A stretch of 64,000 bases of DNA. Source: Shigella phage MK-13. Location of the stretch: the sequence record MK509462; one strand, 5' to 3'. The position numbers and the translations under genes were made by a program. This document shows positions 1 to 64,000 of the stretch, one piece after another; position 1 is the first letter of the stretch, and each line of letters starts with the position of its first letter. The notes beneath the pieces are model-generated. The model had not been told where the DNA came from, searched no databases, and worked only from the letters and a program-made list of their open reading frames with translations.

Positions 1-550
1 ACTTCTTGCTCATGTTGTCTTCAAACAGCTGGGCATAAGACTTCTTGCCGTCGCTGGTAGCAACACGGAACCACTTTGAGAACACGTTGACGAGCGAAGC
101 CCCTTCACCGTTCTGGCCACCAGACTTCTGGTTGTTGTACTCTTCGTCTTCGTCGTTGAAGTTGCTGCCTGCATACAGGGAGCCGAAGAGCATCTCAGGC
201 AACCACTCGTTGGTAACACCGTGCTTCACAACAGGGATGCCCCCGTTATCGGCCACGATGATTTGACCGTTCATCGGGGAAACCGTGACAGTGATTTCCG
301 TCAGGGATTTACCCTCAGGCGTCTTGCTGTGGTCAACACAGTTGGTGATGATTTCATCAAACTGTTTGATCAGGGCGGGGGAGTACTCAAAGTTGTCACG
401 GAAAATGACTTGGTCTTTGGTTGGGTCGTACACCCACACCGTACCAACAGACGAACGGATGCTGCCCAGATGACGCTCTGGGCGAAGGAGGATATGCTCG
501 ACGTGAGTGAGCTTCTTGTACTTGCGTTCAATATCAATTTTATCAGACAT
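1..550 (-). CDS. DNA topoisomerase II ATPase subunit (T4 gp39-like), N-terminal part; C-terminus runs off the window
   Basis: Minus-strand ORF from ATG at 548-550; translation MSDKIDIERKYKKLTHVEHILLRPERHLGS...DEIITNCVD...IIVADNGGIPV matches the type IIA topoisomerase GHKL ATPase N-terminus. Confidence 0.7.
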   Translation of the reverse strand, partial: MSDKIDIERKYKKLTHVEHILLRPERHLGSIRSSVGTVWVYDPTKDQVIFRDNFEYSPALIKQFDEIITNCVDHSKTPEGKSLTEITVTVSPMNGQIIVADNGGIPVVKHGVTNEWLPEMLFGSLYAGSNFNDEDEEYNNQKSGGQNGEGASLVNVFSKWFRVATSDGKKSYAQLFEDNMSKK

Positions 551-599
551 CGGTCTATCCCGTCAATGGTAAACACACAAGATTATGTATGGGCTTGGG

Positions 600-1184
600 T
601 TATAGACCAAATTTAGTACGCCACTTTTCAACTTTGTGTTCAATAGCGTGCTCTACCTTAACAATAGTGCTTTTGAGATTATTGTTATGGTCGCAAGCCA
701 ATTTGGCTGTGTGTTTGATGACACCGTTCACCAACTCGACCAGATTATCATCTGTTCTTTGTGGTTGATTGAGCAACCTGGTAATGCGACCTTTGTAGTG
801 GTTGATCATCGCCATTTGCTTGTCGAGACTATCAACCCCACCACAGAACCAGTAATCTTCCAGGGTGTGTTGTGTAAGATCACTTGTTCGGTTAGCCTGT
901 GACAGAGAGAATATCAATGAATCGAATATCTCGTCTTTGGTCATAGAACCGTGTTGTTGAGTATGCTGGTAGTCGCAAACATACAGCAAGTCCAGAGCAG
1001 AGATAATAACGTCAGCCACTTCACCGTTTAAAGGTTCTGACCCAGCGATACCATACAACACATCAGACAGTTCGCAAGTTTCTTCAACGAGTTTGCAATA
1101 CACAAAAAAGGATGGTCGATTTGGCGTAATCTGGCTCAGTTCGTATGATGTTTCTAACACACGACGAATAAAATTCATTTTCAT
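600..1184 (-). CDS. MazG-like all-alpha NTP pyrophosphohydrolase (candidate dNTPase)
   Basis: 194-aa ORF with EExxEL-like (KLVEETCELSD) and ExxDv (EVADVIISALDLL) motifs typical of MazG/HisE-type NTP-PPases. Confidence 0.45.
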   Translation of the reverse strand: MKMNFIRRVLETSYELSQITPNRPSFFVYCKLVEETCELSDVLYGIAGSEPLNGEVADVIISALDLLYVCDYQHTQQHGSMTKDEIFDSLIFSLSQANRTSDLTQHTLEDYWFCGGVDSLDKQMAMINHYKGRITRLLNQPQRTDDNLVELVNGVIKHTAKLACDHNNNLKSTIVKVEHAIEHKVEKWRTKFGL

Positions 1185-1684
1185 TTCAGAGTTCCTTGTA
1201 TACGGATACGATTAATGTGTGCAATGATATAGTCCATAGAGGTTTGAAAACTATATTTCCCGTTCCGAACGTATGCATGGATCAGAGGGAGTCGACTGTA
1301 CGCCAATCTGATCTTCAGCAGGTCGGGCATTGTCTGGAGTTTCATGCTGGTGGCAAACAGAATGTCCCGCTTGAATTCTTCGGATGATGGATCAAGGACA
1401 GCGATGCGAGTGGCCGCCAACCCCTGCCCATATTGCTTGGCTTCGTAGCCGTCGAGCAAGCGCAGGTTGTCATCCCTGTACTTTAGCCAATACCAGTAGC
1501 CTTCCATGGAGTTGAACACGCCGTGCTCATAGGTAGTCACTGGATGATGGGCAAAATGCGAGAGGAAGCGCCCGAGTTCCGTTTGGCTCTGGCTGTAGAT
1601 GTTGAAGTGATTCTTACCCTCTGTTTCAGGGGTCATCTTGTTCTGTGGAACGCTCATTAACAGCATCATGATGTAGTTTCTCAA
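1181..1684 (-). CDS. hypothetical protein (167 aa)
   Basis: Long minus-strand ORF, stop overlaps the downstream start (ATGA-type); no motif recognised. Confidence 0.55.
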   Translation of the reverse strand: MRNYIMMLLMSVPQNKMTPETEGKNHFNIYSQSQTELGRFLSHFAHHPVTTYEHGVFNSMEGYWYWLKYRDDNLRLLDGYEAKQYGQGLAATRIAVLDPSSEEFKRDILFATSMKLQTMPDLLKIRLAYSRLPLIHAYVRNGKYSFQTSMDYIIAHINRIRIQGTLK

Positions 1685-1711
1685 ATCAAAGTATTGCTGT
1701 GTGCAGCCAGT

Positions 1712-1909
1712 TTATTTCTTCACACACCCCAAATAGGAGCAGAGTAAACCGACAGCAGAAAATATAATGGCAAGTAGGTAACGAGTCACCTGCATTTGTG
1801 ATGTTGTAAGCAGGCTGACAACGCTTTCGAGCGCCAGGAACAAACAAACTCCAGCGACTACACCGAACTTGAACGAATTACGTTCTCTGTTAATTCTGAA
1901 CTTGTACAT
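1712..1909 (-). CDS. small hydrophobic membrane protein (65 aa)
   Basis: ORF with two hydrophobic segments; same strand as neighbours. Confidence 0.4.
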   Translation of the reverse strand: MYKFRINRERNSFKFGVVAGVCLFLALESVVSLLTTSQMQVTRYLLAIIFSAVGLLCSYLGCVKK

Positions 1910-1958
1910 TGTGCGCCTCCTGTTAGGGAAATAGGGGAGTTTCCTCCCCTGTAACTAT

Positions 1959-2459
1959 CTAGCCCAGAAACACTACTAAAGTCAAATTTGTGAAAGCACT
2001 GCGGCTATTGCGCAACATTTCATGGGCGGCAGCCAAGCGTTTCGGATCATGAAGTGTATCAGAGAACACGATGATGTTTGCTTTATCGATACCCGTGCCC
2101 ATGTAATGGGAGATGGTTGTCGTGTGCTGTTTCTTGTCTACATCGGGTGGCGGTACATCCGCGCCTGCTCGGGAGTGGAAGAAATAATCGCGTTCACGAA
2201 CGCTATGGAAGACGCCCATGATGTTGAGGTTGTTCTCTGTCTGGAAATCATAGGACAGAATCTTCTTCAGCGCGGCGGTATGCCCAGTCTGGCGCAGCAT
2301 GCGATAGTACAGTATGTTTCCAGGACAGGTGGGGTCCGTCACGCCTCCCCTCGATTGGCGATCTTTCTGGATTTCATACGCATCCAGGATAAGTTGTTGG
2401 ACCATTCCAATATGGGCAGTCAGGGAGATTTCTACTTTACGCTTGATCATGGATTTCAT
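1959..2459 (-). CDS. hypothetical protein (166 aa)
   Basis: Minus-strand ORF in the co-directional gene block. Confidence 0.5.
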   Translation of the reverse strand: MKSMIKRKVEISLTAHIGMVQQLILDAYEIQKDRQSRGGVTDPTCPGNILYYRMLRQTGHTAALKKILSYDFQTENNLNIMGVFHSVRERDYFFHSRAGADVPPPDVDKKQHTTTISHYMGTGIDKANIIVFSDTLHDPKRLAAAHEMLRNSRSAFTNLTLVVFLG

Positions 2460-2577
2460 TTGGTGTATCCTCAGTTAGGTTCCGCTCATGGGGAACGGGT
2501 CCATTATACACCGAATACTGGAAATGAAAAAGAGGCCGGAGCCTCTTTTGTTAACCCATGATGATCGCGTTCATGAC

Positions 2578-2811
2578 TTATTCCTCTTCATATTTGCCTG
2601 TCCTGAAGTTCCACCTTCGTGCATTCTTCAGGTCGAGGTCTTTGAAGATATTCCCAAAGATCTTTTGGAAGTCGGTCTGCTCTTGTTCTTCCTCAAGATC
2701 CTTGGGTTTCTTGACAGGCTCTTTCACCATACCACCTTCGGGTTTCCCCACATCGGTGGTAGTGGTGCCAGGGGCTGCCGAGTCTTCAAGAAAGTCCTGG
2801 AAGCCCTTCAT
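2578..2811 (-). CDS. hypothetical acidic protein (77 aa)
   Basis: Minus-strand ORF immediately downstream of the Ig-like gene. Confidence 0.4.
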   Translation of the reverse strand: MKGFQDFLEDSAAPGTTTTDVGKPEGGMVKEPVKKPKDLEEEQEQTDFQKIFGNIFKDLDLKNARRWNFRTGKYEEE

Positions 2812-2813
2812 GA

Positions 2814-3623
2814 TTAGACCACAGCCATTTCACAACGGGTGGAGGCCACAGAGTGGCCGTCGGCGTCTTCAACAACACACCAGTACTCACCCTCGTCTGC
2901 GGCATCAACTGCAGTGATAACCAGGCTCGCAGTTGCAGCAGTGGCGTTGGCGCCAGCATCGATCACCACACCTTCACCGCCAGGGACATCAGAGAAGTAC
3001 CAAGCATATGTGTATGGGGTAGTGCCGCCTGTAGCAGCGATGGTGAAGGTTGCGTCTTCACCTGCTGTTACATCCTGAGAAGCAGCCAGATCAGTAGACA
3101 GAGCCAGCGCACCCGCCACTGTGATGACGGTAGAGTCAGTGTGACCACCTTCGATGGTAACACCGTACACAGTCACAGAACCAGGAGCCAGCAGCTTGAA
3201 TTTACCACCGCCGATGTGTACAGCTTTGGTGATGTCACCAGAGTACCAGTTGACACCCTGGTAGGTCGCGTTCGCCGGAGCGACGGTCGCCAGCAGTTCA
3301 ACAACCTGACCGACTTCACCACCAGCAGTCGCAGGGGTGATGGTCAGGCCAGTGGTCAGCACGGCGCTTGGGTCGTGGATTTCGTAAGAGATCTCGAAGC
3401 CGATAGGCTTGGTTGGATCAACTTTGGTCACGCCATCAGCCTGAAGATTGCTCTTGGTCAGAAGTGCATCCAGGCCTTTACACTCGGTCAGGATCTCGTC
3501 AGGGTCTTGGTTAAGACTGGTCTTTTCCCAACCCTTGGCAGTGCCTGTCACGGTGTGCAGACGCTCGGTTTCCGGTTTGTTGCGAACAACTTCCGGTGCT
3601 ACTAATACAGTGATTGTTGGCAT
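2814..3623 (-). CDS. Ig-like domain protein (Hoc-like / BIG2-type)
   Basis: ATG at 3623 with GGAGGA SD; contains a BIG2-like segment (LLATVAPANATYQGVNWYS) and an Ig-like C-terminus (YTYAWYF...GEYWCVVEDADG); ORF-track start at 3635 is GTG. Confidence 0.6.
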   Translation of the reverse strand: MPTITVLVAPEVVRNKPETERLHTVTGTAKGWEKTSLNQDPDEILTECKGLDALLTKSNLQADGVTKVDPTKPIGFEISYEIHDPSAVLTTGLTITPATAGGEVGQVVELLATVAPANATYQGVNWYSGDITKAVHIGGGKFKLLAPGSVTVYGVTIEGGHTDSTVITVAGALALSTDLAASQDVTAGEDATFTIAATGGTTPYTYAWYFSDVPGGEGVVIDAGANATAATASLVITAVDAADEGEYWCVVEDADGHSVASTRCEMAVV

Positions 3624-3994
3624 GGTTTCCTCCACTCGCCCAAATCGTTGTTCAGAGCCATTAATAGCTCGTTATCTGGTTCGTATGAACCGGAACATAA
3701 ATCATCACGCCATACGCCTAACGTCAACAAAGCAGCCTTGAGGCGCGGAAGCTGAGACTTATCCGTTTTCAACACAAGCATACGACAGACTGCTTCTGCT
3801 TCGAACGTATTGAAGAGAGTGATCAGCTGATTCAATATGAGCCTTGGACTCTTGCCAGGCACAAATCTCTTCAATGATTGGTTAATTAGCGAAATTCGCT
3901 GTATGTCTGTCAGCAACTCATCCCGTGAGATAGAATCAACAATGTAATGCCTCAAGGCATACTCTATCAGATTGCTTTCGTCAACGATAACCAT
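3602..3994 (-). CDS. hypothetical protein (130 aa)
   Basis: Minus-strand ORF, overlaps the next gene start. Confidence 0.5.
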   Translation of the reverse strand: MVIVDESNLIEYALRHYIVDSISRDELLTDIQRISLINQSLKRFVPGKSPRLILNQLITLFNTFEAEAVCRMLVLKTDKSQLPRLKAALLTLGVWRDDLCSGSYEPDNELLMALNNDLGEWRKPCQQSLY

Positions 3995-4023
3995 ATAGAT
4001 TAATTCAGCTGTTGTACACTGCT

Positions 4024-4449
4024 TTATTTAATCTGCAATTTTTCGATCAGTTGAGCAATCAACGTAATGCGATCTTCTACTGTGATACCCAAAGGTTCAG
4101 CCAGCAGCTTCAGGTCGTCCATACCCAGAAGGTTCAGAGTATCTGCTGTAATGTTGGTGGAGATGACAGCGCCCTTCTCAAACGGCTTGCCATACTTGTC
4201 GCGACCATAACGCTTCAGCGTGGACGCCAACCCTGGAAGCTCCTGGAGGAGTTCTTTGGTGCCGTCTTGGTATTCGCACACCCAACCGTACCCGCCAGCG
4301 TAGACGACGCCTCCATCCCCGCCTGTAGGCATGTTGTCTACAGCGCGTTGCAGGTAGGTAGGTAACACACCTTCCTCCTTCGCCTGGATGTCATCAACGG
4401 GGGCTGCAGTTGCGGTTTCAACTTTCTTGGTTTCGGGTTTCTTCGCCAT
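4024..4449 (-). CDS. hypothetical protein (141 aa)
   Basis: Minus-strand ORF with lysine-rich N-terminus. Confidence 0.55.
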   Translation of the reverse strand: MAKKPETKKVETATAAPVDDIQAKEEGVLPTYLQRAVDNMPTGGDGGVVYAGGYGWVCEYQDGTKELLQELPGLASTLKRYGRDKYGKPFEKGAVISTNITADTLNLLGMDDLKLLAEPLGITVEDRITLIAQLIEKLQIK

Positions 4450-4723
4450 GATTGGTTCTCCTATAGACTGTTATGTATTTACCACAGCAATTGCAGCAGT
4501 ATACGTGCATTGCATACCCATCATCTGTGAAGTCACAACCACCACAGCGACAGAACAACTTCACGAACTGGTCGCCATGCACTTCACGGGGAGGGAATTG
4601 TTTGTGGGAGTATTCCCTGGTCTCTCCTTCGAATTGGAAAGAGTCAATCAGGAACTTCGTTATCCGGCGGTGTGGTCCATATGCTTGCTGGGCATATTTG
4701 AAGTAGACATCAGTGGTTAACAT
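4418..4723 (-). CDS. cysteine-rich small protein (possible zinc-binding)
   Basis: 101-aa ORF with CRCGGC...CCNCCGK cysteine cluster. Confidence 0.45.
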   Translation of the reverse strand: MLTTDVYFKYAQQAYGPHRRITKFLIDSFQFEGETREYSHKQFPPREVHGDQFVKLFCRCGGCDFTDDGYAMHVYCCNCCGKYITVYRRTNHGEETRNQES

Positions 4724-4774
4724 ATCGACCTCAAAGAAAAGGAGGCCGAAGCCCCCTTGCAGGTTTACTGAAGA

Positions 4775-6337
4775 TTACTTGTACAGGCCAGTGACGTCAA
4801 TAGACTTGTGCTGGCGGTTGTACTCAGCAGTGTAGTCATCCAACACCAGGTATTCGCAGCAGCGGATTTTACTGGAGCCATAATCGTTGGTGATAGACAC
4901 GATATCTTTCGGGTTCAGCTTACAGCGAACAACGCGCTGGCCAACAGAACCGAAACACTGTTTCAGGTAGGCCAGGGAGCACACATGCAGACCGTATGAA
5001 CACAGGTCGGAGTTGTTGTCGTTCACGAATGAGCGAGCCATGCGCACGATAGTGCCTGGTGCGTTGCTGATCGTGTTGCTGTGTTTGTCCATGTAGTTGC
5101 CGCGCACCGATTTGTAGAGGATGATGTCACCATCGTCGTCAATTTCGATGTCGGAGTACGCCATGAACTCATAGATGCGCCCAGACTGAACCAGAGCAGC
5201 CGACGGGTTCTGGAACATTTTGTCCATAAACTTCGCCATGCGGTCCAGGTTGTGGAAGTCACCCTTCAGCATCAGCGCCAGTACACGCTTGGCGATGGAT
5301 GTGCCTGTGATGTCATGGCCAGACCAGCGGACACGGTTGTCAGACACGTCTACCAGACCTTCAGCGTACTTCGCGATGGCATCACGAGGGCGCATCAGCG
5401 AGTATGCCAGCTTCACGTCTTTGTCTTTGATCGCCTGTACGATGCGGTCATATGCTGGATGTGAAGTGGTGATCGTTTCCGGCTTGCCGTCAATTGCGAT
5501 AACAACGCTGTCAGGCAGAATCAGGATCTGGTGTTCGTTCAGGAACACGTCCAGGTCTTTCGCGCCGAAGTCCTGCTTGGTCTTCTTGTCATCAGCCACT
5601 TCTTCAACTTCTTTGATAGCGACAGCGAATTCCACAGAAGACAGAGCCAGGCGCAGGGTGCGGCCGAGGATGGCATCGAAGTAACCAACACGACGACGGG
5701 CATCCAAGGATCCACGAATAGGATAGGTTTCCCCGTCAACCACAACGCTGATTTCAACGTTGCTCGGAACTTTATCCGCACCTTCTGACAGCGCCACAGA
5801 AATTTCTGCCATCTTACCGATAGCTTCAACGCCGAAAGCGCGGCTGTTTCCTTCAACAGGAGTCAGTTCGGATTTTTCAAAGAAAGCCCCTTTGAAATTG
5901 CCGTCGTTAGTGAGACACAGATACTTGTTGTGGTTCGGTAGATATGCCCCAACATACCATTCTGAGTCATCTTTGTCTTTGGCCGTGCCGCCCGGTTGCA
6001 CCTCGAACACTTCCTGCTCTTCCTGCTTGATAGGAGAGATCACAGTTACCTTGTTTTCCTCCTCAGTAATCCGGACCAGCAGAGCGCGAGCAATGGTCTT
6101 GGCGCTTACAGCAAAGAACTCAGCCAGGGCGCGGTTGCTTTCGCCAGCCTTGCTCTTCACCTGAATCTGCTGAATCTCTTCAGTGGTCAGAGATTTCAGC
6201 GATAACGGGTTAACACCGAGTTCCGTGTCTGCAACACGTTGTACAGTCGAGCGGGGTATGCCCAACAGAGTGGCAATTGCGCTCTGGCTCATGCCTGCCT
6301 TCAAATGCTTGAGGATCTTTTCGTCAATCTTGTTCAT
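4775..6337 (-). CDS. rIIB: rIIB-like protein
   Basis: ATG at 6337 (ORF-track start 6424 is TTG); N-terminal HTH-like segment MSQSAIATLLGIPRSTVQRV; C-terminus ...GLHVCSLAYLKQCFG...RVVRCKLNPKDIVSI..DY...KIRCCEY resembles rIIB as recalled; lies directly downstream of rIIA as in T4. Confidence 0.65.
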   Translation of the reverse strand: MNKIDEKILKHLKAGMSQSAIATLLGIPRSTVQRVADTELGVNPLSLKSLTTEEIQQIQVKSKAGESNRALAEFFAVSAKTIARALLVRITEEENKVTVISPIKQEEQEVFEVQPGGTAKDKDDSEWYVGAYLPNHNKYLCLTNDGNFKGAFFEKSELTPVEGNSRAFGVEAIGKMAEISVALSEGADKVPSNVEISVVVDGETYPIRGSLDARRRVGYFDAILGRTLRLALSSVEFAVAIKEVEEVADDKKTKQDFGAKDLDVFLNEHQILILPDSVVIAIDGKPETITTSHPAYDRIVQAIKDKDVKLAYSLMRPRDAIAKYAEGLVDVSDNRVRWSGHDITGTSIAKRVLALMLKGDFHNLDRMAKFMDKMFQNPSAALVQSGRIYEFMAYSDIEIDDDGDIILYKSVRGNYMDKHSNTISNAPGTIVRMARSFVNDNNSDLCSYGLHVCSLAYLKQCFGSVGQRVVRCKLNPKDIVSITNDYGSSKIRCCEYLVLDDYTAEYNRQHKSIDVTGLYK

Positions 6338-6368
6338 CTTGTAGTTCCCACGTTGGTTAACAGGACTA

Positions 6369-9125
6369 TTATGCCCTGATGATGGAATTTGAAATAACGT
6401 CCAAGTAATCCGAAGAATTTTCAATCGGGTTCAGAGCGCTTGGTTTGTAGTTCTCTTTCAAGAACCGGATAACACGGTGGCGCTCGATGGTCAATCGGTT
6501 TTCCCGCCTTGCTTTCAATGACGGAGTCCTCGATATATCAAACGGCGTAAATCCATGAGACCGCAACACATCCGAAGCGTAGCCAAAGATCTGTAGCATC
6601 TGATGTTCTGAACGGAAGATCTTTTCGTCACGCTCGTTGGCGTACAAATTCACGTTAAGAGAATGTATTGTGTCCTGGAAATGGCTAAAGCGGCGCTTGT
6701 CATTGATTGAAACCGGGGCTTTCGCCAGGCTTTGGTAATGACGTACAGTCTGCTCATCCAAGATATCGTCCACGACTTTCATTAACTTGTTGTAACGGCT
6801 GACCAATTTGCCATAACGATCGTCTTCAACATCACCAAACGCCTGGTGAACCAGACGGCTCCCGTATTTTAAACGATCCGCCCCAAGGCGCATGCGGCGG
6901 TATGATTCCAGTATGCGCCTGGCGCTATCGCGCTCCAACATAGGCTTCACGTTTTCCAACATGATCTTCAGGATTTCATCGATCGGGATGAAGACTTCTG
7001 GGAACTTCTTCATCATTGGCACGGATTTACGGCGAGCCAGGAAGATCCTTCTGTGAACGTTCAGTATGTCGCTGATATACACTGGCTTGCCTTCATCGTC
7101 AACACTGACTGCGTGCTCGTACAGAGATTTACGAATACCCCGAGCCGCCGCCGTCGTCAACGTTCTGTCCATCACCTGATGGATACACTCATGGCCGGAC
7201 ACCTCAATGTAGACGATGCGCTCGCCCTTGTTGATAATATCTGAGATCTGGTCGCCCGTCAGTTCTTCTTGCAGGCAGATATCGAAGTTGCTGGATGTGA
7301 ACGGAAACAGGCCAGGGTCTTTGGTGACCGGAGGCGTGACATACGTCAGTTCGTTCATGAACTTGACTTCAGCAGGCTCCAGCACCGCACTCAGCCAATC
7401 GACGAACTTGTCAGCGAAGCACAGATAATCAACCGTCGTTTCTTCTTTACCAATCCAAGTTTCAAAGAAATCATAGAGAGCCTGAGAATTATTGAACGCA
7501 GGGTTGTCCTTAGATTGGTTGCGCTTGGTGACATAGGATGTGTTCGGCTTGGCCACGATGACCATCGTTCCTGTATCTTTCAGCTGCTTGATCTTCAGAT
7601 TACGTGCACGAACACTATCTTCGATCACCACAGTAACGTGCTGTCCACGATCAATCCACTTCTGGATTTCTGAAATGGTCAGGGTACTGGACTCACCCCA
7701 GTCATAGAAGATCTCCATAGAGAACGGCGATGACAGCTCATTGAACGGCGCGGTATGGCCATAATCGCGATCAATCTCAACAGGCAGCGGGTAACGGTAA
7801 TATGAATCATGGAAGCGCTTGTCCGCCGGGTATTCCTTTTCAACCATCTTACGGAACCCGCTACCGAACATTTCGCTCAGTCTTGCCTTCTCCATATACA
7901 GGGCAAGAGGACCACGCTTACACGCCAACTCCAGGTCGCGCATCTTTTCTGCCAAGATTGCATTGGCGGTGCCCTTAAACTCCTCAGAGAGCGTCTCACG
8001 CGTGAATTCGTCATACGACAGGTCTTCACGCGACGGCGGTACGTTCAGGGAACCGAGTTCGAAGAACGTATAGGACGACGGGAACTTGCTCATGATGGAA
8101 GCAGTGTCCGGGTCCAGCTGGTCCAGGTCAATCGGGTACGACACACCACCCATCACAGCATAATGGGTGTTCCCCTGGCCTTTCGGCTGGATGTACGTAT
8201 TGTTGACCTTGAAATCATAACTGATATCTTCCCAGCTGAAGCGGTATGAAGCGTTCTCAACAATTGGGCGTTGTTCAGGGCGCATAACACGACCAAGACG
8301 GACCAGTTCATCGGAGAATGCAGAGAAACGAGCGTTCTTCACCGGGATCTTCACCGTCATACCGTTGAACTCATCAGTGTCTTCCGGCTTTGGATCACGG
8401 GTTTCAAGATCTTTGGTGATCAGATCAACAGTCGGGATGCGCTTGGCGTTCAGGTACATCAGGAAGCGATGGAGTTTACCGTTCATGCGGCTTTCCACAG
8501 TGAACGAATCCGATACCGCAAATGGTGATTTGGAGCCAAGACCGAATGCCCCAATCTGATCATCATCTTCTTCCTTCGTACTGTGGAAGAGGGTGGTGTA
8601 CAATCCAGGCGTACGAATGATCTCGCCGTCTTCACGACGGAACACCAAAGACCCATTGTAGAACCCTGGAATACCGATGACTTCGGCCGAATCGGGGATC
8701 TCGTCTTCCTTCACGACCATGTTGCCTTCCAGCAGCACCTCATCTTCCTGCGCTGGGATGGCTTCACCGATGATCTTCTCAAGCGGCAGACCGATACCGT
8801 AATCACGGATTTCCAGCCATGGCTCAAAGTCATCAGGCAAATGCACAACAACTCGTGTGCCCTTCGGTGCCAGGTATTTGCTGTGGCGGGCAGGAGGGGG
8901 AGTGAGAGGCGCGTAGTGGGATGCTACCATGCGGTGCATACGATCACGCATGCCATGGGAGTCGATGGCGTTACAGGTGGTTTCACGCAGGGCTGCAGCC
9001 TCTTTGTAACGATACAATGATGAGAACAGAGTCTCAAACATCTTGTCGTTCATTTTGACGTTAAACGCCTGCCCCTGAATGGAAGACGACGAGCGGATGA
9101 AGTGCTCGGACTTGCGCATTTTCAT
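6369..9125 (-). CDS. rIIA: rIIA-like protein with N-terminal GHKL ATPase domain
   Basis: 918-aa ORF; Bergerat-fold motifs RETTCNAIDSH (N-box), DYGIG (G1), IGAFGLGSKSPF (G2); GSLNVPPSREDLSYDE segment; adjacent to rIIB and near topoisomerase II as in T4. Confidence 0.8.
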   Translation of the reverse strand: MKMRKSEHFIRSSSSIQGQAFNVKMNDKMFETLFSSLYRYKEAAALRETTCNAIDSHGMRDRMHRMVASHYAPLTPPPARHSKYLAPKGTRVVVHLPDDFEPWLEIRDYGIGLPLEKIIGEAIPAQEDEVLLEGNMVVKEDEIPDSAEVIGIPGFYNGSLVFRREDGEIIRTPGLYTTLFHSTKEEDDDQIGAFGLGSKSPFAVSDSFTVESRMNGKLHRFLMYLNAKRIPTVDLITKDLETRDPKPEDTDEFNGMTVKIPVKNARFSAFSDELVRLGRVMRPEQRPIVENASYRFSWEDISYDFKVNNTYIQPKGQGNTHYAVMGGVSYPIDLDQLDPDTASIMSKFPSSYTFFELGSLNVPPSREDLSYDEFTRETLSEEFKGTANAILAEKMRDLELACKRGPLALYMEKARLSEMFGSGFRKMVEKEYPADKRFHDSYYRYPLPVEIDRDYGHTAPFNELSSPFSMEIFYDWGESSTLTISEIQKWIDRGQHVTVVIEDSVRARNLKIKQLKDTGTMVIVAKPNTSYVTKRNQSKDNPAFNNSQALYDFFETWIGKEETTVDYLCFADKFVDWLSAVLEPAEVKFMNELTYVTPPVTKDPGLFPFTSSNFDICLQEELTGDQISDIINKGERIVYIEVSGHECIHQVMDRTLTTAAARGIRKSLYEHAVSVDDEGKPVYISDILNVHRRIFLARRKSVPMMKKFPEVFIPIDEILKIMLENVKPMLERDSARRILESYRRMRLGADRLKYGSRLVHQAFGDVEDDRYGKLVSRYNKLMKVVDDILDEQTVRHYQSLAKAPVSINDKRRFSHFQDTIHSLNVNLYANERDEKIFRSEHQMLQIFGYASDVLRSHGFTPFDISRTPSLKARRENRLTIERHRVIRFLKENYKPSALNPIENSSDYLDVISNSIIRA

Positions 9126-9202
9126 AGTATAGAAATCCTATCAATGTCAAAGGGAAACATATTGATTGAGTGGGTATGATACTGTGGTGGGCTTCAATTG
9201 AA

Positions 9203-9224
9203 AAAGCCCTCGGCTGAGGGCTTT
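9203..9224 (-). terminator. GC-rich hairpin, likely bidirectional rho-independent terminator
   Basis: aaaGCCCTCggctGAGGGCttt; follows the stop of the 9232-9579 gene and precedes the rIIA start. Confidence 0.5.
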
Positions 9225-9231
9225 GTTCAGA

Positions 9232-9579
9232 TCAATCTTCGGTGGCAAATCGTGCCTGGAAGTTGAATGTCGGTCGGGTTGCCCCAGGCTCAAGGGTTTC
9301 CTCAAGATAGCCCACGACGGTGCGGGTGACTGACACAGGCTCTTTGCGAGGGTTGACCGGAGTGGCCAGTGCGATGATAGAGGACTGCTGCTCTTCTACA
9401 CGCGTGTAGTCCACATTGAAGTGATAACGGCTACCGAACGCGGCCACTTCAACTTCAGTGATCTGTAGATCTTTCAGGTCAGTGCTGCTCAGGGTTCCCA
9501 CGTTCAACTGTGAGCGCAGATGCTCAACAATGTTGGAGTACACATACTGTGGGGTGATCAGCTGTTCAATAGAACTCAT
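9232..9579 (-). CDS. hypothetical protein (115 aa)
   Basis: Minus-strand ORF. Confidence 0.55.
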   Translation of the reverse strand: MSSIEQLITPQYVYSNIVEHLRSQLNVGTLSSTDLKDLQITEVEVAAFGSRYHFNVDYTRVEEQQSSIIALATPVNPRKEPVSVTRTVVGYLEETLEPGATRPTFNFQARFATED

Positions 9580-9734
9580 AACATATCCTCTACTTTTTGG
9601 GTTCGGTTTTACTTAATCGAGCGACCTCTGCTCGAAGGAAGATGATCTCGTCGGCCATCATCTTACCTTCTTCAAACATCACCCATGATCTGGCTAACTT
9701 GGGATTGCCAACGGACAAATCCTTCAGGCGCTCC

Positions 9735-9935
9735 TCACTTACGTTTGCGCTTGTTCTTTCCATTGGTCTTCGCCTTCTTCTTGCGGGTTACAGATGGACG
9801 GCCATGTCCCGGTTCGCCGGGTGTGCCACCCTGAGTGTAACGACGCCCCCACATGTCATCACCACGATGCGCGGCGACGATTTCCATTTCTGACAGCGCT
9901 AGCATAGCAGCAACAGCCGCAGATGATTTCTTCAT
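9735..9935 (-). CDS. hypothetical small basic protein (66 aa)
   Basis: Minus-strand ORF with lysine/arginine-rich C-terminus; weak. Confidence 0.3.
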   Translation of the reverse strand: MKKSSAAVAAMLALSEMEIVAAHRGDDMWGRRYTQGGTPGEPGHGRPSVTRKKKAKTNGKNKRKRK

Positions 9936-10384
9936 TTCGTTTCCCCCTTGGCAGCATAGGACAGCGCCTGAACAATCATCACAGCCAGGCCAATAGAAGC
10001 CTCCAGCCCTTCGCGAACGCTCTGCTCGATTTCATAATCAGACTGAACTTCAGGGCAGTTCTTTTCCTGGCGTCGGCGTTCTGCGTTGATCATATCACGC
10101 AGGAGCAGGTCGGTGAAGGAGTACTCATCAAAGTTCTCCAGATAATTCTGAATCCCCGTGGATACAGGGGCTGGCTCCGGCTCCGGTTCCTGTACCCCAG
10201 GATCTTTCAGGGCAGCAACAGTGGCATCAATATCCCACAGAGGGTTCAGCAGTAACAGAAGATTGACTGTGTTGCCTGACTCCGAAGTCGGGTTATTCCC
10301 CAGCACCTTGTACAGATTCTTCAGCGTCTTGTCAAAGGTCAGAACCACCTGAACGAGTTCTTCATAAGTTGGTTTGGTAGTCAT
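9932..10384 (-). CDS. hypothetical protein (150 aa)
   Basis: Minus-strand ORF, overlaps neighbours. Confidence 0.55.
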   Translation of the reverse strand: MTTKPTYEELVQVVLTFDKTLKNLYKVLGNNPTSESGNTVNLLLLLNPLWDIDATVAALKDPGVQEPEPEPAPVSTGIQNYLENFDEYSFTDLLLRDMINAERRRQEKNCPEVQSDYEIEQSVREGLEASIGLAVMIVQALSYAAKGETK

Positions 10385-10761
10385 TTGCGTTTGCTCCGGC
10401 GTTTATTCTTCATTTTAGCGGCCTGACGTTTGTGAGCAGCGGCTCCACGCAGGCGTGTGGGTTCTTGATAGCGGCGGTCGGCGTAAAATTCACGCATGCT
10501 GGCCTCGGCTGGTAATTCTCTTTCATCCAGTCGTTTCAGCTTGGCGATCAATTCCTTGGTGTCTGGCATCTGTTGTAGCTCGTCACAGATGATCATACGC
10601 TCACCAGGCTCACTCCGACGCTTCGGAATATCGTCGGGAGTGATGTGTACAACCTCAACTCCTGGTAGCTTCTCTTCCAGTAGAACTTTGATCAACCGAG
10701 AGCCCAGTCCGGCTCCAATAATCGCAATCTTTCTTGGCTTGTCTGTCATGTTCCTGTCCAC
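10381..10761 (-). CDS. hypothetical protein (126 aa)
   Basis: Minus-strand ORF; basic C-terminal tail. Confidence 0.55.
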   Translation of the reverse strand: MDRNMTDKPRKIAIIGAGLGSRLIKVLLEEKLPGVEVVHITPDDIPKRRSEPGERMIICDELQQMPDTKELIAKLKRLDERELPAEASMREFYADRRYQEPTRLRGAAAHKRQAAKMKNKRRSKRK

Positions 10762-10762
10762 G

Positions 10763-10810
10763 AAAAAGGGGATAGAGCAATAATACCCTATCCCCTTTTA
10801 TTGAAGAACG
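10763..10810 (-). terminator. Terminator-like hairpin with conserved 5' flank (minus-strand reading CGTTCTTCAATAAAAGGGGATAG...CTATCCCCTTTTT)
   Basis: 8-bp stem GGGGATAG/CTATCCCC followed by a T-run on the minus strand; related copies at 13671-13720 and 18088-18120. Confidence 0.5.
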
Positions 10811-10811
10811 A

Positions 10812-11243
10812 TTAGTCTTCAGATTCTACAACCCCACCGCGCAAATCCTGAACAGGCTTTCCGTCAGGTGCCATAATATAGATGGTGTTGATAGTCTCAA
10901 ACCAAGACAGCTGGTCGATCCCTTCAGTATACGGCGTTACTGGAACAGAAGTCTTGACCTCTTTGCCTTTCGTGTTCGGATGTTCAACCACATCCAAGAA
11001 CGCACAGTTCCCGCTCGGGTGGATCACACCATCAGTAAACAGCACGATCTTCTTGCGAGGGTTGCTGGCCTCACCCAGGCACACCACCAGATGATGAATC
11101 ATCTCGGGGCGGGTAATCAACGTGTCGTCACGGATGATACCTTGCTTGATAGCAGAGATCACCACTTCGTCTAACAGCGCCTGCTGCTGGTCCAGCGTCA
11201 GTGATTCAGTAAGTTTCAGAGCCATTATTCGTACCCCAAACAT
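10812..11243 (-). CDS. hypothetical protein (143 aa)
   Basis: Minus-strand ORF. Confidence 0.55.
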   Translation of the reverse strand: MFGVRIMALKLTESLTLDQQQALLDEVVISAIKQGIIRDDTLITRPEMIHHLVVCLGEASNPRKKIVLFTDGVIHPSGNCAFLDVVEHPNTKGKEVKTSVPVTPYTEGIDQLSWFETINTIYIMAPDGKPVQDLRGGVVESED

Positions 11244-11357
11244 TTGTTTAAGAAAGTCAGAACGTCATCCATGTTCTTGACTTCAATTTCAATGCCAAGC
11301 TCCTTTGCCAGCGTGTTGGCGTGCTTGACGATTTCTTTATCACGTTCTGACATGATA

Positions 11358-11933
11358 TCAGCCTTTGAAGTTGATCGGTTTCTGAACCCCAGCGTCGAAC
11401 GCGGCCTGGGTACGGGTATCGCTCACCACCTGACAGGTCTTGTCAAGATCGATGCGCGGGTAGCCAAACATGCCAGCGATCAACGAACCAGGGAACTGAG
11501 CCAGCTTGGTTTCGTACATTGCGCAGATATCCAGCTTCTTGGTCTGACTGATGCGGAATTCATCACGCCCAGAACTGATCACCACCTGGATCTCTTTGTA
11601 CAGGCTGGAATCGAACTGAATGTTCTGCTCCTGGATCCACTGCATAACAGCCTTGGAACCATCAGCGCCATAACGCCCTTCGAACGTGCCTTTGATCACT
11701 TCCTTCAGGCCGTCTTTGTACATGTCAGGAATCTGCGCCGTCTCCTGAACTTTGAGCGTGTAGTTGCTCAGGTAGTTCTCTGAGTCTTTGTTGAACTTCT
11801 TGACCTGTTGCTCAGTGCGGTTGAAGTCGTTGAAGTAGCTGATGACTGTGCCGATGCCGACAATCACCATGCCCAGCAAAGCCAAACCAACGATCCAACC
11901 TGTTGCAATACCCTTAGATTGAGACATTCTCAC
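11358..11933 (-). CDS. membrane-anchored protein (191 aa, N-terminal TM)
   Basis: Hydrophobic N-terminal segment GIATGWIVGLALLGMVIVGIGTVI. Confidence 0.55.
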   Translation of the reverse strand: MRMSQSKGIATGWIVGLALLGMVIVGIGTVISYFNDFNRTEQQVKKFNKDSENYLSNYTLKVQETAQIPDMYKDGLKEVIKGTFEGRYGADGSKAVMQWIQEQNIQFDSSLYKEIQVVISSGRDEFRISQTKKLDICAMYETKLAQFPGSLIAGMFGYPRIDLDKTCQVVSDTRTQAAFDAGVQKPINFKG

Positions 11934-11945
11934 TTCCTCTTTTGA

Positions 11946-13061
11946 TTAAAAATTAAACGGATAACGACGACGGCCACCATTGTACTCCATTCGCTGCAAT
12001 ATGAAAATTGCGGTGAACGGCAAGCAGCCCAGCAGAACAACAACCACAACTTCCCAGGTCTTGAGTTCCCGCCACTTCAGGTACTCCATTTCCTTCATCT
12101 CAACGCGGTTGTAGCCTTTGGTGATGTTGGCGACAACGTCTGTCATGACGCCGATACCCATATCATGTCCAATCAGGTCCATACCGTTGCGGGAGTGAAG
12201 TTCACGGTTGTGCATACCATCAGCGAACGAAGTGCTCTTACCCCAATTGATCTTCAGGTCTTTGCTGATGTCGGTGACGACAATGACGTCGTTCTTTTTA
12301 CCGCCATCCCATGCATAGACCAAGCCCTGGAAATATTCAACTGGCTGACCGGATGTCACAACCCAGACGATGTTCACCTGCTTGGCCGCGCCCAGCTTCT
12401 TCAGAACATCATTCAGATAGTCGTTCCAGTATGTGGTTGGCAAAGCCAGGCCGGACACGTTCAGGACACGAGTGACACGATAGTAGTCATAGACCTCAGG
12501 GTACTTGGGAATCTTGTCTTTGAAGCGCTCAGCAAACTGCTGGTCTGAGCGGGAGAACAGAGAGTCCTTGTTGCCCAGCACATAGTTCATGTAGGAGTGC
12601 TCACGGGCGGCTGGCTCACCAATCTGAACCTGCGCCCAGCGCGGCGGCTGGCCAAGACCACGGCGATCAATGCGGTCAATCGTCAGATTACCAACAGTCG
12701 TCAGCACATCCCAGTCCACGTCATACGAATGCTCATAGCAGGTGCTGCAATGGCGAGTACGGGTACAGGACTTGCTGCTACCGGAACCGGAGCATGATGT
12801 GGTGTAGTAGCAGTTGCACTGATACGAGTGCTCGCAGCTCACCTTATTGCGCTCCTTGCCAGTGACGTATCCGTTCAGGATCTCAACGTCCCCTGAACTG
12901 CCGAGGGAGAACGCAGCATAAGCCCCGACCTGAATCAGACAGGACAGCACCACCACAATCGCCGTCGCAATCAGAGTCTCTTTCGGCTCATGGGTCTTGC
13001 GGTGGTAGACCACAAACAGGATGGCCAGTATCAATGGCACACCAAACAGGAGATAGATCAT
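11946..13061 (-). CDS. cysteine-rich membrane protein (371 aa)
   Basis: Two N-terminal TM helices, a Cys/Ser-rich block (CEHSYQCNCYYTTSCSGSGSSKSCTRTRHCSTCYEH) and a C-terminal TM. Confidence 0.6.
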   Translation of the reverse strand: MIYLLFGVPLILAILFVVYHRKTHEPKETLIATAIVVVLSCLIQVGAYAAFSLGSSGDVEILNGYVTGKERNKVSCEHSYQCNCYYTTSCSGSGSSKSCTRTRHCSTCYEHSYDVDWDVLTTVGNLTIDRIDRRGLGQPPRWAQVQIGEPAAREHSYMNYVLGNKDSLFSRSDQQFAERFKDKIPKYPEVYDYYRVTRVLNVSGLALPTTYWNDYLNDVLKKLGAAKQVNIVWVVTSGQPVEYFQGLVYAWDGGKKNDVIVVTDISKDLKINWGKSTSFADGMHNRELHSRNGMDLIGHDMGIGVMTDVVANITKGYNRVEMKEMEYLKWRELKTWEVVVVVLLGCLPFTAIFILQRMEYNGGRRRYPFNF

Positions 13062-13444
13062 AACTCACCATCCACGAGTTGTGCCTTGGTCATCCCAAGG
13101 AGTTGATCTTTGTACTCAGGCTTGGCACCGTTCTTTAACAACAGATCCCAACGCTCTTCATGGTACTGTGGGTCCAGCGCTTCATCAAATGTGATGTGAT
13201 GGCGGAACATAACAGTTGCCACTGAATGGACGCAGTGAGCGATTGCGCGCTTCAGAGTGCGTTCTGGCGTAATGTGCTTTTTATATTCAATGCCCATCAG
13301 ATCCAATTCTTTGAAAAGATAGGAGAATGACAGGGCGCCTTGTGAATGCAGCACGACGATAGTGGCTTTCTTAGGGTGGAGTGTACCATCCGTTTCTTTC
13401 ATGAACAGATCGTACAGGTACTGTTTGTATTCGGACTGTGTCAT
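13058..13444 (-). CDS. hypothetical protein (128 aa)
   Basis: Minus-strand ORF, start/stop overlaps with neighbours. Confidence 0.55.
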   Translation of the reverse strand: MTQSEYKQYLYDLFMKETDGTLHPKKATIVVLHSQGALSFSYLFKELDLMGIEYKKHITPERTLKRAIAHCVHSVATVMFRHHITFDEALDPQYHEERWDLLLKNGAKPEYKDQLLGMTKAQLVDGEL

Positions 13445-13653
13445 TTAGATTCACCCATGACGATAACGGAAGCGCCATTACGGAAGCGCCCATATTCAGG
13501 CGGAAGACCTTCGCGAACTTTCTGTGCGAACGCTTCAGAAACCACCAGACGGCCAACCAGAGGGTCTTTTTGTTTCGGAGTGGACTCAAAGTAATCACCA
13601 AAAGTCGCTTCCATATCCAGTAGGGACATATCTTCAATTCGTTTCATTGCCAT
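13441..13653 (-). CDS. hypothetical protein (70 aa)
   Basis: Minus-strand ORF. Confidence 0.45.
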   Translation of the reverse strand: MAMKRIEDMSLLDMEATFGDYFESTPKQKDPLVGRLVVSEAFAQKVREGLPPEYGRFRNGASVIVMGESK

Positions 13654-13670
13654 GATGTATTTCCTTGCAA

Positions 13671-13720
13671 AAAGAAAGGGGAACGGGCTAATATTAACCC
13701 ATTCCCCTTTATTGAAGAAC
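13671..13720 (-). terminator. Terminator-like hairpin with conserved 5' flank (GTTCTTCAATAAAGGGGAA...TTCCCC + T-run on minus strand)
   Basis: Stem GGGGAA(c)GGG / CCC(a)TTCCCC at 13678-13707; minus-strand T-run after it; shares flank with the 10763-10810 element. Confidence 0.5.
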
Positions 13721-13735
13721 GCAATCGCAATCAGA

Positions 13736-13903
13736 TTACTTTTTCTTCAGCTCGTCCAGTTTGGCTTCGATTTGTTCCAGGATGTCTTTACCCTTCTGAA
13801 CAATCACTTCACCGTCTTGCGCGTGTTTGCGGAATACCAGAGCGCCAGCTACGAAGCCGACAACCACACCAGGAAGCGCATAAACCAGCAGATCTTGTAA
13901 CAT
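13736..13903 (-). CDS. small membrane protein (55 aa; not in the ORF track)
   Basis: ATG at 13903 preceded by GAGGA SD; translation MLQDLLVYALPGVVVGFVAGALVFRKHAQDGEVIVQKGKDILEQIEAKLDELKKK. Confidence 0.45.
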   Translation of the reverse strand: MLQDLLVYALPGVVVGFVAGALVFRKHAQDGEVIVQKGKDILEQIEAKLDELKKK

Positions 13904-13906
13904 GAT

Positions 13907-13935
13907 AATATCCTCACTTTATAGGTGAGGATATT
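13907..13935 (-). promoter_or_regulatory. 11-bp-stem hairpin enclosing the SD of the 13736-13903 gene
   Basis: AATATCCTCAC ...7 nt... GTGAGGATATT; sits between the stop of the 410-aa gene (13940) and the next ATG (13903); no U-run. Confidence 0.4.
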
Positions 13936-13939
13936 TATA

Positions 13940-15172
13940 TCAGCGTTTCAAGAGTGCCATGAGGTTGACGCTGCTGGGCTTCGACTTGTCTTCAGGCTTG
14001 ACAGCTGTCTTCGGGCGTTCACACACCTCAGATGGTTCCCAGCGCGTACCCTTTTGCAGGTGCCAAATGTGCAGAGGGATGCCAGTATCAAAGAACACAG
14101 GCATCTTCCACTTCTGGACGCCTGGAACGTGCCCTGCAGGAGCCTTTTCGCATAACAGGGTATCTGGTAACCAGAGTGAACGGGCTTCCCAGAGCGCTGC
14201 ACAGGAGTACTCCGGCCAGATGCGTTCCATGTAGTCGATCTCATCCCAGGTACGCTCGGCATCCCACCCAATGTAACGGGTATTCTTCTCACGGAAGAAC
14301 TTCTTCAGCCAGCATGCACCGGAGGTTTCAAAGTTCAGGCGATTGATGAACGTCAGATGCCCGAACTCAGCCACGCATTCCTTGAACGCCTGTTCAAGGT
14401 CGGCCTCAAGGATGTCACACTCTTCATCAGTGATAGGACAACCATTGATCTTTTTCTTCCCATGCTTGGTCACCCAATCATCACGGTTGGACAAGAACGC
14501 CGCGCCGTTGCGGTTGGACTCGCTGCCATCACGATCACGCAGCATGAAGCCAGGGACGTCGATATCCCACATATTGCCAAACACCATGTTCAGAGCTTCC
14601 AGGAAGTTCCAGGCGCTCAGGCGGCCGAAGTATTTCCAGGACATCGCCGTTTCCCACAACTTAGTGAACTGGTCGCCCTGGGGCTTGGTCTCCAACATCG
14701 GTCGGAATGCTTCCATCTGGGAGCGCCCTGCCAGCCAGTCAATGTAGGACTGAACACATGGGATCATCTTCGACTTGCGATAGCGGCAGTCGGTATCGAA
14801 GCGCATGCGCTCAAAGTTCAGGTTGTACCAATCAGAGAAGCGCTGCATCTCTTCTTTGGACTGAGGGGGTACAGGGAACTCACTGTAGATTGTCCATGGA
14901 CCGATGGCGTTGTAACAGCAGCCCCAAAGGAATGCCATCCAGATTTTGCGCTCGATCTTCTCAAGCTGCGTGATGCCTTCTGTGACTTCGATCGCATAAT
15001 CCATCAGACGCATCTGCTGGTTGTGCTCTTCGGTGTAGGACAGCGCCTCCACCCAAGCCTTGAGCAGGTACATGCGATTCTCAGGCTTGCGATAATCAAC
15101 AGCCAGGTCAATCGGGTACTTCCATTCAGCCGGGGGTGTATAGCCCGTCGGCATTTTAGATAGATGCGTCAT
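13940..15172 (-). CDS. hypothetical protein (410 aa); possible DNA-modification enzyme, unverified
   Basis: Long ORF with ATG start at 15172; no motif recognised; placed among nucleotide-metabolism genes. Confidence 0.6.
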   Translation of the reverse strand: MTHLSKMPTGYTPPAEWKYPIDLAVDYRKPENRMYLLKAWVEALSYTEEHNQQMRLMDYAIEVTEGITQLEKIERKIWMAFLWGCCYNAIGPWTIYSEFPVPPQSKEEMQRFSDWYNLNFERMRFDTDCRYRKSKMIPCVQSYIDWLAGRSQMEAFRPMLETKPQGDQFTKLWETAMSWKYFGRLSAWNFLEALNMVFGNMWDIDVPGFMLRDRDGSESNRNGAAFLSNRDDWVTKHGKKKINGCPITDEECDILEADLEQAFKECVAEFGHLTFINRLNFETSGACWLKKFFREKNTRYIGWDAERTWDEIDYMERIWPEYSCAALWEARSLWLPDTLLCEKAPAGHVPGVQKWKMPVFFDTGIPLHIWHLQKGTRWEPSEVCERPKTAVKPEDKSKPSSVNLMALLKR

Positions 15173-15512
15173 CTTTCGCTTCCTCTTCAGGAGCCAGCTG
15201 AATATCTTCCGGTTTCACGAACCCCATCGGGCGTTCCCACATATCGATAAAGCGACGGTCAGCGGTCACGAACCACAGACGGGCTGCAGTGTGGGTCTTA
15301 CCCGAGATGAACATCTGGGCATTCGTCTGGGTGCGGAACGGAGCCGCTTGCAGCCACTGACCGAAGTCTTTGGACGACGGGTTGGCGTTCAGCTGGAACT
15401 GAGGGATGACACAGTTCTTTTCAGGGATCAGGCGCACAGCCGTAATGTGCTGGGCGTTTCCGGTGTAGTCAATTGCAACGGCCACAGCATTGCGAGGGAT
15501 TTCGATTTTCAT
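15156..15512 (-). CDS. hypothetical protein (about 118 aa)
   Basis: ATG at 15512 overlaps the upstream stop as ATGA (translational coupling); ORF-track start 15647 would overlap the upstream gene. Confidence 0.45.
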   Translation of the reverse strand: MKIEIPRNAVAVAIDYTGNAQHITAVRLIPEKNCVIPQFQLNANPSSKDFGQWLQAAPFRTQTNAQMFISGKTHTAARLWFVTADRRFIDMWERPMGFVKPEDIQLAPEEEAKDDASI

Positions 15513-15712
15513 TTTGGTTCCTTGAATATTTTGTAACCAGCAGCGCCGATAGACATCACCGCGCCAATACAGTACATCACAGTCACGTTCAACTTCTCTG
15601 AGGTTGTTAAGTCCAGAGGGGTGAAATGATAGGCCAGGGCAGCGCACATTGAAACGGCTGCCATAACCAGACCGACGAATAACAGATAATTAGACAACCG
15701 TTTCATGATCAC
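15509..15712 (-). CDS. small membrane protein (67 aa)
   Basis: Two hydrophobic segments; stop overlaps the next start. Confidence 0.5.
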   Translation of the reverse strand: MIMKRLSNYLLFVGLVMAAVSMCAALAYHFTPLDLTTSEKLNVTVMYCIGAVMSIGAAGYKIFKEPK

Positions 15713-16626
15713 CCCTTCTTCATCAGGTCAAGGAGAGAGCGCGACGCTGCCTTCGGTGCTTCCGGCTGGGCACTCGCCTTGGTTTTAGTTTTAGATGCCT
15801 TCTGCGGCTTCTCAGGCACTCTGTGCGCCAAAGGATCATTACCGCCGACCTCACGGGTCATCGGATTGGTTTCGCAGTAGGCGTAGAAGTCTTTGGTGTG
15901 CATGTCAACATCGCGCAGTTCAGAGCGTGTCTGATGACAAATCGCATTACCCACAACCCACAGCGGGGCGTCGTATGGGAGCACCGCCAACTCGGACTGC
16001 TGTTTGGTCGTGAACTCCTGGGTGTTGGCCTCTGGTGCTTTATACAGGATATCCTGTCCGCTGTAATCATCAACAGCCACAGTGAAGCCCAGCGTCAACA
16101 TTTCGGTCTTCGATTTCTCAAACTCCTTGGAGTAAGATTCGTTGCGCGACCAGCCGGAGTCCCCTGCTTCTTTACCAGAGCGACCACGGATGCGGGCATC
16201 GTACTGATAGCGGTCGGGGTACGCAAAGTACAGCAGCGCCAATGATTCAATCGGATAATTCTTGAACATCCACTCAGGACGCCATTTGTCCGACAGCATG
16301 AGGGGTTCGCCCTCGCACACCAGAGTGTAACCCTGCGCCAGCCAGCCCTTGACCAGATCACGGGCGATATCACCCGAGCCTGTGGCAGCATGAATGGCGT
16401 CCATGGAAGTCCAGGAAGCCAGGCCGGATTTGTTGGACACAGTGTACTGGCCGACGAAGATCAACTTCAGCTCTTCGAATTTCAGGCCAAACGGGCGCGT
16501 CTTATCACCAATGGTGTAGGTGAGTTCGGTAGGCTCCAGCTTCGTACGGAGCCATTCGATGAACTGTACAACACGAGTACCCTTACCCGTGCCGCTGGTT
16601 CCTTTGATTACGATGATCTTTGCCAT
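15709..16626 (-). CDS. P-loop kinase (PNK-kinase-like / candidate nucleotide or DNA-base kinase)
   Basis: ATG at 16626; N-terminal Walker A KIIVIKGTSGTGKGT; 305 aa. Confidence 0.55.
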   Translation of the reverse strand: MAKIIVIKGTSGTGKGTRVVQFIEWLRTKLEPTELTYTIGDKTRPFGLKFEELKLIFVGQYTVSNKSGLASWTSMDAIHAATGSGDIARDLVKGWLAQGYTLVCEGEPLMLSDKWRPEWMFKNYPIESLALLYFAYPDRYQYDARIRGRSGKEAGDSGWSRNESYSKEFEKSKTEMLTLGFTVAVDDYSGQDILYKAPEANTQEFTTKQQSELAVLPYDAPLWVVGNAICHQTRSELRDVDMHTKDFYAYCETNPMTREVGGNDPLAHRVPEKPQKASKTKTKASAQPEAPKAASRSLLDLMKKG

Positions 16627-16931
16627 TATACAGCATCCTCAATACGCCAGCTCACGCCGCCCATCCATGGTGCCCAGAATACAGCAACCTGTGGGCGGCC
16701 ATTCTCTTCAAACTTCACTTTATACTGGTCGTCGAAGTTATAGAAGATTTCATCCGCTTCAGAGCGCTGACCGATCTCCACCAGTACGTCATGAAGAGCC
16801 TTGGCTGCGCCGATAGGAGTCGGAGTCTCCTGCTGGCGAATGAAGTTGTTGACATGGATAATCACGCCATCCATATCGCTATCACCGGAACGCTTGTCTG
16901 GGGTTTCCCCAAACTTGGATTGTTCTTGCAC
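16626..16931 (-). CDS. hypothetical protein (101 aa)
   Basis: Minus-strand ORF between the kinase and the HAD hydrolase. Confidence 0.5.
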   Translation of the reverse strand: MQEQSKFGETPDKRSGDSDMDGVIIHVNNFIRQQETPTPIGAAKALHDVLVEIGQRSEADEIFYNFDDQYKVKFEENGRPQVAVFWAPWMGGVSWRIEDAV

Positions 16932-16940
16932 GATGTCCTC

Positions 16941-17720
16941 CTATCGGACGTATTGATAATGACCAATCAAGCGGTTCACCACTTCAACAATATTGTGATT
17001 CAGGAAGTCGAAGTGGTTCTGGCCTTCTACTGGTTTAATATAAAGCATATCTTCCGAGTTCGAAAGATCCAGTTTTTCATAATTGCCCTGAGGAACAAAG
17101 ATGACGAAGATATTGTTCAGGCCGCACGGCTCAACATACTTCGGATTGTCATCAATCAAGACATCGCCTGCCAGCAGATGCTTTTCGTCAGTACTGACAA
17201 ATCCGTTGAAGATACCAGGGAACTTGTCGTAGACAAACTGGCGCTTGCTGCGCTCGTGTTCCGGCTCACACTTGGACACTGCGATGAATTCAACATTGTC
17301 AAAGTCTTCGAGCAGAATCTTCTTCAGATTCACCAGGAACTCGTAAGCACCAGGAAGCGGGTTCATCTTGGCGTACAGGTCAGGGCGACGCCACCAGTCC
17401 ATAGGATCACGCCCTGTAGGAGCATACATCCATTGCCCAGCGAGGTACACGCGGCGTATCAACCACGCCGGATGTGCACGTTCTCGCATCAGAATAGCCA
17501 GGTCGCCAGCATGAGCCATATAGCACTCTTTGGTGATCGGCTGGAACTGATATGACTTATGTTCCCCCGTAGCAATAGCAGCGGCAGCGATGTTCTCTTC
17601 GTTGAACCACTGCACCCAAGGGGAGAGGCTGTCGACCAGCGTCAGGTCAACATCCACGAGGACGCGATACAGACCACCGACCTTTGATTTCATATCATAG
17701 AGACAGACCAGGTTGTTCAT
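16941..17720 (-). CDS. HAD-superfamily hydrolase (nucleotidase/phosphatase-like)
   Basis: HAD motif I VLVDVDLTLVDS (DxDxT) and motif IV AGDVLIDDNPKY (GDxxxD). Confidence 0.6.
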   Translation of the reverse strand: MNNLVCLYDMKSKVGGLYRVLVDVDLTLVDSLSPWVQWFNEENIAAAAIATGEHKSYQFQPITKECYMAHAGDLAILMRERAHPAWLIRRVYLAGQWMYAPTGRDPMDWWRRPDLYAKMNPLPGAYEFLVNLKKILLEDFDNVEFIAVSKCEPEHERSKRQFVYDKFPGIFNGFVSTDEKHLLAGDVLIDDNPKYVEPCGLNNIFVIFVPQGNYEKLDLSNSEDMLYIKPVEGQNHFDFLNHNIVEVVNRLIGHYQYVR

Positions 17721-18067
17721 TTGTCTTCCTCAACTTTGTCGTAGCCCGTAGCAACGCACTGTTCTTCGGTACAATCCGCATACAGAACAACAGACGCCTG
17801 CTTCACGTAGGTGGTGCAGTGGTAGGTTTCGTCTTCCTGGATGGAATCGTCATAGTTGCAGACAGTTTGGAGCGGACCTGGGGTGGTGTTATCCAGCGCT
17901 GCATGTGCCTTGATGGTGTCTTCCATCTTGGCCACGGCTTGTTCGTTGGTGAACGTCGGCGCGTCGAGGTCAGGGGTTGACACGACGTCCGCCAGGGTAG
18001 AGCATGCGGTGGTAGAGAAAGCCAGAGCGCACACCAGAAGAATCTTATTGAGTTTCATTTCAATCAC
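17717..18067 (-). CDS. putative lipoprotein / secreted protein (116 aa)
   Basis: Signal-peptide-like N-terminus KLNKILLVCALAFSTTAC with a lipobox-like cysteine. Confidence 0.5.
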   Translation of the reverse strand: MIEMKLNKILLVCALAFSTTACSTLADVVSTPDLDAPTFTNEQAVAKMEDTIKAHAALDNTTPGPLQTVCNYDDSIQEDETYHCTTYVKQASVVLYADCTEEQCVATGYDKVEEDK

Positions 18068-18087
18068 CTGTTTGTCAAAGGGTTAAC

Positions 18088-18120
18088 AGGGGGAATTATA
18101 TCCCCCTTTGGTTTATTGAA
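18088..18120 (-). promoter_or_regulatory. Intergenic hairpin (AGGGGGA-attata-TCCCCCT) with TTCAATAAA flank
   Basis: 7-bp GC stem between the DNA polymerase stop (18121) and the next start (18067). Confidence 0.4.
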
Positions 18121-21120
18121 TCAACCTTTCTTCTTTTGCATCATGGCAAGAAGGTTCACACGACGCTTGTGTGACCAGCCGACCACGTCAAGGATGGACT
18201 GAATCGGGTCGATGAAGGACTTCTCAAAGGCTGTGTGGTAATCCACCCATTTACCCATACCCAGTTCCTCGGGGAAGAACTCAGGATATGCGAAGTAATT
18301 CTGGCCAAACGGGTTGCCATTCTTCAGCAGTACCATGTTGACCTTATCACCCGACTCAATCATTGGCAGGCCGAGGTCTTCGTTCTTCTCAACCAGACGG
18401 TTGTAACCCACACAAGCCTTGGCAGCGTAGTGAGCACCAGAGATGAACGAGCCGTCGGCGGCCACACACTTCTCTATGTCGGACACACCGGATGCCTTGG
18501 CGATATCGTCTACAGAGAGCTTCATGTACTCCTCTTTGTACTGGGAGATGAGCGTCTGTACTTCCTCTTCTGTGCCGAGCAGGATCTTCTCATAGCACTT
18601 GACAAGGCGCTCACGACACCATTCCGGCGTGGTGGACTTACGGGCTTCCAGACCTTTGAACTTGATCTTCGGCTTCTCGTACTTGATACCCTCACTGTCG
18701 TACACGGCCATGGCATACATCTTCTTGGCTCGCCAGACGGCAGCTGATGCAATTACTTCACGCTCCCACACCATGCGCTGTTCAAATCCGTTCATGGTGT
18801 TACACAGAAGCTGTGCCCACTCATTGGTCTTCGGCTGGTAGTTGTCTTTGATCCATTGGTCGATATTATCAACCATAGCATGATGGTCAGTAACATCAGG
18901 CCACAACTGCTTGACAAGACGCTCAATGCAGATGTAGTTGGAGTCGGTATCACCCGCGATGACGAAGTCCTGGCCTGTCGTGCCGCACAGCTTGTTCAGA
19001 TAGTCATCGGTGTAGCGCTTGTTCCACTTGTTGATCAGCTGACCGGACGTTGTGATGGCTTCGGCGATGTTGAGGTTGAAGTACTCTTTGAACCAGACGT
19101 TTGAGATCGCGCCATAGCCCGCGTTCATCAAGATCTTCAGACCTTGCTGTAGGGTCTCTTGAGCAACGCCCAGATCTTCCCACTTCTTCATCACTTCGGT
19201 CAGTGCATCAAGATCGATGTTCTTGTGCTCTTCATACCACTCTGGATCGTAGTAGCGGGACTTCATCGCAGACTCAAGATGGAAGTCACCCTTCGACATC
19301 TCTTTACACCATCCAGCCCACTGCTCGTACTTCAGCCCCTTGGCTTTCTCTACTTTACGGTCGCTGTAGATGCCGCGCATGATTTCAGACAGGAACGACA
19401 TCTTCTCGTTGCTGAAGAACTGAACGTTCGGCGTGAAGGACACGTTGTAGCGGCGCAGGGTTTCAAAGTGGAACTCACCCAGGGCAACCAGTTCATCAAC
19501 AACCTGCAGGCGTTCGTCAATCGCACGCAACAGCTTATCGTGAAGGGCTTTCATCAACCGACGTTTGTGCATCGGTGTTGCCATGTTATTCATCTGAGCA
19601 GCCAGCTCTTCACACATAGCCTCAATGATCTCACGGCGCTGGTGTTTGTCGCCAACGATAGTCTCAGGACCGAGGTTGTATTGCTGGATGATGTGAGGGT
19701 AGAGGGAGTTCAAGTCCTCAGAGAAGACCCAGAAGTAGATTCCTGGTGTCACCTCCATGACGTATGCGCCCTCAAAATCGGTCGGACCATCGTATACACG
19801 CTGGATCTTAGGCACTATCCCCTTCTCATACAGACGATAGTAGCACATGGCCAGCCACGGAGCCACAGTTCCCAGGCCGTCTTCATAGTTGGACTTGGTG
19901 CGGTACGCAAGGACGAACATCAGCTGAAGCAAACGCAGCTTCTGTTCTAGACGCCACACCAGCTTGACGTCCTTGATACCATATCGGGTGTGTTTGGCAT
20001 AGTCGTTGAAGTACAGGTCAAAGAGCGACTTGCTCTCACTGTAGTCCATCTTCTTCTCACCCAGCTCACAGTAAGCAATCCAGTCAAGAGAGTAGCGCTC
20101 ACGGGTGGTGTACGTGTGCTTCTTGTAGATCTGCATATAATCGAGCATAGGACAGCCCACGAACTGATACGTCGTGATATCGCCCTTCTTATCGCGAATG
20201 ATACGCTTCTTGATGACACCCCATGGGCTGAGGCGGTTGGTTTCGGCTTCGCCCAGTACCTGGTTCATGCGCTCAACAAGATACGGGCTATCGAACGTTT
20301 CAATGTTCCAGCCTGTCCAGCCGTCGAACTGACGCTGTGACCAGAAGTCAAGGAAAGATCGCAGCAGATCCTGCTCGGTGACAAACTCCTTGTACTCCAC
20401 CTCAAGTCCACCGATCTCCGCGTCTTCTGGATCGTATCTGAACTTCGCACGATCCTTCGCGCACGGCATACCCCACACCATGAACTTATTGGTCGCCATG
20501 TCCTGAAGCTGGATAAGCGTGATAGGGAACGCCGCATTCATGTCCTGGGTGATCTTGCCATTGCTATCAATGATAGGGAACTGGTCGGTCACGTTGTTGC
20601 TGATAAAGGAACTGGGGAAGTGCTCACGGATGAAGTCATGGTTGGCCAGTACCTGCTGATGGAAGCGGCGGATGCGTGCCTCGCTACCTTTGAACGTCTG
20701 CTGCTCAATAGTCGGATGAGGGAATGGACCCTTGGTCATCTCCCCATCTTTCCACCCGGCGGTGAACACTTCGATATCGAGGTTGGCGATATGGATATTG
20801 GAGTAATCCGGCTCGATCTTCCCAGGAAAGCTGTGGGCGATGAACTGGTATGCATAATCGGTCTGCCCGTAAATGGCTGCACCCTGGACTTCCTTATACT
20901 CCTCAAGGTAGTTGTCGGCAGTGCGCATGTCAGGGAACTTCTTAGAGACCAGGGGTTCGTTGAGCAAGCCGACCTTTTCAACATTTGAATAATCAGCCGT
21001 GGGTAAATAGAGAGTGGGTTCGAATTTCTTTTTCAACAGACGGCGATTACCCATGTCATCTGCGATTCGAATCAACAGGTCATTGCCCCGGCGGGCAACG
21101 TTCGTATAGAAAACGGTCAT
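18121..21120 (-). CDS. DNA polymerase, family B (T4 gp43-like)
   Basis: 999-aa ORF, ATG at 21120; exonuclease motif ANLDIEV, polymerase motif A DLNSLYPHI, motif B KILMNAGYG, motif C VIAGDTDS. Confidence 0.95.
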   Translation of the reverse strand: MTVFYTNVARRGNDLLIRIADDMGNRRLLKKKFEPTLYLPTADYSNVEKVGLLNEPLVSKKFPDMRTADNYLEEYKEVQGAAIYGQTDYAYQFIAHSFPGKIEPDYSNIHIANLDIEVFTAGWKDGEMTKGPFPHPTIEQQTFKGSEARIRRFHQQVLANHDFIREHFPSSFISNNVTDQFPIIDSNGKITQDMNAAFPITLIQLQDMATNKFMVWGMPCAKDRAKFRYDPEDAEIGGLEVEYKEFVTEQDLLRSFLDFWSQRQFDGWTGWNIETFDSPYLVERMNQVLGEAETNRLSPWGVIKKRIIRDKKGDITTYQFVGCPMLDYMQIYKKHTYTTRERYSLDWIAYCELGEKKMDYSESKSLFDLYFNDYAKHTRYGIKDVKLVWRLEQKLRLLQLMFVLAYRTKSNYEDGLGTVAPWLAMCYYRLYEKGIVPKIQRVYDGPTDFEGAYVMEVTPGIYFWVFSEDLNSLYPHIIQQYNLGPETIVGDKHQRREIIEAMCEELAAQMNNMATPMHKRRLMKALHDKLLRAIDERLQVVDELVALGEFHFETLRRYNVSFTPNVQFFSNEKMSFLSEIMRGIYSDRKVEKAKGLKYEQWAGWCKEMSKGDFHLESAMKSRYYDPEWYEEHKNIDLDALTEVMKKWEDLGVAQETLQQGLKILMNAGYGAISNVWFKEYFNLNIAEAITTSGQLINKWNKRYTDDYLNKLCGTTGQDFVIAGDTDSNYICIERLVKQLWPDVTDHHAMVDNIDQWIKDNYQPKTNEWAQLLCNTMNGFEQRMVWEREVIASAAVWRAKKMYAMAVYDSEGIKYEKPKIKFKGLEARKSTTPEWCRERLVKCYEKILLGTEEEVQTLISQYKEEYMKLSVDDIAKASGVSDIEKCVAADGSFISGAHYAAKACVGYNRLVEKNEDLGLPMIESGDKVNMVLLKNGNPFGQNYFAYPEFFPEELGMGKWVDYHTAFEKSFIDPIQSILDVVGWSHKRRVNLLAMMQKKKG

Positions 21121-21199
21121 GTAATTCTCCAGGTTATCCGTGCCGTTAGCACGTGAGCATATTTAACCATAGAGCCATTCATTGACCAAGGAGTTTATT

Positions 21200-21772
21200 A
21201 TGGCAATCCCCCTCGTTGGTATGATCCCAGGGGCGCTCAAGCAACTCTGGAACCTCGGGACTGATTTGATCCAATATAAGCGGGAAGTTGTTCAAGCCAA
21301 ACACGACGTCAAGCTGGAGGCCATCAAGTCCTCCTCAGATTGGGAGCTGTCTAAGATCACCGAAGTCGGCGGATCTTGGAAAGACGAATTCTGGACTATC
21401 GTGTTAGCCGTACCCGCTATCCTCGTCATGACTGCTCCGGTTGTGGAACTGATTTTGTTCCCTGGTGAGTATCATAAAGGGGATTTCATCAAAGCAGTAA
21501 TCGGTGGCCTCCAGGCGCTCGATACCGCACCTGAATGGTATACCTATTCATTATTGACAGCAATTAGTGCATCATTCGGTATCAAAGGCTACAACCACTA
21601 CAAAAGCAACGGGCGAAAAGCCCAGGCTGTGGATGCTCTCAAGCAGTTTGGGGTCAGGGTCGTACAAAAAGATCCCACTGTTGTTACTCAGTCGGGTGCT
21701 CCCGATCTTGAGTCTGCTCCCCCAGCTGGGTCTACTGCGACCTCTGGTGCGTGGCCTAATCTGAAGAAATAA
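21200..21772 (+). CDS. membrane protein (holin-like?), 190 aa
   Basis: ATG at 21200 with AAGGAG SD (ORF-track start 21182 is TTG); hydrophobic segments MAIPLVGMIPGAL and TIVLAVPAILVMTAPVV. Confidence 0.5.
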   Translation: MAIPLVGMIPGALKQLWNLGTDLIQYKREVVQAKHDVKLEAIKSSSDWELSKITEVGGSWKDEFWTIVLAVPAILVMTAPVVELILFPGEYHKGDFIKAVIGGLQALDTAPEWYTYSLLTAISASFGIKGYNHYKSNGRKAQAVDALKQFGVRVVQKDPTVVTQSGAPDLESAPPAGSTATSGAWPNLKK

Positions 21773-21778
21773 GTTCAA

Positions 21779-21804
21779 GGGGAGGAAACTCCCCTTTCTT
21801 TTGG
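21779..21804 (+). terminator. rho-independent terminator
   Basis: GGGGAG-gaaa-CTCCCC followed by TTTCTTTTGG. Confidence 0.6.
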
Positions 21805-21814
21805 TGTTTAGGGA

Positions 21815-22027
21815 ATGAAAGTGGTAAACAAGAGATTGCTCGTCACCCAAGGCGGGGCGACGATAGTGCGCGGAAGGATCTATGAACAGACACAGCTGGG
21901 TGATCACAAGACACGCCTGACTGTTAAGGCTCCCGATGGTGGTTGGCCGACAAAGGTGATTGTCCCAGACGGTCTCATAGAACGAGGGTCGGCAACGTAC
22001 AAGGGAGCAGAGTTCAAAATTTATTAA
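21815..22027 (+). CDS. hypothetical protein (70 aa)
   Basis: Plus-strand ORF. Confidence 0.4.
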   Translation: MKVVNKRLLVTQGGATIVRGRIYEQTQLGDHKTRLTVKAPDGGWPTKVIVPDGLIERGSATYKGAEFKIY

Positions 22028-22122
22028 AATATTTATTGAATAAAGTTTACTTCTTCAATAACTGGCGTATACTTCTAATTGTAGTACGAGCAAACAACAA
22101 TCTGAAGAGAAGGAAATACATC

Positions 22123-22680
22123 ATGGCAATCGAAATTATCGCTCAATCCAAATCAGGCAAGACTGTAATGTACGGTACTGAAGAAGGCCGCTGCATCATC
22201 AACTACGGCACCATCACTGGCGAGTCTCCAGAGAAAGGCGGTCGCTACCTGGTTGAGTACGGTTCACGCCTGCTGATGGTAAGCAAAGTCGATGGCCGTG
22301 AAATCATGATCCCTCGTAAAGAATACTTTGATTCACGCATTGAAGCCATGCAGTTCTTTTTCTTCCAGAAACGTCACGAACTCTTCGTTGAAGCGAAAGA
22401 CGCAGGTCTGGACGATGCCACTGCCGAACTGATTGCCGAAGGTAAAATGACTCTTGAGGCTGCTCTGGGTGACATGGATTGCGAAGCCGAAGCCCATTAT
22501 ATCGAATATTCCGCTTACCAGAATGAATGTGAAGACGATCCTGAAGACGACGGCTTCGACCCTGACCTTCACGGCGGCGAGGACGACAATACTCCTTCCC
22601 TGGAAGTGATCATGGCAGGCGGTCAGGCCGCTTGGGAGTGGCAGAACGAAAAGAACGCCTGGCTGGATTCCCGTCTTTAA
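22123..22680 (+). CDS. hypothetical protein (185 aa, acidic C-terminus)
   Basis: ATG at 22123 in the conserved context AGGAAATACATCATGGCAATCGAA; ORF-track 5' extension lacks an SD. Confidence 0.6.
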   Translation: MAIEIIAQSKSGKTVMYGTEEGRCIINYGTITGESPEKGGRYLVEYGSRLLMVSKVDGREIMIPRKEYFDSRIEAMQFFFFQKRHELFVEAKDAGLDDATAELIAEGKMTLEAALGDMDCEAEAHYIEYSAYQNECEDDPEDDGFDPDLHGGEDDNTPSLEVIMAGGQAAWEWQNEKNAWLDSRL

Positions 22681-22689
22681 TATGATGAA

Positions 22690-22710
22690 GCCCCTGTGGG
22701 GGCTTACTTT
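22690..22710 (+). terminator. GC hairpin (GCCCC-tgtg-GGGGC), terminator-like
   Basis: Follows the stop at 22680; followed by TTACTTT. Confidence 0.45.
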
Positions 22711-22728
22711 GAACTGAAGGACTATATC

Positions 22729-22893
22729 ATGGCAATCGAATATACCGAATCAGAGCACCGGAAGGTGGGCGCGAAATTGGAAGAATTGGCCAAACTCCTC
22801 CGCGAGTACCCATTCTCCGCTGATGTCAAAGAAGAACTCACTCGTGCCATGATGTCTATGGTGACCCTGTTGGCATTTGAAGTATCTGAATGA
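22729..22893 (+). CDS. hypothetical protein (54 aa)
   Basis: ATG in the conserved context GAAGGACTATATCATGGCAATCGAA. Confidence 0.45.
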   Translation: MAIEYTESEHRKVGAKLEELAKLLREYPFSADVKEELTRAMMSMVTLLAFEVSE

Positions 22894-22904
22894 AGGACTA
22901 TATC

Positions 22905-23456
22905 ATGAGCATTCCAAAAACTCCTGTCCGTATCGCTGTTGAGCCTCTGTTGTCGCAGGCCGAAGAAGCTGCCGAGCAGTACGCGAACAAAATCATCAAG
23001 AACGTGATGGACGACCTGGCCGCCAACGGCTGGGATCTTCAGAAGTGCGCTCCTTGGCCATCAACTGTCGGCATCCGAATGGGGCATCACGATTACCATC
23101 GCATGAAGGCAAAGCAGTCTTTGTATATGAGCCTGACTGCCGACAATAACCCACCAACCCGCTCTTATCGACCAGGTGCACCGAACATCGTCAAGGCCGA
23201 TCCAGAGCGCCAACGTCTGTTCATCAAGGAAGCCCGTCGCAACGCTGCACATCAGTATGAGTCTTTCATCTGCAAACTGGAAGACAAGATTGGCGGTCAC
23301 AGCGCGGCTGTGCTGGACGGTTCCCATATTTGGGGGCATTCAATTCTGACCGTGACTACTCCGGAAGGGATCCAGCGCTGGAAGACCCAGACTATCATCA
23401 ACGTGTCGAAGCTGGGTAAACTCTTTAACCAATATCCAACTCGGAAGGTGAAATGA
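22905..23456 (+). CDS. hypothetical protein (183 aa)
   Basis: ATG in the conserved context GAAGGACTATATCATG. Confidence 0.6.
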   Translation: MSIPKTPVRIAVEPLLSQAEEAAEQYANKIIKNVMDDLAANGWDLQKCAPWPSTVGIRMGHHDYHRMKAKQSLYMSLTADNNPPTRSYRPGAPNIVKADPERQRLFIKEARRNAAHQYESFICKLEDKIGGHSAAVLDGSHIWGHSILTVTTPEGIQRWKTQTIINVSKLGKLFNQYPTRKVK

Positions 23457-23827
23457 TGAACAACTTCGCACAGGAACTACAAGCAACCATAACCCAGGCT
23501 CAGGCCTGGAATGCTATGAGCAAAGTTGAAAAAGCCGTCGACATCTTTGTCAAGGAAGTGAAGAAAAACCTTATGCTCGAGGCGTCACGAGGCGTTGAAA
23601 TTGACGATATGGCATACGTCGTTTGTGGGCATACCTTTGACAATATGTTCACGGCATTCCACCAGGCTTACAGATGTTCACACTATCCGTCAGAGCACGA
23701 AATGAAAAAGTTCAAGAAGTTGCTGGGAGAAAGGATGCTCCAGGAAGGTCTGAAATTCGAATTCCGAAAGAATGAGCGAACCGAAATCGTTACCATGAGA
23801 TTCACAGCCCACACGGGCGAGATTTAA
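23453..23827 (+). CDS. hypothetical protein (124 aa)
   Basis: Plus-strand ORF overlapping the upstream stop. Confidence 0.6.
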   Translation: MMNNFAQELQATITQAQAWNAMSKVEKAVDIFVKEVKKNLMLEASRGVEIDDMAYVVCGHTFDNMFTAFHQAYRCSHYPSEHEMKKFKKLLGERMLQEGLKFEFRKNERTEIVTMRFTAHTGEI

Positions 23828-23832
23828 AAGAA

Positions 23833-23857
23833 AGGGGCTTAATGCCCCTTTTGTTAT
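23833..23857. terminator. bidirectional rho-independent terminator
   Basis: GGGGC-ttaat-GCCCC with T-runs on both strands, between convergent genes (stops at 23827 and 23854). Confidence 0.6.
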
Positions 23858-24312
23858 TCTTCCCAGAAGTCGTCATCGTCCCCGACGGCGGCCAGTTCCG
23901 TGTCCAGGTCTTCATCAGTGAACGGCGGTAGTACCCCATTCTGAATCAGATAATCCATTTCATCGTCTTCCAGCTGCAGGTCAGTGGCAATATACAGCGC
24001 TCCGCTGCCCTCTTCGTCCGTCTCGATACTGTACGAAGTGTATGGCACCCCATTCACTGTAATGATGATAGACGTTGGATCCTCGGGATCTACGTGCGCC
24101 TCGAACGGCACACCATCAATCGGCGCATCTTCCAGGAAGGTGGCAAGGGCTACAGCGGCGCGAACAACATCAGTGCCTTCAACGCCTGCATAGATCTCTT
24201 CCGCGCCCGTCTCTTCACGATCAAACAGCTCAATCGTGATACCGTCTTGAACACCAGTCCATACGGGGATGTCATTGGTGTATTCTGATTCAAACAATTT
24301 GGAGGTTGGCAT
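23854..24312 (-). CDS. hypothetical acidic protein (152 aa)
   Basis: Minus-strand ORF, Asp/Glu-rich. Confidence 0.55.
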   Translation of the reverse strand: MPTSKLFESEYTNDIPVWTGVQDGITIELFDREETGAEEIYAGVEGTDVVRAAVALATFLEDAPIDGVPFEAHVDPEDPTSIIITVNGVPYTSYSIETDEEGSGALYIATDLQLEDDEMDYLIQNGVLPPFTDEDLDTELAAVGDDDDFWEE

Positions 24313-24457
24313 GTTGGGTTCCTCAGTGGGTTAGCCATATGGGGTATTTAGGCTTCCCGCACCGCCAGGCCTGGTTTGTACAGGACGATCTCACGGAAAT
24401 ATTCAAGAAAGGTTTCATAGATACCCCACACGGGTTGTATGGGGTATTTAGAAGGGA

Positions 24458-25756
24458 TCAGGAAGGGGTGAAGCCGTTTACGGGTACTGTTTCAGGGATA
24501 GCCAGCTCAGGGCATGCAGCCTTCATTGGCTCGATGTACGGCTTGCTACCCACAATCCAGAACAGAGTGTTCTCATTGAGCAACTCGGGCTTGTTCTGCT
24601 GGATCCAGGTCATGACCTTGCCTTCATAGCGAGGGTGCAACTCAATATCACCCCACTGATAATCCATCAGGTCATTGTAACGAACCCAGTTGGTGGTGTG
24701 AAGATCCCAATGGTGTACCTCAAAACGAGGAAGCGTTATCTCTGGCTCGTCCTTCTGCCTGATACCACTTAGGAGGCCAGCCAGCGAAACGCTCTTAGAG
24801 GCATGCTGAAGCTCCTTCTTGCCGTGGACATAGTCTGGGTTGTCGTGATAACGGCGGGTGAAGTCGACAATGTGAGGCAGATTGGCTTGCTTACCAATGA
24901 TACGCAGGCGGCTCTCAATGAAGTCCAGGCGGTTTGGTCCAATCCCAATCAGATAAACACGCTTCAGATTAGGCTTAGGATGCATCGCCAGCCCGGTCAG
25001 GATGCTTGTGCATGAGTTGCATGATCCAGCAGGGATGATCAGATCGGTGATGTGGTCTGGGATGTTAGCAACCTGCTCGCCACCCAGCATATGGAAGCCA
25101 GCGATGCGCTCTGGGGAGTGAGCCGTGTGGTCCAGGGTGATACCATATTCCAGGTAGTACGCCTTTGGATTCACCTGCTCAATGAGTTTCTTACAGCGCG
25201 GCTGGATCGTGCTGTTGTAACCCGAGCCGACGAAGTTGAACTCACTGCCGAACCAGGCGCTCATCTCAACCATCCCATGGTTCATGCAAGTGGTTGGTTT
25301 GGTCGCGCCGAGTACAGTGGTTGTCTTTCCGCCGAAGTGCCGAGAGACTGCCGTCGCCATAGGGGATTGCGGACTACCAACGACAGTACCGTGGATGATG
25401 TCAGGGGAACCTCCGGCCTTCAGGTGCTCAACCATCAGCCAGATGGCCTGGCGCAACTTACTGCCATTGATGCCCTGCTGACCATTTGCGTAATTGGACA
25501 GCGGTGCAAAGTAATCTTCACGCTTGAACCAGACCTGCTGATTGGTTTCGGGGTTGGCAACGAGTTCGCACGGGGTGTGCTTGTAGAGATAGTCTTCCCA
25601 GTGGATGACATTGCGGTCAAGCGAGAGAGCATTGAAGATAGTTTTGCGGTCGCCCATAAGGGCATCCGGGGTATATGGAGCAAAGATAAAAGGGCTGGCG
25701 TTTTCTTCTATCGCCTGTTTGGTGATATCTATAAGTTTCTGAGTTTTGTCGTTCAT
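24458..25756 (-). CDS. PLP-dependent enzyme-like protein (fold-type II / ACC-deaminase-like?), 432 aa
   Basis: ATG at 25756 with GGAG SD; segment GINGSKLRQAIWL resembles the GGNKxRKL lysine motif of the ACC-deaminase / D-cysteine desulfhydrase family; weak, by recall. Confidence 0.4.
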   Translation of the reverse strand: MNDKTQKLIDITKQAIEENASPFIFAPYTPDALMGDRKTIFNALSLDRNVIHWEDYLYKHTPCELVANPETNQQVWFKREDYFAPLSNYANGQQGINGSKLRQAIWLMVEHLKAGGSPDIIHGTVVGSPQSPMATAVSRHFGGKTTTVLGATKPTTCMNHGMVEMSAWFGSEFNFVGSGYNSTIQPRCKKLIEQVNPKAYYLEYGITLDHTAHSPERIAGFHMLGGEQVANIPDHITDLIIPAGSCNSCTSILTGLAMHPKPNLKRVYLIGIGPNRLDFIESRLRIIGKQANLPHIVDFTRRYHDNPDYVHGKKELQHASKSVSLAGLLSGIRQKDEPEITLPRFEVHHWDLHTTNWVRYNDLMDYQWGDIELHPRYEGKVMTWIQQNKPELLNENTLFWIVGSKPYIEPMKAACPELAIPETVPVNGFTPS

Positions 25757-25825
25757 TCTATTTCTCCTGTAGACATTGGCTTATCATAGCGTATCTACAG
25801 GAGTATAGAAAAGGAGAATCTCGGC

Positions 25826-26524
25826 TTACTTCTTGAACAGACGAAGGAACTTCATCATGTTTTCCATGAAAGTCGGCTTCTTGACCTTTTGTTTTACCGG
25901 AGCACCCTGATCATTCAGAACACGACTGGCCGGAGGGGTAGGAGCCACAGGTGGCTCTACATATTTTCGATTCAGGCTTTCTTCAATCTCGCCCAATGAG
26001 GCGTCCTTCGTAGCCGGAACGATATTCACTGTATGACGCGGGGATTCAGCGACGTATTTGTTGTCAACCACAGTGACAGGCTTGACGAGATTCTTTTCGT
26101 ACTCGCGAGCCATGGCCTGGTACTTCCGATTCTCTGCGTCGAAGTCCATAGAAACGGCTTTACGACAACGGCGGGTTGCGCTTTCATCACCATAGAAATA
26201 GAAGAAGTTTTTGACCAGCCAATGGATTGCCTGTTCACGCGTATAGAATACTTTGAACGGCTGACCGTCGCCCTCTTCGGCGGCGGTAATACTAGAGTAA
26301 CCCATAAGGACAACCTGCCCCTTCACGCCGAGATCAAAGGGTGTGCATTCGCCAGGCTGGTTGAGATCACGCGGAGCGAGCTGGGAGCCGCGATGGATAT
26401 AATTCGGCGACAAGAACTCGTTCAGAGTACGCTTGTTGCCTTTGTATTGGAACATACGGATTATAGTTGGGGTGGACTGCAATTCCCATTCTTCAGTATT
26501 TTCCCAGATAGAAACATTACGCAT
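25826..26524 (-). CDS. hypothetical protein (232 aa)
   Basis: Minus-strand ORF. Confidence 0.6.
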   Translation of the reverse strand: MRNVSIWENTEEWELQSTPTIIRMFQYKGNKRTLNEFLSPNYIHRGSQLAPRDLNQPGECTPFDLGVKGQVVLMGYSSITAAEEGDGQPFKVFYTREQAIHWLVKNFFYFYGDESATRRCRKAVSMDFDAENRKYQAMAREYEKNLVKPVTVVDNKYVAESPRHTVNIVPATKDASLGEIEESLNRKYVEPPVAPTPPASRVLNDQGAPVKQKVKKPTFMENMMKFLRLFKK

Positions 26525-26594
26525 TGGTGTATCCTCAAATCAATGATAGGGGTTTAACGGTTAAATTTTAAACCCCTATTGGTTGTTGAACAAA

Positions 26595-27113
26595 TTAGAT
26601 GGTGCTCATGTAGAGAGGAACCACCTGCTCTGCGATCAGAACGATCTCATTAATGGTGAAGTCGCCACCATAAGAATACAGCTTCATCTGCGCCCCGTTG
26701 GTTGCGAGGTTCCCTGCCTTGTCAACACTGAAGAACGTGATAAAGGAGAGAACGTCTGGGGGCGGTACGCTGGAATCTCGACTCTTAGACAATTGGTTGC
26801 CTGTAGAGCCAACAAAGTCCAGCAACATCGTCCTGTTGGATGTCGAACCAGACCATGTTCCGATGATGTTCACCTTGACAGGCAAGATAGAATCGACCGG
26901 AAATGCATGGAACTTATGGTCGGACAATTTGAAGAAAGGGGCTAACCCAGTCACAGACGAAGGATGCGGTGTTTTACCGTCCAACAACGTTAAGAGATCA
27001 ACACCAGTCGCTCCAGCAGGCAAAGCCGCTGTGAGGCCAGAGAACCTCACTTCAACTTTGATGCGGTGCGTCTGGAGCATATTGCCCAGGTAAGGAGAAG
27101 GTAGAATGGCCAT
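26595..27113 (-). CDS. hypothetical protein (172 aa)
   Basis: Minus-strand ORF. Confidence 0.55.
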   Translation of the reverse strand: MAILPSPYLGNMLQTHRIKVEVRFSGLTAALPAGATGVDLLTLLDGKTPHPSSVTGLAPFFKLSDHKFHAFPVDSILPVKVNIIGTWSGSTSNRTMLLDFVGSTGNQLSKSRDSSVPPPDVLSFITFFSVDKAGNLATNGAQMKLYSYGGDFTINEIVLIAEQVVPLYMSTI

Positions 27114-27121
27114 GGCTCCTC

Positions 27122-27376
27122 CTAGGAAACGATAACAGAGGAAGCAGAAGACGCGCTCTTAACCCACCCAACAGTCGGCGGGGTGAGCACAACGATATTA
27201 CCTTGATAGAGAGTATGAGCCGGAGAGGAAGCACTCGGCGTGGTTGGACTATCACACAAATACACAGAACCTTGAGTCACTTGTATTGTTTTCAATGATG
27301 TGCCATCTGAGACTTGCGTCCATGTACTTGCATCCAGAGTAAACTTGGCTGTTGCCATGATACACCTCCTGTACAA
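27122..27376 (-). CDS. hypothetical protein (about 78-84 aa)
   Basis: Minus-strand ORF. Confidence 0.4.
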   Translation of the reverse strand: MYRRCIMATAKFTLDASTWTQVSDGTSLKTIQVTQGSVYLCDSPTTPSASSPAHTLYQGNIVVLTPPTVGWVKSASSASSVIVS

Positions 27377-27786
27377 GTTCAGATCTATTTATACCGGACA
27401 AAAGAAAGCCGGATATCCTTATCCGGCTATACCACATCGATGGGATGGGTGGAAAGACTACACACTTTGCACTGGTACTGCCCTATGGGAGAGCGCGTCA
27501 GGAGTCGAACCTGAAGTCGTCGGCGTAGAGAAAGCTATTTGCATTTCACTATCCTCGCCGCGATTTTCTTAACTTCCTAAACACCCGATTACGAGAGAGT
27601 CGGCATGCACACCTTCTAACTCTTCAGGAAGTCACGCCCACAATTTGGTGCCCGTTAGAGGGGTTGAACCTCAGCACTCTGGTGATCAACCCAGAGAGTC
27701 GCGCCTCATCCGTTTGTTAGTCAGATTTGGGTCTTGCAAAACCTTAACCGACCGTCTACAAACAGACTGCTTGACCGAGCGTAATT

Positions 27787-27870
27787 TGGAGCGGGAGAGC
27801 AGGATTCGAACCTGTCCAGTGATCGTCGCCGATGATCAGTCGGCTACTGTCCAACCCCTATGGCTCCCGC
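27787..27870 (-). tRNA. tRNA-like gene, near-canonical (tentative anticodon GAT)
   Basis: Perfect 7-bp acceptor GCGGGAG/CTCCCGC plus T and CCA, T-loop TTCGAAT, 5-bp anticodon stem GCCGA/TCGGC; one extra nucleotide at the T-stem/acceptor junction and a D-stem mismatch. Confidence 0.45.
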
Positions 27871-28093
27871 GAAATAAGGACGGGCTTCACACCCGATTGA
27901 GCATTTGATCTGCCGTAGCCCAACTCCCCGCGCTTCTCAGCGCCGATTGGTTAACTGGCGACCAGTGCCTTCTGGTTCGATCTCCTGGAACTTTACAGGC
28001 TTTGCGCCCGACCATTTCTGGAAGTTGGGGCATCGTTTCCGATGTGGAGTCACCCCATTTTATACACAGCGTGGCTGCAACGCTTACTGTGTT

Positions 28094-28177
28094 TGGTGTG
28101 AGTGGATGGATTCGAACCACCGCGCTGTTACGGGGAGATTTACAGTCTCCTGCATTCGACCGCTCTGCCACACTCAC
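28094..28177 (-). tRNA. tRNA-Tyr (anticodon GTA), type II with long variable arm
   Basis: Acceptor GTGAGTG/CACTCAC + A + CCA; anticodon stem GGAGA/TCTCC with loop CTGTAAA; T-arm GGTGG-TTCGAAT-CCATC; 84 nt. Confidence 0.75.
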
Positions 28178-28434
28178 ATTTGGTCTACCGCTGCGTGCTG
28201 GGCCACGCTCGAGGACATCGGCCATCCTTCCTCAGCTAATCCACGCAGCGGCAGATTTGTTTCAGAGTGTCCGGTGTAGCAACCCGTGAGGTGCGCACTA
28301 CTGTAGCCTCTACACTCTGAATTTGGTGGGCGTTACTATCGTCGTCTTCGGATTCCGTTCGGCTATTGGACAGAGGCTTGGAGCTTGTCGGTCGCGTACT
28401 TCGTGCCTATTCACTTTCGTTCACACCCATTGTC

Positions 28435-28510
28435 TGGCGACGATGACAGGACTTGAACCTGTGACATATGGATTAACAGTCCACCGTTCTACCGACTGAA
28501 CTACATCGTC
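28435..28510 (-). tRNA. tRNA-Asn (anticodon GTT)
   Basis: Full cloverleaf: acceptor GACGATG/CATCGTC, D-arm GTTC-AGTCGGTA-GAAC, anticodon stem GTGGA/TCCAT with loop CTGTTAA, T-arm ACAGG-TTCAAGT-CCTGT, discriminator G, CCA; 76 nt. Confidence 0.9.
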
Positions 28511-28511
28511 T

Positions 28512-28736
28512 TTATCCGTGCTTGTTCGCTTCAATCGCCCTTAATTGGGCATCAGCGTCAGCTTTGGTGTCATGTGTACCAAGAACCTTCGTCTTGGTGT
28601 GGTCAAGGACAACCCACTTGTCACCTCGCTTTTCAACAAACTCGACAATCTCTTTGTTGTCGGTAGCGAGGCCATCCCACTCAGCAATAAAATCACCGAA
28701 CGTTTTCATCATACTCACCAATTGTTTATTGAACAA
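28512..28736 (-). CDS. hypothetical protein (74 aa)
   Basis: Clean minus-strand ORF ending 2 nt before tRNA-Asn. Confidence 0.5.
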   Translation of the reverse strand: MFNKQLVSMMKTFGDFIAEWDGLATDNKEIVEFVEKRGDKWVVLDHTKTKVLGTHDTKADADAQLRAIEANKHG

Positions 28737-28938
28737 CTGGTTTATTTAGGTGCTCCCAAGGCGGTATTTGAATCCCGCGATCCCATCACACCTGCCGTAG
28801 ACCGGAGCTTGCTGGCAGTCCAACAATGTTTGGCGGGGTTTGAGGATTTTCACCTCACCTGCTGGGTTTGGCCGCCCAGCCGTTCTCTATGAGGATTCGC
28901 TGTCCGGACAACTATCCCTTAAACTATCGCCCCTCAAT

Positions 28939-29018
28939 TTGGTTGGAGGAGAAGGATTCGAACCTTCAACGGCTGCCGCCATCCCCTCAGGGAATGTCTA
29001 CCCCTTCCATCATCCTCC
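28939..29018 (-). tRNA. tRNA gene, isotype unresolved (tentative anticodon TGA)
   Basis: Perfect acceptor TGGAGGA/TCCTCCA + A + CCA and T-arm GAAGG-TTCGAAT-CCTTC; D-arm and anticodon-arm register could not be resolved by hand. Confidence 0.55.
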
Positions 29019-30538
29019 AAATTATTGTGTGACCAACCAAGGACTGTCAACCCTTTATCCCGTTTGTGCATGATCAGTTCATGCAGGCCTGTTTGTGCGC
29101 CTCACAGCATGCGCTTCTGTTGGTCATTGGCTTGCACCGTAGCCTCGCAACAGGCGTTTATTTTTCCAGGGCTTTCCACTTGCAAGTCTTAACCATACAG
29201 GGATACGGGCTTGCAAGATCGGGTTGGTCACAACTCTGATGGCTCTCGCCTTTCCGCTCATTTACCTGTCATCCACAACCGATATACATTATGGAATCTT
29301 GAGAGCCATCAGAGTTGCAGCCATGCTACAACCCGCACCTGGGAGAGGACAAGGTGATCGACCCCAGATACTTGCCTGCTTTCGCCAGGCCAAACGGTTT
29401 AGCGTCGGGTGCCTCCCGATGCCATTATCATGGCGAATAATGGCGTTGACTTATCCTCAGGTGGTTCTTGCCACTCAACCCTTGCGCTTAGCAGGATTCA
29501 CTAAACAACCCGCACTTCAGTGTCTTCGTCACACTTCAGCACTTGTCCTCTAACGTTCAGACCAAACGAGGCTGGCCGATAGCAAACTTGTTCTCTGGTA
29601 TTTTGTGACCCGCCAGAACGGTATGGGTTGATAGCCCGAACTCAGTTTGTATCGTAGAGTGATCACACTTGTCAGGATGATCACTATTTTGCGAACTCGA
29701 GAATACTGCACCTGTCTCGGGTTTCCCCTTAGTACGGTCACTCATTGTTCGAAGCAGTCAGGGAGCTACCCTTGATGACCGCGCTTATCTTGAGCTGTTC
29801 CTGGTGCCCACCAGTGTCCGGAATGTATAGGCATCGCAGCTTTACAAGGCAATGGTCTATTTCACCCATCGCTCTCCCAAGTTCGCAAAGTAGAGTTCTC
29901 TGAACTTCAATGACCCCTCATCTTGTACTATCGCCGCCGGGAACGTTCACCATGTGAATCAACCCTTGGGTTAAGTTCAACGTCCAGAGGACTCTACTTT
30001 GCGTTGTGGGGGCTGACCCCCACACGGCTACTTCTTTAACAGGGATTGCCAGCCCTGGGGATTCCACTGTTTAAGGCTTCATCCCATAACGCCTTAGGCG
30101 TGTTCTCAAATTATTGAGCTTGCTTAACTGCAAACTGATGCGCTGTGAGACACATCTTTGAGGGCACTCAGTGTGCAACAGGCTCCGATATTTCATAGGG
30201 CATTACTGCCTCGGATTTGAGTTGCCTTTCTCCTGAAACTCCATGCAGTCTCGCGTCTGACGCGGAATGCCCTCAAAGATGTGGAGCCGCTTTAGGGAGT
30301 CGAACCCAAGTGATTGGCCAGCGCTGACCTCACACCCCACCTGATATGTTCACCGGAACTTGCCTACTCAGGAGCTTATCCCCTTTTGACAATCAGGTAT
30401 AGCGGCATTGTAAATCTGTTTGGGCGGAGGCCTGTAACCAGCAGGCATCTCCTAGCGAACTTCTGAACACCAGGCTCGGGTGCGCCTGTCGCTGTGGTGA
30501 GTTCGACTTAACTCCTGAGCGGTTATTCCCAGTCGTCG

Positions 30539-30628
30539 ACACCCCCCAAACAGATTTTAGTCGGCGGGAGCTTATTAATCACACCCCCCAAACAGATTTT
30601 AGTCGGCGGGAGCTTATTAATCACACCC
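30539..30628. repeat. 42-bp tandem direct repeat, 2 copies plus a partial third
   Basis: acaccccccaaacagattttagtcggcgggagcttattaatc at 30539-30580 and 30581-30622, then acaccc; GGCGGGAG/CTCCCGCC inverted repeat at 30605-30612/30628-30635. Confidence 0.85.
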
Positions 30629-31357
30629 TCCCGCCTATTGTAGTGCGCCGAATTTTGTTATGAGGAGTCGGAAGACCTCACTGACTTATAGGCTATTACG
30701 CCGCCATCAGAACTACATCATCGTTTGCATTTATTTTTGTGGTCTGTTTCTTAAAACCCGCAAAGTCACGCACAACGAAAACGAAAACCTGTTTGAGCAC
30801 AAGACGCCATGTCCTGGGTTCACATCGAAGTGTTTGTCTAATGCCCAAACAGCTTTTCGTTCAATGGGTTAACTATACTCTGCAACCCGTTATTGACAAA
30901 ACTTTAAATCTGCCGGAACTTACGCATCCGGCCTCGCCTGTTGGTGCTCCTTCGAATCCGGGAAGATCAGCAGGAACTATGAATCAAGTTAATTCAACCA
31001 ACAGGAACCTTTGTGTTGCCCTTTGACGCAACATTATGAACCCTCTGTGAAGATCCATAATGTTGTCGGCGTGATGGAACCTGGCAGATCCGTCCTCCCC
31101 TATATGTTGGTGTCGACTTGCCAACGGGGTGCTCTCAAGCATCTGAGCTAATCACGCTACAACAGGGAGTTTCGTTCTCCGACGGTCAGTGCGTCCACTA
31201 ACACCATGCAAGGTGGATGTCACGCCTCTATTCACGCATGCCCCTGAGACTGGGATTAGTGAGGTCGGCTTTAGATGCCTAACTCAATGCGCTGTTCGCC
31301 TCACGTTTAATACTTTACCACAGCCCAGCTAATTTGAAAAGTCCTCTCCTCTTTGAG

Positions 31358-31504
31358 TTACACTGCCCACAGCAGTGCGGACGAACCTTCACTCAAAACC
31401 GGATGCACCGAAGTGGGCGACTGTTTACCGGACTGATCGGGTAGACCCAGGAGAGTAAAGGTAATCCCGATCAGGAGGATGAGGAGTAACATCATGTAAA
31501 ACAT
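31358..31504 (-). CDS. small hydrophobic protein (48 aa; not in the ORF track)
   Basis: Minus-strand ATG preceded by a strong SD GAAGGGAGGGAA; translation MFYMMLLLILLIGITFTLLGLPDQSGKQ... Confidence 0.4.
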   Translation of the reverse strand: MFYMMLLLILLIGITFTLLGLPDQSGKQSPTSVHPVLSEGSSALLWAV

Positions 31505-31561
31505 AGTGTTCCCTCCCTTCCATGCAACTAACTTTACTGCAATTCTTTATTGAATAAAGCG

Positions 31562-32131
31562 TTATTTTACCACTTTTAACTTCACATCACGCTCGAGCAG
31601 ATACACATATTCACGGGCGGCTGCGAGCGACATATAATGGGTGGATGGGGTGCTGTGTTTGTTCAGCGTCTCTTTTAATTCAACTCGCTCAGCCCACCCA
31701 TTGATGGAGGTGCCGTAGAAGCCGATGATAGCAGCGAAATAAATGCGTTGAGTTTCCGGCTCCAGGATGTAGTTCACGGTGAAGCAAACTTCAGAGCGAA
31801 TGCCAGAAGGTTTGATACCAATACGAAAATATGGCATCTCATTGCTAACACACAAATGGCGAAAACGATCACGACGGGCTTGTGTTGACTCCGTAAGTTC
31901 TTTACGCAGATGTATATCGTCGATGTTAAAAGAGAATGTGTTGTTGCTCTTTAGATCTGATTTAGCCAGGTCGATAGCAGAAGGAAGGACACGGCGGAAA
32001 TTGACTTCTTTCTTTGTCAAGCGTTTTGTCTCAGAAGTGATCCACACGAAATCGATATCTTGTACTTTCTTTCCTTCATATTTTTCCAACAAGGGAATGA
32101 TGTGTTTTAATACGGCAGTGTTGATGTGCAT
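31562..32131 (-). CDS. hypothetical protein (189 aa)
   Basis: Minus-strand ORF; palindrome CTTTATTGAATAAAG immediately downstream. Confidence 0.6.
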   Translation of the reverse strand: MHINTAVLKHIIPLLEKYEGKKVQDIDFVWITSETKRLTKKEVNFRRVLPSAIDLAKSDLKSNNTFSFNIDDIHLRKELTESTQARRDRFRHLCVSNEMPYFRIGIKPSGIRSEVCFTVNYILEPETQRIYFAAIIGFYGTSINGWAERVELKETLNKHSTPSTHYMSLAAAREYVYLLERDVKLKVVK

Positions 32132-32430
32132 GAGAGGTTCCTTAATATAGGGTTGATTGACCGGACTATTATATTTGGAAAGGTGTTATTGAATTAAAGG
32201 CCAACAAAATAGGAGTGCGGTTTATTAATAGGCAAAAACTACTTTTCTACAACACTCAGAGACTGTATCTTACTGTGGTGCCCTTTGAGTTGTGAGTGAT
32301 AACGAACAACGAAAAGCAGCCTCCATGGCTGTGGAATGGGACTGCCTGTCAAGGCGGTGTTACGAGCGTAGCGAGTAGGTTAATACTAATCGAGTAATAT
32401 AACGCGCGAGGAAGATTCAATCCCATCCCG

Positions 32431-32438
32431 CTAAATAT
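32431..32438 (+). promoter_or_regulatory. late-promoter-like motif CTAAATAT
   Basis: Variant of the T4 late promoter TATAAATA, about 40 nt upstream of the gp6-like start. Confidence 0.3.
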
Positions 32439-32477
32439 CTTCAACACCATATTCAAGTTCAGGTGATGGAGATAAAC

Positions 32478-34259
32478 ATGGCCACACAAACAGTTCCTTC
32501 ACTCGATGTCAGGGCTTTCGAGTATCTTATCAAGAAGCGCATGAAAGCTGATCCAACTTTCAAGGATTATGACTTTGAAGGTTCTGGTCTCAGTGCAATC
32601 GTGCGTATCTTGGCCTCGGATGCCAACTCTATCGGGTTCATGCAGAACATGCTGAATGGCGAAAGCCATCTTCACTCTGCCCAACAGCGTTCTAATGTCG
32701 GTCTGGCGGCGGGGTTCTTGTCTTACACCCCTCACAACCACCAGGCGGCGTTCCTGTACGCAAACGTCACAGTCACTCCATATGACGCCAGCACGGCTCC
32801 AGACACGATTGTAATGGACCGCCGGGCGATGTTCATTGGAGCGAAGGATGGCAAATCCTACAACTTCACGGTTGACCAACCTGTGAGCGCCTCTCTTGTA
32901 GACGGCTCTTACAAGTTCGAGAACATCAAACTCGTACAGGGCAACTGGCTGTACAAGTCCTATGACGTGGAAGGCAGCGCGATCTCTACCTATGTGATCC
33001 CATCTTCTTCCGTGGACATCAACCACATGGTGGTGCAGGTGCAGGAATCTGAGACCTCCGACGTGCGGTCTACCTTCTCACGATATGTCAGCCCGTTCGA
33101 TTTGAGCCAGTATGCACAACTCTACTTCGTTGAGCTGGGGTTGGACGGGATGTACACGTTTGAATTCGGCGACGGTTATATCTGCAAGCGAGTAGAAGAC
33201 GGCAACGTCGTGTATCTTCAGTATCTGGAGACCTCTGGTGCAGACGGCAATGACATCACTGCCTTGTCCTCTGCGTCTTCCATCGGGGGCTTCAACCTTG
33301 TAGATGTTGAGCTGGTGTCAGAACGTTCTTCCGGCGGTACAGACCCAGAGAGCATTGAAGACATCAAGCGCCTTGCTCCGCTGGCTTATCAGGCTGAGGG
33401 TGCGGCGGTAGCCGAAGTCGATTATGCTGTGTTGACTGAGCGCCTGTTCTCCAACGTCTCCCGCGCCAAAGCATATGGTGGAGACACGCTATCTCCGCCC
33501 GACTCTGGATACGTTTACATTGCTGTAGTACCTTCTGTTGGTGAGACGCTGTCGGACGCTGAGAAGGCAGATATCGTGGCGACTTTGGACAAGTACAATG
33601 TGGGTACGATTACACCCAAGATTGTCGACGCCGAACTGACTTATGTTGATGTCACCACCCGCGTGTTTTGGGATCCGACTTCCACGGCCTACACCGAAGA
33701 GCAGTTGAAGACAGTCGTAAAGAACGGTGTTGTCAACTGGGGCTTGGGGAACCTGGAAGGATTCGACGAACTGTTCGATAAAGAGCAGTTGCAGTCGGCC
33801 ATCACCGACATGGACAGATCGATAGCGTCAAACATCGCTTCCGTGAAGTACAAGCGCCACTTCAAGCCGGACTATGGGGTACTAGACAGCTTCACGTTCG
33901 ATTATGGGCGCTCGATTGCATCTGGTTCTGTGCGTATCAGTGGGTTTAAGCCGCTTCCGGCCGAGGTCGACTTCACTTACTACATGCGCGATGTCAGTGG
34001 TGTCCTGAATATGTACAAGGTGAGTACAGCAGACACGACCAAAGAATATCTGGTACAAGCTGTTGGAACGGTTGATTATGTGAATGGCGTTGTTGAACTC
34101 CAGCGCATCACAGTATCCAACTACAACACCGAGGGAGTGACTATCATCGTGTCCCCAGACGGTCTTGACCAGAACATTCAGGCCACACAAAACCAGGTGC
34201 TTCGCATCGGTGCTGTAACTGTGGAGCCGGAGGTGCGTTATGTCCAAAGATCTCAATAA
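32478..34259 (+). CDS. baseplate wedge protein (T4 gp6-like)
   Basis: ATG at 32478 with GGAG SD (ORF-track start is GTG); N-terminal FKDYDFEGSGLSAIVRILASD resembles the gp6 N-terminus as recalled. Confidence 0.6.
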   Translation: MATQTVPSLDVRAFEYLIKKRMKADPTFKDYDFEGSGLSAIVRILASDANSIGFMQNMLNGESHLHSAQQRSNVGLAAGFLSYTPHNHQAAFLYANVTVTPYDASTAPDTIVMDRRAMFIGAKDGKSYNFTVDQPVSASLVDGSYKFENIKLVQGNWLYKSYDVEGSAISTYVIPSSSVDINHMVVQVQESETSDVRSTFSRYVSPFDLSQYAQLYFVELGLDGMYTFEFGDGYICKRVEDGNVVYLQYLETSGADGNDITALSSASSIGGFNLVDVELVSERSSGGTDPESIEDIKRLAPLAYQAEGAAVAEVDYAVLTERLFSNVSRAKAYGGDTLSPPDSGYVYIAVVPSVGETLSDAEKADIVATLDKYNVGTITPKIVDAELTYVDVTTRVFWDPTSTAYTEEQLKTVVKNGVVNWGLGNLEGFDELFDKEQLQSAITDMDRSIASNIASVKYKRHFKPDYGVLDSFTFDYGRSIASGSVRISGFKPLPAEVDFTYYMRDVSGVLNMYKVSTADTTKEYLVQAVGTVDYVNGVVELQRITVSNYNTEGVTIIVSPDGLDQNIQATQNQVLRIGAVTVEPEVRYVQRSQ

Positions 34260-35094
34260 CGGACACAATGGGGTGAAATATGAAACCCCATTGTTCTACC
34301 AGAATGAATTCCCAGTGTTCATCGAGTTCATGGACACGTTCTTCAACTGGCTGTATCGCCAGCAGGGATTCACCGAAGAGGAGATTTTGGCGTATCTGGC
34401 AGACACTGATGGTTGGGTGAACCCAAATACGGATCAGTCTCCTATTGAGCAGCTGATTGACATCAAGAAGCGCAAGACACCAGGGACCGAGGCCAAGGAC
34501 TTCTTGGAAGACAAGTTCCTGACGCGCACGTTTGAGAACATGATGGCGCTAGACTTCGAAAATTTGCTGGATGTAGACGGTCGGCCATTAATCTCAATGG
34601 AAGACAAGAACGAACGCATCGACGATTGGTATGCTGATTTTGGATTCCAGAGAACGGTTGATAAGACCTTCCTGGAGTTTGGGAAGTTTGTGCCAGTTGG
34701 TTCGGACAGTTTGGTGACTTCAGACGGAGACACGCTCTCTGTGTATGTCGAGGGAACCAAACGCCGAACGCTGGACCATGTCCGCTGGTTGAAGTTGCTT
34801 AAACACATTTATCGCATTCGCGGGACGAAGAAAGCGATTGAATTGTTCTTCTGGATTTACTTTGGTTGCCCAGTGAGTGTGTACTATCCCAAGGAAGAAA
34901 TTGGTGGTTTGGACGATAACTTTGAATGTGACGGCGCGACAGGAATGCGTGACGATTACTACTATGATGAATTCACGTATGTGATAAGAGTTCCTGGCGA
35001 CGTATCTGATTTTGAAGGTGTGTTTGAGCGCGTCTTCCGTCAGCATTTCCATCCTGCTGGGTTTACTGTATTCCTGGAAAGTTCAAGGAGTTAA
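34240..35094 (+). CDS. baseplate/virion structural protein (284 aa)
   Basis: ATG with GGAGG SD; between the gp6-like and tail-fibre genes. Confidence 0.45.
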   Translation: MSKDLNNGHNGVKYETPLFYQNEFPVFIEFMDTFFNWLYRQQGFTEEEILAYLADTDGWVNPNTDQSPIEQLIDIKKRKTPGTEAKDFLEDKFLTRTFENMMALDFENLLDVDGRPLISMEDKNERIDDWYADFGFQRTVDKTFLEFGKFVPVGSDSLVTSDGDTLSVYVEGTKRRTLDHVRWLKLLKHIYRIRGTKKAIELFFWIYFGCPVSVYYPKEEIGGLDDNFECDGATGMRDDYYYDEFTYVIRVPGDVSDFEGVFERVFRQHFHPAGFTVFLESSRS

Positions 35095-35096
35095 AA

Positions 35097-36308
35097 ATGG
35101 CCGATTTTCTGAGTCAATACACAGGTCAGCAGATTGATGCAATCCTTTCTTCTGTTGACGATAAAGTAAGCAAGAACGATGTTATCAACGATTTCGCTGT
35201 TGATGATCCGTTGTTTCCTCCTTCAGCTCATCTGACGTATGAACTGAAGCGTTCTGTGGATGACATCTACGACACGTTGGATAATAAGGTGATTCGCACC
35301 GACGGTGGGGAACAAACTATCAACGGGCGGAAGACTTTTGCCGCAGAAATCCGAGCCAATGCTGGTGTCAGTATCCCTACGGGGAAGAAACTTACCATCG
35401 CAGATGAGCCAGTTGATTCCACTGATGGCGTCAATCTGTCTATGCTGCGCAAGCACGGCGTGAGTGAAGACACTGCCGGGGTTAACTCTGGTCTGAAAAT
35501 CGAGTTGTTATCTGGCGGCTACAACAAACTCACTTTCGACGGCACAAATCTGGCCACTTACTCTGGTACTGGTGTGCCAACTACCATGTTACTGGTGAGT
35601 GGAACCGACACTGTCAAGTACGACACATCTGCGTTTGTGACTTCTATCTTCAATGATACGCGTTTCAACGCTTATCTGAAGGTTGTTGATTACGACGCCG
35701 ATATGTTGGATATCCAGTCTCAGTTCAATACTGTGAACACCACTCTGGCAGCGAAGGTCAACACATCGACTTACAACTCCAAGATGTCTAGCCTGGACAC
35801 CAGTATACTGGATCTGACGAACAACAAAGTGAACGTCAGTACGTATAACACGAAGATGGCGGCGTTGGACAGTTCCATCAGCGGCATTCAGAGTGATATC
35901 GGCACGATCAATACCACGTTGTCTGGAAAGGTCAACACATCGACCTACAACGCCAAAATGACAAGCCTGGACGCCGACATTGCTGCCCGTGTGAAGATCG
36001 GGAAGACCAACCCAAGCGGCATCACTGTCTCTGCTTCGGGGAACTCTGCGTTGCCCGACTTCGATTTGGTGAACCTTTGCCAAGTGTTGATCAGTGCACA
36101 ATGGGGTACAGGCAACGTCGTGGATACGTACCGCGTGACGATCACCCGTGACGGGACTATCAAGTCTGAGCTGTTGATTCAGAAGTCCACTTCCGGTACG
36201 GTGACATTCGCGGGTTCTGTAGTGTCTTCAAAACTTCGTTTGACGATAACAAATGCGAACACGACGACTGCGTGCTCTATTGATTATAGTCTGGTCGCTT
36301 CTTTCTAA
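35097..36308 (+). CDS. tail fibre protein with internal coiled-coil repeats
   Basis: N-terminal INGRKTF motif; three repeats of VNTSTYNxKMxxLDxxI (nucleotide repeats around 35752-35785 and 35926-35960). Confidence 0.65.
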   Translation: MADFLSQYTGQQIDAILSSVDDKVSKNDVINDFAVDDPLFPPSAHLTYELKRSVDDIYDTLDNKVIRTDGGEQTINGRKTFAAEIRANAGVSIPTGKKLTIADEPVDSTDGVNLSMLRKHGVSEDTAGVNSGLKIELLSGGYNKLTFDGTNLATYSGTGVPTTMLLVSGTDTVKYDTSAFVTSIFNDTRFNAYLKVVDYDADMLDIQSQFNTVNTTLAAKVNTSTYNSKMSSLDTSILDLTNNKVNVSTYNTKMAALDSSISGIQSDIGTINTTLSGKVNTSTYNAKMTSLDADIAARVKIGKTNPSGITVSASGNSALPDFDLVNLCQVLISAQWGTGNVVDTYRVTITRDGTIKSELLIQKSTSGTVTFAGSVVSSKLRLTITNANTTTACSIDYSLVASF

Positions 36309-36316
36309 AGTGAAAG

Positions 36317-36324
36317 CTAAATAC
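36317..36324 (+). promoter_or_regulatory. late-promoter-like motif CTAAATAC
   Basis: Lies within the 5' arm of the 36319-36357 hairpin. Confidence 0.35.
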
Positions 36325-36357
36325 CCCTAGATGAAACGAACACATTTAGGGGTATTT
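36319..36357 (+). promoter_or_regulatory. 11-bp-stem hairpin immediately upstream of the tailspike start
   Basis: AAATACCCCTA ...17 nt... TAGGGGTATTT ending 3 nt before the ATG at 36361. Confidence 0.45.
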
Positions 36358-36360
36358 GAA

Positions 36361-39255
36361 ATGGCTAATAAACCAACACAGCCTGTTTTCCCTCTCGGTC
36401 TGGTGGCTGAAGAGCAGTCTACTTTGGCTGGTATCCTCAACACGGGTACGATTGAGCATGGACCAGATGCTGTCCTGACTTTACCCGAGGGTAATGCCAG
36501 TGCAGGTCTCCCGTCTTCTGTTCGCTACAATGCCGACTCCGACGAATTTGAGGGCTTCTACGAAAATGGTGGATGGTTGCCGCTGGGTGGCGGTGGTATC
36601 CGCTGGGAAGCCCTTCCGCATGCCTCTACGGCAACGCTCACTGAAGGGCGAGGCTATCTGGTAGACAACTCCACAGGCGTCTCTACGGTGGTGTTCCCTT
36701 CCCCTACGCGCATTGGCGATTCTGTTACAGTCTGTGACTTGTATGGAAAGTTCTCCCTGTATCCCCTGACCATTGACCCAAATGGTCGCCCAATGTATGG
36801 CTCTGTAGAGCCTATGACGCTCTCCACCGACAGCGTATCTGCGACCTTTACCTGGTCTGGTGACGCGCGTGGCTGGATTGTGACTGCTGGCGTCGGCCTT
36901 GGGCAGGGGCGCGTGTATAGCCGCACGATCTTCACTGAAACCGTTTCGGTAGACACCGCTCAAGTTACTCTGACAACGCAGCCGTCGATTGTTGATGTGT
37001 ATGTTGACGGCAAGCGCCTGCTGGAATCAAAGTATTCCCTCAATGGTTTCAATGTCGACTTCAGTCCATCAATCCCATCAGGTTCCGAGCTGCAGGTCAT
37101 CCAATACGTCCCGATCCAGTTAGGCAATGGCTCCGGTGGTTCCGGCGGCGGTACGGTTATCACTTGGATCTACAATAGTGGATCAGCTGCGGGTGGTGAA
37201 ACCGAGATCGAGTTGGACGTGGATGCCGAAGATGTTTCTGAGATCTTTATCGATGGATCCCGCCAGCAAAAAGGTCTGGGCTTCACTTATGACTCCGTTA
37301 CGAAGATCATCACGCTGGCCGACGAACTCGAAGCTGGTGATGAAGTTGTTGTCGTCATCAATGGCGACCCAACCCTGTACAATCAGATCGACCGTACACC
37401 AAACGAAGTGGCGCGTTCCGTGAACGTGCCGAATTCTCAGGTTATTTTGTCGTCCGATACCATCACCAAACTGGACGGAAAGACGGTTATCTATGATGTG
37501 GTGGCGCAAAAGATTTGGAGCTTACCTTCTGGTATCCCGACAGGTTCTTCTGTTGTATCTGTGAGTGGGAGCACTCTGACATATGCACCAGGGAATGTTG
37601 TTGTTTCTTTGCTCTTGCCGACTTCTGAAAGTTTGGTCGTTTTCCAAGAATTATTAGAGTCTAATGCGGGGGTTGGGTCTATTGGTGGCGTTGCTGTGGA
37701 ATTAGGAGACCGAAACTCGCTAAACTCGAACCAGACCGTGCTCGGGCGTATTGTGGCCAGCAAAACTCTTTCTGGTATTTACAACAAATATTCAGTTGTT
37801 CCCAACACAGGTAAAGTTGCTGACGGTGTGGTATTAATTGACCGCCTGGACGGTAATCAACTTGAAATTCAATTTGAAGACTATATTGATGTTCGCGCTT
37901 TCATGTTCGGCGCAATGACAGATCAGGAAACATTACAGGCAGCATTGGATTATGCGGATAGTGTTTCCGGACATTGCGTAATTGGCATCACACCCAAAAA
38001 CAAAAATGGAGACCCTTGGGTGTTCACGCATCTGCATATTGGTTCTAAAACTATTGTTAAGGGTGCAGGCGGCTGGTTGAAATTCGCAGATAATGTTTGT
38101 AATGATGCGACCAAAGCATATTATCTTGTCGAGAACTTTGATGCACAGGATACCCATTTAATAGATTTGTATATAGACGGAAACCAAGCAAGCAACACAT
38201 TGTATGCTGTAGCCGACATCTTAACGTTCGGTGGGAATCGATGCTCTATCACCAACTGTAAGCTCGTGAATGCCCCCGACTCAGGTCTGATGTTTGCGAC
38301 TACCAAAAACTGCTGGGTGAATGGTCTTTATGTAGAAAACACGCGCGACCTTGGGATCTACTTATCTGCAAGTGTGGCAGGCGGTACTCGTAACTGCGCA
38401 ATGTCCAACCTGGTGTTGCGCGACTGCGCTCAAGGGGCTATGGGTTTCAAACGCTACGTTGCCGACATTGTTGTGGATAATGTTGTAGCCACCAACTGTG
38501 GTAATGGAATCACCTTTGAAGGTTTTGAAGTTGTGACGCCGGGTATGAACCCATCCAATATCACTATGAGCAATATACGTCTGCGTGATATTGGATTTGG
38601 TTATCGGTCTGTTTCAGCGGCAGAGCGAGCTTTAAGTTTCGATTATGCTCGCGGCATCCGTATTAGCAACCTCAGCGTTCAGAACTGTTCTGGTGTCGGT
38701 ATCTTCTTCAGCACTAACACAAGTACTGGTATTTACATTAATGGCGCTAACTTAACTGGATATGCTGCTAACCCACAAATCGCGAGTGGTGTCCCAAACA
38801 ACGATGGTATTCAGTGTAATGGTGCTTCTGGTTTTGAACTGATTAATGTGAACTTGGAAGGGTTCGCAAGATACGCAGCTTGGTTCCTGAGCTGTAGTGG
38901 CGGCAGCGTGGTCGGTGGTCGTTGGACTAATACCCAGGCTAGTGGATATAATGCATACAACGGCGCACGTGTAAATGCAGCCTGTAGTTTCACTAAGTTT
39001 TCGCCTGAGTTTATTAGTGGGGCGAGCGGAACAGACCTAGAATGGTTTAATGGTGCGACTGGAATTACCAAAGACACGATACTGAACAATGCTACTGGCC
39101 CAGCAAAATATGGGTATGTTGTCGTCTCTGGTCCTACGCCTGTGGCTACAGTAACCCCCCGTTTTATTGGGCAGGAAGTCTGGAGTGCAGGTGCGAGTTC
39201 CTGGTGGAAATCACATGGCTTAACCTCCTCAGACTGGAAACAGATGTCAAATTGA
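36361..39255 (+). CDS. tailspike protein (right-handed beta-helix), 964 aa
   Basis: Repeated beta-helix coil motifs (VATNCGNGITFEG, VQNCSGVGIFFST); in the tailspike cluster. Confidence 0.75.
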   Translation: MANKPTQPVFPLGLVAEEQSTLAGILNTGTIEHGPDAVLTLPEGNASAGLPSSVRYNADSDEFEGFYENGGWLPLGGGGIRWEALPHASTATLTEGRGYLVDNSTGVSTVVFPSPTRIGDSVTVCDLYGKFSLYPLTIDPNGRPMYGSVEPMTLSTDSVSATFTWSGDARGWIVTAGVGLGQGRVYSRTIFTETVSVDTAQVTLTTQPSIVDVYVDGKRLLESKYSLNGFNVDFSPSIPSGSELQVIQYVPIQLGNGSGGSGGGTVITWIYNSGSAAGGETEIELDVDAEDVSEIFIDGSRQQKGLGFTYDSVTKIITLADELEAGDEVVVVINGDPTLYNQIDRTPNEVARSVNVPNSQVILSSDTITKLDGKTVIYDVVAQKIWSLPSGIPTGSSVVSVSGSTLTYAPGNVVVSLLLPTSESLVVFQELLESNAGVGSIGGVAVELGDRNSLNSNQTVLGRIVASKTLSGIYNKYSVVPNTGKVADGVVLIDRLDGNQLEIQFEDYIDVRAFMFGAMTDQETLQAALDYADSVSGHCVIGITPKNKNGDPWVFTHLHIGSKTIVKGAGGWLKFADNVCNDATKAYYLVENFDAQDTHLIDLYIDGNQASNTLYAVADILTFGGNRCSITNCKLVNAPDSGLMFATTKNCWVNGLYVENTRDLGIYLSASVAGGTRNCAMSNLVLRDCAQGAMGFKRYVADIVVDNVVATNCGNGITFEGFEVVTPGMNPSNITMSNIRLRDIGFGYRSVSAAERALSFDYARGIRISNLSVQNCSGVGIFFSTNTSTGIYINGANLTGYAANPQIASGVPNNDGIQCNGASGFELINVNLEGFARYAAWFLSCSGGSVVGGRWTNTQASGYNAYNGARVNAACSFTKFSPEFISGASGTDLEWFNGATGITKDTILNNATGPAKYGYVVVSGPTPVATVTPRFIGQEVWSAGASSWWKSHGLTSSDWKQMSN

Positions 39256-39295
39256 TCCGATTCTGTCTAGAGATGTCTAGCAACTTCTATCGATA

Positions 39296-39313
39296 AAGCC
39301 CCTTCAGGGGCTT
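39296..39313 (+). promoter_or_regulatory. GC hairpin GCCCC-ttca-GGGGC
   Basis: Between tailspike genes; near-identical to the 44306-44319 hairpin. Confidence 0.4.
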
Positions 39314-39336
39314 CGTGAGAACAACAGGAGATTCAC

Positions 39337-41439
39337 ATGAATCCGCAATTCAATCAGCCGAAAGGTTCAACGGCCAAAGAAATCAACAAAAACCCGCGTG
39401 AATTATGGCGTCGGACTTTGTCGGAATTGGGTCTTAATTTGGTCGAAGGTAGTTTTGAAGACGGTGCTACTGTGGCGACTGCAACTGACGTCGTGTGGCA
39501 TATCAATGGCGCCCAGTGTTACACCTGGGGTGGGTCTTTACCCAAGACTGTAGACAAAAACTCAACACCGCAATCAACTGGTGGGATATCCGGAGAAGCT
39601 TGGAAGAAATACGATGAAACTTCTCAGGTTACGACACCAGGATACTATGGCGGAACTTGTTTCCCCACGGAAAATAATCTCTCCTTGGCCGTCGGGGATA
39701 TTATCCCGTCAGGAGTAATGTTCGTCAGAATTGATGGTAATCTGATGATGATGAGTTCTTCTCTGACGGAACCCGTGACTGTCACCAGTTTTGATCAGAC
39801 TGTGATCAATGGCTTGCATGAGTTGTATCCAGTATCATTCTTTAACGAAGTGATCACGGGATGGAAGATTGCCCAGAATGACGCACAGCTTACGCGTTTA
39901 CTCCCAAAGGCAGGGAATATTTACATTGGTTATTCTCCAGTGAAAGTTGAAGGAATCTTCATTATTCAGGGAGATATCCGACTCAAGCCATTGCTGCCAA
40001 AAGTAACCGTTGATTCACGTCAGTTCTGGTTGAGATCGCCGCGCGCCTGGAACGAAACAAACCAGGAATATGACTACACCGCGTACGATATTCGTATTGT
40101 CGGTAACTTCCTGTTTGACTTCTATAGGCAAGATGCTTCCTTTGACCCAGGCGTTGGACTAGCTATGCAGTCCGCTGGAACTCTGGAGCTTTCCGGGTGT
40201 GAGTTACAAGGTGCGTGGAGAAGCAACGTAACCATGGATTATGGGCGCTGGTCTATTGCAGACAACTTGTATTCACATGATTGTGGCAGGGGGCAGATTC
40301 AAAATCCAGATGGTAGCAACCGCAATGGTATGGCTATTATTGTTGGTAATGCGACAGAAGCACATATCCATCATATCCGCACCAGAACCACTTGGGCATC
40401 CTCTGTCTTTGTTGATTCTTACCGCCCTGGACGAACGCTTAACGTGATGATCCATGACGTTAGTATTAACGGTTCTGGTGGTAACGGCCTGCGCCTTCAA
40501 TCTGACGATCTTGTTACCGGTGTTGGCGGCGGGCAGGGTACTGCAATTACTCGTGTAAACATCAGCGGCGTAACAATTAAAAACTGTGAATCGCATGGCA
40601 TCCGCGCAAACTTCACCAACGGAAGCGTTACGGGCGTATACATTGAGTCATGTAACGCGGGTATTGCCATTGAGGGTTCTAGTGATGTCACGTATGACAA
40701 CATCACCATCAGGAATTGCTCACAGCCAATCCTCTGTCGATATTATCCGGTAGTCTGCACACGCCTGCGATTTAGTAATATCTTAATATCAGGCCACACA
40801 GATTGGGCTGTGTTCTTTTTGCGTAAGGATGGCTCCTCTCACACGGTAAATCTAGGTGATATTGAATTCGACGGGTTGACAATCCACTGCACACAACCTG
40901 GTTCTAAAGCTGTTATGATTAACTGCGGGTCGAACGCAACAGCTACTTCCGACATCACTATGAAGAACGTGCGTATTGTTGGCGCATTTCCTGATACAGA
41001 CGGAACAGCACTCTGTCAGATTCATAATGCACGACATATTGAAGTAGATAACTGGAACATCAGAGGTGTTAACGGGCTTCCTAGTTCTTATTTGTATGCG
41101 CAAGCATCTCAGAGCTTGAACGTGCATCGCCTGGTTGGCGTTCAACCGTTTGGTACTGTTGATCGTCCTATTGAGTGCGTTGGCGTGGCTGGTCACGTAA
41201 ACATTGTGAATTGTTCTGTTCCTGTAACCACGAACGGAATATTATATACTTCAACTCCTGCATCCCGTTACGAAGAAGGGAACCAGTTTTACAATAGCGC
41301 TCAACCACAACAATTCCCGTTCACCAACGCTGGGCAGTTGCGTGGTGGTGATGTGAACACGTTAACAACCACGCAACTGGCAAACATAGTGGCTACGCTG
41401 ATTAACGATATTAGCCTGGGTAAATTCGTAATCAGATAA
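39337..41439 (+). CDS. tailspike protein, 700 aa
   Basis: N-terminus MNPQFNQPKGS...YTWGGSLPK shared with the 44459 gene; beta-helix-like repeats. Confidence 0.75.
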   Translation: MNPQFNQPKGSTAKEINKNPRELWRRTLSELGLNLVEGSFEDGATVATATDVVWHINGAQCYTWGGSLPKTVDKNSTPQSTGGISGEAWKKYDETSQVTTPGYYGGTCFPTENNLSLAVGDIIPSGVMFVRIDGNLMMMSSSLTEPVTVTSFDQTVINGLHELYPVSFFNEVITGWKIAQNDAQLTRLLPKAGNIYIGYSPVKVEGIFIIQGDIRLKPLLPKVTVDSRQFWLRSPRAWNETNQEYDYTAYDIRIVGNFLFDFYRQDASFDPGVGLAMQSAGTLELSGCELQGAWRSNVTMDYGRWSIADNLYSHDCGRGQIQNPDGSNRNGMAIIVGNATEAHIHHIRTRTTWASSVFVDSYRPGRTLNVMIHDVSINGSGGNGLRLQSDDLVTGVGGGQGTAITRVNISGVTIKNCESHGIRANFTNGSVTGVYIESCNAGIAIEGSSDVTYDNITIRNCSQPILCRYYPVVCTRLRFSNILISGHTDWAVFFLRKDGSSHTVNLGDIEFDGLTIHCTQPGSKAVMINCGSNATATSDITMKNVRIVGAFPDTDGTALCQIHNARHIEVDNWNIRGVNGLPSSYLYAQASQSLNVHRLVGVQPFGTVDRPIECVGVAGHVNIVNCSVPVTTNGILYTSTPASRYEEGNQFYNSAQPQQFPFTNAGQLRGGDVNTLTTTQLANIVATLINDISLGKFVIR

Positions 41440-41473
41440 ATAAGGGTCGCAGGATTAACCCCTTATCCATTCA

Positions 41474-41481
41474 CTAAATAC
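41474..41481 (+). promoter_or_regulatory. late-promoter-like motif CTAAATAC
   Basis: Overlaps the 5' arm of the 41478-41510 hairpin. Confidence 0.35.
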
Positions 41482-41510
41482 CCCATATTGGCAAATCCTC
41501 TATGGGGTAT
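41478..41510 (+). promoter_or_regulatory. 10-bp-stem hairpin sequestering the start region of the next tailspike gene
   Basis: ATACCCCATA ...13 nt... TATGGGGTAT; the 3' arm contains the ATG at 41502 and the SD-like region for the ATG at 41517. Confidence 0.45.
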
Positions 41511-41516
41511 CTTCAA

Positions 41517-44297
41517 ATGTCTAGAAACGTCGAGAGCATCTTTGGAGCGGTTGTAACAGCCCCGCACCAGATTCCATACACTTACACCGCAACGGGTGGA
41601 GAGACGTTTATCTCCCTCCCGTTCTACCCTGTTACAGGCTTCATCACCATCAATGGTGGGGTTCAGGTTCCTGTCGACAACTATGAAATTGATGGTAACA
41701 CTGTGAACCTCGGTCGAGCGCTAGAGGCTGATGATGTAGTGTACTGTCTGTTCGACAAGATCCTGTCCCCAGAAGATTATGAAAACGGGATCCGAATCTA
41801 CAAGTTCCAGGCCGTTGGCAACGAGACCTCATTCACCCCAGACTTCACGACGTATGGTGTGCAATCCCTGTATATCGATGGGAAGTTCCAGGTTCCTGGG
41901 GTTGACTACAATTACAACAGCGCAACTGGTGTGGTGTCATTCCTGAATGGATCTCCGACTGCTGGTGTTTGGGTTGTGGCTGAGATGTCTGTGAAGCAAA
42001 ACTATCTGGCTCTGTCTTCGGAGGGTGGTGCCAGTTTGGTAGGCACGACTTCTGGCAGCACTGTGCAGGAAGAGTTGAACGATGTTGCTGGGCAGCTAGC
42101 CAATTTAGAAGATGATCTTTCTACATTGAAAATTGCAGTGGCCAGTGTTTCCTTTACTCAATTTGGGGCAGTTGGTGACGGCGTGGCTAACGACACGCAC
42201 GCCGTAAAACTGGCGTTCGATTATGCTCTTGCTAATAACGTTGCAGTCGAGCAGCATAGCGGTGTTTTCTTGCTGGATGGCACTGAATACATTGATATCA
42301 GAAACCTGCAAACCGACCTCACCGGATGCGTCCTTAAGCCATCCGCATCATGGACTGGTCAGATTGTGATTTCTCAGACTGGCGCGCCTGTCACTTACGG
42401 TTCTAGTTCTGATGTCGTGACAAAACTTAATACTAACAGTCCAGCCAGCCGCGCCGTTGGAAGTACGATAATGAGCGGGATCGCAACTGATAGCACTTTG
42501 GATGGATGCTACGTCAAAATATCGACTTCTCAGCCAATGTTCGTATTCAGGGACGCTACTTACACAAGGAAAGACCTGAACAGAGTTTATAACCGAGGCA
42601 ACATAGAGAACCCGTTACGCTATGGCCTAGGAACGAATGTTACAGAAGTTATTGCGCTGAAAATTCGCAAAGACGTGCAGACTGTTAAAGGGCTTACTAT
42701 TGATGAAAGCCTGTCGAAAAACTATCGCATTGTGTACATCAACAACGCATCACGCGTTAAGCTTGTCAACACGTCTTTCATCAATGCCCCGATAACGCAG
42801 GATTTCAGTGATACCAGAATTGATATTGCAGGCTCATATGACGTGGAAATTGACGGCCTGTTCACACCGTCTGTGGTCGATTCGTTCAACGGCACTGGTG
42901 ACATCTACTCGTATTCTCTGGGTATAAGCGAGAGCATGAATGTCAGAGTGAAGCATATGACTGCTAACGGTGAAGGATGGGGCGCGACCGGTAGCAACAA
43001 CAGCGCAAACATTACTTTCGAAGAATGCGACTTGAGCAGGATTGACTTTCATATGCCTTTCCAGGGATATTTGCGTGTCAATAAATGCAATGTTGGACGA
43101 TACGGTGTAGTTGTAACTGGCATTGGTGACCTAATCATTGATGATGTCATCTTTAATGGTTCAACTGACCAGCTGGGTTCAATTATCGCCACTCGTCCTG
43201 ACTGCGGCGGGTTCTTCGATGGTGACCTGTATATGTCAAATGTGACTATCGCTGGTCGCCGTTCCGGTCAGATTTCGGCACTAATCCAGGGACCTGCTGA
43301 TGCTGGGCAGGGACCAGCATCAGGATCGCCCATCAACAGCACTCTTTTCAATAAAGTTGTTATTCGCGACCTAAAACTGAAAGACGGATTCTTTGAGCAG
43401 ACTTTTGCCACGCTACTGTATTCCCAGCGTGATTCACAACTACTGTTCCCAAAAGTGGTCGATATTGACGGGCTAAGTTTTGGGGCGCTGCCAAAATCAT
43501 CTGGGGTTGGCCTGAATATCGACTTCTCGCGATTTAAAGCGCTGTTCTCTGATATGACAAACTCAGAGCATCCAGTAACAGGAAGAAAAACGACCGATAT
43601 TATTTTACGTAATATTCAAACACCATATCTGTCGGTAACAGCGGCATCAGCGCGTCATAACCCCTCTATTGTCGCAAGTAACGTGCGTCATGTGATAAGT
43701 GGCGAAGTAGATACGCTGCTGGAGATTAACCAGCGTGGCAGATATTTGTTAGATTCATGCTCACTTGAGCAGTTGAAGCTTTTTTATGGTTCGAACCCCA
43801 ATGGCCTGGTAAGTCTCACAATGCGTGGCGGCAGACTTCAGCAGCCTGTTGCAGCAACCATGCCTATTTCTGGTGAAACCACGCACAGCGTCACCCTAGA
43901 TGGAACGGATATTGTGTGCCAGTTCAACGGGCAAGACTCAACATACCCGATCACCAAAGCAATCATTGCCAGGGCGCTTGTTAAAGACTGTAGATATTGG
44001 GATGTTTCTGGCGCAAGACTAAACAATTTGAGTTTCGTTAAGCCTGAAAGCACTAGCACCACTATAACTGTGACTATGAAGGTTGGTCAAAAATTAGCAG
44101 TGTCTACCGGATACACAGCAGGCAATACTTACACAAGAAGCAACTTTACCGCGTTGTGGGAGTCAGGTGCCAAGCAAGTAGCAAGCATTGGCGCGGCAGG
44201 CAACGTGATTGTCACATATACGGTATCAGGTGATTCGGTTTCACAGATAGTAATGACAAGTCCAGCAAGTAATGAGATCCGCGACGTGTCAATTTAA
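41517..44297 (+). CDS. tailspike protein, about 926 aa
   Basis: Start ambiguous (41502 or 41517); beta-helix-like repeats; N-terminal anchor-like region. Confidence 0.7.
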   Translation: MSRNVESIFGAVVTAPHQIPYTYTATGGETFISLPFYPVTGFITINGGVQVPVDNYEIDGNTVNLGRALEADDVVYCLFDKILSPEDYENGIRIYKFQAVGNETSFTPDFTTYGVQSLYIDGKFQVPGVDYNYNSATGVVSFLNGSPTAGVWVVAEMSVKQNYLALSSEGGASLVGTTSGSTVQEELNDVAGQLANLEDDLSTLKIAVASVSFTQFGAVGDGVANDTHAVKLAFDYALANNVAVEQHSGVFLLDGTEYIDIRNLQTDLTGCVLKPSASWTGQIVISQTGAPVTYGSSSDVVTKLNTNSPASRAVGSTIMSGIATDSTLDGCYVKISTSQPMFVFRDATYTRKDLNRVYNRGNIENPLRYGLGTNVTEVIALKIRKDVQTVKGLTIDESLSKNYRIVYINNASRVKLVNTSFINAPITQDFSDTRIDIAGSYDVEIDGLFTPSVVDSFNGTGDIYSYSLGISESMNVRVKHMTANGEGWGATGSNNSANITFEECDLSRIDFHMPFQGYLRVNKCNVGRYGVVVTGIGDLIIDDVIFNGSTDQLGSIIATRPDCGGFFDGDLYMSNVTIAGRRSGQISALIQGPADAGQGPASGSPINSTLFNKVVIRDLKLKDGFFEQTFATLLYSQRDSQLLFPKVVDIDGLSFGALPKSSGVGLNIDFSRFKALFSDMTNSEHPVTGRKTTDIILRNIQTPYLSVTAASARHNPSIVASNVRHVISGEVDTLLEINQRGRYLLDSCSLEQLKLFYGSNPNGLVSLTMRGGRLQQPVAATMPISGETTHSVTLDGTDIVCQFNGQDSTYPITKAIIARALVKDCRYWDVSGARLNNLSFVKPESTSTTITVTMKVGQKLAVSTGYTAGNTYTRSNFTALWESGAKQVASIGAAGNVIVTYTVSGDSVSQIVMTSPASNEIRDVSI

Positions 44298-44303
44298 AGT
44301 GCT

Positions 44304-44324
44304 TAAGCCCCTTCGGGGGCTTTC
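44304..44324 (+). terminator. rho-independent terminator-like hairpin
   Basis: GCCCC-ttcg-GGGGC followed by TTTCC. Confidence 0.5.
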
Positions 44325-44458
44325 CAATGAGGAACTACACCACCAGTCAACACTAGACATTCTCGAAATTAGACTTCTTGGCGTTTAAACCCAAAATGCA
44401 GAAGAAACGAGTATTATTTGAATTCAATAAACATGACTAAAACAACAGGAGATTCTTT

Positions 44459-46243
44459 ATGAATCCGCAATTTTCACAGCCGAAAGGCTCTGTCTCCAAA
44501 GAGACAAACAAGGACTCCATTGCTCGCAAGTTTGGGTGCAAGAAGTCTGAGGTTCTCTATGCTAAACCAGGTGCTGTCCTGACAGGATACAAGGTGATCT
44601 ACGATAAGGTCACTCAGCGCTCCTATGCACTGCCTTCTAACCTGCCCGCTGGCGCTACCATCACCAGCCTGACAGACGGCATTCTCGTGCACAATACGGG
44701 TACTGTCGATCTGGGTGTTCTCGCAGTGCTTCGGAAGGAATTTGTAACTTTGATCGAAAACTTCGACTCAGGGTTCACAATTCGTGTTAGAAATGAAGTC
44801 GTTTCTGATGGTACAAATCTTTACCGTTGGGGTGGGACTTTACCCAAATCTGTAAACGCTGGTGGCACCATTGCCAATACTGGTGGATTGTCAAGTTCTA
44901 ACTGGGTGAAATTGGATCCAGATGCATTGAGAGATGAGTTATACTCTGGGTTTTATCGTCTAACTGTTATCGACCCTTCGATGTCTCAGTCTCTTATACA
45001 AACTAAATTATCCCAGGGTGGGACATTCCAGTTTCTTCCTGGCAACTATACGGTAACTGGCCAGGCGTTGGCGTTTTATCCTAACTCTGAAATTTATGCG
45101 CATTCCGGCGCTTTATTCTTGGCTGGCGAAAACAACGTTGGTGTACTCACGATTGACCCTTCTCGTTCTGGTGGAAATGCAGTGAGAAACTGCAAATTAC
45201 ACAATATCAGGATATCATTGAATGGTAAAACGGGTTGCGTCGCTTTCAGAGCCAAATATTGGAGGAACCATGGTCATCTAGATATGATGTGGGTAGACAT
45301 GGGGACAGCCATTAATAACGTCGGGATAGAGATAGGGACTTTGTGTTATGGATTGAAGATAGACGGTTGTGAGGTTATCGGTGGTGGGGCTGGTTCGAGT
45401 CGGTTAATAGTACAGAACGGAGCCAATGCTATCGTTATAACAGGATTTGATGGTTATTCCGGTGCTCCGGAAGTGGATATGCCGGATTATGGTATTATCG
45501 TAAGACACTCTACCGACGGCGGGACTTCTTGGGATTATACCACAACATTCCCCACAGAAGCAGTCTGTTTTGTTAACGGATTCAGCCAGAATACCACGAA
45601 GTATGGTTTCTTGGATCAGGCCAAGGGAACTAAGGTGTATGGAATGTATTATGAGAACAATAGTATCTCTGATGTCCGCATCAGTGGTTCTCAAGATGCC
45701 ACATTCCGAGATTGTACACACTCTTCCCCAAGCCAAGGAACCCTCGCGCATGGGTATAGTATAACCAACTCCACCAACAGCTTAATTGATGAGCCGATAT
45801 GGGGAACAAGGGCTGGAGGTTTCTTCGACATTGGTGGTGCACAAGACGCCGGTGTGACTGGCCACATAGTCAACATCGCACGTTGGGGCGCAAGTCGAGG
45901 CATTGATGATCTCGGCGTTGTAACGGCATGTAAATTAAGTCGTGGAAAATTGCCATTACAGCTCACAACTGACTCTGTCGACATAAACAGCGGTTATGGG
46001 TGCTATCGAAGAAACGTTTCTTCTGGTTCCAACATCGCATTTACTGGTACGCCATATGATGGTATGGAGCTGACGTTTTTACTGAGAGGTTCAAACATTG
46101 CTTCATTGAGCATAGCGGGTGTCCCTGTCGATGTGACTGGTGCCAACACCGCCACCACGAAAATGAATCTCGTGAAAATGGTGTATTCAAAAGTAACGAG
46201 CACATGGGTGATCAATGCTGGTCAATGGAATGCTTCCGCTTGA
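44459..46243 (+). CDS. tailspike protein, 594 aa
   Basis: N-terminus MNPQFSQPKGS...YRWGGTLPK shared with the 39337 gene; conserved upstream AACAACAGGAGATTC. Confidence 0.75.
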   Translation: MNPQFSQPKGSVSKETNKDSIARKFGCKKSEVLYAKPGAVLTGYKVIYDKVTQRSYALPSNLPAGATITSLTDGILVHNTGTVDLGVLAVLRKEFVTLIENFDSGFTIRVRNEVVSDGTNLYRWGGTLPKSVNAGGTIANTGGLSSSNWVKLDPDALRDELYSGFYRLTVIDPSMSQSLIQTKLSQGGTFQFLPGNYTVTGQALAFYPNSEIYAHSGALFLAGENNVGVLTIDPSRSGGNAVRNCKLHNIRISLNGKTGCVAFRAKYWRNHGHLDMMWVDMGTAINNVGIEIGTLCYGLKIDGCEVIGGGAGSSRLIVQNGANAIVITGFDGYSGAPEVDMPDYGIIVRHSTDGGTSWDYTTTFPTEAVCFVNGFSQNTTKYGFLDQAKGTKVYGMYYENNSISDVRISGSQDATFRDCTHSSPSQGTLAHGYSITNSTNSLIDEPIWGTRAGGFFDIGGAQDAGVTGHIVNIARWGASRGIDDLGVVTACKLSRGKLPLQLTTDSVDINSGYGCYRRNVSSGSNIAFTGTPYDGMELTFLLRGSNIASLSIAGVPVDVTGANTATTKMNLVKMVYSKVTSTWVINAGQWNASA

Positions 46244-46250
46244 TAGACAA

Positions 46251-46280
46251 AGCCCCTCAGATGAGGGGCTTTTTCTTTCT
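46251..46280 (+). terminator. strong rho-independent terminator
   Basis: AGCCCCTC-agat-GAGGGGCT followed by TTTTTCTTTCT. Confidence 0.65.
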
Positions 46281-46289
46281 ATTCCTCGG

Positions 46290-46318
46290 TTGGCTGTATA
46301 CTAAATATCTCTATAATG
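46290..46318 (+). promoter_or_regulatory. sigma70-like promoter candidate overlapping late-like motif CTAAATAT
   Basis: TTGGCT -17 nt- TATAAT; CTAAATAT at 46301-46308. Confidence 0.35.
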
Positions 46319-46341
46319 GCACCTATCGATGGAGCATCAAA

Positions 46342-49300
46342 ATGCAAGAAATGAACCTCAACCGCCGCCCATACTGGGATGATTGGAATCCAGAGAAGCG
46401 TTTTTCACGCATCCTGTTCCGTCCGGCTCCTATCAAAGTTCAGACCCGTGAACTGAACCAGATGCAGACCATCTTCCAGGATCAGCTGGAGAAACTCGGG
46501 AACCATCTGTTCAAAGACGGTTCGATGGTTATCCCCGGCGGCCTGACAATCACCAACACCGCAGTGTCCATGAAGTTCACTCTGGCTGGTGGTAGCGAGT
46601 TCACCGATCTGGAAGGTATCTCCGAACTCTATGTTCTGGGTAAGGACAACAATGCGAAAGCGCGCGTCCTGTCTCTGGAACGTTACCTGGCTGAGCCGGA
46701 TACAATGTACGCCATCTTAGAGATGACTGAGAGTGGTAGTTCAGACGGTTTCGAAGCTGGTGACAACCTGTACTTCAACACCTACGACGTGAACGATAAC
46801 TTCATCCGTGTCGGCTATGGTGTGGCTGCTACTGTCGGTGGCTCTATTGTTGCGCGCATGACCAAAGGCGTTTACTTTGTCCGCGGTATGTTCCTGGATG
46901 TTGAGGCTGCTACCCTGATCGTCGACAACGCATCCAACTCCACCTCACACCGGGTGGGCTTCAAAGTAACAGAGACCATCGTCACCGAAACCGAAGACGA
47001 AAGTCTGTTCTCCAATGCTCAGGGTACTCCGAACTCCAAAGCCCCTGGTGCGCATCGCCTGCGCATCGACCTCGTGTTGTCTCGCTACGGTTATGATGAA
47101 GAAGTGGCCGACTTCGTAGAGCTGGCGAAAGTCAAAGACGGGCGCATTCAGTCCATGGTGACCCAGTCCACCTACAACATCCTCGAAGACAGTATGGCGC
47201 AGCGCACTTATGAGACCAACGGGGATTACAACGTCTCCACTCATCAGATCGACCTGCGTGAACATCTGAAACAGAACAACAACGGCGGCGTTTATACTCC
47301 TGCCGAAGGTGGTGACGAAAGCAAATTCGTGGCGGTTATGAAGCCAGGCATTTCCTACGTTCGTGGCCGTCGTATCGAAAACCTCGGCGAAGAACTGGTC
47401 ACAATCGACAAAGCCCGTGACACTGATATCTTGAACAACAACCCTGTGGCTGTTGCGACTGGCAACTATCTGGTGTCCAAGAACTCCAAAGGGGTTCCGG
47501 TTGTCTCTCGCACAATCCGTTACAAGTTCCTGAACGCATCCAGCGCTGTCCAGGCCACTGCCCTCCTGATTTCAGCAGAACGTTCTGGGGCGGAATTCCG
47601 TCTGTATATGCGCGACCTGGTTGTGACTGGGGACATGGGTACTGTCACGAAGGTTGCATACGAAGAAAGCGGCACAACGATGTTCTCTTGCGAACTGGAG
47701 TCTAATCAGTTCAGCCAGAGTTCGGCGATTGACCTGATCTTCCCTCTGCCTGTATTTGGCGTGAAGACCCTGGCTCCTACTGGCAACATTGATATCAACT
47801 ACACCGTCCTGCGGTCAAACAAGATCACGTTGAACGCCGCTGGTGCAGGCTCAATCTCTGCTCCTCTGGGTTACAGCTTCAGCCCTGAATTCTCTTTGTA
47901 CTCAGCGGCGAAGGCAGACGGCACTGCAGCTCAGTTTGATATCTCTTCGGGACTGTCCCTGACTGGTACTCCGGTCGGTTCAGCACTGCAGATTTCCCTG
48001 GGCGCGGGGTACGCCAACCAGTCTATCAACCTGTTGGCACTGATGGTCCGCACCACAGCGACGATCAAGACCAAGACTGTTACCGAAGTCACCGAGACTG
48101 TGACGTTCACTTCGGCGGCCAGCGTACAGCTGAACAACCACGACGGTTACAAGCTGGTCAGCGTGAAGAACGCAAATGGCGCTGACGTCACCTCTAACTT
48201 CACTCTGGACGGCGGCCAGCGTGATGCTGCATACTATCGTTCTAACCTGTTATCGGGCACTGGAGCCATTTCAGGGACGTTCACGGTGGTGTATCAGTAT
48301 TTCGCTCACAGCTCTGGTGATTTCTTCACAGCGGATTCCTATTCTTCCATCGATTACCCAGACATCCCGAACTATGTTTCGTCCAGTTCTGGTACTGTGT
48401 ATGGCCTGGCAGACTGCCTGGACTTCCGTCCTAAGATCACCAGCGGTGCTTCCGACACTGATATGGTTCGCCCGAACACTGCTATCGTCCTCGATGCGGA
48501 GTACTATCTGCCTCGTATTGATGCTGTGTATCTGGCCGACAACGGCGTGTTTAACGTTGCGCGTGGTGTGAGTTCCAACAACCTGGCTTCGCCTGCGATC
48601 CCCGACAACGGCATGCGTCTGTACGAATTGATGATCCCGCCTTACACGGCCAACATCGACGATATTCAGATTCGTACCATCGACAACCGTCGTTACACGA
48701 TGCGTGATATCGGTAAACTGGAGACCCGTATCTCCAATGTTGAATACTACACCTCACTGTCACAGCTGGAATCTTCAGCTATGACTCAGCAGGTGTTCGA
48801 CCCGATCACTGGCAACCCGCGCTTCAAAAACGGTATCGCTGCCGACCCGTTCAAAGACTTCCGTCTGATCGACGATTTGTCTGCTGACTGGGTAGGTTCA
48901 ATCGACACTGACAATGGTCGCCTACGCCCGTTCGTTCAGCAGAATGCGGTTGACCTGACGCCAGTGGGCTGGAACAACGTTCAGGATGGCATGGTTGTAT
49001 GCAACTACACCCGTGAGATCTCTGTGCGCCAGGATTATGCGACCACGACCATCAACGTGAACCCATATGCGGTATTCAACTGGGAAGGTTTCCTGAAGCT
49101 GAACCCGACCACCGACTACTGGTTCGAGAACTACTATGTTGCTCCACGTGTGATCAACGAAACGATCAACACACGCGGCGCGATCAAAGAAGGTTCCGTG
49201 TATGGCACATGGCGTACTGTGTCTGTGTCTGAGCGTGTGTGGGAACCACATGGCGCAGGCGGCGTATGGTGGGGCTACCGCTACCGCACGACTGTGTCTA

Positions 49301-51180
49301 CCCGTGACGTCACCACGTACACGTACACCGACAAGACGACGACTACCCTGACTGGCGAGCAGATCGTTGAAACGCAGGTTATTCCATACATGCGCAAAAC
49401 GAACATCAACTTCGAAGCCACAGGCCTGCGTCCGTTCACTCGTGTATATCCGTTCTTCTCAGGGCGTGATGTGAGCGCGTACTGTACTCCAAGTGGTGGC
49501 GTACTGGGTGGCGCGCTGAACACTGATGCCAACGGTAATATCAAAGGCGTGTTCGCAGTGCCTCAGAACGAGACTGTTAAGTTCAACACGGGCGATAACG
49601 TCTTCCGTCTGACTGATAGTCCTGTGGACAGCAAGTCTGCTGACGATACCCTGACCAATGCTGAAGCGGTTCACAAATCCTTTGGTAAGAAACAGGGCAT
49701 TCAAAAGACCTATGTCAACACTCGCGTCCTGGGTTACACCGCGACCAAGTCTACAGAGAACAAAACGGAGACGGTTGAAGTTGCGAAGTGGAAAGACCCG
49801 ATTGCTCAATCCTTCATGGTTGCTACCAATATTGGTGGTGAGTACATCGAAGGGATTGAAGTCTTCTTCTCCACCAAGTCCCGTGATATCCCGATTACTC
49901 TGGAAATCCGCGAGATGAGCAATGGCCTGCCTGCGACGACTGTGGTCACTCGTAAGACTTTGAACCCATCAGAAGTTTCCGTCTCTACAGACTCTTCTGT
50001 GCCAACGATGTTCAAGTTTGATTATCCTGTGTATCTGCAGGCGCAGACGGAGTTCGCGATCGTGCTCCTGGCCAACACTCAGGACTACAACGCATACATC
50101 GCAGAGATGGGCAAAAAGAACTTGCTGACCAACGAGTACATCGCCAAGCAGCCGTACACTGGCGTGTTCTTCACGTCTTCCAACGGCACGACTTGGACTC
50201 CAAACCAGACTGCCGATATGAAGTTCCGTGTGTATCGCTGTAACTTCTCCGCTGGTTCAAACATCGTGACCTTCGATGCTAAAGTCGGTCCGAAGATCCG
50301 CCCTCTGGGTCTGAACACCGTGAAATGTGTCAACGGTTCTTCAACTGTTACAGTGTACGCGCCGGGGCATGGCCTGACTGCGGGTGAAAGTGTTACCCTG
50401 TCTGGTCTGACGGGTGGTTGTGGTTTCACTCCTGAGCAACTGAACGCCCAACACACTGTGACTGACGCGACGTTCACGGCGTTCAAATTTGTTCTGAGTT
50501 CTAACGCCGACTCCGACGGGCAGATTGGTGGTGAAGAGGCTTCTTTCCTGGGCAACTACTTGGTAGACATGTTCTATGCAAGCGTCACCAATTCAGCCCT
50601 GGAAGGATCTGTATTGAAACTGGAATACCGTTACCGCGATGCGACCTCCAACTCATTCTCTGATTGGGCTGAGTTCGAATCCGATACGGACGTGTCTCTG
50701 CCGACGGAAGGCATCTATCGCCAAGTGGGTGACTTCCAGGTGCGGGCGACAATGACGCGTAACGAAAGCAACGTGTACACGGCTCCGATGATCGACGGTG
50801 ATGACTTCACTATCATCTTCAACACCTACGGGGTGGATCCGTTTGAAGACGTGTTCAGTTATGTGACCAAGGATATCGGATTCGATAACCCTTGCACCAC
50901 TCTGAAACAGTACTTCGGTGCGATGCTACCTTCTCAGTCTTCAATGACTGTACAGGTGAAACTGCTCCGCGCTGGTCAGGAGATGGATGATGTCGCATGG
51001 GAAACTGTGACTCCAACATCCCCTCTGGTCAACGATGGTTCTACATTCTTTGAATACGAATATGACAAGACTGTGGACAGCACCAATCCGTTTGTTGGCC
51101 TGAAGATCCGCCTGCTGGTGAGAGGCAACCGTACAGCGCCGCCATCATTCAAAGATTTCCGTTTGATTGCTCTGGCATAA
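46342..51180 (+). CDS. large virion structural protein (1612 aa), baseplate/tail-associated
   Basis: ATG at 46342 with GGAG SD; ORF-track start 46204 rejected because the terminator hairpin lies inside that extension. Confidence 0.7.
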   Translation: MQEMNLNRRPYWDDWNPEKRFSRILFRPAPIKVQTRELNQMQTIFQDQLEKLGNHLFKDGSMVIPGGLTITNTAVSMKFTLAGGSEFTDLEGISELYVLGKDNNAKARVLSLERYLAEPDTMYAILEMTESGSSDGFEAGDNLYFNTYDVNDNFIRVGYGVAATVGGSIVARMTKGVYFVRGMFLDVEAATLIVDNASNSTSHRVGFKVTETIVTETEDESLFSNAQGTPNSKAPGAHRLRIDLVLSRYGYDEEVADFVELAKVKDGRIQSMVTQSTYNILEDSMAQRTYETNGDYNVSTHQIDLREHLKQNNNGGVYTPAEGGDESKFVAVMKPGISYVRGRRIENLGEELVTIDKARDTDILNNNPVAVATGNYLVSKNSKGVPVVSRTIRYKFLNASSAVQATALLISAERSGAEFRLYMRDLVVTGDMGTVTKVAYEESGTTMFSCELESNQFSQSSAIDLIFPLPVFGVKTLAPTGNIDINYTVLRSNKITLNAAGAGSISAPLGYSFSPEFSLYSAAKADGTAAQFDISSGLSLTGTPVGSALQISLGAGYANQSINLLALMVRTTATIKTKTVTEVTETVTFTSAASVQLNNHDGYKLVSVKNANGADVTSNFTLDGGQRDAAYYRSNLLSGTGAISGTFTVVYQYFAHSSGDFFTADSYSSIDYPDIPNYVSSSSGTVYGLADCLDFRPKITSGASDTDMVRPNTAIVLDAEYYLPRIDAVYLADNGVFNVARGVSSNNLASPAIPDNGMRLYELMIPPYTANIDDIQIRTIDNRRYTMRDIGKLETRISNVEYYTSLSQLESSAMTQQVFDPITGNPRFKNGIAADPFKDFRLIDDLSADWVGSIDTDNGRLRPFVQQNAVDLTPVGWNNVQDGMVVCNYTREISVRQDYATTTINVNPYAVFNWEGFLKLNPTTDYWFENYYVAPRVINETINTRGAIKEGSVYGTWRTVSVSERVWEPHGAGGVWWGYRYRTTVSTRDVTTYTYTDKTTTTLTGEQIVETQVIPYMRKTNINFEATGLRPFTRVYPFFSGRDVSAYCTPSGGVLGGALNTDANGNIKGVFAVPQNETVKFNTGDNVFRLTDSPVDSKSADDTLTNAEAVHKSFGKKQGIQKTYVNTRVLGYTATKSTENKTETVEVAKWKDPIAQSFMVATNIGGEYIEGIEVFFSTKSRDIPITLEIREMSNGLPATTVVTRKTLNPSEVSVSTDSSVPTMFKFDYPVYLQAQTEFAIVLLANTQDYNAYIAEMGKKNLLTNEYIAKQPYTGVFFTSSNGTTWTPNQTADMKFRVYRCNFSAGSNIVTFDAKVGPKIRPLGLNTVKCVNGSSTVTVYAPGHGLTAGESVTLSGLTGGCGFTPEQLNAQHTVTDATFTAFKFVLSSNADSDGQIGGEEASFLGNYLVDMFYASVTNSALEGSVLKLEYRYRDATSNSFSDWAEFESDTDVSLPTEGIYRQVGDFQVRATMTRNESNVYTAPMIDGDDFTIIFNTYGVDPFEDVFSYVTKDIGFDNPCTTLKQYFGAMLPSQSSMTVQVKLLRAGQEMDDVAWETVTPTSPLVNDGSTFFEYEYDKTVDSTNPFVGLKIRLLVRGNRTAPPSFKDFRLIALA

Positions 51181-51230
51181 GTAGTAATACCAAGGCGGGG
51201 GCAAGCCCGCCATTAACAGAGGATATTATC

Positions 51231-51479
51231 ATGCGTGGTGTAAAAGTACAGGGGCATGCATCGATGATGAGAAGTAGCTCTTGCCCTGGGGCTATCATCT
51301 GCACAGACAGCGCTGCTGGTTTAGCGGCTCTGAACGCCCGTCGTAATCAGGAAGAAAAGGACAGAACTATTGCAGCGCAGGCAGCGCAAATCGATCAACT
51401 GACAGCGACGGTACAACTCATGGCGGAACACCTCGGGATTGAACTCCCGTCAGGAGGCCAAGATGACAACTCAAACTAA
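51231..51479 (+). CDS. hypothetical protein (82 aa)
   Basis: Plus-strand ORF. Confidence 0.4.
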   Translation: MRGVKVQGHASMMRSSSCPGAIICTDSAAGLAALNARRNQEEKDRTIAAQAAQIDQLTATVQLMAEHLGIELPSGGQDDNSN

Positions 51480-51801
51480 CACTGTGATCGATGTGAAAGC
51501 GATCCTCACCGGGGTGCTGACGGCGGCGATAGTCTCTGTTGGCTCGGTTGTTTGGATGATGGGTAAGTTCGAAAACCGTCTTGATGTGGTTGAGCGGGAT
51601 TCCAACAAGGTTGACCAGATCCTTGTCAAAGTCAACGATATGAGTGAGAAGATCGCTGTATTGAACACAGACGTCAACTACGTCAAGCAGAACGTTGCTG
51701 AATTAAAACTCAATAGCAGCAGTCTGTCCGACGACGTGCGAACTCTGCGGATTACGGTATCTGATCTCCAGAGTGGTAAGGGGAACGTCAATGGCCGTTA
51801 A
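51463..51801 (+). CDS. membrane-anchored coiled-coil protein (112 aa)
   Basis: ATG with AGGAGG SD; N-terminal TM (ILTGVLTAAIVSVGSVVWMM) then heptad-like region. Confidence 0.45.
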   Translation: MTTQTNTVIDVKAILTGVLTAAIVSVGSVVWMMGKFENRLDVVERDSNKVDQILVKVNDMSEKIAVLNTDVNYVKQNVAELKLNSSSLSDDVRTLRITVSDLQSGKGNVNGR

Positions 51802-52543
51802 TTCTATCAGAGACCGCAAGGGGTTTATGAATTACATCCTCAAGAAATTGGGGGCACCCGTAATTCAGATCAACCTCGACCCATCACAGGTGTCCGACGC
51901 TGTCGATGACGCTCTACAGAAATTCTGGGAGTATCACCGCGATGGTAGCCAGGATGCGTTCTTCGTCCATGTCGTTGATGACGACACTATCACGAAGGGC
52001 TACATCGAATTCCCGAAAGATATCGATGACGTCACCGAAGTCATTCCAGGACCACCAATTGAATCTATCGGTAACTGGGCAACCCCTCAGTGGCAAATGG
52101 CGCAGGCTATGTTGGTGCCGAAGTCAGCGCTGGTGTCTATCCGCCTGATCGATTATGTCTCAATGCAGCAGCGTCTGTCCGACATCACCAGTGTGCTGAA
52201 CGTGAAGCGCACCTTCGTGTACAAGAAATTCCAGCGTAAACTCTATCCTCAATTCGCCCTGACGAAGGACGAGGCTCTGGCGTTCAAATGTTTCCAGAAC
52301 ATCGACCCAGAGGTAGAGGGTAATGAAGAAGCATGGAATGACATGTGGCTGAAGGCGTATGCAACAGCTCTGGTAAAACGCCGTTGGGCAGAGGTGCTGA
52401 AGAAGGCAAGAGGCATCCGTCTCCCTGGCGGTATTGAGCTGGATGGTGATACTATGTTCAGTGAGGCTGAAGCGGAGATCGAGCGTTTAGAGGAAGAACT
52501 TCGTACTGGCCAGCAATACCCGATTGACTTCTATATGGGATAA
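51791..52543 (+). CDS. neck/head-completion protein (gp13-like by position)
   Basis: ATG at 51791 (ORF-track start is GTG); assigned by T4 gene order only. Confidence 0.4.
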   Translation: MAVNSIRDRKGFMNYILKKLGAPVIQINLDPSQVSDAVDDALQKFWEYHRDGSQDAFFVHVVDDDTITKGYIEFPKDIDDVTEVIPGPPIESIGNWATPQWQMAQAMLVPKSALVSIRLIDYVSMQQRLSDITSVLNVKRTFVYKKFQRKLYPQFALTKDEALAFKCFQNIDPEVEGNEEAWNDMWLKAYATALVKRRWAEVLKKARGIRLPGGIELDGDTMFSEAEAEIERLEEELRTGQQYPIDFYMG

Positions 52544-52548
52544 GGAAA

Positions 52549-52572
52549 GGCGGGTTCCCCCGCCCTTCTTTT
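52549..52572. terminator. bidirectional terminator hairpin
   Basis: GGCGGG-ttcc-CCCGCC followed by CTTCTTTT; between convergent genes. Confidence 0.55.
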
Positions 52573-52783
52573 AGATTTTCAAATCCAGGTTTCCGTTGCC
52601 ACTACCACGCAGCAGGCCGTCTTCGGTCTTGTCTTTAGAGTTCCACCACTCAATGAAGTCTGTGCCATCCACTTCCTTCACCAGACCGACGATGTCGTAA
52701 TCGCCGCCTCCAATCTTGGCGTCCACACAGATGATTCGGACGCGACGACCACTGCGAACTTCTTTGATGTCTTCCACTTGCAT
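52571..52783 (-). CDS. hypothetical protein (70 aa)
   Basis: Only minus-strand ORF inside the plus-strand structural block. Confidence 0.45.
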   Translation of the reverse strand: MQVEDIKEVRSGRRVRIICVDAKIGGGDYDIVGLVKEVDGTDFIEWWNSKDKTEDGLLRGSGNGNLDLKI

Positions 52784-52812
52784 GAGTTATTCCTCAAAAG
52801 AATAAACTTCGA

Positions 52813-52820
52813 CTAAATAC
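52813..52820 (+). promoter_or_regulatory. late-promoter-like motif CTAAATAC
   Basis: 23 nt upstream of the ATG at 52843. Confidence 0.35.
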
Positions 52821-52842
52821 CTTCAAAATTGAGGGTATCGAT

Positions 52843-53493
52843 ATGGCCACTTCAAAATATTTCAACGCCACCAATCACCAAGGCACACAGAAGCTGATTG
52901 AAGATTTGGTGCAAGAAATGATTCAGTTGCGTGGGATAGACGTCAAGTATATACCACGTTCCATCGTTGAAAAATTCCCAGTTACCAACGATGCAAACCA
53001 TCGATTCGACCAAGCGTTCGACATCGAAGTTTACATGCAGGATTACCAGGGCTTCAACACCCAGATGTGGGAGAAGTTCGGGGGTATTAATCTACAGGAT
53101 GAGGTGACGTTCTCTATCTCGCGCCGCCGCTTTGCTGAGGTGATAGGCAACGGTGTTGGGATTGAACAACAACCTCAGGAAGGTGACCTGATCTACCTGC
53201 CCCTGGCGAACAAGATCTTCAAGGTCAACAACCCGAACAACGATGAAGACTTCATGCAATTTGGCAAATGGTATACGTTCTCTCTGCCGTGCACGTTGTT
53301 CCAGTACGGCAACGAAAACTTCGATACAGGCGTTCCGGAGATCGACGATATCGACAAACGTCTGTCCATCTTGGACGAAGAGAACGAACCGGACGTGTAC
53401 AAGGATTCTTCTCTACAGACCGACAATGCTTTGGCGGATGTGCTTGAGAAGGGGCTTGCAGTAGACAAGATGAAGATCGACTTTGGAGAATAA
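52843..53493 (+). CDS. neck protein (gp14-like by position)
   Basis: 216-aa ORF; assignment by gene order only. Confidence 0.4.
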   Translation: MATSKYFNATNHQGTQKLIEDLVQEMIQLRGIDVKYIPRSIVEKFPVTNDANHRFDQAFDIEVYMQDYQGFNTQMWEKFGGINLQDEVTFSISRRRFAEVIGNGVGIEQQPQEGDLIYLPLANKIFKVNNPNNDEDFMQFGKWYTFSLPCTLFQYGNENFDTGVPEIDDIDKRLSILDEENEPDVYKDSSLQTDNALADVLEKGLAVDKMKIDFGE

Positions 53494-53495
53494 TC

Positions 53496-54191
53496 ATGGC
53501 CAGACCATTTGAAAATTACTTCTACCATGATTCATTGATGAAATACATCAATCTGTTTGCCACCATTATGTCTGATCTGAAGGTGAACACAGAGCGTGGT
53601 CTTATGGAAGTCCCATTACACATGGCCATCGGGAGACGCAATGACCTCAACAGGAACGTGCCATCCAACATGCTCCCATTTGCGACCTTCTCTTTTGGTC
53701 AGTTTGAGATCAACAAACAGGTGACGAAGACGTACCACAATCGACAATCGACGCCAACAGCCGGGGCGAAGCAGCGAATTCCCCTGATTATCGATTTTGA
53801 GTACAATATCCGAACCAAGAAATTGGTTGAGATGTTACAGGTGCTAGAGCAGGTTTATTCGGTATTCACCCCCTCTCTAGACTGTGGCATCAAGGACAAC
53901 GATACACTACAGCAAGACCAGAAGATCAAGATCCAACTGATTAACCACCAGATGTCCGATAACTGGGAAGGGGATGCTTCTGATTCACCACACGTCGACT
54001 GCTCCTTCATGTTCCAGCTGAGCGGCTTCATCTATGGGTACGACTATTGGGTGGACAACGGTGGTGGCGGGGATCCCAACGGGATCAAAGAGATAATTAT
54101 CGAAATGTCTAATGATTTGAAAACGCCGTGGACGGAACTACCAGAGTGGTTCCGTGTTGACAAAGACGGCGTACATCATCCTGGAGATTGA
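53496..54191 (+). CDS. tail completion / sheath stabiliser (gp15-like by position)
   Basis: 231-aa ORF with GGAG SD; gene order only. Confidence 0.4.
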   Translation: MARPFENYFYHDSLMKYINLFATIMSDLKVNTERGLMEVPLHMAIGRRNDLNRNVPSNMLPFATFSFGQFEINKQVTKTYHNRQSTPTAGAKQRIPLIIDFEYNIRTKKLVEMLQVLEQVYSVFTPSLDCGIKDNDTLQQDQKIKIQLINHQMSDNWEGDASDSPHVDCSFMFQLSGFIYGYDYWVDNGGGGDPNGIKEIIIEMSNDLKTPWTELPEWFRVDKDGVHHPGD

Positions 54192-54193
54192 TT

Positions 54194-54895
54194 ATGAGTG
54201 CTATGTCAGAACGCCTATTGTCCACCCTCGGTGCTATCCAAGCGCGGGATGAGGTCGCTCAAGAAGTCATGGAGAAGACCTCGCCTGTGGCTGGAAAAGA
54301 TTATGATCCGGATACAGGCGAATGGTTGGGTGAAAAGCCTGCAGGGTATGAGCCTGTGGTGTTCCCTCCTTCTCTGGACCCAGAAGAGCTGAAGTCCAAG
54401 GAATCTAAGGTTCCAGACTTCGAAGACACGGACGCCACCACCGACTACAAACGCATCCGTGACACGACTTATGCCATGCAGGAAGCCACGATGTTCATGA
54501 TGGGACAGGCGGCCAAACTCGCGACGACCACTGAAGCACCCCGCGCGTTCACAGTCTTCAAAGAGTTGGGCGAACTCATGCGCGGTCTGAACAAAGACCT
54601 GATGGAGAACCAGAAGACCATCAAGGCCGTTACAGGCGACAAAGAGCCACCTCCTGGGGACGAAACAACCGTCGAGGTCACCACGTCCCCTGATGGCACA
54701 ACCACGGTCAACGTCGGCAAACAGGCCAGGTCTTCCCGTGATCTACTGAAGACCATCGAAGACGCCCGTAAACGTGCTGAAGAACGTACTGCAGCGAAAG
54801 CTGCGTCCAAAGGACCTGATCCCGAAGAAGATGTAATCGAAGTTCAGGCAGAGCCGAAGGAAGAAGGTGAAGACGATGGCGTATCAGAAGCGTGA
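54194..54895 (+). CDS. terminase small subunit (putative)
   Basis: ATG at 54194 with GGAG SD; immediately upstream of and overlapping the large terminase; charged low-complexity C-terminus. Confidence 0.5.
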   Translation: MSAMSERLLSTLGAIQARDEVAQEVMEKTSPVAGKDYDPDTGEWLGEKPAGYEPVVFPPSLDPEELKSKESKVPDFEDTDATTDYKRIRDTTYAMQEATMFMMGQAAKLATTTEAPRAFTVFKELGELMRGLNKDLMENQKTIKAVTGDKEPPPGDETTVEVTTSPDGTTTVNVGKQARSSRDLLKTIEDARKRAEERTAAKAASKGPDPEEDVIEVQAEPKEEGEDDGVSEA

Positions 54896-57086
54896 TATTG
54901 AATATGCCCCGATAAAGACGGGATTCAAGATTGATGATGTCAGATTGCGTATGGACCAGACGTTCATGCGCAAGCCGTCTGTGCGTGCTCCTCGTGTAGA
55001 GTTGATGTTGACCGACGATCAAGAATCGGAGTTCGTTGAGTGCGCAATGGACGCTCATTACTTCGCCGCCAACTACTACAAGATCACGACCATCGATAAG
55101 GGCTTCATCCTCTTCGATATGCATGATTATCAGAAGCAGCTGTTCCATGACTTCCAGGATCACCGCTTCAACGCCGTGGTTCAGGCGCGTCAGTCTGGTA
55201 AGTGTGTGAAGGGTGACAGCATCGTCGAGGTTTACGATACGTTCAGCCAAGAAGAGTTTAAAGTCACCATCGAGGAGCTTCACAGCCGCTTCGAGGGACC
55301 AAATCACGCCGAGCCACTGAATGCCTTTGGCAAACACGATAAGTTCGTAGACAGCCGCTTCGGCAAGCGTTATTTTGTTCGCTGTGACAAAGGCTGGGTG
55401 CCTATCATCGCCGCGCACAAGACCAAGCCGTACCAAGAGTACGTTGTCATCACTTCCAGTGGTCGTCGTATCAACGTGGCCGATGATCACATGTTCTTCA
55501 ATCAGAACATGAAGGAAGTGTTTGCTAAAGATCTGGTTGCTGGTTCACGGCTAATGACCGAAGAAGGTCTAGAAGAAGTCGTTGAGGTATGGCAGACTGG
55601 TGAGGTGCATCACATGTTTGACCTACAGGTGAAATCTAGTGATCAGCGCTACTACACCAACGGCTTCCTCAGCCACAACACGACAGTCGTAGCAGCGTTC
55701 CTGCTCTGGTATGCGATGTTCCACTCTGACAAAGAGATCGCGGTACTGGCGAACAAAGAGAAGCAGGCGATTGAAATCCTAGACCGTATCCGCAAGGCAT
55801 ACCAGGATTTGCCATTCTTCCTCCAACAGGGTTGCGAGAAGTTCGGCTCCACGCTCATCGAGTTCGAAAACGGGTCGAAGATCTACGCCTATGCGACATC
55901 CTCTGACTCCATCCGTGGTCGATCTGTATCTCTTCTGTATGTAGACGAAGTGGCGTTCATTGAAAACGACTTTGAATTCTGGGAGTCTACATTCCCGGCG
56001 ATTGCATCTGCAGATACATCACGTTGTATCCTGACCAGTACGCCGAAAGGTCAGCGCGGGTTGTTCTACGACATCGTCACCAAGGCGAACCCAGAACACC
56101 CTCAGTACAACGACTTCAAACTCACAGAGGTTCCATGGTATCGTGTTCCAACATACACCAAGGATCCGAACTGGGAATCCAAACAGAGGGCGAAGCTGGG
56201 CGATGCACGTTTCGATCAGGAATTCGGTATCAAGTTCCGTGGTTCTGTAGGATCACTGATACCTGCCAAGTGTCTAGACAAGATGACCTCGAAACTCTAT
56301 CAGGAGCCGAACGAGTTCACCAAGATCTACCACGATTACGATCCGAAGCGCATCTACATGGGTATCGCCGATACAGGCAAAGGTGTGGAGGGGGATTACT
56401 CTGTTCTGACCATCTTGGACATCACAGACTATCCTCACAAGATTGCGGCCAAGTATCGGAACAACACGATACCTCCAATGATGTATGCATACACTATCGC
56501 CGACATGGGCGAGAAATATGGCACGTGTCCGATGTTGGTTGAAACCAACAACGACGTGGGCGGCCAGGTAATCACAATTCTATATCAGGAAATTGAATAC
56601 CCGGAGATCATCTTCACTACCACAGATGCGAAGGGTACTGGCAAACGAATTGGTGGCCGCCGCCCTGAGCCTGGCATCAACACGAACAAGAAAGTGCGTT
56701 CGAATGGTTGTGCTAACCTCAAGGCGCTTATCGAACGTGAGATGCTGGTGGTTGATGACCAAGACACGATAGATGAACTCAGTACATTCGTATGGACTGG
56801 GACAAGGTATGAAGCCGATGATGGTTGTCATGATGACTGTGTGATGCCTCTCGTGCTCTATGCATGGGCGGTGAAACAAGAATGGTTTAGTGATCTCACA
56901 AACTCAAGTATCTCTGTGGACATGAGAGGAAGATTATCTGCGATGGAAGAATCTCAGATGTTACCTTTCGGGGGTGTGCTTTCAACACCAGATCCTCACT
57001 CTATAGAGAGTATCCCAGGGTTTGGTGGAGTTCAGGTGTATGACGAACGCTCTGGCATGTCCATGGAAGAATGGCTGAGACGGTGA
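54876..57086 (+). CDS. terminase large subunit (T4 gp17-like), interrupted by a mini-intein
   Basis: ATG at 54876 (ORF-track start is GTG); Walker A reconstituted as ARQSGK|TTVVAAF after removing the intein. Confidence 0.9.
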   Translation: MAYQKRDIEYAPIKTGFKIDDVRLRMDQTFMRKPSVRAPRVELMLTDDQESEFVECAMDAHYFAANYYKITTIDKGFILFDMHDYQKQLFHDFQDHRFNAVVQARQSGKCVKGDSIVEVYDTFSQEEFKVTIEELHSRFEGPNHAEPLNAFGKHDKFVDSRFGKRYFVRCDKGWVPIIAAHKTKPYQEYVVITSSGRRINVADDHMFFNQNMKEVFAKDLVAGSRLMTEEGLEEVVEVWQTGEVHHMFDLQVKSSDQRYYTNGFLSHNTTVVAAFLLWYAMFHSDKEIAVLANKEKQAIEILDRIRKAYQDLPFFLQQGCEKFGSTLIEFENGSKIYAYATSSDSIRGRSVSLLYVDEVAFIENDFEFWESTFPAIASADTSRCILTSTPKGQRGLFYDIVTKANPEHPQYNDFKLTEVPWYRVPTYTKDPNWESKQRAKLGDARFDQEFGIKFRGSVGSLIPAKCLDKMTSKLYQEPNEFTKIYHDYDPKRIYMGIADTGKGVEGDYSVLTILDITDYPHKIAAKYRNNTIPPMMYAYTIADMGEKYGTCPMLVETNNDVGGQVITILYQEIEYPEIIFTTTDAKGTGKRIGGRRPEPGINTNKKVRSNGCANLKALIEREMLVVDDQDTIDELSTFVWTGTRYEADDGCHDDCVMPLVLYAWAVKQEWFSDLTNSSISVDMRGRLSAMEESQMLPFGGVLSTPDPHSIESIPGFGGVQVYDERSGMSMEEWLRR
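55203..55679 (+). mobile_element. mini-intein (159 aa) inserted in the terminase Walker A P-loop
   Basis: Starts with Cys right after ARQSGK, ends ...GFLSHN followed by Thr; HINT-like blocks (INVADDHMFF, VHHMFDLQV); no LAGLIDADG/HNH/GIY-YIG motif seen. Confidence 0.8.
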
Positions 57087-57089
57087 TCA

Positions 57090-57097
57090 CTAAATAA
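57090..57097 (+). promoter_or_regulatory. late-promoter-like motif CTAAATAA
   Basis: About 40 nt upstream of the tail sheath ATG. Confidence 0.3.
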
Positions 57098-57138
57098 CTT
57101 TCAAATTGAGCGAAACTCTACCGAGAAGGAATAAGATT

Positions 57139-59034
57139 ATGGCAACTCAAAGCTTCAGCGTTGCGCCGTCCGTACAGTGGACCGAGCGTGATGCCACGCT
57201 TCAGACGTCTCCATCCGTTGTTGTTCAGGGTGCGACCGTCGGTAAATTCCAATGGGGTGAAGCAGAACTCCCTGTGTTGGTCACTGGTGGTGAAACTGGT
57301 CTGGTGAAGAAATTCTTCAAGCCAAACGATGCAACTGCCACCGACTTCCTGGTGATTGCTGACTTCCTGTCTTACAGCTCTGTTGCATGGGTGACCCGTG
57401 TGGTCGGTCCGGCGGCACGTAACGCTGTAACCAAAGGTCAGACTGCAATCCTTATCCGTAACAAACTGGACTTCGAAACCGCGTCCCCATCTGCGTCTAT
57501 TACCTGGACAGGCCGCTATGCTGGCTCCCTGGGTAACGACGTTGCGATCAACGTGTGTGATGCTGCTGGATTCCCGACTTGGGAATTCCGTAACAACTTC
57601 GCCTATGCTCCACAGGCTGGCGAATACCACATCGTCATCGTTGACAAAGTCGGTCGCATCACAGATTCTTCTGGCGCTGTTGGTCAGGTTGATCGTATCT
57701 CTGTATCCGGTACGGCTACTGGTGCAGGCTCAATCTCTGTTGCTGGCGAAGACGTGGCGTACACTGACACTGACACCCCGGCCACCCTGGCGACCAAAAT
57801 CGGCACTGCGTTGACGGCTCTGACTGACGTGTATTCTTCTGTTGTCGTGAAGTCCAACACCGTCACCGTCACTCACAAAGCAATCGGTCCTCAGGCTGTG
57901 ACTGCTATCGTTCCTGATGCGAACGGTCTGACTGCGACTGCAGTGATCACCACTGTTGGTGCTTCCGGTTCCATTATTGAAAAATATGAACTGATGCAGC
58001 TGACTCAGGGATCCAAGAAATCTGACGGCTCCAATGCGTACTTCAAAGATGTGATCAACGACACCTCCAACTGGGTGTACACCTTTGCAAGCACTCTGAC
58101 CGCTGGCGTGACTGAGCTGGAAGGTGGTGTGGACGACTACACTGGCAACCGTGTAGCGGCTATCGAAGCCCTGAACAATGCCGAAGCATACGATGCCAAG
58201 CCTGTGTTCGCATACTGTGAAGAACTCATCGAGCAGCAGACGCTGATCGACCTCTCCACCGAGCGTAAAGACACCGTGTCCTTCGTGTCTCCTCTGCGTG
58301 ACGTTGTGGTCGGCAACCGTGGTCGTGAGATGGACGATGTCGTTGCTTGGCGTGAAAGCCTGGTGCGTGACTCTTCCTACTTCTTCATGGACGACAACTG
58401 GGCGTATGTGTACGACAAGTACAACGACAAGATGCGTTGGATCCCTGCGTGTGGTGGTACGGCGGGTGTTTGGGCACGTAGCATTGAGATCGCGGGTATC
58501 TACAAATCCCCTGCGTTCCACAACCGTGGCAAATACAACAACTACAACCGCATGGCGTGGTCTGCGTCTTCTGACGAACGCGCTGTCCTGTATCGCAACC
58601 AGGTTAACAGCATCGTTACCTTCTCCACTGAAGGCATCGTTCTGTACGGCGATAAGACTGGTTTGACTCGTCCGTCCGCGTTCGACCGCATCAACGTTCG
58701 TGGCCTGTTCATCATGGCCGAGCAGAACATCGCTGCCATCGCCAAATACTACCTTGGTGAGAACAACGATGAATTCACTCGTAGCCTGTTCAGCAACGCT
58801 GTACGCCCATACATCCGCCAGCTGGCCAACATGGGTGCGATCTACGATGGTCAGGTGAAGTGCGACGCCGACAACAACACCGCCGACATCATCGCTGCGA
58901 ACCAGATGGTTGCGGGTATCTGGTTGAAACCAGAATACTCCATCAACTGGGTGTATCTGGACTTTGCTGCAGTACGTCCGGACATGGAGTTCAGCGAGAT
59001 CGAAACTGGCGGTGGCATCGTAGCCGCTTCCTGA
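57139..59034 (+). CDS. tail sheath protein (T4 gp18-like)
   Basis: Matches recalled gp18 motifs: GKFQWGE, DKYNDKMRWIP, IVLYGDKTG, FDRINVRGLF. Confidence 0.9.
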   Translation: MATQSFSVAPSVQWTERDATLQTSPSVVVQGATVGKFQWGEAELPVLVTGGETGLVKKFFKPNDATATDFLVIADFLSYSSVAWVTRVVGPAARNAVTKGQTAILIRNKLDFETASPSASITWTGRYAGSLGNDVAINVCDAAGFPTWEFRNNFAYAPQAGEYHIVIVDKVGRITDSSGAVGQVDRISVSGTATGAGSISVAGEDVAYTDTDTPATLATKIGTALTALTDVYSSVVVKSNTVTVTHKAIGPQAVTAIVPDANGLTATAVITTVGASGSIIEKYELMQLTQGSKKSDGSNAYFKDVINDTSNWVYTFASTLTAGVTELEGGVDDYTGNRVAAIEALNNAEAYDAKPVFAYCEELIEQQTLIDLSTERKDTVSFVSPLRDVVVGNRGREMDDVVAWRESLVRDSSYFFMDDNWAYVYDKYNDKMRWIPACGGTAGVWARSIEIAGIYKSPAFHNRGKYNNYNRMAWSASSDERAVLYRNQVNSIVTFSTEGIVLYGDKTGLTRPSAFDRINVRGLFIMAEQNIAAIAKYYLGENNDEFTRSLFSNAVRPYIRQLANMGAIYDGQVKCDADNNTADIIAANQMVAGIWLKPEYSINWVYLDFAAVRPDMEFSEIETGGGIVAAS

Positions 59035-59042
59035 TGGAACAT

Positions 59043-59058
59043 GCCCTCTTCGGAGGGC
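59043..59058 (+). terminator. hairpin GCCCTC-ttcg-GAGGGC after the sheath gene
   Basis: GC stem directly after the stop; weak T-tract. Confidence 0.4.
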
Positions 59059-59112
59059 AATTTCATTGAAGGCACTAATTAGAATTGTGTAACTCTTTTT
59101 GGAGAATCTATA

Positions 59113-59646
59113 ATGGCTACAGTTAATGAATTTCGCGCGGCCATGTCACGTGGGGGCGGCGTACAACGTCAGCACCGCTGGCGTGTGACCGTCAACTTCC
59201 CAGCATTCGTAGCTGGCGCAGATACCATTCGCGACGTGTCTCTGTTGGCAGTAACAACCAACACTCCTACTGGTCAGCTGGGTGAGATCCTTGTGCCTTG
59301 GGGTGGTCGTGAACTTCCATTCCCTGGTGATCGTCGCTTCGAAGCGCTTCCTATTACGTTCATCAACGTCGTGAACAACTCTGCTTACAACGCCTTTGAA
59401 GTTTGGCAGCAGTACATTAACGGAAGCAACAGCAACCGTGCGGCGGCGAATCCAGATGACTATTTCCGTGACGTGATCATGGAGTTACTGGATGCGAACG
59501 ACAACGTCACTAAGACCTGGACTCTGCAGGGTGGTTGGCCTCAGAACCTCGGCCAGCTGGAACTGGATATGTCTGCAATGGACTCATATACTCAGTTCAC
59601 TGTCGATCTGCGTTACTTCCAGGCCATTTCTGATAAGTCCCTGTAA
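59113..59646 (+). CDS. tail tube protein (T4 gp19-like)
   Basis: 177-aa ORF directly after the sheath gene, with GGAG SD. Confidence 0.75.
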   Translation: MATVNEFRAAMSRGGGVQRQHRWRVTVNFPAFVAGADTIRDVSLLAVTTNTPTGQLGEILVPWGGRELPFPGDRRFEALPITFINVVNNSAYNAFEVWQQYINGSNSNRAAANPDDYFRDVIMELLDANDNVTKTWTLQGGWPQNLGQLELDMSAMDSYTQFTVDLRYFQAISDKSL

Positions 59647-59659
59647 TGTCCTCAGTGCT

Positions 59660-59678
59660 GGGGGAATCTTATTCCCCC
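59660..59678 (+). promoter_or_regulatory. perfect 8-bp palindromic hairpin GGGGGAAT-ctt-ATTCCCCC
   Basis: Between the tail tube and portal genes. Confidence 0.4.
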
Positions 59679-59712
59679 TCACTAATTACAAGAAAATGTT
59701 GAGGACTTAATC

Positions 59713-61404
59713 ATGGCATTCGGTAATGGTGCATTCGGTAACGGGTTCTTCGGTCTGTTCGGTACTGGCGGGAAGATTGAAGCCCCGGTAGACACCGACA
59801 AACTGGTAACGAACCAAGAAGAGAAGTTGCTTTCAAAAGCGGCTGTTGTTGCGCTGGACGATGCTCAGGATGGTTCTATCATCTTGCAGGGCGGTGCCAA
59901 CACATTCAATTTCGTAGGCGTTGAGAGTGAACTACTCAGCGTCAAACAAGTCGTCGAAGAATATCAGTCTATGGCTCAGCAACCTGAGATCCGTAAGGCT
60001 GTCGATATTATCGTGAACGACGTCGTCACCTGTGAAGAGGATGAGACTCCCGTCACAATCAATCTGGAAAAGGTTGAAGGCATCGACGACTCCATCAAAG
60101 AAAAGATCAATGATGCCTTCAAGGAAGTTCTTGAACTCATGGACTTCAACAACACCGCATATCAAAAGATCCGTCGTTGGTATGTAGAAGGTCGTCAAGC
60201 ATACCATGTTGTCGTAGATCCAAAGAACAAGAAAGGTGGTATTGCCAAACTGGTGATGCTGGATTCGCGCTGCATCCGCCCTGTATACATCGTGAAGAAA
60301 GAAGTTCGCGACGGCATCGAGGTAATTGGAGAAGTCAAACTTCAATACTACTACAACCCGAACTACAACCGCAATCAGTTTACTGGGCAATCGGGCACGT
60401 CTCAGAACTTCCAGCCGTCACAGCAGGAACTGGTGTTTGATGAAGAAAGCGTTGTCTACATCGACAGTGGTGAAGATCCGTTGGCCAATGGGGTTATCCC
60501 AGGCTTGCTGAACCCTGCTATCCGTCCCCTGAACAACCTCGTTACAACTGAGGATGCGACGGTCATCTACGCCATCACGCGTGCTCCAGAGAAGCGAGCG
60601 TTCTATCTCGACGTGGGTACTCTGGGTAAGAAGTCTGCGGAAGAGTATATGCAGGCGATGATGGGTAAATTCAAGAACCGTCTGGCGTATGATCGCACCA
60701 CTGGTAAAGTGGCAGGCAATACCCATCTGATGGGTATCGCTGAAGACTACTGGTTGCCGCGCCGCGAAGGGCAGAACGCAACGGAGATATCCAACGTAGG
60801 TGGCGGCGATCAACTGGGTCAAATGGATCATGTGGTATACTTCCGCGAGAAGCTCTACGAGGCTCTGATGATCCCTAAGAGCCGCCTCCAAGAGGAAGGT
60901 TCCATCAACATCGGTGGTTCCAATCTTGCCGAAATCACCCAGGAAGAACTGCGCTTCAACAAATTCTGCGCAGGCCTGCGCCGTCGTTATTCAGGATTCT
61001 TCCTTGAACTTCTTCGTCGTCAGCTGATCCTGAAGAACATCACTGACCAGACTGATTGGAACGAAAAGATCAAGCCGTTTGTCAAGTTCGAATTTACATC
61101 TGACAGCTTCATTCGTGAGCAGCAGGAAAACGAAATCCTGGCGCAACGCATGTCTGCTCTTGGTCAGATCGAACCGTACATTGGCACCCTGTTCTCTATC
61201 GATTATGCTCAGCGCAATCTGCTGCGTATGTCTGACGAAGACATCAAAGATCAGCAAGAGAAGATCGCGCAAGAGAAGAAAGAAGGCAAATATCCTGAAG
61301 TGCAGGCAGATGAATCAGGCGGCTTCGGCGGCGGTGAAGTCAGCCCACTGAAATTCAGACCTAACGTCATCCCAGCGACTAACCCTCCTGGTGGTGAAGA
61401 ATAA
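59713..61404 (+). CDS. portal vertex protein (T4 gp20-like)
   Basis: 563-aa ORF between tail tube and prohead core genes; Gly-rich N-terminus. Confidence 0.8.
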   Translation: MAFGNGAFGNGFFGLFGTGGKIEAPVDTDKLVTNQEEKLLSKAAVVALDDAQDGSIILQGGANTFNFVGVESELLSVKQVVEEYQSMAQQPEIRKAVDIIVNDVVTCEEDETPVTINLEKVEGIDDSIKEKINDAFKEVLELMDFNNTAYQKIRRWYVEGRQAYHVVVDPKNKKGGIAKLVMLDSRCIRPVYIVKKEVRDGIEVIGEVKLQYYYNPNYNRNQFTGQSGTSQNFQPSQQELVFDEESVVYIDSGEDPLANGVIPGLLNPAIRPLNNLVTTEDATVIYAITRAPEKRAFYLDVGTLGKKSAEEYMQAMMGKFKNRLAYDRTTGKVAGNTHLMGIAEDYWLPRREGQNATEISNVGGGDQLGQMDHVVYFREKLYEALMIPKSRLQEEGSINIGGSNLAEITQEELRFNKFCAGLRRRYSGFFLELLRRQLILKNITDQTDWNEKIKPFVKFEFTSDSFIREQQENEILAQRMSALGQIEPYIGTLFSIDYAQRNLLRMSDEDIKDQQEKIAQEKKEGKYPEVQADESGGFGGGEVSPLKFRPNVIPATNPPGGEE

Positions 61405-61435
61405 TTCGACTAAGTATAGAAAACATTTAGAGGAT

Positions 61436-61609
61436 ATGAACATGGCCGCTATCGATCTGGTAAAAGCAATCATCGCTGGTGACACCGATGCTGCTGTTGC
61501 TGAATGTCAAACTGAACTGTCTGCTCGCGCCCAAGAACTCGTTCAACAGGGCACCGCATATGTCATGAACTCTCTGAGTCAAGACATGTCTCCTGCGCAA
61601 GACGAATAA
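61436..61609 (+). CDS. small prohead core protein (gp67-like by position)
   Basis: ATG after GAGGA SD; 57 aa, acidic. Confidence 0.4.
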   Translation: MNMAAIDLVKAIIAGDTDAAVAECQTELSARAQELVQQGTAYVMNSLSQDMSPAQDE

Positions 61610-61619
61610 GGAGAGCATC

Positions 61620-61925
61620 ATGGAAATCGAAGAAGTTGCAACATTCGCTGATTTCCTGGCTTCCCGCATGGACGAGCAGAAAGTCATTGACAAGGTGAAT
61701 GCAAAAGGTAAACGCCGCCGTCGCCTGCAGTGCGCTCCTGGTTTCAAATTGTCTGCGGATGGTTCTCGTTGTGAGGTTATGGTCGCCAGTGAGCGCCGTA
61801 CCCGCAAGCTGGGCAACCGCAAGGCAATCCGAGCCAAGAAACGCATGGGTATGGGCTACAGTCGCAAGATTGAGCGTCGTAAGAAGAAAGCGATGAAGTT
61901 CCGCAAAATGATGGGACTGAGTTAA
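61620..61925 (+). CDS. basic prohead core protein (gp68-like by position)
   Basis: 101-aa ORF with highly basic C-terminus (KRRRRLQ..RKKKAMKFRK). Confidence 0.45.
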   Translation: MEIEEVATFADFLASRMDEQKVIDKVNAKGKRRRRLQCAPGFKLSADGSRCEVMVASERRTRKLGNRKAIRAKKRMGMGYSRKIERRKKKAMKFRKMMGLS

Positions 61926-61932
61926 GGAGCGA

Positions 61933-62601
61933 ATGATGAAACTGTTGCGTGAGATCACGGCGATAGGGAAAGACCTCCAAATTGGTGAAAGCACGACCTC
62001 CACCGGGGGTAAGGCTATGTTCATCGAAGGTCCATTCGTGATGTGTAATCAGGTGAACCGTAATGGACGCAACTACGATCTCCAGAAAGTGGGCATACCA
62101 GCTGTCGAAGCATATGACAAAGAGTATGTTCAGGATCGTCGCGCAATCGGTGAACTCAAACATCCCGACTACCCTTTCCCAGATATTGCTGAAGCTGCGC
62201 TGAAGACCGAGAGCCTCCGTTGGGAGGGTACAAACGCAATCGGTCGAGCGCGCGTGCTAAATACACCAAAAGGCCAGATCATTCGTGCTCTGGCTGAAGC
62301 AGACTTCAACTTGGCCGTGTCTACACGTGGCCTTGGTGAGACCAAGTCGGTGAACGGTTATGACGACGTTCAACCTGGCTTTATGCTCACTGCTGTTGAT
62401 GCAGTCGACCGTCCTTCTGGACAAGTTTGTTATGTAAAGGCTGTGAGCGAATCTGTTGAATGGCAGCTTGATGAATCTTCAGGGATTTGGGTTCCTAAAG
62501 ACATCAAAGGGCAAGTCGTCGATTCATTGGTGAAAACCAATATTCAGTTCGAAGACGACTTCCTGCGCCGCCTCGATATCGCATTGAGACATCTGGGCTG
62601 A
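61933..62601 (+). CDS. prohead core protease/scaffold (gp21-like by position)
   Basis: 222-aa ORF with AAGGAG SD, directly upstream of the scaffold gene. Confidence 0.55.
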   Translation: MMKLLREITAIGKDLQIGESTTSTGGKAMFIEGPFVMCNQVNRNGRNYDLQKVGIPAVEAYDKEYVQDRRAIGELKHPDYPFPDIAEAALKTESLRWEGTNAIGRARVLNTPKGQIIRALAEADFNLAVSTRGLGETKSVNGYDDVQPGFMLTAVDAVDRPSGQVCYVKAVSESVEWQLDESSGIWVPKDIKGQVVDSLVKTNIQFEDDFLRRLDIALRHLG

Positions 62602-62612
62602 ATTCAGCCTCA

Positions 62613-62620
62613 CTAAATAC
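62613..62620 (+). promoter_or_regulatory. late-promoter-like motif CTAAATAC
   Basis: 27 nt upstream of the scaffold ATG. Confidence 0.35.
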
Positions 62621-62646
62621 TGAAAATCGTTCAGAAGGAAACAATC

Positions 62647-63519
62647 ATGAAACCTGAATTGCAAAAACTGTTTGAGGGCGTTAACGGCCTCAGCCCCGAC
62701 TTCCTGGATAAAGTGTCCGGCCTGCTGGAATCTAAGGTAGAAGCCGCTCGCCTGACCGCTATTCAAGAAACCGAAAACGCTGCCAACGTCGAGCGCCTGC
62801 GTCTGGTTGAAGCTCATCAGTCTGAGATTGCTCAGCTGAAAGAGTCTCACTTGATGGAGATCGCAACCAAAGTTGACAGCTTCCTGAACGCTGTTGTAGA
62901 AGAGTGGGCTAACACCAACGCTCCTGCAATCGATGCTCAGATCAAGCGTGAAGCAGCTGAAAACCTGCTGACTGGCCTGACTGGCGTTCTGAAAGAAGCT
63001 GGTATCAACTTTGCGACTGACGAAAACGGCCAGATCGCTGCGCTGACTGCCCGCCTGACAGAAGCAGAACAACGCGCTGCGGCTGCTGAAAGCGAAAACC
63101 GTCAAATCAAAGAAGCCGCGAATGCGACTCTGCGCGACTCTGTGATCGCCCGTATCTGTGAAGGCATGGTCGACACCAAGAAAGCAACGGTTGTCAATCT
63201 GCTGGAAGCGGTGCAGTTCACCACCGAAAGCGAATTCGCTTCCCGCGTACACACCTTCCGCAACCTGGTAGAAGGTAAGTCCGCGAAGAAAGAAGGCGAT
63301 GACGATGACGACTTCCAGGATAAAGTCGGCGGCAAAGATGGCGACGACGACAACAAAGGCGACAAAGACAAAGTCGACGAAGGCAAAAAGTCTAAGAAAG
63401 AAGGCGATGACGGCGACGATGATGGCAAAGACGATGAAGATGAAACAGACAAAGAGCTGAAAGAATCTATCAAGCGTCAGTTGGCCGACTATAATCGTCG
63501 CTTCGGCATCAACGGCTAA
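62647..63519 (+). CDS. prohead scaffold protein (gp22-like)
   Basis: Coiled-coil-like, with a highly acidic D/E/K low-complexity block; directly upstream of the capsid gene. Confidence 0.75.
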   Translation: MKPELQKLFEGVNGLSPDFLDKVSGLLESKVEAARLTAIQETENAANVERLRLVEAHQSEIAQLKESHLMEIATKVDSFLNAVVEEWANTNAPAIDAQIKREAAENLLTGLTGVLKEAGINFATDENGQIAALTARLTEAEQRAAAAESENRQIKEAANATLRDSVIARICEGMVDTKKATVVNLLEAVQFTTESEFASRVHTFRNLVEGKSAKKEGDDDDDFQDKVGGKDGDDDNKGDKDKVDEGKKSKKEGDDGDDDGKDDEDETDKELKESIKRQLADYNRRFGING

Positions 63520-63533
63520 TTTTAGCAGCCACA

Positions 63534-63549
63534 GCCCTCGAAAGGGGGC
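63534..63549 (+). terminator. hairpin GCCCT-cgaaag-GGGGC, terminator-like
   Basis: After the scaffold stop; followed by TTGATTTT. Confidence 0.4.
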
Positions 63550-63610
63550 TTGATTTTGAACTACTAAGTAATTTCAACTTAACTGAATATCAATGTAAGG
63601 AATGACCATC

Positions 63611-64000
63611 ATGGCTAAGAAACTTGTTACTGAACAAATGCGCGAGCAGTGGCTGCCAGTTCTTCAGAAAGAATCTGAAAGTATCCAGCCGCTTTCTGCC
63701 GAAAACGTTGCTGTCCGCCTGCTGCAAAACCAGGCTGAGTGGAACGCCAAAAACCTGGGCGAATCTGACGCTCCTGGTTCTGTGAACAACTCTGTGGGCA
63801 AATGGCAGCCAGTCCTGATCGACATGGCAAAACGTCTGGCTCCGATCAACATCGCGATGGACTTCTTCGGCGTACAGCCGCTGTCTGGTCCTGACGGTCA
63901 GATCTTTGCTCTGCGTGCTCGCCAGGGCGTCGGCGACTCATCCAACACCCAACAGTCCCGTAAAGAACTGTTCATGCAGGAAGCTGATTCCGGCTACTCT
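63611..64000 (+). CDS. major capsid protein (T4 gp23-like), N-terminal part; continues past the window end
   Basis: INIAMDFFGVQPLSGPDGQIFALRA matches the recalled gp23 segment LIAFDICGVQPMNSPTGQVFALRA. Confidence 0.85.
   Translation, partial: MAKKLVTEQMREQWLPVLQKESESIQPLSAENVAVRLLQNQAEWNAKNLGESDAPGSVNNSVGKWQPVLIDMAKRLAPINIAMDFFGVQPLSGPDGQIFALRARQGVGDSSNTQQSRKELFMQEADSGYS

Follow-up and report, generated by a model that had tools for sequence, protein, structure and literature searches.

A tmRNA-like tag-template RNA within an ORF-poor, structured RNA island of Shigella phage MK-13

What is encoded where a phage genome holds few open reading frames? The window considered here is a 64,000-nucleotide stretch of Shigella phage MK-13 (sequence record MK509462); it is 97% identical to Shigella phage Ag3, and its genome is that of an Agtrevirus-like Ackermannviridae phage. 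An earlier reading made from the letters alone (the sequence-only reading) had singled out positions 27377-31560, termed the island here, as a site of tRNA genes and unclassified structured non-coding RNA. This is supported by modules that fold with compensatory changes, and the reading was incomplete rather than wrong: it overlooked a tmRNA-like tag-template RNA at 30601-30790 (the tag RNA), the most informative element.

Coding content of the island

The RNA genes of the island lie exclusively on the minus strand. Its longest ORFs (109-124 aa, with TTG or ATG starts) overlap tRNAs or hairpins, and the region is ORF-poor and mosaic in 20 related Ackermannviridae loci, with blocks present or absent among close relatives; the description of the island as ORF-poor was thus borne out. 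Two small ORFs had been put forward as credible:

28512-28736, minus strand: small protein gene, 74 aa, function unknown (phrog_3684; third-position excess, p=6e-6)
31358-31504, minus strand: possible 48-aa hydrophobic peptide gene (phrog_8415 match; few variable sites)

The first is the sole demonstrably coding small ORF in the island, whereas the second has its family match but too few variable sites for the same conclusion. When relatives were compared, no codon phase was detected at the variable sites of any module in 29020-31350 (p 0.1-0.7), with the flanking genes serving as controls (p 7e-10 and 3e-25). An intact protein gene across 29040-30540 in relatives, named beforehand as counter-evidence, was not seen: the region is ORF-poor in the 20 loci, and its variable sites show no codon phase. 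Because 29020-31350 lacks codon periodicity and several of its modules carry compensatory base changes, it is read as a non-coding RNA array.

tRNA genes and tRNA-shaped elements

Two canonical and two near-canonical tRNAs had been claimed, which matches the four minus-strand genes that ARAGORN predicts in the island. The gathering score of Rfam RF00005 is reached by the Tyr and Asn genes only; neither the Ile-like nor the Ser-like gene attains it, nor does any other tRNA-shaped element.

28094-28177, minus strand: tRNA-Tyr(GTA) (ARAGORN; Rfam RF00005, 57.3 bits)
28435-28510, minus strand: tRNA-Asn(GTT) (ARAGORN; Rfam RF00005, 76.6 bits)
27787-27870, minus strand: aberrant tRNA-like gene, 84 nt, with a long extra arm and a ...U-CCA end (ARAGORN Ile-GAT; below the Rfam tRNA gathering score)
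28940-29019, minus strand: aberrant tRNA-like gene without a normal D-arm, ACCA end (ARAGORN Ser-TGA)
29050-29021, minus strand: promoter-like TTGACA-18-AATAAT, upstream of the Ser-TGA-like gene
27491-27559, minus strand: degenerate tRNA-like remnant with T-arm GGTTCGACTCC and a ...CCCA end (ARAGORN only at 85% thresholds)
30285-30410, minus strand: tRNA-like RNA with acceptor GCCGCT/AGCGGC, T-arm GGGTTCGACTCCC, discriminator U and encoded CCA, without an anticodon loop
31157-31069, minus strand: tRNA-shaped element with acceptor GCGTGAT/ATCACGC and a 10-nt loop CAAGTCGACA, within the conserved block 30905-31350

The remnant at 27491-27559 agrees with the T-arm/CCA fragments described previously. 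One statement required correction: 29040-30540 is not free of tRNA-type structure, since the RNA at 30285-30410 is tRNA-like, ends in CCA and is supported by covariation (RNAalifold, 10 sequences: 37 pairs, 7 compensatory). The Tyr and Asn genes appear to be two working tRNAs, beside which lie several putative tRNA-shaped RNAs without normal anticodon arms.

Other structured modules of the island

The remainder of the island is occupied by further modules, a tandem repeat, and transcription signals:

27407-27428, minus strand: terminator-like hairpin with a T-run, at the island's downstream end
29020-29238, minus strand: ~215-nt multi-helix RNA, closing stem GTGACCAACC/GGTTGGTCAC (RNAalifold)
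29231-29317, minus strand: hairpin with a perfect 17-bp stem (inverted repeat 29231-29247/29301-29317)
29397-29506, minus strand: module with a sub-threshold match to the sRNA family STnc100 (33.4 bits; gathering score 47)
29540-29700, minus strand: structured module containing, among other hairpins, AGTGATCA...TGATCACT (RNAalifold: 49 pairs, 7 of them compensatory)
29680-29885, minus strand: ~200-nt structured module, closing stem CGAACTTGGGAGA/TCTCGAGTTCG (RNAalifold: 56 pairs, 12 compensatory)
29884-30003, minus strand: long hairpin with a 22-bp outer stem (inverted repeat 29884-29905/29982-30003)
30151-30283, minus strand: hairpin B, outer stem CATCTTTGAGGGCATT/AGTGCCCTCAAAGATG, branched interior (inverted repeat 30151-30174/30260-30283)
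30412-30599, minus strand: long hairpin E (AAATCTGTTTGGG.../...CCCAAACAGATTT; inverted repeats)
30539-30628, minus strand: perfect 42-nt tandem repeat, 2.1 copies, 100%
30780-30861, minus strand: leader hairpin A, whose 3' arm holds the GGTTTTCGTT motif paired with AACGAAAAGC (inverted repeat 30780-30805/30836-30861)
30872-30899, minus strand: promoter-like TTGTCA-16-TATAGT, preceding hairpin A and the tag RNA and conserved among Ackermannviridae
30905-31350, minus strand: conserved non-coding block (RNAalifold, 17 sequences; compensatory changes in Taipeivirus L006)
31065-31029, minus strand: hairpin within that block
within 30905-31350, minus strand: domain closed by CCTGTTGG/CCAACAGG

Fifteen inverted repeats were found in the island, including those of hairpins A and B, in agreement with the claimed inverted repeat and hairpins, and the claimed 42-bp tandem repeat is exact; it duplicates the 3' half of the terminal hairpin of the tag RNA together with the start of hairpin E. 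The comparison with related phages that had been proposed revealed compensatory pair changes in several modules (RNAalifold). For instance, the module at 29020-29238, the most widely kept in Ackermannviridae (16 of 20 loci), has 56 pairs of which 13 are compensatory in 12 sequences from several Ackermannviridae genera. Similarly, the inner stem of hairpin A differs in sequence among relatives while its complementarity is kept. Hairpin E occurs only here and in one Kuttervirus locus among the 20 compared. Hairpin B is of the same class as the hairpins found on either side of the tag RNA in other phages, in which conserved stems carry very variable inserts.

Searches with Infernal/Rfam, also suggested by the sequence-only reading, returned tRNA-Tyr and tRNA-Asn and otherwise sub-threshold leads (tmRNA models and STnc100, the latter, at 33 bits against 47, being the only Rfam lead beside tRNA and tmRNA). 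ROOL, GOLLD, YrlA, group I introns and other such families gave no Rfam match at E<=10 across 27000-32500. Like GOLLD and ROOL, the island is ORF-free, highly structured, phage-associated and tRNA-adjacent; unlike them, it is a string of separate 80-220-nt modules that have their own closing stems and come and go among relatives. The tRNA cluster of phage T4 contains stable RNAs of unknown function (species 1 and 2, rnaC and rnaD), which are structured, are not tRNAs, and are probably released by tRNA-processing enzymes. The setting is alike, in that structured non-tRNA RNAs lie inside a phage tRNA cluster; no tag reading frame is known in the T4 species.

Architecture and covariation of the tag RNA

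A covariance model (R1) identifies a single copy of the tag RNA in the window:

30790-30601, minus strand: tmRNA-like tag-template RNA, about 170-190 nt (model R1, 165.5 bits, E 1e-41)
30789-30781, minus strand: 5' motif GGTTTTCGT
30767-30735, minus strand: hairpin upstream of the resume codon
30728-30726, minus strand: resume codon GCA
30728-30699, minus strand: tag ANDDVVLMAA, 10 codons
30698-30696, minus strand: stop codon
30710-30707 with 30684-30681, minus strand: helix CTGA/TCAG enclosing the stop codon
30680-30676 with 30665-30661, minus strand: pseudoknot stem 1
30671-30668 with 30651-30648, minus strand: pseudoknot stem 2 (loop CCGA with downstream UCGG)
30635-30605, minus strand: 3' hairpin with conserved loop GGTGTGATTAATAAG

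This structure is well supported by covariation. Across 26 sequences, positions are 91.5% paired and 19 pairs are changed on both sides; across 49 distinct sequences, pairing is 93.4%, with 19 of 31 pairs (179 cells) changed on both sides. In neither set did any of 500 shuffles do as well, and in the larger set the signal collapses once the partners are slid. In the CUGA/UCAG stop helix, one of three helices that RNAalifold recovers independently, all four pairs are changed on both sides and pairing is 99.5%; in the pseudoknot, covariation is seen at 4/5 pairs of stem 1 and 3/4 of stem 2, the latter stem being 93-99% paired. A PK1-type pseudoknot formed through the 5' motif was also considered and rejected: the proposed pairing is not kept in the window, and an irregular hairpin occupies the PK1 position.

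The tag frame evolves like translated sequence. The 49 distinct homologues specify 18 different tags, always of 10 codons, behind an invariant resume context (AUAAAU|GCA). Codon 1 is GCA or GCT, codon 2 is AAC or AAT, and codon 10 uses all four GCN codons; TAA, TAG and TGA are all in use as the stop at the same position, and the peptide is degron-like across the 18 variants, with L-[AM]-[AV]-A or a similar sequence at its end.

In Felix O1-like phages, Akira, Panisse and prophage copies, the 5' motif is preceded at a distance of 7-12 nt by a promoter, which places the start of the RNA at this conserved motif. No acceptor stem or T-arm was found within the R1 match and no conserved acceptor strand upstream of it, where there is instead either a promoter or a hairpin whose content varies.

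Relationship to tmRNA

No Rfam tmRNA model reaches its gathering threshold on the tag RNA. The sub-threshold matches are to tmRNA_permuted RF04321 (30.5 bits, E 3e-4, threshold 47) and alpha_tmRNA RF01849 (20.3 bits, threshold 50), both of which align on the resume and tag region, and to RF00023 (10.5 bits, threshold 47); ARAGORN reports no tmRNA at default or 85% thresholds, and E. coli ssrA matches model R1 weakly in the same register. As in E. coli ssrA, a GCA resume codon follows an A-rich ...UAAAU, and the first eight nucleotides of the tag frame (GCAAACGA) are identical. Further features in common with bacterial tmRNA are a 10-residue AND...-type tag with a hydrophobic, Ala-rich C-terminus, and a stop-enclosing helix (H5) followed by an H-type pseudoknot (PK2) with an A-rich linker. 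In contrast to bacterial tmRNA, the tag RNA has no acceptor stem, G3:U70, T-arm or CCA, has a simple hairpin at the place of PK1, lacks PK3 and PK4 with only one hairpin after PK2, bears an invariant UGAUUA loop in that extra 3' hairpin, and is about 170-190 nt long, as opposed to 363. To judge by these features, the tag RNA appears to be a relative of bacterial tmRNA in which the peptide-tag template is retained and the tRNA-like part is missing.

The best Rfam similarity is to the two-piece (circularly permuted) tmRNAs of Alpha- and Betaproteobacteria and marine phages (RF04321, RF01849, RF01850). Two-piece tmRNAs occur in bacteria and in marine phages such as Melnitz, and their mRNA-like part can act as a separate RNA paired to the tRNA-like part (PMC9004378). 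In both them and the tag RNA the coding part ends soon after the post-tag pseudoknot, and an ...AACA(A/G)AA... linker is common to the tag RNA and to permuted-type tag regions on IMG/VR contigs. The tag RNA may be the coding piece of a phage two-piece tmRNA, joined by base pairing to an adjacent tRNA-like acceptor piece, as known from those bacteria and marine phages (PMC9004378). tRNA-like RNAs with a T-arm and CCA and without an anticodon loop do adjoin the tag RNA; candidates are 30285-30410 here, a ~127-nt TGTGGTG...CRCCACA element in siphophages and prophages, and an upstream hairpin-embedded tRNA-like structure in some phages, and the prophage element in L005 gives an RF00023 match of TLD type, at 20 bits and, for a search of small size, E 3e-6. 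However, in two-piece genes an acceptor piece precedes the coding piece, which itself opens with the 5' acceptor strand (GGGG...); the tag RNA has neither. No consistent tRNA-like partner was found among family members: no one type is common to all, and Ag3-like phages lack 30285-30410. Moreover, the alanine determinant G3:U70 is in none of the candidates, many prophage copies have no nearby tRNA-like element bearing it, the Felix O1-type neighbour with G3:U70 folds like tRNA-Arg(UCU), and covarying inter-RNA pairing was not found. A two-piece arrangement is thus quite unlikely.

Distribution of the tag RNA

As a conserved and structured element, the tag RNA ranges over several phage families. 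It is present in 744 of 50,697 phage records and, by blastn, in 146 of 5,426 E. coli genomes, where it lies in the late leaders of prophages, and is almost never annotated in either. At least seven phage lineages have kept it; virulent carriers include Ackermannviridae and Felix O1-like phages, a T5-sized Klebsiella phage also has it, and in lambdoid phages the element lies within the pR' late leader.

This last position, the delimitation of modules by long stems and tRNA-like structures, and the very variable inserts on conserved stems could suggest that the hairpins, the tRNA-like elements and the tmRNA-like segment form a cis-acting processing or regulatory scaffold, serving only as RNase P/RNase III/RNase E punctuation, as a transcript stabiliser, or as an antiterminator for the tRNA or late operon. 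Such a role is very unlikely, as several virulent phages have a separate promoter for the tag RNA, and a punctuation signal would not be expected to preserve one internal architecture and one set of peptide-coding constraints wherever it occurs, in genomic contexts that are unrelated.

The mosaic island, with blocks present or absent among close relatives, and its degenerate T-arm/CCA fragments would also fit evolutionary debris, meaning functionless decayed tRNA or tmRNA fragments and recombination scars, for example an ssrA fragment from an attachment site. That specific origin was ruled out: the E. coli matches are late-leader sites rather than ssrA, and carriers include virulent phages. 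Only ~32 nt at the resume codon resemble host ssrA, and the 3' end that serves integration is not among them. Given also the strong compensatory covariation and retention in at least seven lineages, debris, already disfavoured, has hardly any probability.

Complementarity of the 5' motif to host tmRNA

The 5' motif, (U)AGUUUUCGU, does not vary and is complementary to ACGAAAACUA, the tag-coding segment of the host; 52/52 copies could form 8-11 Watson-Crick pairs there, at ssrA nt 96-106. Of 119 Enterobacterales/Orbales tmRNAs, 109 contain the target ACGAAAAC, and the ssrA stretch is predicted to be more open than average. The significance of this seed match is modest. It was found post hoc; the universal 8-mer has a shuffle frequency of 0.007, and a 10-mer present in a subset only has one of 3.5e-4; 32 of 1,000 shuffles equal or better its duplex energy; the best Kuttervirus duplex falls elsewhere in ssrA; and the target is identical in all hosts sampled. 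Additionally, the motif is paired inside leader hairpin A in Ackermannviridae and thus may not be free.

Complementarity in all 52 copies and the absence of a tRNA-like domain would both be compatible with an inhibitor or decoy of host trans-translation, which would pair with the tmRNA tag region or, by mimicry of the mRNA-like domain, soak up a factor bound there (S1, SmpB or RNase R), its own tag remaining untranslated. Inhibition by a partial tmRNA has a precedent in the TLD-only molecule of the mycobacteriophage DS6A type, beside which "no CDS" tmRNAs also occur (PMC4131195, PMC11915505). Both the DS6A molecule and the tag RNA are phage-borne partial tmRNAs, the former being the tRNA-like domain without a tag and the latter the opposite half. 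Yet a pure RNA mimic is expected to keep nucleotides rather than amino acids, and the tag frame is coding-like, with 10 codons fixed, synonymous codons at positions 1, 2 and 10, three stops at one position, and a degron-like peptide in 18 variants. A decoy is therefore unlikely.

A proposed tag template in search of a partner

The reading that we prefer, at a probability of about one half, is that the tag RNA is a tmRNA-derived tag template requiring a tRNA-like partner in trans, possibly host tmRNA, and that the island is a minus-strand cluster of non-coding RNAs. The island would be transcribed from at least two sigma70-like promoters up to the terminator-like hairpin, and its long closing stems and tRNA-like elements would allow the transcript to be cut into separate RNAs. 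Ribosomes would decode ANDDVVLMAA in a trans-translation-type event; since the tag RNA has no tRNA-like domain of its own, that domain would then have to come from another molecule. Host tmRNA-SmpB is the leading candidate donor, with a neighbouring phage tRNA-like RNA as the alternative, and the 5' motif could anchor the phage template on host tmRNA and at the same time cover the template of the host.

A more specific version is tentative and on balance doubtful: a "headless" tmRNA of Enterobacterales phages, a free template that docks by its 5' seed on the tag stretch of host tmRNA or on another tRNA-like carrier, so that the rescue machinery of the host would add the phage tag in place of the host tag, in a template-swap hijack of trans-translation. 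The island would then hold further undescribed RNA classes, namely anticodon-less, CCA-ended tRNA-like RNAs, the ~215-nt module found throughout the family, and hairpins whose conserved stems bear hypervariable inserts. If the preferred reading of a tag template acting in trans is true, the phage would control the tagging of stalled-ribosome products during infection.

The island is an RNA gene array

The ORF-poor island (27377-31560) is bounded by a conserved minus-strand gene at 31562-32131 (phrog_3788) on one side and by minus-strand genes ending at 27376 on the other, and plus-strand baseplate genes start at 32463. Shigella phage Ag3 (Agtrevirus, Ackermannviridae) is 97% identical to the island, and 304 phage records match parts of it by megablast. 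An ORF check confirmed the poverty in ORFs that a sequence-only reading had reported, and everything of interest lies on the minus strand. Of the two small ORFs considered credible in that reading, minus-strand 28512-28736 is real (phrog_3684; third-position excess, p=6e-6), while for 31358-31504 there is just a match to a PHROG made from related annotations, with too few variable sites for codon phase to be judged. A Pfam search with the small ORFs of the island returned no match. The two canonical and two near-canonical tRNAs were recovered by ARAGORN as four tRNA-type genes, all on the minus strand; Tyr-GTA and Asn-GTT alone reach the Rfam tRNA threshold, and the Ile-GAT and Ser-TGA calls are aberrant, with non-standard arms and proper acceptor stems and CCA ends. 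The 42-nt tandem repeat proved exact, and the island has 15 inverted repeats.

If 29020-31350 were a decayed gene, an intact version might be expected in relatives. The comparison took in twenty related loci, from Agtrevirus, Kuttervirus, Taipeivirus, Limestonevirus, Miltonvirus, and Nezavisimistyvirus; in all of them the corresponding 2-4 kb either has no annotated genes or has nothing beyond "hypothetical" calls of 30-70 aa. Blocks come and go from phage to phage, which makes the stretch a mosaic. No codon phase was detected at variable sites in any of its seven sub-regions (p 0.12-0.73), and the same test gave p=7e-10 and 3e-25 for two flanking genes used as controls. Therefore, no decayed gene is found here; the observation of an ORF-poor RNA island is confirmed, its earlier interpretation is supported, and what lies here is a real array of RNA genes.

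Structured modules and transcription signals of the island
29020-29238, minus strand: module; 12 sequences from several genera; 56 pairs, 13 with compensatory change
29540-29700, minus strand: module; 10 sequences; 49 pairs, 7 with compensatory change
29680-29885, minus strand: module; 9 sequences; 56 pairs, 12 with compensatory change
30285-30410, minus strand: module; 10 sequences; 37 pairs, 7 with compensatory change
30899-30872 and 29050-29021, minus strand: promoter-like sites
27428-27407, minus strand: terminator-like hairpin

The 30285-30410 module is tRNA-shaped (acceptor GCCGCU/AGCGGC, T-arm, discriminator U, and encoded CCA) and has no anticodon loop. In a second tRNA-shaped element, 31157-31069 (inside 30905-31350), double changes preserve the acceptor and inner stems in Taipeivirus, where its D-loop carries a 41-nt insertion. 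Long stems close most modules, which suggests that they may be processed out of a long precursor. None of the structured modules was recognised in an Rfam scan; the sole lead was a sub-threshold match to STnc100 at 29397-29506 on the minus strand (33.4 bits versus 47; shared GUGAAUCC...CGGGAGGCACCCG), which could tie one module to an enterobacterial sRNA family. Additionally, Erwinia phage vB_EamP_Rexella, which is unrelated, has a site that shares 95% identity with a 43-nt stretch of the island (29595-29637). Ag3 (L001, ~6097-6172) has an extra 67-nt mini tRNA-like gene, GGCGAGG...GGTTCGATTCC...CCTCGCCA, inserted at window position ~30908; it is absent from the window, and ARAGORN makes no call on it. 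In Salmonella phage Mushroom (L145, 671-824), GenBank has tRNA-Ile and tRNA-Met on one strand and ARAGORN has them on the other, probably an annotation strand error.

A widespread tag-template RNA

The most notable member of the array is a widespread, previously unrecognised tag-template RNA, hereafter the tag RNA.

30790-30601, minus strand: tag RNA, tmRNA-like, ~190 nt
30780-30861, minus strand: hairpin A, a leader hairpin 5' of the tag RNA
30151-30283, minus strand: hairpin B

A permissive Rfam scan gave sub-threshold tmRNA_permuted and alpha_tmRNA matches at 30644-30846. Here the minus strand reads ...ACAAAAAUAAAU GCA AAC GAU GAU GUA GUU CUG AUG GCG GCG UAA UAG, in which a resume context of the tmRNA type leads into the tag ANDDVVLMAA. 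Sensitive blastn with the surrounding 2.3-kb region matched 737 phage records, and beyond the Ackermannviridae nearly all matches are confined to a ~100-170-nt piece of the tag RNA. A dedicated search located the tag RNA in 744 of 50,697 phage records, about 1.5% of sequenced phages. Carriers include Ackermannviridae (Kuttervirus/CBA120-type among them), Felix O1-like phages and other Ounavirinae, N4-like Schitoviridae, Grimontviridae, T1-like and T5-like phages, Akiravirus, lambdoid phages, and a ~110-kb Klebsiella phage. Of 5,426 complete E. coli genomes, 146 have it too, located in prophages and not at ssrA, the host tmRNA gene; lambdoid prophages of pathogenic E. coli, STEC strains included, carry it. 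In HK633 and E. coli prophages it sits between Q/pR' and the holin gene, and in Felix O1-like phages it lies within the tRNA cluster, in the orientation of the tRNAs. Its annotation is essentially absent or overlaid with spurious small ORFs, including in phages considered for therapy or biocontrol.

HNH genes interrupt the island in some relatives. For instance, Klebsiella phage 0507-KN2-1 (L006, 5013-5573) has an HNH endonuclease gene between hairpin A and the tag RNA (window ~30777-30789), and both of its flanking blocks contain window 30777-30789 (the GTTTTCG region). The tandem GTTTTCGTTTTCG of the window could be a footprint of an HNH-type insertion.

Fold and tag frame

A set of 26 distinct copies of the tag RNA aligns well. 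In the proposed fold, an upstream hairpin is followed by a helix around the stop codon, then by an H-type pseudoknot, and last by a 3' hairpin whose loop, UGAUUA, is invariant. Across these copies the fold is 91.5% paired and 19 pairs change on both sides, with no shuffle as good (0/500); RNAalifold independently recovered three of the proposed helices. With a covariance model, the window yields a single copy (165.5 bits), as does each Ackermannviridae locus other than the two Limestonevirus loci, where it finds none. Among the 52 hits of the model (49 distinct), 93.4% of cells pair, and 19 of 31 pairs and 179 cells are changed on both sides (0/500), a signal that collapses once partners are slid.

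Each of the 18 tag variants is 10 codons long. Codons 1, 2, and 10 vary synonymously only (GCA/GCT, AAC/AAT, and all four GCN, respectively), and TAA, TAG, and TGA are all found at codon 11. Because of this fixed length, synonymous variation, and use of three stops, the tag frame bears the signature of a sequence that is translated and in which selection maintains an ssrA-like degron.

A possible tRNA-like domain in trans

The tag RNA itself bears no tRNA-like domain. With default settings ARAGORN called no tmRNA, and with its thresholds moderately lowered it again called none and added spurious calls only. A one-piece tmRNA over ~30990-30290 was rejected, since the T-arm (30315-30295) is part of a tRNA-like RNA of its own. 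The likeness of GCTGATCTTCCCGGATTCGAAGG (~30985) to the E. coli tmRNA 5' end was likewise discarded; it is a hairpin (UCUUC/GAAGR, loop CCGGAUUC) in a domain closed by CCTGTTGG/CCAACAGG. A permuted tRNA-like domain in hairpin A fails because the T-arm/acceptor/CCA order never fits, and an acceptor-like stem from the flanks of hairpins A and B fails because these have different, self-complementary stems in the window. Pairing of the 5' motif with an AGAAACU segment as PK1 is not kept in the window or in Kuttervirus sequences, and pairing of the conserved loop with the tRNA-like 30285-30410 (GUGAUU/AAUCAC) shows no covariation in Kuttervirus; both were rejected.

The surroundings were scanned for tRNA-like elements whose acceptor stem is complete, and this revealed no partner common to all carriers. 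The candidates next to the tag RNA fold either like a tRNA-Arg or as unusual tRNA-like molecules in which G3:U70 is missing. The G3:U70-bearing neighbour of the Felix O1 type was rejected as an alanine acceptor (7-nt loop CUUCUAA, anticodon UCU; tRNA score 31.7 bits), and also as a general partner because other carriers are without it. Several siphophage and prophage copies (L005, 2724-2854; also L003, L047, and L146) have a ~127-nt tRNA-like element 3' of the downstream hairpin, with acceptor TGTGGTG/CRCCACA, D-arm GCTC...GAGC, and a T-arm; its RF00023 match (20 bits) is limited to the tRNA-like domain.

The universally conserved unpaired segments of the tag RNA are the 5' motif, the resume region, and the terminal loop, and no others. 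The 5' motif is (U)AGUUUUCGU, also given as (U)AGUUUUCG. A good promoter of the sigma70 type is predicted to end 7-12 nt upstream of it in Felix O1-like phages, Akira, Panisse, and some prophages, and thus the RNA would begin at the motif. The Ackermannviridae have a conserved promoter ~85 nt upstream, with a leader that folds as hairpin A; in other prophages, a hairpin of a conserved-stem class precedes the motif. Such hairpins (stem GGTAAGAGCATT...AGTGCTCTT) occur in lambdoid prophage late leaders (L003, L005, L034, L038, L044, L080, L101, and others). Their inserts of 26-97 nt fall into at least 20 unrelated sequences, and a few of these include a T-arm. The hairpins flank the tag RNA on either side, one and the same insert changing between the upstream and the downstream side from phage to phage, and their window counterpart is hairpin B.

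In 52 of 52 copies, the 5' motif can form 8-11 Watson-Crick pairs with nt 96-106 of E. coli ssrA (GACGAAAACUA), which cover tag codons 3-6. The target 8-mer is found in 109 of 119 Enterobacterales/Orbales tmRNAs, and the stretch is predicted to be fairly open. Shuffled ssrA controls contain the 8-mer in 0.7%, the 10-mer in 0.035%, and equal duplex energy in 3.2% of cases; the significance is therefore modest, for a match that was picked out post hoc. Inside hairpin A of the Ackermannviridae, the motif pairs with AACGAAAAG, which nearly repeats the putative target. As to host-tracking, every sampled host shares the identical target ACGAAAAC; the Yersinia tmRNA tag sequence differs (ANDSQYESAALAA). 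The tag RNA would dock on host tmRNA through its 5' motif, with the host supplying the tRNA-like domain in trans, and this docking is the leading, unproven version of the in-trans model.

The 3' strand of the terminal hairpin (30605-30612, minus strand), CTCCCGCC, matches nt 346-353 of E. coli ssrA without a mismatch. These ssrA positions cover the T-loop/T-stem and the acceptor start, and the match could be a T-arm remnant or a coincidence.

Relation to known tmRNAs

To date, tmRNA has been treated as one RNA or as a permuted two-piece RNA, with the tRNA-like and mRNA-like halves always together. Phage tmRNAs described so far are complete genes or, as in DS6A, the tRNA-like half alone (PMC4131195, PMC11915505, PMC9004378). 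The tag RNA is the converse of the DS6A form, a template without the tRNA-like domain; it has defining features in common with the mRNA-like half, and its closest layout is the coding piece of two-piece tmRNA. Since it has no tRNA-like domain and scores below all curated tmRNA thresholds, it is not filed as a tmRNA but as a putative tmRNA-derived variant without the tRNA domain. Literature searches returned no occurrence of the six commonest tag peptides among the papers covered and no earlier description in work on phage tmRNA-like RNAs or in tmRNA database papers and their supplements; a 2024 Ackermannviridae review makes no mention of the RNA gene array.

Separately, IMG/VR viral contigs retrieved by the 14-mer ATAAATGCAAACGA (L010, L019, L020, L022, L031, L033, L041, L042, and others; phage-borne or host junctions) hold permuted-type, Alpha-/Betaproteobacteria-like tmRNA tag regions, e.g. 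ANDNFALEDYALAA and ANDERFLMAA, some directly followed by protein genes.

For annotation, the Ackermannviridae are seen to carry a sizeable RNA gene array. A conserved, covarying, and apparently translated template without a tRNA-like half challenges the picture of tmRNA in which both halves occur together: either trans-translation accepts a template in trans, or phages have a dedicated interference with ribosome rescue.

Follow-up and report, generated by a model that had tools for sequence, protein, structure and literature searches.

Three tRNA-like fragments in the genome of Shigella phage MK-13 are probably the 3' ends of three distinct, conserved genes encoding tRNA-derived non-coding RNAs (here denoted F1, F2 and F3), whose transcripts would be processed like tRNAs and act as tRNA mimics. 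The window that we analyzed is a stretch of 64,000 nucleotides (MK509462) of this phage, a Vi01/Ag3-type member of the Ackermannviridae whose nearest relative is Shigella phage Ag3. The features that the tRNA-processing machinery recognizes are retained in F1-F3: each has an acceptor stem and a canonical T-arm and ends in an encoded N-CCA tail, after which comes an A/U-rich spacer. In place of the D-arm and the anticodon arm they have long, structured arms whose loops are conserved.

The minus-strand RNA island

The three units are located within an island on the minus strand, at about 27.4-31.6 kb, that is almost devoid of ORFs. The window contains 8 copies of the T-loop motif GGTTCRANYCC, compared with 0.57 expected; 0 of 100 shuffles reached 8, and seven of the eight copies are clustered at 27.5-30.3 kb on the minus strand. 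The same strand carries two canonical tRNA genes called by ARAGORN, tRNA-Tyr(GTA) at 28094-28177 and tRNA-Asn(GTT) at 28435-28510, scoring 57.3 and 76.6 bits with the Rfam tRNA model. A spacer of the CCA-AAUU type follows each tRNA and each unit, an arrangement also seen in the T4 cluster. Promoter-like sites were found at 30899-30872 and 29050-29021, and a consensus scan detected an intrinsic-terminator-like hairpin with a U-tract at 27399-27428 on the minus strand, all as consensus matches only. The terminator-like site is directly 3' of F1, F2 and F1 being the final two units ahead of it, and judged from its sequence it likely marks the end of the tRNA/ncRNA transcription unit.

Structure of F1, F2 and F3

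The original prediction had noticed a T-arm-like motif followed by a CCA-like end at 27486-27514, 27646-27672 and 30282-30307 on the minus strand, and had found no complementary 5' acceptor strand within 100 nt. The motifs hold up, as all three have canonical T-loops; the 3' ends read ...UCAGGUUCGACUCCUGA-CGCGCUC-U-CCCA in F1, ...GAGGUUCAACCCCUC-U-AACGGGC-A-CCA in F2 and ...GGGUUCGACUCCC-UAA-AGCGGC-U-CCA in F3. The supposedly missing strands are present 110-140 nt upstream, past the distance searched: GGGCGUG at 27633-27639 in F1, GCUCG at 27776-27780 in F2 and GCCGCU at 30401-30406 in F3. They were recovered by a scan and MFE folding, and both the consensus folds and compensatory changes among relatives back them. 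Among the options first offered for the fragments, unusual tRNAs or tRNA-like 3' ends of longer RNAs was essentially right, for they end tRNA-derived RNAs of 125-154 nt. The order of the arms is the same in each unit: acceptor, long arm, second arm, canonical T-arm and N-CCA.

F1 (27486-27639, minus strand), of which the fragment at 27486-27514 is the 3' end, is a tRNA-derived RNA of 154 nt defined by MFE folding, RNAalifold, pair counts and a covariance model. Its acceptor stem has 7 bp (GGGCGUG/CGCGCUC), a branched arm of 61 nt occupies the D-arm position and a 47-nt arm the anticodon-arm position. The T-arm is canonical (UCAGG-UUCGACU-CCUGA) and the tail is U-CCCA, that is, UCCCA instead of NCCA. 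The RNAalifold consensus comprises 41 pairs, of which 12 are compensatory, distributed across the acceptor, the T-stem and the arm at the anticodon position. Pair cells are 96.7% paired compared with 41-47% in slid registers, and the observed covariation was matched by 0 of 500 shuffles. Full-length copies are found in 234 phage records.

F3, a tRNA-like RNA of 125 nt at 30282-30406 on the minus strand (RNAalifold, pair counts and covariance model), ends with the fragment at 30282-30307. Its acceptor stem of 6 bp (GCCGCU/AGCGGC) is followed by a first arm of 62 nt, a second arm with the apical hairpin GGUCA-GCGC-UGGCC, the T-arm GGG-UUCGACU-CCC and a U-CCA tail. Seven of the 37 consensus pairs (RNAalifold) are compensatory, including an acceptor pair that changes from C:G to U:A; the acceptor stem is supported by this one compensatory event and by invariant pairs. 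The pairs are kept in 98.3% of cases compared with 33-53% in slid registers, again with 0 of 500 shuffles equalling the observed covariation, and 197 phage records hold full-length copies.

The consensus fold of F2, a tRNA-like RNA of 135 nt (27646-27780, minus strand) whose 3' end is the fragment at 27646-27672, has an acceptor stem of just 5 bp (GCUCG/CGGGC), an arm of ~75 nt at the D-arm position, a 6-bp arm with the invariant 8-nt loop GUUGAUCA at the anticodon position, the T-arm GAGG-UUCAACC-CCUC and an A-CCA tail. Covariation was not significant in a first sample of 5 sequences; after addition of copies from Klebsiella phages, the fold was fully compatible and included 5 compensatory pairs, so that the structure is supported, but more weakly than those of F1 and F3. 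Full-length F2 is present in 113 phage records, and in Klebsiella phage RCIP0012, 6 nt separate it from the tRNA-Tyr downstream. Copies in Dickeya phages are chimeras in which the 5' part of F2 is joined at the T-loop to the 3' end of another unit and acceptor pairing is lost, indicating that at least some F2 copies are dispensable or decaying.

tRNA ancestry

Standard searches do not report the three units. ARAGORN made no call at F1, F2 or F3, in relaxed, intron and tmRNA modes as well, and Rfam gave nothing there at the gathering score (29 bits for RF00005) and sub-threshold hints only at E<=10; matches to MIR781, a snoRNA, WLE3 and plastid families were disregarded as long-hairpin or chance matches. 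All three carry a T-arm whose loop is GTTCRANYC, with a discriminator and CCA behind it, and the full 7-bp acceptor stem of canonical tRNA is found in F1 only. The canonical anticodon arm (5-bp stem, 7-nt loop, U33 and purine 37) is absent from each of them, and the canonical D-arm (3-4 bp stem and GG-containing loop) is replaced.

Covariance models of F1 and F3 demonstrated the relationship to tRNA. Outside their own families, the top matches of these models are genuine tRNAs aligned over the entire model, among them SUSP2 tRNA-Met (29 bits, E about 2e-7), Taipeivirus tRNA-Gln, T4 tRNA-Leu, and the tRNA-Thr of T4 and P7, both of which are matched by the F3 model. In the alignments, the D-arm and the anticodon arm of the tRNA correspond to the two enlarged arms. 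As real tRNAs are matched from end to end, we conclude that the units are tRNA-derived.

Conservation of the units and the possibility of decay

In a control scan, acceptor-type matches at 6 of 7 positions often arose by chance within 200 nt. Bare complementarity was therefore not counted as evidence, and the case depends on covariation, drawn from a modest set of related sequences (8-9 distinct). F1 and F3 show compensatory changes in every major helix, and in all three units the T-loops, the CCA ends and a number of internal loops show no variation. The carriers, 113-234 phage records per unit, are all Ackermannviridae with genomes of about 150-160 kb, and their copies are 70-97% identical. 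In more than 100 deposited genomes the loci are blank or annotated as tiny hypothetical proteins.

These data bear on the explanation that the fragments are relics without a function of their own. They would be either decayed tRNA genes, as already considered in the original prediction, or scars of recombination, produced as duplications, deletions and exchanges mediated by T-loops reshaped a rapidly evolving tRNA cluster. The region does undergo some decay and recombination. Besides the Dickeya chimeras, a 68-nt tRNA-like element of Ag3 and of two further sequences (L002 and L008) is lacking from the window, which retains an orphan acceptor strand, GGCGAGG; F3 is absent in Ag3, and the genera differ in tRNA content. 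For F1-F3 themselves, however, we consider decay improbable. All major helices of F1 and F3 are kept by compensatory substitutions across three genera (Agtrevirus, Kuttervirus and Taipeivirus), and 96-98% of base-pairing survives despite 20-30% divergence, which is not expected of pseudogenes; the invariant loops and ends, and the number of full-length copies, argue against decay as well.

A tmRNA-like tag module upstream of F3

Sub-threshold Rfam matches and alignments revealed a tmRNA-like tag-coding module just upstream of F3, at 30560-30899 on the minus strand. From its 5' end it comprises the promoter-like TTGTCA-16-TATAGT (30872-30899, a consensus match), a long covarying hairpin (30789-30852), a tag frame GCA..UAA encoding ANDDVVLMAA* (30696-30728) preceded by the resume context AAAAAUAAAU, a second covarying hairpin (30660-30681), and one or more hairpins with the conserved loop GGUGUGAUUAAUAAG, which is duplicated (30605-30635). 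As in tmRNA, a resume codon opens a frame that has no start codon and an Ala-rich C-terminus, and among relatives all variation within each tag type is synonymous. Rfam gave 30.5 bits for tmRNA_permuted and 20.3 bits for alpha_tmRNA on the tag region, and a further tmRNA score of 10.5 bits, compared with gathering scores of 47-50. The module has no recognizable tRNA-like domain and is common to P1/P7, Felix O1-like phages and lambdoid prophages. ARAGORN in tmRNA mode found 0 genes in the window, relaxed thresholds included, and among other viral contigs the same run recovered about 45 permuted tmRNAs.

F3 could accordingly be read as the 3' tRNA-like domain of a long or rearranged phage tmRNA missed by ARAGORN, with the tag ANDDVVLMAA about 290 nt upstream. 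In addition to the sub-threshold matches over the tag, tmRNA positions 349-361 align over the F3 T-loop, the 3' end of F3 (GGGUUCGACUCCC..CGGCUCCAC) is similar to the canonical end GGGUUCGAUUCCCGCCAGCUCCACCA of complete permuted tmRNAs, the tag frame varies only synonymously within types and lacks a start codon, and the tag adjoins F3 in Kuttervirus, Taipeivirus and the window. We nevertheless regard this reading as very unlikely. F3 is self-contained and located downstream of the tag, which is neither bracketed by nor paired to tRNA-like halves, and it closes on itself through a local acceptor stem that shows compensatory change. G3:U70 and A73-CCA are absent from F3, whose acceptor has G1-C, C2-G, C3-G and U73. 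The alternative CGGCUCC-A register of F3 has no usable GG[AG]GCCG 5' strand in the window and its relatives; a near match, GAGGCCG, lies 600-1050 nt upstream, would leave an A-C mismatch and is held in a hairpin of its own. Furthermore, the distance from tag to F3 ranges from about 290 to 770 nt, Ag3 has the tag and no F3, and in P7, SUSP2, phage 6947 and lambdoid prophages the tRNAs downstream of the module are different ones or are missing.

Several other partners and identities were rejected. A downstream GGAGCC could pair with F3 only by forming a pseudoknot with a 16-bp inverted repeat, and shows no covariation. GGGCAUU, the 5' strand of the hairpin at 30789-30852, forms that local covarying hairpin rather than a tmRNA 5' acceptor; its potential partners AAUGCC(G) at ~30406-30412 and AAUGCCC at ~30200 do not covary, and L002 has GAGUCCU there. 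The module is not PasA/PasC or another named sRNA to be found in the Pas preprint or its supplement, neither of which contains the sequence. The literature that we searched, mostly without subscription papers, held nothing relevant on the tag peptides, the module sequence or tmRNA-like phage elements, and nothing relevant on Ackermannviridae transcriptomes or ncRNAs.

Hardly tenable is the idea that the units are intron- or insert-containing tRNA genes, spliced or trimmed to ordinary decoding tRNAs: F2 does keep an anticodon-arm-like hairpin, a T-arm, an acceptor and ACCA around a single large insertion at the D-arm position, and the covariance models do align real tRNAs end to end, but F1 and F3 are enlarged at both the D-arm and the anticodon-arm positions and have no 7-nt anticodon loop, the F2 loop is an invariant 8 nt, signals of group I or group II introns are missing from the Rfam results, also at E<=10, known bacterial tRNA introns are located in the anticodon loop, and the inserted arms are conserved and covarying, as in functional RNA and unlike spacer.

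Comparison with known RNAs

The T4 species 1 (rnaC) and species 2 (rnaD) RNAs, known for decades as products of a tRNA cluster, are processed and accumulate stably. For T4 this is known from the literature and older work, whereas for F1-F3 we infer it. The closest known analogues of F1-F3, as judged by architecture, are T4 rnaC and rnaD. These belong to a similar size class (139 and 119 nt, compared with 125-154 nt) and lie on the tRNA strand at the distal end of a tRNA cluster with CCA-AAUU-type spacers; F1-F3 are likewise encoded on the tRNA strand of a phage tRNA cluster, are within 100-160 nt and are non-decoding. rnaC shares with them an acceptor-like stem, a long arm, a second hairpin arm and a canonical T-arm, CCGGG-UUCGAAU-CCCGG. 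On the other hand, its acceptor pairing is weaker, rnaD has no T-arm, and T4 belongs to the Straboviridae rather than the Ackermannviridae. The F1 and F3 covariance models found no match in the T4 rnaC/rnaD region (L028 1409-1672), and there is no sequence similarity; since rnaC goes undetected by either model, the analogy is one of architecture, not homology. The function of the T4 species 1 and 2 RNAs was described as unknown in 2010 and again in 2025 (PMC3014915, PMC12685909).

With canonical tRNA (RF00005) F1-F3 share the acceptor stem, the canonical T-loop, the discriminator and CCA, a four-way junction with the same order of arms, and location in a tRNA array. They differ in length, in having an arm of 61-75 nt for the D-arm and one of 30-47 nt for the anticodon arm, and in having no 7-nt anticodon loop (F1 and F3) or a loop of 8 nt (F2). 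Like tmRNA, they combine a tRNA-like acceptor and T-arm with no anticodon, and F3 has a similar 3' end and a tag frame nearby; unlike tmRNA, they lack G3:U70 and A73, F3 lacks a D-loop GGAUUCGAC-type element, the tag is not between two acceptor strands, and the ARAGORN and Rfam thresholds are missed. TLD-only molecules, as in mycobacteriophage DS6A, reportedly act as inhibitors of tmRNA, perhaps through titration of SmpB (PMC4131195), and may offer a functional parallel to F1-F3. The Y RNA-like YrlA is a structured ncRNA with a tRNA-like module of T-arm and D-arm, whereas F1-F3 have free N-CCA tails and not a closed Ro-binding stem; Rfam YrlA (RF02553) gave no match at E<=10 in 27200-31700.

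Proposed processing and role

Based on what is known of tRNA processing and on the T4 precedent, F1-F3 would be co-transcribed with the tRNAs from sigma-70-type promoters, and excised by RNase P and 3' trimming as are tRNAs and the T4 species 1 and 2 RNAs; the products would persist as stable RNAs whose ends resemble those of tRNAs. F1 and F3 would be unable to decode, because they have no 7-nt anticodon loop. The units would most likely serve as tRNA mimics whose enlarged arms would be functional surfaces, and they may be decoys or regulators of host or phage proteins that bind tRNA-shaped RNAs; candidate targets are tRNA-targeting defence nucleases, CCA-adding or modification enzymes and SmpB-type factors.

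In a broader and doubtful reading, an unrecognized toolkit of translation-apparatus mimics would be present in Ackermannviridae and, to some extent, in P1-like, Felix O1-like and lambdoid phages. One part would be CCA-ended, anticodon-less, oversized tRNA mimics, that is, F1-F3, the element X1 described below and the 68-nt mini-tRNA of Ag3. The other would be the promoter-bearing tag module, which encodes degradation-type peptides (ANDDVVLMAA, ANDNTFLAVA and others) and has no tRNA-like domain of its own. The tag might be translated via a partner in trans, be it a tRNA-like RNA of the phage or the tmRNA/SmpB system of the host, or module and TLD-like mimics might hijack or block host trans-translation and tRNA-directed defences.

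F1-F3 provide an independent, well-conserved T4-species-1/2-like set in a second, intensively used phage family, whose members of the Vi01, CBA120 and Ag3 types are candidates for therapy and biocontrol. Their clear tRNA ancestry and ample natural variation make the structures definable, turning the class into a comparative problem, no longer a T4 curiosity, and they offer concrete constructs with which to study cleavage by RNase P, charging, and interactions with partners such as defence nucleases or SmpB. With the tag module, if really unreported, the range of tmRNA-like elements would grow to take in coliphages, P1 and lambdoid prophages among them.

Additional tRNA-like loci

Two near-canonical loci with perfect acceptor and T-arms but irregular junctions had been noted at 27787-27870 and 28939-29018; the observation would have failed if tools had folded both as standard tRNAs and seen nothing tRNA-like at the three fragments. 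The outcome of this check was mixed, and the irregularities are real: ARAGORN calls both loci, neither reaches the Rfam tRNA gathering score, their best clan matches being tRNA-Sec (20.9 and 24.5 bits, respectively), and the fragments do have a tRNA-like fold. The first (27787-27870, minus strand), called tRNA-Ile(GAT), has a perfect acceptor GCGGGAG/CUCCCGC with U73-CCA, one additional pair at the junction, a T-stem of 4 bp containing a mismatch in a 6+7 T/acceptor stack, the loop CUGAUCA (C37) and a variable region that is long and unpaired; the locus is also conserved in Ag3, L020 and L022, where ARAGORN makes no call. The second (28940-29019, minus strand), called tRNA-Ser(TGA), is a non-canonical class-II tRNA with C33 in place of U33 and a weak D-stem of 3 bp, and an identical copy is annotated in Ag3. 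We propose that both are additional non-canonical members of the tRNA-derived set that includes F1-F3; codon-usage analyses should not treat these "tRNA-Ile" and "tRNA-Ser" as normal decoding tRNAs.

Another conserved element with the shape of a tRNA, X1 (31061-31164, minus strand), was detected by a scan, BLAST to 11 relatives and alifold. Its acceptor GCGUGAU/AUCACGC is lengthened by UGUUGU/ACAACA, the D-arm is canonical (UAGCUCAG..GAGCA), a long arm stands at the anticodon position, and the T-arm has a covarying stem and a non-canonical loop. With its acceptor in a longer helix and no free CCA, X1 is the element nearest to YrlA. Between X1 and the tag module, the segment GCUGAU..GGAUUCGA (30939-30990) was rejected as a tmRNA 5' domain for want of a complementary CAGCAGG-type strand; it folds into a local hairpin followed by AGCACC-A-ACA.

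Three tRNA-like 3' ends belong to larger units

The original prediction described three minus-strand loci, at 27486-27514, 27646-27672 and 30282-30307, as carrying a T-arm but no complementary 5' acceptor strand. All three do carry a canonical T-loop, and after it an acceptor-type strand that runs into a CCA-like end. The 5' strands reported as missing are present 110-140 nt upstream, beyond the 100 nt that had been searched; they seemed absent because the search did not reach far enough. The fragments are the 3' ends of three minus-strand units, denoted F1 (27486-27639, 154 nt), F2 (27646-27780, 135 nt) and F3 (30282-30406, 125 nt). The F1 acceptor is formed by GGGCGUG (27633-27639) and CGCGCUC, with GAGUGUG/CGCACUC in Kuttervirus and GGGUGCG/CGCACUC in Taipeivirus. 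In F3, GCCGCU (30401-30406) pairs with AGCGGC (GCCGUU/AACGGC in relatives), and in F2, GCUCG (27776-27780) pairs with CGGGC.

Relatives keep all three units, with covarying T-stems; F1 variants include tcagG..Cctga, tcggG..Cccga and ctggG..Cccgg. Single-sequence minimum free energy folds close F1 and F3 distally; the corresponding fold of F2 pairs the 3' acceptor strand locally, distal closure being seen in consensus folds only. The F1 consensus fold has 41 pairs, 12 of them compensatory, with 96.7% of cells paired versus 41-47% in slid registers, and that of F3 has 37 pairs, 7 compensatory, with 98.3% paired; the observed covariation was reached in none of 500 shuffles for either unit. Variation among the first five F2 sequences was too small for covariation, and inclusion of two Klebsiella phage copies yielded five compensatory pairs. 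Since these pairs place positions 6-8 in internal pairing, the F2 acceptor stem is 5 bp long. Together these comparative folds lend good support to the structures and identity modelled for F1 and F3, and indicate that those modelled for F2 are probable.

ARAGORN, including its relaxed modes, and Rfam gave no tRNA or tmRNA call at the F1-F3 loci. The T-loop motif GGTTCRANYCC occurs 8 times in the 64 kb versus 0.57 expected, a number reached by no shuffle, and seven of the sites cluster on the minus strand at 27.5-30.3 kb. The only match outside this RNA island is GGTTCGAACCC at 43788-43798 on the plus strand.

The units are embedded in a conserved RNA island

The window belongs to an Ackermannviridae phage. 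The island is 4.2 kb long (27400-31600); 82% of it can be matched to Shigella phage Ag3 (Agtrevirus), at 96% identity, and its identity to many Kuttervirus genomes is ~84%. Long ORFs are almost absent between ~27440 and 31560, and all recognisable features of this region are on the minus strand. ARAGORN identified four tRNAs, namely tRNA-Ile-GAT (27787-27870), tRNA-Tyr (28094-28177), tRNA-Asn (28435-28510) and tRNA-Ser-TGA (28940-29019), of which only Tyr and Asn pass the Rfam tRNA model. The Ile and Ser loci had been noted as irregular, and their deviations from a standard tRNA are real. At the Ile locus these are an additional junction pair, a T-stem mismatch, C37 and a long unpaired variable region; at the Ser locus they are C33 and a D-stem that is weak. 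The best Rfam match of both is tRNA-Sec (20.9 and 24.5 bits, respectively), each below the Rfam tRNA threshold. The Ile acceptor, GCGGGAG/CUCCCGC-U73, resembles what we take to be the acceptor of E. coli tRNA-Gly. UGAUCA, a self-complementary hexamer that in DNA is a GATC site, is present in the anticodon-position loop of the Ile element (CUGAUCA) as well as in that of F2 (GUUGAUCA).

On the minus strand, consensus matching placed two promoter-like sites (30899-30872 and 29050-29021) and, immediately 3' of F1, a terminator-like hairpin (27428-27399). A CCA-AAUU-type spacer recurs 3' of every tRNA and unit. Outside the tRNAs, the island is blank in deposited relatives or filled with tiny hypothetical CDSs, which over RNA loci are probably mis-annotations. 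F1 is overlapped by such a CDS in Ag3 (orf00223), and GEC_vB_N6 has ~20 of them over the island; FJ373894 orf00223 and MW006480 gp189-gp207 are examples.

F1-F3 are tRNA-derived

Each unit folds as a four-way junction with its arms in tRNA order. The acceptor stem is followed by a first arm of 61-75 nt, at the place of the D-arm. The second, at the place of the anticodon arm, spans 47 nt in F1 and ~30 nt in F3, and in F2 has an invariant loop of 8 nt on a 6-bp stem. From there a short linker leads to a canonical T-arm, after which come the discriminator and CCA (CCCA in F1). The covariance models of F1 and F3 match their own families at 134-181 bits, and their next-best matches are genuine tRNAs aligned over the whole model: SUSP2 tRNA-Met (29 bits, E ~2e-7), Taipeivirus tRNA-Gln, T4 tRNA-Leu, T4 tRNA-Thr and P7 tRNA-Thr. 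In these alignments the tRNA D-arm and anticodon arm fall on the two enlarged arms. The whole-model matches and this mapping of the arms show that the units are tRNA-derived. F1 and F3, as modelled, have no anticodon loop and would be unable to decode.

The closest known analogues are the species 1 and 2 RNAs of T4 (rnaC and rnaD; 139 and 119 nt), whose genes lie distally in the tRNA cluster of that phage. The layout of F1-F3 (acceptor, long arm, second arm, canonical T-arm) is shared by rnaC, and the CCA-AAUU-type spacer is also present in T4, between tRNA-Arg, rnaD and rnaC. Neither T4 RNA matched the F1 or F3 covariance model, and as no homology was detected we do not place F1-F3 in the same family. 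The reading with the best support is that F1-F3 are conserved genes for oversized tRNA-like RNAs, derived from tRNAs and forming a family that is analogous to rnaC and rnaD. The roles of the T4 RNAs are still unknown (PMC3014915, PMC12685909), and a convergent adaptive SNP arose in rnaD upon adaptation to a semi-permissive host (2025; PMC12685909).

F1-F3 sit in a tRNA array that has the promoter-like sites and the terminator-like hairpin described above. RNase P recognizes the acceptor/T-arm stack with a 3' NCCA, and therefore the units should be excised as tRNAs are, after which they would accumulate as stable RNAs. Judging by anatomy, the likely working surfaces are conserved loops borne by the enlarged arms: AAGGUGUGCAUGCC and GUGAAAUGCA..UUUC in F1, which hold the complementary sequences UGCAU and AUGCA, the invariant loop in F2 and AAAGGGGAUAAGCUCCUGAGUA in F3. 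We speculate that F1-F3 most likely act as tRNA mimics, engaging host or phage proteins that bind tRNA.

Distribution and reshuffling of the units

By BLAST, 234 phage records hold a full-length F1, 197 a full-length F3 and 113 a full-length F2, nearly every copy being unannotated. The carriers are all Ackermannviridae with genomes of ~150-160 kb, infecting Salmonella, Escherichia, Shigella, Klebsiella, Enterobacter, Serratia and Dickeya. The set of units differs by genus, and Ag3 is devoid of F3. In Ag3, some Kuttervirus and Taipeivirus, as seen in L001 (Ag3), L002 and L008, a mini tRNA-like element of 68 nt lies just 5' of the promoter-like site of the tag module described below; it reads GGCGAGG...GUGUGG-UUCGAUU-CCACAC-CCUCGCC-A-ACA, and its 'anticodon' hairpin has 3 bp. 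The window (30911-30942) and GEC_vB_N6 have lost this element and keep an orphan GGCGAGG strand; the 68-nt element, F3 or both are present in each of the genomes examined. F2 is chimeric in Dickeya phages (L009 ~5848-5990): after the first 121 nt from its 5' end, the sequence switches, at the shared GGUUCAACUCC T-loop, to a foreign 3' end (..CACUCACCCAGCCC) that belongs to another small tRNA-like unit, intact in Ag3 (L001 sense ~5000-5090). From these differences it follows that recombination between T-loops, for which the chimera is evidence, reshuffles the elements; some copies are broken.

A tmRNA-like tag module

Below its thresholds, Rfam matched 30644-30846 to permuted and alpha tmRNA, and F3 to the tmRNA 3' end. 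The minus strand here has a resume context like that of E. coli ssrA, followed by GCA AAC GAU GAU GUA GUU CUG AUG GCG GCG UAA, a frame (30696-30728) that reads ANDDVVLMAA. The frame lies within a module (30560-30899, minus strand), the most novel thing seen, that carries a conserved promoter-like site of its own, a pair of hairpins whose stems covary and a conserved GGUGUGAUUAAUAA loop. Copies of the module lie in L003 (~1440-1690), L004 (~1480-1720), L005 (~1480-1700) and L006 (~2480-2700); the settings in which it occurs are the tRNA cluster of Felix O1-like SUSP2, the ban-tRNA operon leader of P1/P7, siphovirus 6947 and lambdoid prophages, in the last between Q and the holin gene. It is carried by 562 of 5426 E. 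coli genomes, mostly on plasmids, and so is not the host ssrA. The tags all have 10 codons (ANDDVVLMAA, ANDNTFLAVA, ANDNVFLAVA, ANDDLMMAAA, ANDEQFLAVA and others), a start codon is absent, and within one tag type every nucleotide difference is synonymous. In these respects the frame behaves as a tmRNA tag frame does.

ARAGORN found no complete tmRNA in the enterobacterial-phage type of the module, and a search for a tRNA-like domain with G3:U70 for it found none. F3 was considered as the tmRNA 3' half; no covarying partner that would give it this role was found, and the module also occurs without F3. Our conclusion is that F3 belongs to no tmRNA; the tag module is a separate element. Its closest complete relatives are permuted tmRNAs with short tags from viral metagenome contigs that share the resume motif (L029-L148), where ARAGORN identified complete permuted (two-piece) tmRNA genes in ~45 of 75 tag-bearing contigs; their tags include ANDERFLMAA, ANDNAFLMAA and ANDNFAPSGYALAA. 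In a survey from 2014, mycobacteriophages and Bacillus phage G were the only phages listed with ssrA (PMC4131195), and neither the tags nor the module sequences were found in the searchable literature, whose coverage is incomplete.

A perfect tandem duplication at 30539-30628 (period 42, 2.1 copies, 100% identity) doubles a hairpin with a conserved GGUGUGAUUAAUAAG loop. Relatives have a single copy of this hairpin, and the duplication is therefore recent.

Additional structured elements

X1 (31061-31164, minus strand) is a conserved tRNA-shaped element with a canonical D-arm and without a free CCA. Its acceptor stem is invariant and lengthened by UGUUGU/ACAACA; the stem of its T-arm covaries, and the loop is not a T-loop. 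This design recalls tRNA-like modules set in longer RNAs, as in YrlA.

F3 is separated from tRNA-Ser(UGA) by a conserved region of ~1.26 kb with few ORFs (29020-30280, minus strand), which probably harbours additional structured RNAs. A long near-perfect hairpin at 29884-30003 is the origin of spurious MIR781 matches on both strands. At 29397-29506 (minus strand) there is a match to STnc100, a prophage sRNA family related to PasD, at 33.4 bits; the P7 match (L004 2760-2875) scores 43 bits, and both are below the gathering score of 47. The tag module, tRNAs, tRNA-Ser(UGA) and the STnc100-like element are a part list common to P7 and the window. A 16-bp perfect inverted repeat on the minus strand, CACAUCUUUGAGGGCA (30268-30283) and UGCCCUCAAAGAUGUG (30151-30166), begins inside the CCA of F3 and encloses ~100 nt; its 5' arm is kept in Kuttervirus and Taipeivirus, and a processing stem or a further structured RNA are possible readings of the repeat.

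Follow-up and report, generated by a model that had tools for sequence, protein, structure and literature searches.

Tandem structured RNA modules, including a tmRNA-derived tag module, in a probable minus-strand RNA island of an Ag3-like phage

The stretch at 29040-30540 of our window, a 64,000-nucleotide piece of the Shigella phage MK-13 genome, is the middle of a larger island rather than a single RNA. The island is ORF-free, spans about 1.9 kb on the minus strand from a promoter-like site at 30899-30872 to a tRNA-Ser gene, and is built from tandem, independently folding modules, each with its own closing stem. The original prediction had taken the interval for a folded RNA rather than a protein, and fold z-scores and covariation agree that it is non-coding and encodes structured RNA; its nested helices, seen there as one RNA, turned out to be separate modules in tandem that are independently gained and lost between related phages. 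We regard the interval as probably the central part of a polycistronic island of stable RNAs in an Ag3-like Ackermannviridae phage, an island that most likely serves to manipulate host translation and RNA quality control during infection.

RESULTS

A non-coding island upstream of the tRNA genes

The window shares 94.5% identity with Shigella phage Ag3, and the source genome is an Ag3-like Agtrevirus (Ackermannviridae). ARAGORN places a tRNA-Ser(UGA) gene at 28940-29019 on the minus strand, annotated likewise in Ag3, which is the first of four same-strand tRNA genes after the island. In the Ackermannviridae records that we examined, the equivalent gap has the tRNA cluster on one side and the Vi01_177-like and gp6 genes on the other and contains few or only small hypothetical CDS; some relatives have homing endonuclease genes inserted in the homologous region. 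Among the relatives compared, entire modules are present or absent, with sharp edges at the stem bases. The predicted lack of coding potential held: no ORF longer than 109 aa occurs in the flagged stretch, a search of Pfam and PHROGs with the ten ORFs of 49 to 109 aa returned no match, and ORFs in the region are interrupted by lineage-specific indels.

A sigma70-like promoter (TTGTCA-16-TATAGT; 30872-30899, minus strand) matches the consensus and is the likely start of an island transcript; promoter-like sites were about as frequent in the scan (4) as in shuffled sequence (3.3 ± 2.0). FelixO1-type and HC8A-type phages carry a TTGACA-17-TATAGT/TAGATT box at an equal distance upstream of the tag module described below. 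A candidate tRNA-Ser promoter at 29050-29021 was rejected, as its -35 box is unconserved in relatives and the sequence is part of the closing stem of module A. No terminator-like site was found on the minus strand of 29040-30900, and no T-tract or T-run lies 3' of the stems singled out by the original prediction, so that the GC-rich hairpin plus T-run of an intrinsic terminator is not seen. The suggestion that the stems serve small flanking genes as terminators (a case that the original prediction had itself raised) or attenuators draws on GC-rich stems near small annotated ORFs in some records (e.g., Menlow), but the small ORFs of Menlow are unconserved and those of the window have no family match; we consider it extremely unlikely.

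The modelled pairs are strongly asymmetric between strands. On the minus strand, G-U cells outnumber A-C cells by 52:1 in module E, 98:1 in module T, 25:0 in module I2, and 39:5 in a fourth module (214 versus 7 when summed), and this excess assigns the folded RNA to the minus strand, which it shares with the adjacent tRNAs. Tolerance of G-U but not of A-C is expected for a one-strand RNA and not for DNA cruciforms, and a pseudoknot and multi-helix junctions covary. An action of the inverted repeats as DNA, be it as an origin of replication, as a target of recombination or of a homing endonuclease, or in packaging, is therefore very unlikely, despite the many long inverted repeats and the endonuclease genes of some relatives.

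The inverted repeat closes one of several stem-bounded modules

As predicted, cacatctttgagggc (30151-30165) is the exact reverse complement of gccctcaaagatgtg (30269-30283). The 15-nt arms enclose 103 nt, previously given as about 100, with the CGCGTC-t-GACGCG hairpin present at 30252-30264, and the repeat extends to 24-nt arms at 88% complementarity with 85 nt between them. The repeat exceeds chance: of 300 shuffled versions of 29040-30540, a single one reached 15 nt for its longest perfect inverted repeat within 300 nt, whereas the actual interval has such repeats of 17 nt and 15 nt. The fold of 30140-30295 reaches -61.1 kcal/mol, compared with -43.2 ± 3.9 for dinucleotide shuffles (z -4.56), and none of the 200 shuffles was as good; the five long-stem modules tested ranged from z -3.6 to -7.0.

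This repeat is the closing stem of module I2 (30151-30283, minus strand), whose 103-nt interior forms a three-way junction and which begins within the CCA of module T. The stem is retained where the interior differs or is nearly absent, with 57 nt in Ag3, 10 nt in IMG/VR locus L024, and 9 or 32 nt in FelixO1-type phages. Because the stem is invariant in seven homologues, its support comes from this cross-lineage replacement of the interior, not from compensatory changes within the alignment; all one-sided changes in I2 give G-U on the minus strand only. Of 47 distinct contexts of the tag module, at least 23 have a long stem 3' of it.

Three further stem-closed modules on the minus strand have a distribution too narrow for a covariation test. 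Module I3 (29884-30003) has 22-nt arms (91%) around a 76-nt interior with a fold z of -4.67, and module I5 (29231-29317) has a perfect 17-bp stem around 53 nt with a z of -6.97, both in Ag3-like phages only. Module J (30412-30557), with a 16-nt closing stem (94% complementary) and a 114-nt interior (z -3.59), was found at only two other loci. The first arm of module J is copied, together with the 3' half of the conserved-loop hairpin of the tag module, in a perfect 42-nt tandem duplication (30539-30622; two copies at 100%), the unit being single in the Ag3, SFP10, and Menlow sequences.

Two small GC hairpins at 30006-30057 (minus strand) had also been advanced as evidence of folding. GTGGGGG-ctga-CCCCCAC is present at 30006-30023, one base away from the predicted 30005-30022, and CAGGG-attgccag-CCCTG follows just after at 30040-30057. 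Both are about 90% conserved in Ag3 and SFP10 with no T-tract after them, and as small hairpins they are unexceptional (z -1.31), which makes these GC-rich hairpins the weakest part of the case for a folded RNA.

Modules A and E covary, and an STnc100-like element lies between them

Comparison with related phages, proposed with the original prediction, did uncover compensatory changes, which occur in modules A, E, and T. Module A (29028-29232, minus strand), a multi-helix RNA of about 205 nt with an 11-bp closing stem, is the most widely conserved module and is present in every Ackermannviridae lineage sampled. It is 93% identical to its counterpart in Dickeya phage RC-2014 (Limestonevirus), and 13 of its 56 pairs changed on both sides in an alignment of 14 sequences, Dickeya, Serratia, and Klebsiella phages among them. 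Module E (29679-29898, minus strand), about 220 nt with several helices and a 12-bp closing stem, has 15 of 54 pairs changed on both sides in 11 sequences and folds to -63 kcal/mol on the minus strand versus -37 on the opposite one. Judged from these alignments, covariation support is strong for modules A and E and weaker for module T; close relatives are included, and the compensatory counts therefore contain inherited changes. Module A alone had no match in Rfam. Its GGAAAG...ACAAACGGG stretch, which we take to resemble RNase P RNA, raised the idea of a mini RNase P RNA; this candidate was rejected because module A alone gave no RNase P match at E ≤ 10 and because all helices of the fold supported by covariation are nested and a P2/P4 pseudoknot is absent.

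A diverged STnc100-like sRNA element lies at 29397-29506 (minus strand) and matches Rfam RF02076 below the gathering threshold (33.4 versus 47 bits; E 8.6e-6; model positions 30-148 of 206). The syntenic element of Klebsiella phage Menlow is a full-length match above threshold (53.2 bits; positions 1-206). The STnc100/PasD sRNAs of prophages are likewise phage-borne and located near tRNA or late-gene regions (RF02076; bioRxiv 10.64898/2026.05.13.724894; PMC12370729), whereas the window copy is without both model ends and resides in a virulent myovirus rather than a lambdoid prophage.

The modules all lie on one strand with no internal terminator-like site, and the 3' part of the module E closing stem overlaps an arm of I3 at 29884-29898, which could mean higher-order or alternative folding. 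These features would fit a single large ornate non-coding RNA of about 1.9 kb, a GOLLD- or ROOL-like particle. GOLLD and ROOL are large, ornate, protein-free RNAs, often found beside phage or prophage tRNA genes, and both are in Rfam. The island, by contrast, has no Rfam match to GOLLD, ROOL, or any other large RNA, is a series of separable modules with no single conserved architecture, and belongs to phages of Enterobacterales hosts. Modules are swapped, deleted, and inserted independently among close relatives, the tag module occurs alone in unrelated phages, and the encoded CCA of the tRNA-like unit points to cleavage, so that we consider one large RNA unlikely.

A tmRNA-derived tag module precedes the interval

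The original prediction had left a group I intron, a tmRNA-like RNA, and a novel RNA as options. An Rfam scan of 27000-31800 gave no Intron_gpI match even at E ≤ 10. No tmRNA lies within 29040-30540, as ARAGORN reported none for the window or its relatives and the scores of the Rfam tmRNA models on the region were below threshold (RF04321, 30.5 versus 47 bits; RF01849, 20.3 versus 50; RF00023, 10.5 versus 47). The guess was nevertheless half right, since a pseudoknotted tag module (30602-30790, minus strand) is located immediately upstream of the interval on the same strand; the score of tmRNA_permuted (RF04321) is driven by its tag-frame stretch. This module is a previously undescribed tmRNA-derived RNA. 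It was found in more than 700 enterobacterial phage records. Many matches of an IMG/VR 15-mer scan that had looked non-specific later proved to be true tag modules, although the scan contributed little over a gapped sequence pattern.

At 30696-30728 (minus strand), outside the flagged interval, the module carries an SsrA-like tag frame, GCA AAC GAU GAU GUA GUU CUG AUG GCG GCG UAA (ANDDVVLMAA*), that lacks a start codon and follows AAAAAUAAAU. This is the message-like region of a tmRNA; no tRNA-like domain was found with it. Relatives contributed 17 distinct tag ORFs encoding 11 peptides, and all have 10 codons followed by a stop. Every third position varies, codons 1-3 and 10 show synonymous changes only, and the other reading frames over the region are closed in 16 of the 17 variants, a pattern by which, at the level of sequence comparison, the tag frame is evidently under purifying selection. 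A helix surrounds the stop codon, as does helix 5 of tmRNA, and is followed by an H-type pseudoknot (30648-30710, minus strand), both with covariation. Helices 1-4 of the module are 82-100% paired, with 9 of 15 pairs changed on both sides (e.g., CCGA/UCGG <-> CCAA/UUGG <-> CCAG/CUGG), and helix 5, the covarying stem of a hairpin at 30605-30635 (minus strand) with a conserved 15-nt loop (GGUGUGAUUAAUAAG), has 7 of 8. Overall, 16 of 23 pairs are compensatory and 94.4% are paired, a result equaled by none of 500 shuffles and set against 35-50% in slid controls. The GGUGUGAUUAAUAAG loop and a UAGUUUUCGU block are invariant across unrelated phage families.

These observations bear on a further alternative, namely that the island consists of decayed genes for tRNAs and tmRNA together with scars of recombination, its stems being leftovers that no longer have a function. 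Such decay would account for the common tRNA-like fragments (T-arm-like hairpins, the piece at 31101-31180, the inserts of Ag3 and SFP10), for the fast turnover of modules, and for what looks by eye like a remnant, upstream of the HC8A promoter, of a longer antisense copy of ssrA. It is improbable given that helices are maintained by compensatory changes, that module A is 93% identical between Agtrevirus and RC-2014, and that the constant length and selection of the tag frame are accompanied by invariant loop and block sequences across families.

The 5' part of the tag module is an antisense leader (30748-30790, minus strand), the reverse complement of host ssrA nt ~64-109, which comprise the 3' half of pseudoknot 1, the A-rich linker, the resume codon, and the first six to seven tag codons. 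In local alignments to Escherichia coli ssrA, the reverse complements of leader variants scored 19-36 (window, 22), compared with 15 ± 2 for shuffles; the scores of six of nine variants were matched by none of 300 shuffles, and that of the window was reached by 4 of 300. The duplex with host ssrA is predicted at -35.3 kcal/mol, versus -19.8 with the tag region of the module itself. In MK-13 the seed of the leader is buried within hairpin I1 (30780-30861, minus strand; 26-nt arms; -37.5 kcal/mol, z -5.35), whose 3' arm holds the GGUUUUCGU block of the leader. A test of co-variation between leader and host was powerless, the ssrA target block being near-invariant across Enterobacterales. We infer from the complementarity that the tag-module RNA pairs with host tmRNA.

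Module T is a self-contained tRNA-like RNA

Module T (30282-30406, minus strand) is a tRNA-like RNA of 125 nt that directly abuts the 15-nt stem of I2. It comprises an acceptor GCCGCU/AGCGGC, two long arms, a T-arm GGG-UUCGACU-CCC, and a U-CCA end, and its predicted fold is a cloverleaf-like four-way junction with the acceptor stem, UUCGA-type T-loop, and 3' CCA of a tRNA. It has no 7-nt anticodon loop and no normal D-arm, the arm at the anticodon position ending in a tetraloop and the D position being occupied by an arm of about 60 nt, and neither ARAGORN nor the Rfam tRNA model RF00005 detected it. Four of 41 pairs changed on both sides, including an acceptor pair (C-G <-> U-A), and the stability of the module alone is no better than that of shuffles (z -1.54). 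Position 3:70 is C3-G70 and not the tmRNA-type G3-U70, and the module is a self-contained unit.

Another pairing of the same end was considered, in which the T-arm and CCA at 30284-30310 combine with GGAGCC at ~30187-30192 within the I2 loop into the tRNA-like domain of a permuted two-piece tmRNA working with the tag frame. CGGCUCC-A does resemble a tmRNA 3' end, GGAGCCUGUU resembles the tmRNA 5' end GGGGCUGAUU, both blocks are conserved in SFP10 and Menlow, and the order is that of permuted tmRNA genes (3' strand, spacer, 5' strand; PMC11915505). We nonetheless rejected a two-piece tmRNA made from CGGCUCCA and GGAGCC and give it hardly any probability, since 3:70 would be A-U rather than the G-U required by alanyl-tRNA synthetase and a pseudoknot with a 15-bp stem and no linker is sterically implausible. 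Moreover, the alternative register GCCGCU/AGCGGC-U-CCA has normal tRNA geometry and a compensatory change, both blocks are absent in Ag3, which has an identical tag module, and in FelixO1-type and HC8A-type phages, and ARAGORN reports no tmRNA.

DISCUSSION

Our preferred reading, a polycistronic stable-RNA island, leads to a working model. Transcription from 30899-30872 would yield the tag module, J, T, I2, I3, E, the STnc100-like element, I5, and A in that order, and the transcript would continue into tRNA-Ser and probably into other tRNA genes. The repeat of the original prediction is the closing helix of I2, and such helices may insulate modules for separate folding within a long precursor. 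Closing helices and tRNA-like ends might also act as processing and stabilizing signals, the candidate shapes being stems of 15 to 26 nt per arm (85-100% complementary) and an acceptor/T minihelix with CCA. RNase P is predicted to cut 5' of G30406, with the encoded CCA end at 30284-30282, and RNase III or RNase E might act at the long stems, releasing discrete small stable RNAs.

The tag module is the clearest case of host manipulation because its leader is antisense to host tmRNA, and it may reprogram the host tag. It is possible, if on balance doubtful, that the module is a trans-acting tmRNA "message half" that re-specifies host tagging through annealing of the leader. By this mechanism, annealing of the leader to nt ~64-109 of host tmRNA would open pseudoknot 1 and hide the host resume codon, and the phage resume context and tag frame would be presented beside the host tRNA-like domain. 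Ribosomes rescued by host tmRNA-SmpB would then add a phage tag (ANDDVVLMAA, ANDNTFLAVA, or others) instead of ANDENYALAA, and because phage C-termini differ from the host ALAA, the fate of tagged proteins during infection could be altered. If the pairing is true, the leader should track the host sequence, for example UAUUGUUCGU for host ACGAACAAUA. The remaining modules, tRNA-like or stem-closed, may represent further RNA tools against host translation.

With tmRNA (RF00023, RF04321) the tag module shares a GCN resume-type codon without a start, an A-rich upstream context with U/A at -5/-4, a 10-codon ANDxxxxxxA tag with a hydrophobic/Ala end, a stop in a helix loop, and a following pseudoknot. 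It differs in having no joined tRNA-like domain in any context, a 5' end only ~45-60 nt upstream of the resume codon, and a leader antisense to host tmRNA, which no tmRNA is known to have. In the literature on these phages we found no paper describing a tmRNA-like element, and "tmRNA" appears in Ackermannviridae papers only through citation of ARAGORN.

Small, structured, partly tRNA-like RNAs co-transcribed with phage tRNA genes have a precedent in the species 1 and 2 RNAs of the phage T4 tRNA operon, which are excised by tRNA-processing enzymes (RNase P and 3' processing). The island would resemble them in these respects but is much larger and modular and includes a tmRNA-derived unit, and we know of no sequence relationship between the two. 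Phage-borne tmRNA derivatives are also a shared theme with mycobacteriophage DS6A, whose partial "TLD only" tmRNA is proposed to interfere with host trans-translation, and with the Bxz1-group phages and Bacillus phage G, which encode full tmRNAs (PMC4131195). DS6A keeps the tRNA-like half, whereas the tag module, here in phages of Enterobacterales, keeps the message-like half together with an antisense leader.

Vi1/Ag3, FelixO1, Webervirus-like, P1-like, and lambdoid phages are heavily studied and used in therapy and biocontrol, and the locus is left unannotated or filled with spurious small ORFs; conserved covarying RNAs are thus a gene class missed by protein-centred annotation. Modules A and E could be proposed for curation as families of structured RNA. 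If the tag module pairs with tmRNA, these phages would block or re-write host ribosome-rescue tagging, a possible new RNA-based mode of takeover that could bear on the dependence of several phages on, or their sensitivity to, host trans-translation.

Comparison of the other island segments with host 16S, 23S, 5S, rnpB, 6S, 4.5S, and ssrA sequences, in sense and antisense, gave nothing above the shuffle null except for the tRNA-like piece at 31101-31180, which resembles the 5' half of a tRNA-Ile. Additional tRNA-like inserts are present in the islands of Ag3 and SFP10.

Setting and layout of the RNA island

The window, from a phage of the Ackermannviridae, shares 94.5% identity with Shigella phage Ag3 (Agtrevirus), ~84% with Kuttervirus, and ~74% with Klebsiella Taipeivirus. 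Between its four minus-strand tRNA genes (27787-29019) and ~31350, ORFs are no longer than 109 aa, and searches of Pfam and PHROGs with ten of them (49 to 109 aa) gave no match. The homologous gap, extending from the tRNA cluster to the Vi01_177-like and gp6 genes, was present in all five Ackermannviridae records examined, with few CDS annotations or only small hypothetical ones. The absent coding capacity and the covarying structures bear out the original prediction of a folded RNA without an ORF at 29040-30540; in place of the single RNA envisaged there, we found a modular array of independently present blocks. The locus is a conserved yet fast-evolving phage RNA island, more interesting than one hairpin-rich RNA, and the functions of all its modules are candidates only.

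Comparison of the window with Ag3, SFP10, Menlow, Dickeya phage RC-2014, and Serratia phage Kevin revealed that island blocks were gained or missing independently, with sharp borders, and that a long stem closes each of them. In minus-strand 5'-to-3' order, the island begins with a promoter-like TTGTCA-16-TATAGT (30899-30872), followed by hairpin I1 (30861-30780), a tmRNA-derived tag module (30790-30602), module J (30557-30412), the tRNA-like module T (30406-30282), module I2 with the repeat originally noticed (30283-30151), two small hairpins, modules I3 (30003-29884) and E (29898-29679), an STnc100-like element (29506-29397), and modules I5 (29317-29231) and A (29232-29028), after which comes tRNA-Ser. 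The stems had been considered as possible terminators of flanking small genes, a reading ruled out by the lack of any terminator-like site on the minus strand inside the island. The island and the tRNAs would form one transcript, in which closing helices would insulate the modules from one another and, together with the tRNA-like ends, could steer processing by RNase P, RNase III, and RNase E into small stable RNAs.

A perfect 42-nt tandem duplication (30539-30622; two copies of ACACCCCCCAAACAGATTTTAGTCGGCGGGAGCTTATTAATC) duplicates one half of the conserved-loop hairpin as well as module J's first arm, and is probably recent because Ag3, SFP10, and Menlow carry a single copy. The region upstream of the island promoter (30908-31350) is also ORF-poor and is 72-94% conserved in relatives. 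Its minus strand carries a tRNA-Ile-like 5' half at 31101-31180 (UAGCUCAG...GAGAGCACCCC), the sole island segment whose score against host stable RNAs (30) lay above the shuffle null (maximum 28), and derivation of the other modules from such RNAs was rejected. Ag3 (locus L001, 4450-4527) and SFP10 (locus L002, ~2015-2095) contain an extra tRNA-like element of ~76 nt (GGCGAGG...GUGUGGUUCGAUUCCACACCCUCGCCA) with a tetraloop in place of the anticodon loop, which ARAGORN does not detect and which has no counterpart in MK-13; its insertion point falls between window positions 30907 and 30908. Two ARAGORN tRNAs, Ile(GAU) (84 nt, 27787-27870) and Ser(UGA) (28940-29019), lie below the Rfam tRNA threshold and are structurally unusual, since they yield only weak tRNA-Sec-type matches (20.9 and 24.5 bits). 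In Menlow (locus L003, 1776-3649), GenBank lists six small "hypothetical protein" genes on the plus strand, together with ribosome-binding sites; these are probably spurious calls, because they overlap RNA modules that covary on the minus strand as well as a full-length match to STnc100.

Evidence for structured RNA on the minus strand

The predicted 15-nt inverted repeat, cacatctttgagggc at 30151-30165 and its exact reverse complement gccctcaaagatgtg at 30269-30283, exceeds chance expectation: a perfect 15-nt inverted repeat within 300 nt arose once in 300 shuffles of 29040-30540, and the real interval contains two perfect repeats, 17 and 15 nt long. A repeat finder extended the I2 arms to 24 nt (88% complementary), and the 156-nt unit that contains the repeat has a folding energy of -61.1 kcal/mol, compared with -43.2 ± 3.9 for dinucleotide shuffles (z -4.56); four further long stems nearby reached z of -3.6 to -7.0. 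The predicted CGCGTC-t-GACGCG (30252-30264) and CAGGG/CCCTG (30040-30057) hairpins are present, as is GTGGGGG/CCCCCAC, displaced by one base to 30006-30023. Relative to shuffles, the fold stability of the two small GC hairpins was unremarkable (z -1.31).

Co-folding with related phages, proposed at the outset, revealed compensatory changes in module A (13 of 56 pairs changed on both sides among 14 sequences from Agtrevirus, Kuttervirus, Taipeivirus, Limestonevirus, and Miltonvirus), module E (15/54), and module T (4/41, including an acceptor-stem C-G to U-A change). The I2 closing stem was invariant across seven homologues; one-sided changes in the module all produced minus-strand G-U pairs, and a single interior pair flipped from G-C to C-G. 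Cells with G-U outnumbered those with A-C in four alignments (39:5, 52:1, 98:1, and 25:0), and the opposite strand folded far worse for modules E and T. Because of the covariation and the excess of G-U over A-C, these data argue for RNA of the tRNA strand and disfavour DNA cruciforms and plus-strand RNA. The presence of at least two new structured RNA families, A and E, is well supported.

Among the identities suggested originally, a group I intron was rejected as unsupported, Rfam giving no match. A canonical or permuted tmRNA inside 29040-30540 was also rejected: the G3-U70 pair is missing, a steric clash with the 15-bp stem arises, and the needed blocks are missing from close relatives. The tmRNA-like suggestion survives in part, as a tmRNA-derived tag module lies just outside the interval. 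No support was found for module A as an RNase P-like RNA.

At the I2 position, whose 5' arm starts within the CCA end of module T, a stem persists in the relatives compared though its interior is replaced or nearly lost: 103 nt in the window, an unrelated 57 nt in Ag3 (arms ACAUCUGAGAGGGCAC / GUGUCCUCCCAGAUGU), 10 nt in an IMG/VR locus (L024), and 9 or 32 nt in FelixO1-type phages (arms AUCUUUAAGGGCU / AGUCUUUAAAGAU). Since the stem is kept under such turnover, it is the helix that is conserved rather than the cargo. In HC8A-type siphoviruses and in lambdoid prophages, this place is taken by another long stem (CACAACAGGUAAGAGCAUUG / CAGUGCUCUUUCCGUUGUGG), again with variable cargo. Stem-closed interiors may be exchangeable units common to unrelated phages, because FelixO1 (locus L126, ~1430-1460) and an E. 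coli lambdoid prophage (locus L160, ~2420-2450) share a ~26-nt interior, CCCUUAUGGGGCUUGGCUUAAAUGCA, within long closing stems.

A tRNA-like module and an STnc100-like element

The island also appears to hold a tRNA-like RNA and an STnc100 relative. Module T folds into a cloverleaf-like four-way junction with acceptor GCCGCU/AGCGGC, a ~60-nt arm at the D position, a tetraloop arm at the anticodon position, and a T-arm GGG-UUCGACU-CCC followed by U-CCA. It has no anticodon loop and is missed by tRNA finders; we read it as a putative tRNA-like processing or mimicry element rather than a decoding tRNA. The segment at 29397-29506 matched Rfam STnc100 at 33.4 bits (E 8.6e-6; gathering score 47), and the syntenic element of Menlow gave a full-length match of 53.2 bits. 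Members of the STnc100 sRNA family, a relative of PasD, are carried by prophages, one location being downstream of stx2, and have no settled function (bioRxiv 10.64898/2026.05.13.724894; PMC12370729).

FelixO1 (locus L126, 1326-1404, minus strand) has an unannotated tRNA-like gene directly 3' of its tag module, with acceptor CGGGGCG/CGCCUCG containing G3-U70 and leading into A73 and CCA, together the alanine identity set, and an anticodon-like loop CUUCUAA. It scores 31.7 bits against Rfam tRNA, just over threshold, and is missed by ARAGORN; the site is occupied in other Felix-type phages by a canonical tRNA-Arg(UCU).

A widespread tmRNA-derived tag module

The island modules in the flagged interval lie directly downstream of what appears to be a widespread, previously undescribed tmRNA-derived module (30602-30790, minus strand), for which no paper was found in the literature. 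A sub-threshold Rfam tmRNA_permuted match (30.5 bits) rests on AAAAAUAAAU and the tag frame, GCA AAC GAU GAU GUA GUU CUG AUG GCG GCG UAA (ANDDVVLMAA*); in none of the relatives is the module covered by an Rfam family. With a 311-nt query that includes it, matches were obtained in 763 phage records, including Ackermannviridae, Felixounavirus, 40-48-kb siphoviruses, and P1-like phages, with the tag core alone matching beyond Ackermannviridae. Among 5,426 complete E. coli genomes, 673 carry it as well, located both in lambdoid prophages, flanked by Q and the holin gene, and in P1-like plasmids, flanked by dam and tRNA-Asn. The module adjoins tRNA genes or sits in phage late regions (5/5 loci with annotation inspected), and most records among the matches listed carry no annotation of it.

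The tag frame bears a coding signature. All 17 distinct versions have 10 codons and a stop; third positions vary in 10 of 10 codons, first and second positions in five each, with only synonymous changes at codons 1-3 (A-N-D) and 10 (A, encoded by all four Ala codons). In 16/17 versions both remaining frames are closed, and the tag frame itself has neither a start codon nor a Shine-Dalgarno sequence, with no conserved in-frame sequence upstream. Structurally, the module comprises a stop-codon helix, an H-type pseudoknot, and a hairpin whose loop, GGUGUGAUUAAUAAG, is invariant; its helices were 94.4% paired across 28 diverse sequences, with 16 of 23 pairs compensatory, compared with 0/500 shuffles as good and 35-50% in slid controls. 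In FelixO1-type and HC8A-type phages, a consensus promoter lies only ~45-60 nt upstream of the resume codon, the first codon of the frame. Known phage tmRNAs occur in Bxz1-group mycobacteriophages and Bacillus phage G, with a "TLD-only" fragment in DS6A (PMC4131195; PMC11915505); unlike these, the tag module has no consistently joined tRNA-like domain.

A leader complementary to host tmRNA

The ~45 nt preceding the resume context open with the conserved AUAGUUUUCGU and correspond to the reverse complement of nt ~64-109 of E. coli ssrA, which cover pseudoknot 1 in its 3' half, the A-rich linker, the resume codon, and the first six to seven codons of the tag. When leaders were reverse-complemented and aligned locally with ssrA, scores were 19-36, compared with 15 ± 2 for shuffles, and six of nine variants had no equal among 300 shuffles; the window's own leader is weaker (score 22, reached by 4/300 shuffles). 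Predicted duplexes with host ssrA (-25 to -41 kcal/mol) compare with -13 to -25 for the leader and its own tag region. The target block is nearly invariant across Enterobacterales, which agrees with the invariant UAGUUUUCGU block seen in sequences of unrelated phages but leaves a host-phage co-variation test without power.

The tag module probably targets host tmRNA, with which the tag RNA would pair. The plainer reading is that the leader inhibits trans-translation as an antisense RNA. Alternatively, the phage RNA may give host tmRNA-SmpB a replacement message, because the tag frame looks translated and the host's tRNA-like domain is the only one always available. Published work shows that tmRNA still functions with a simple helix in place of pseudoknot 1, which makes the geometry of a replacement message conceivable. 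A reading of the module as a neutral relic loses weight because the leader block has stayed invariant, whereas the tag of the module itself has diverged.

Dickeya undicola ssrA has GACGAAACUUAC where other Enterobacterales have GACGAAAACUAC, exactly the block with which the leader would pair, and Dickeya phage RC-2014 (locus L004, 3190-3700) keeps the island promoter and the first I1 arm, with no tag module; the two may be related, as a single, weak correlation. Upstream of its promoter, HC8A (locus L127, ~1700-1760, minus strand) carries the antisense of ACGUUAGCAGCUAA, resembling host ssrA ...ACGCUUUAGCAGCUUAA. A longer ssrA segment, duplicated in inverted orientation and now interrupted by the promoter, may have been the origin of the module.
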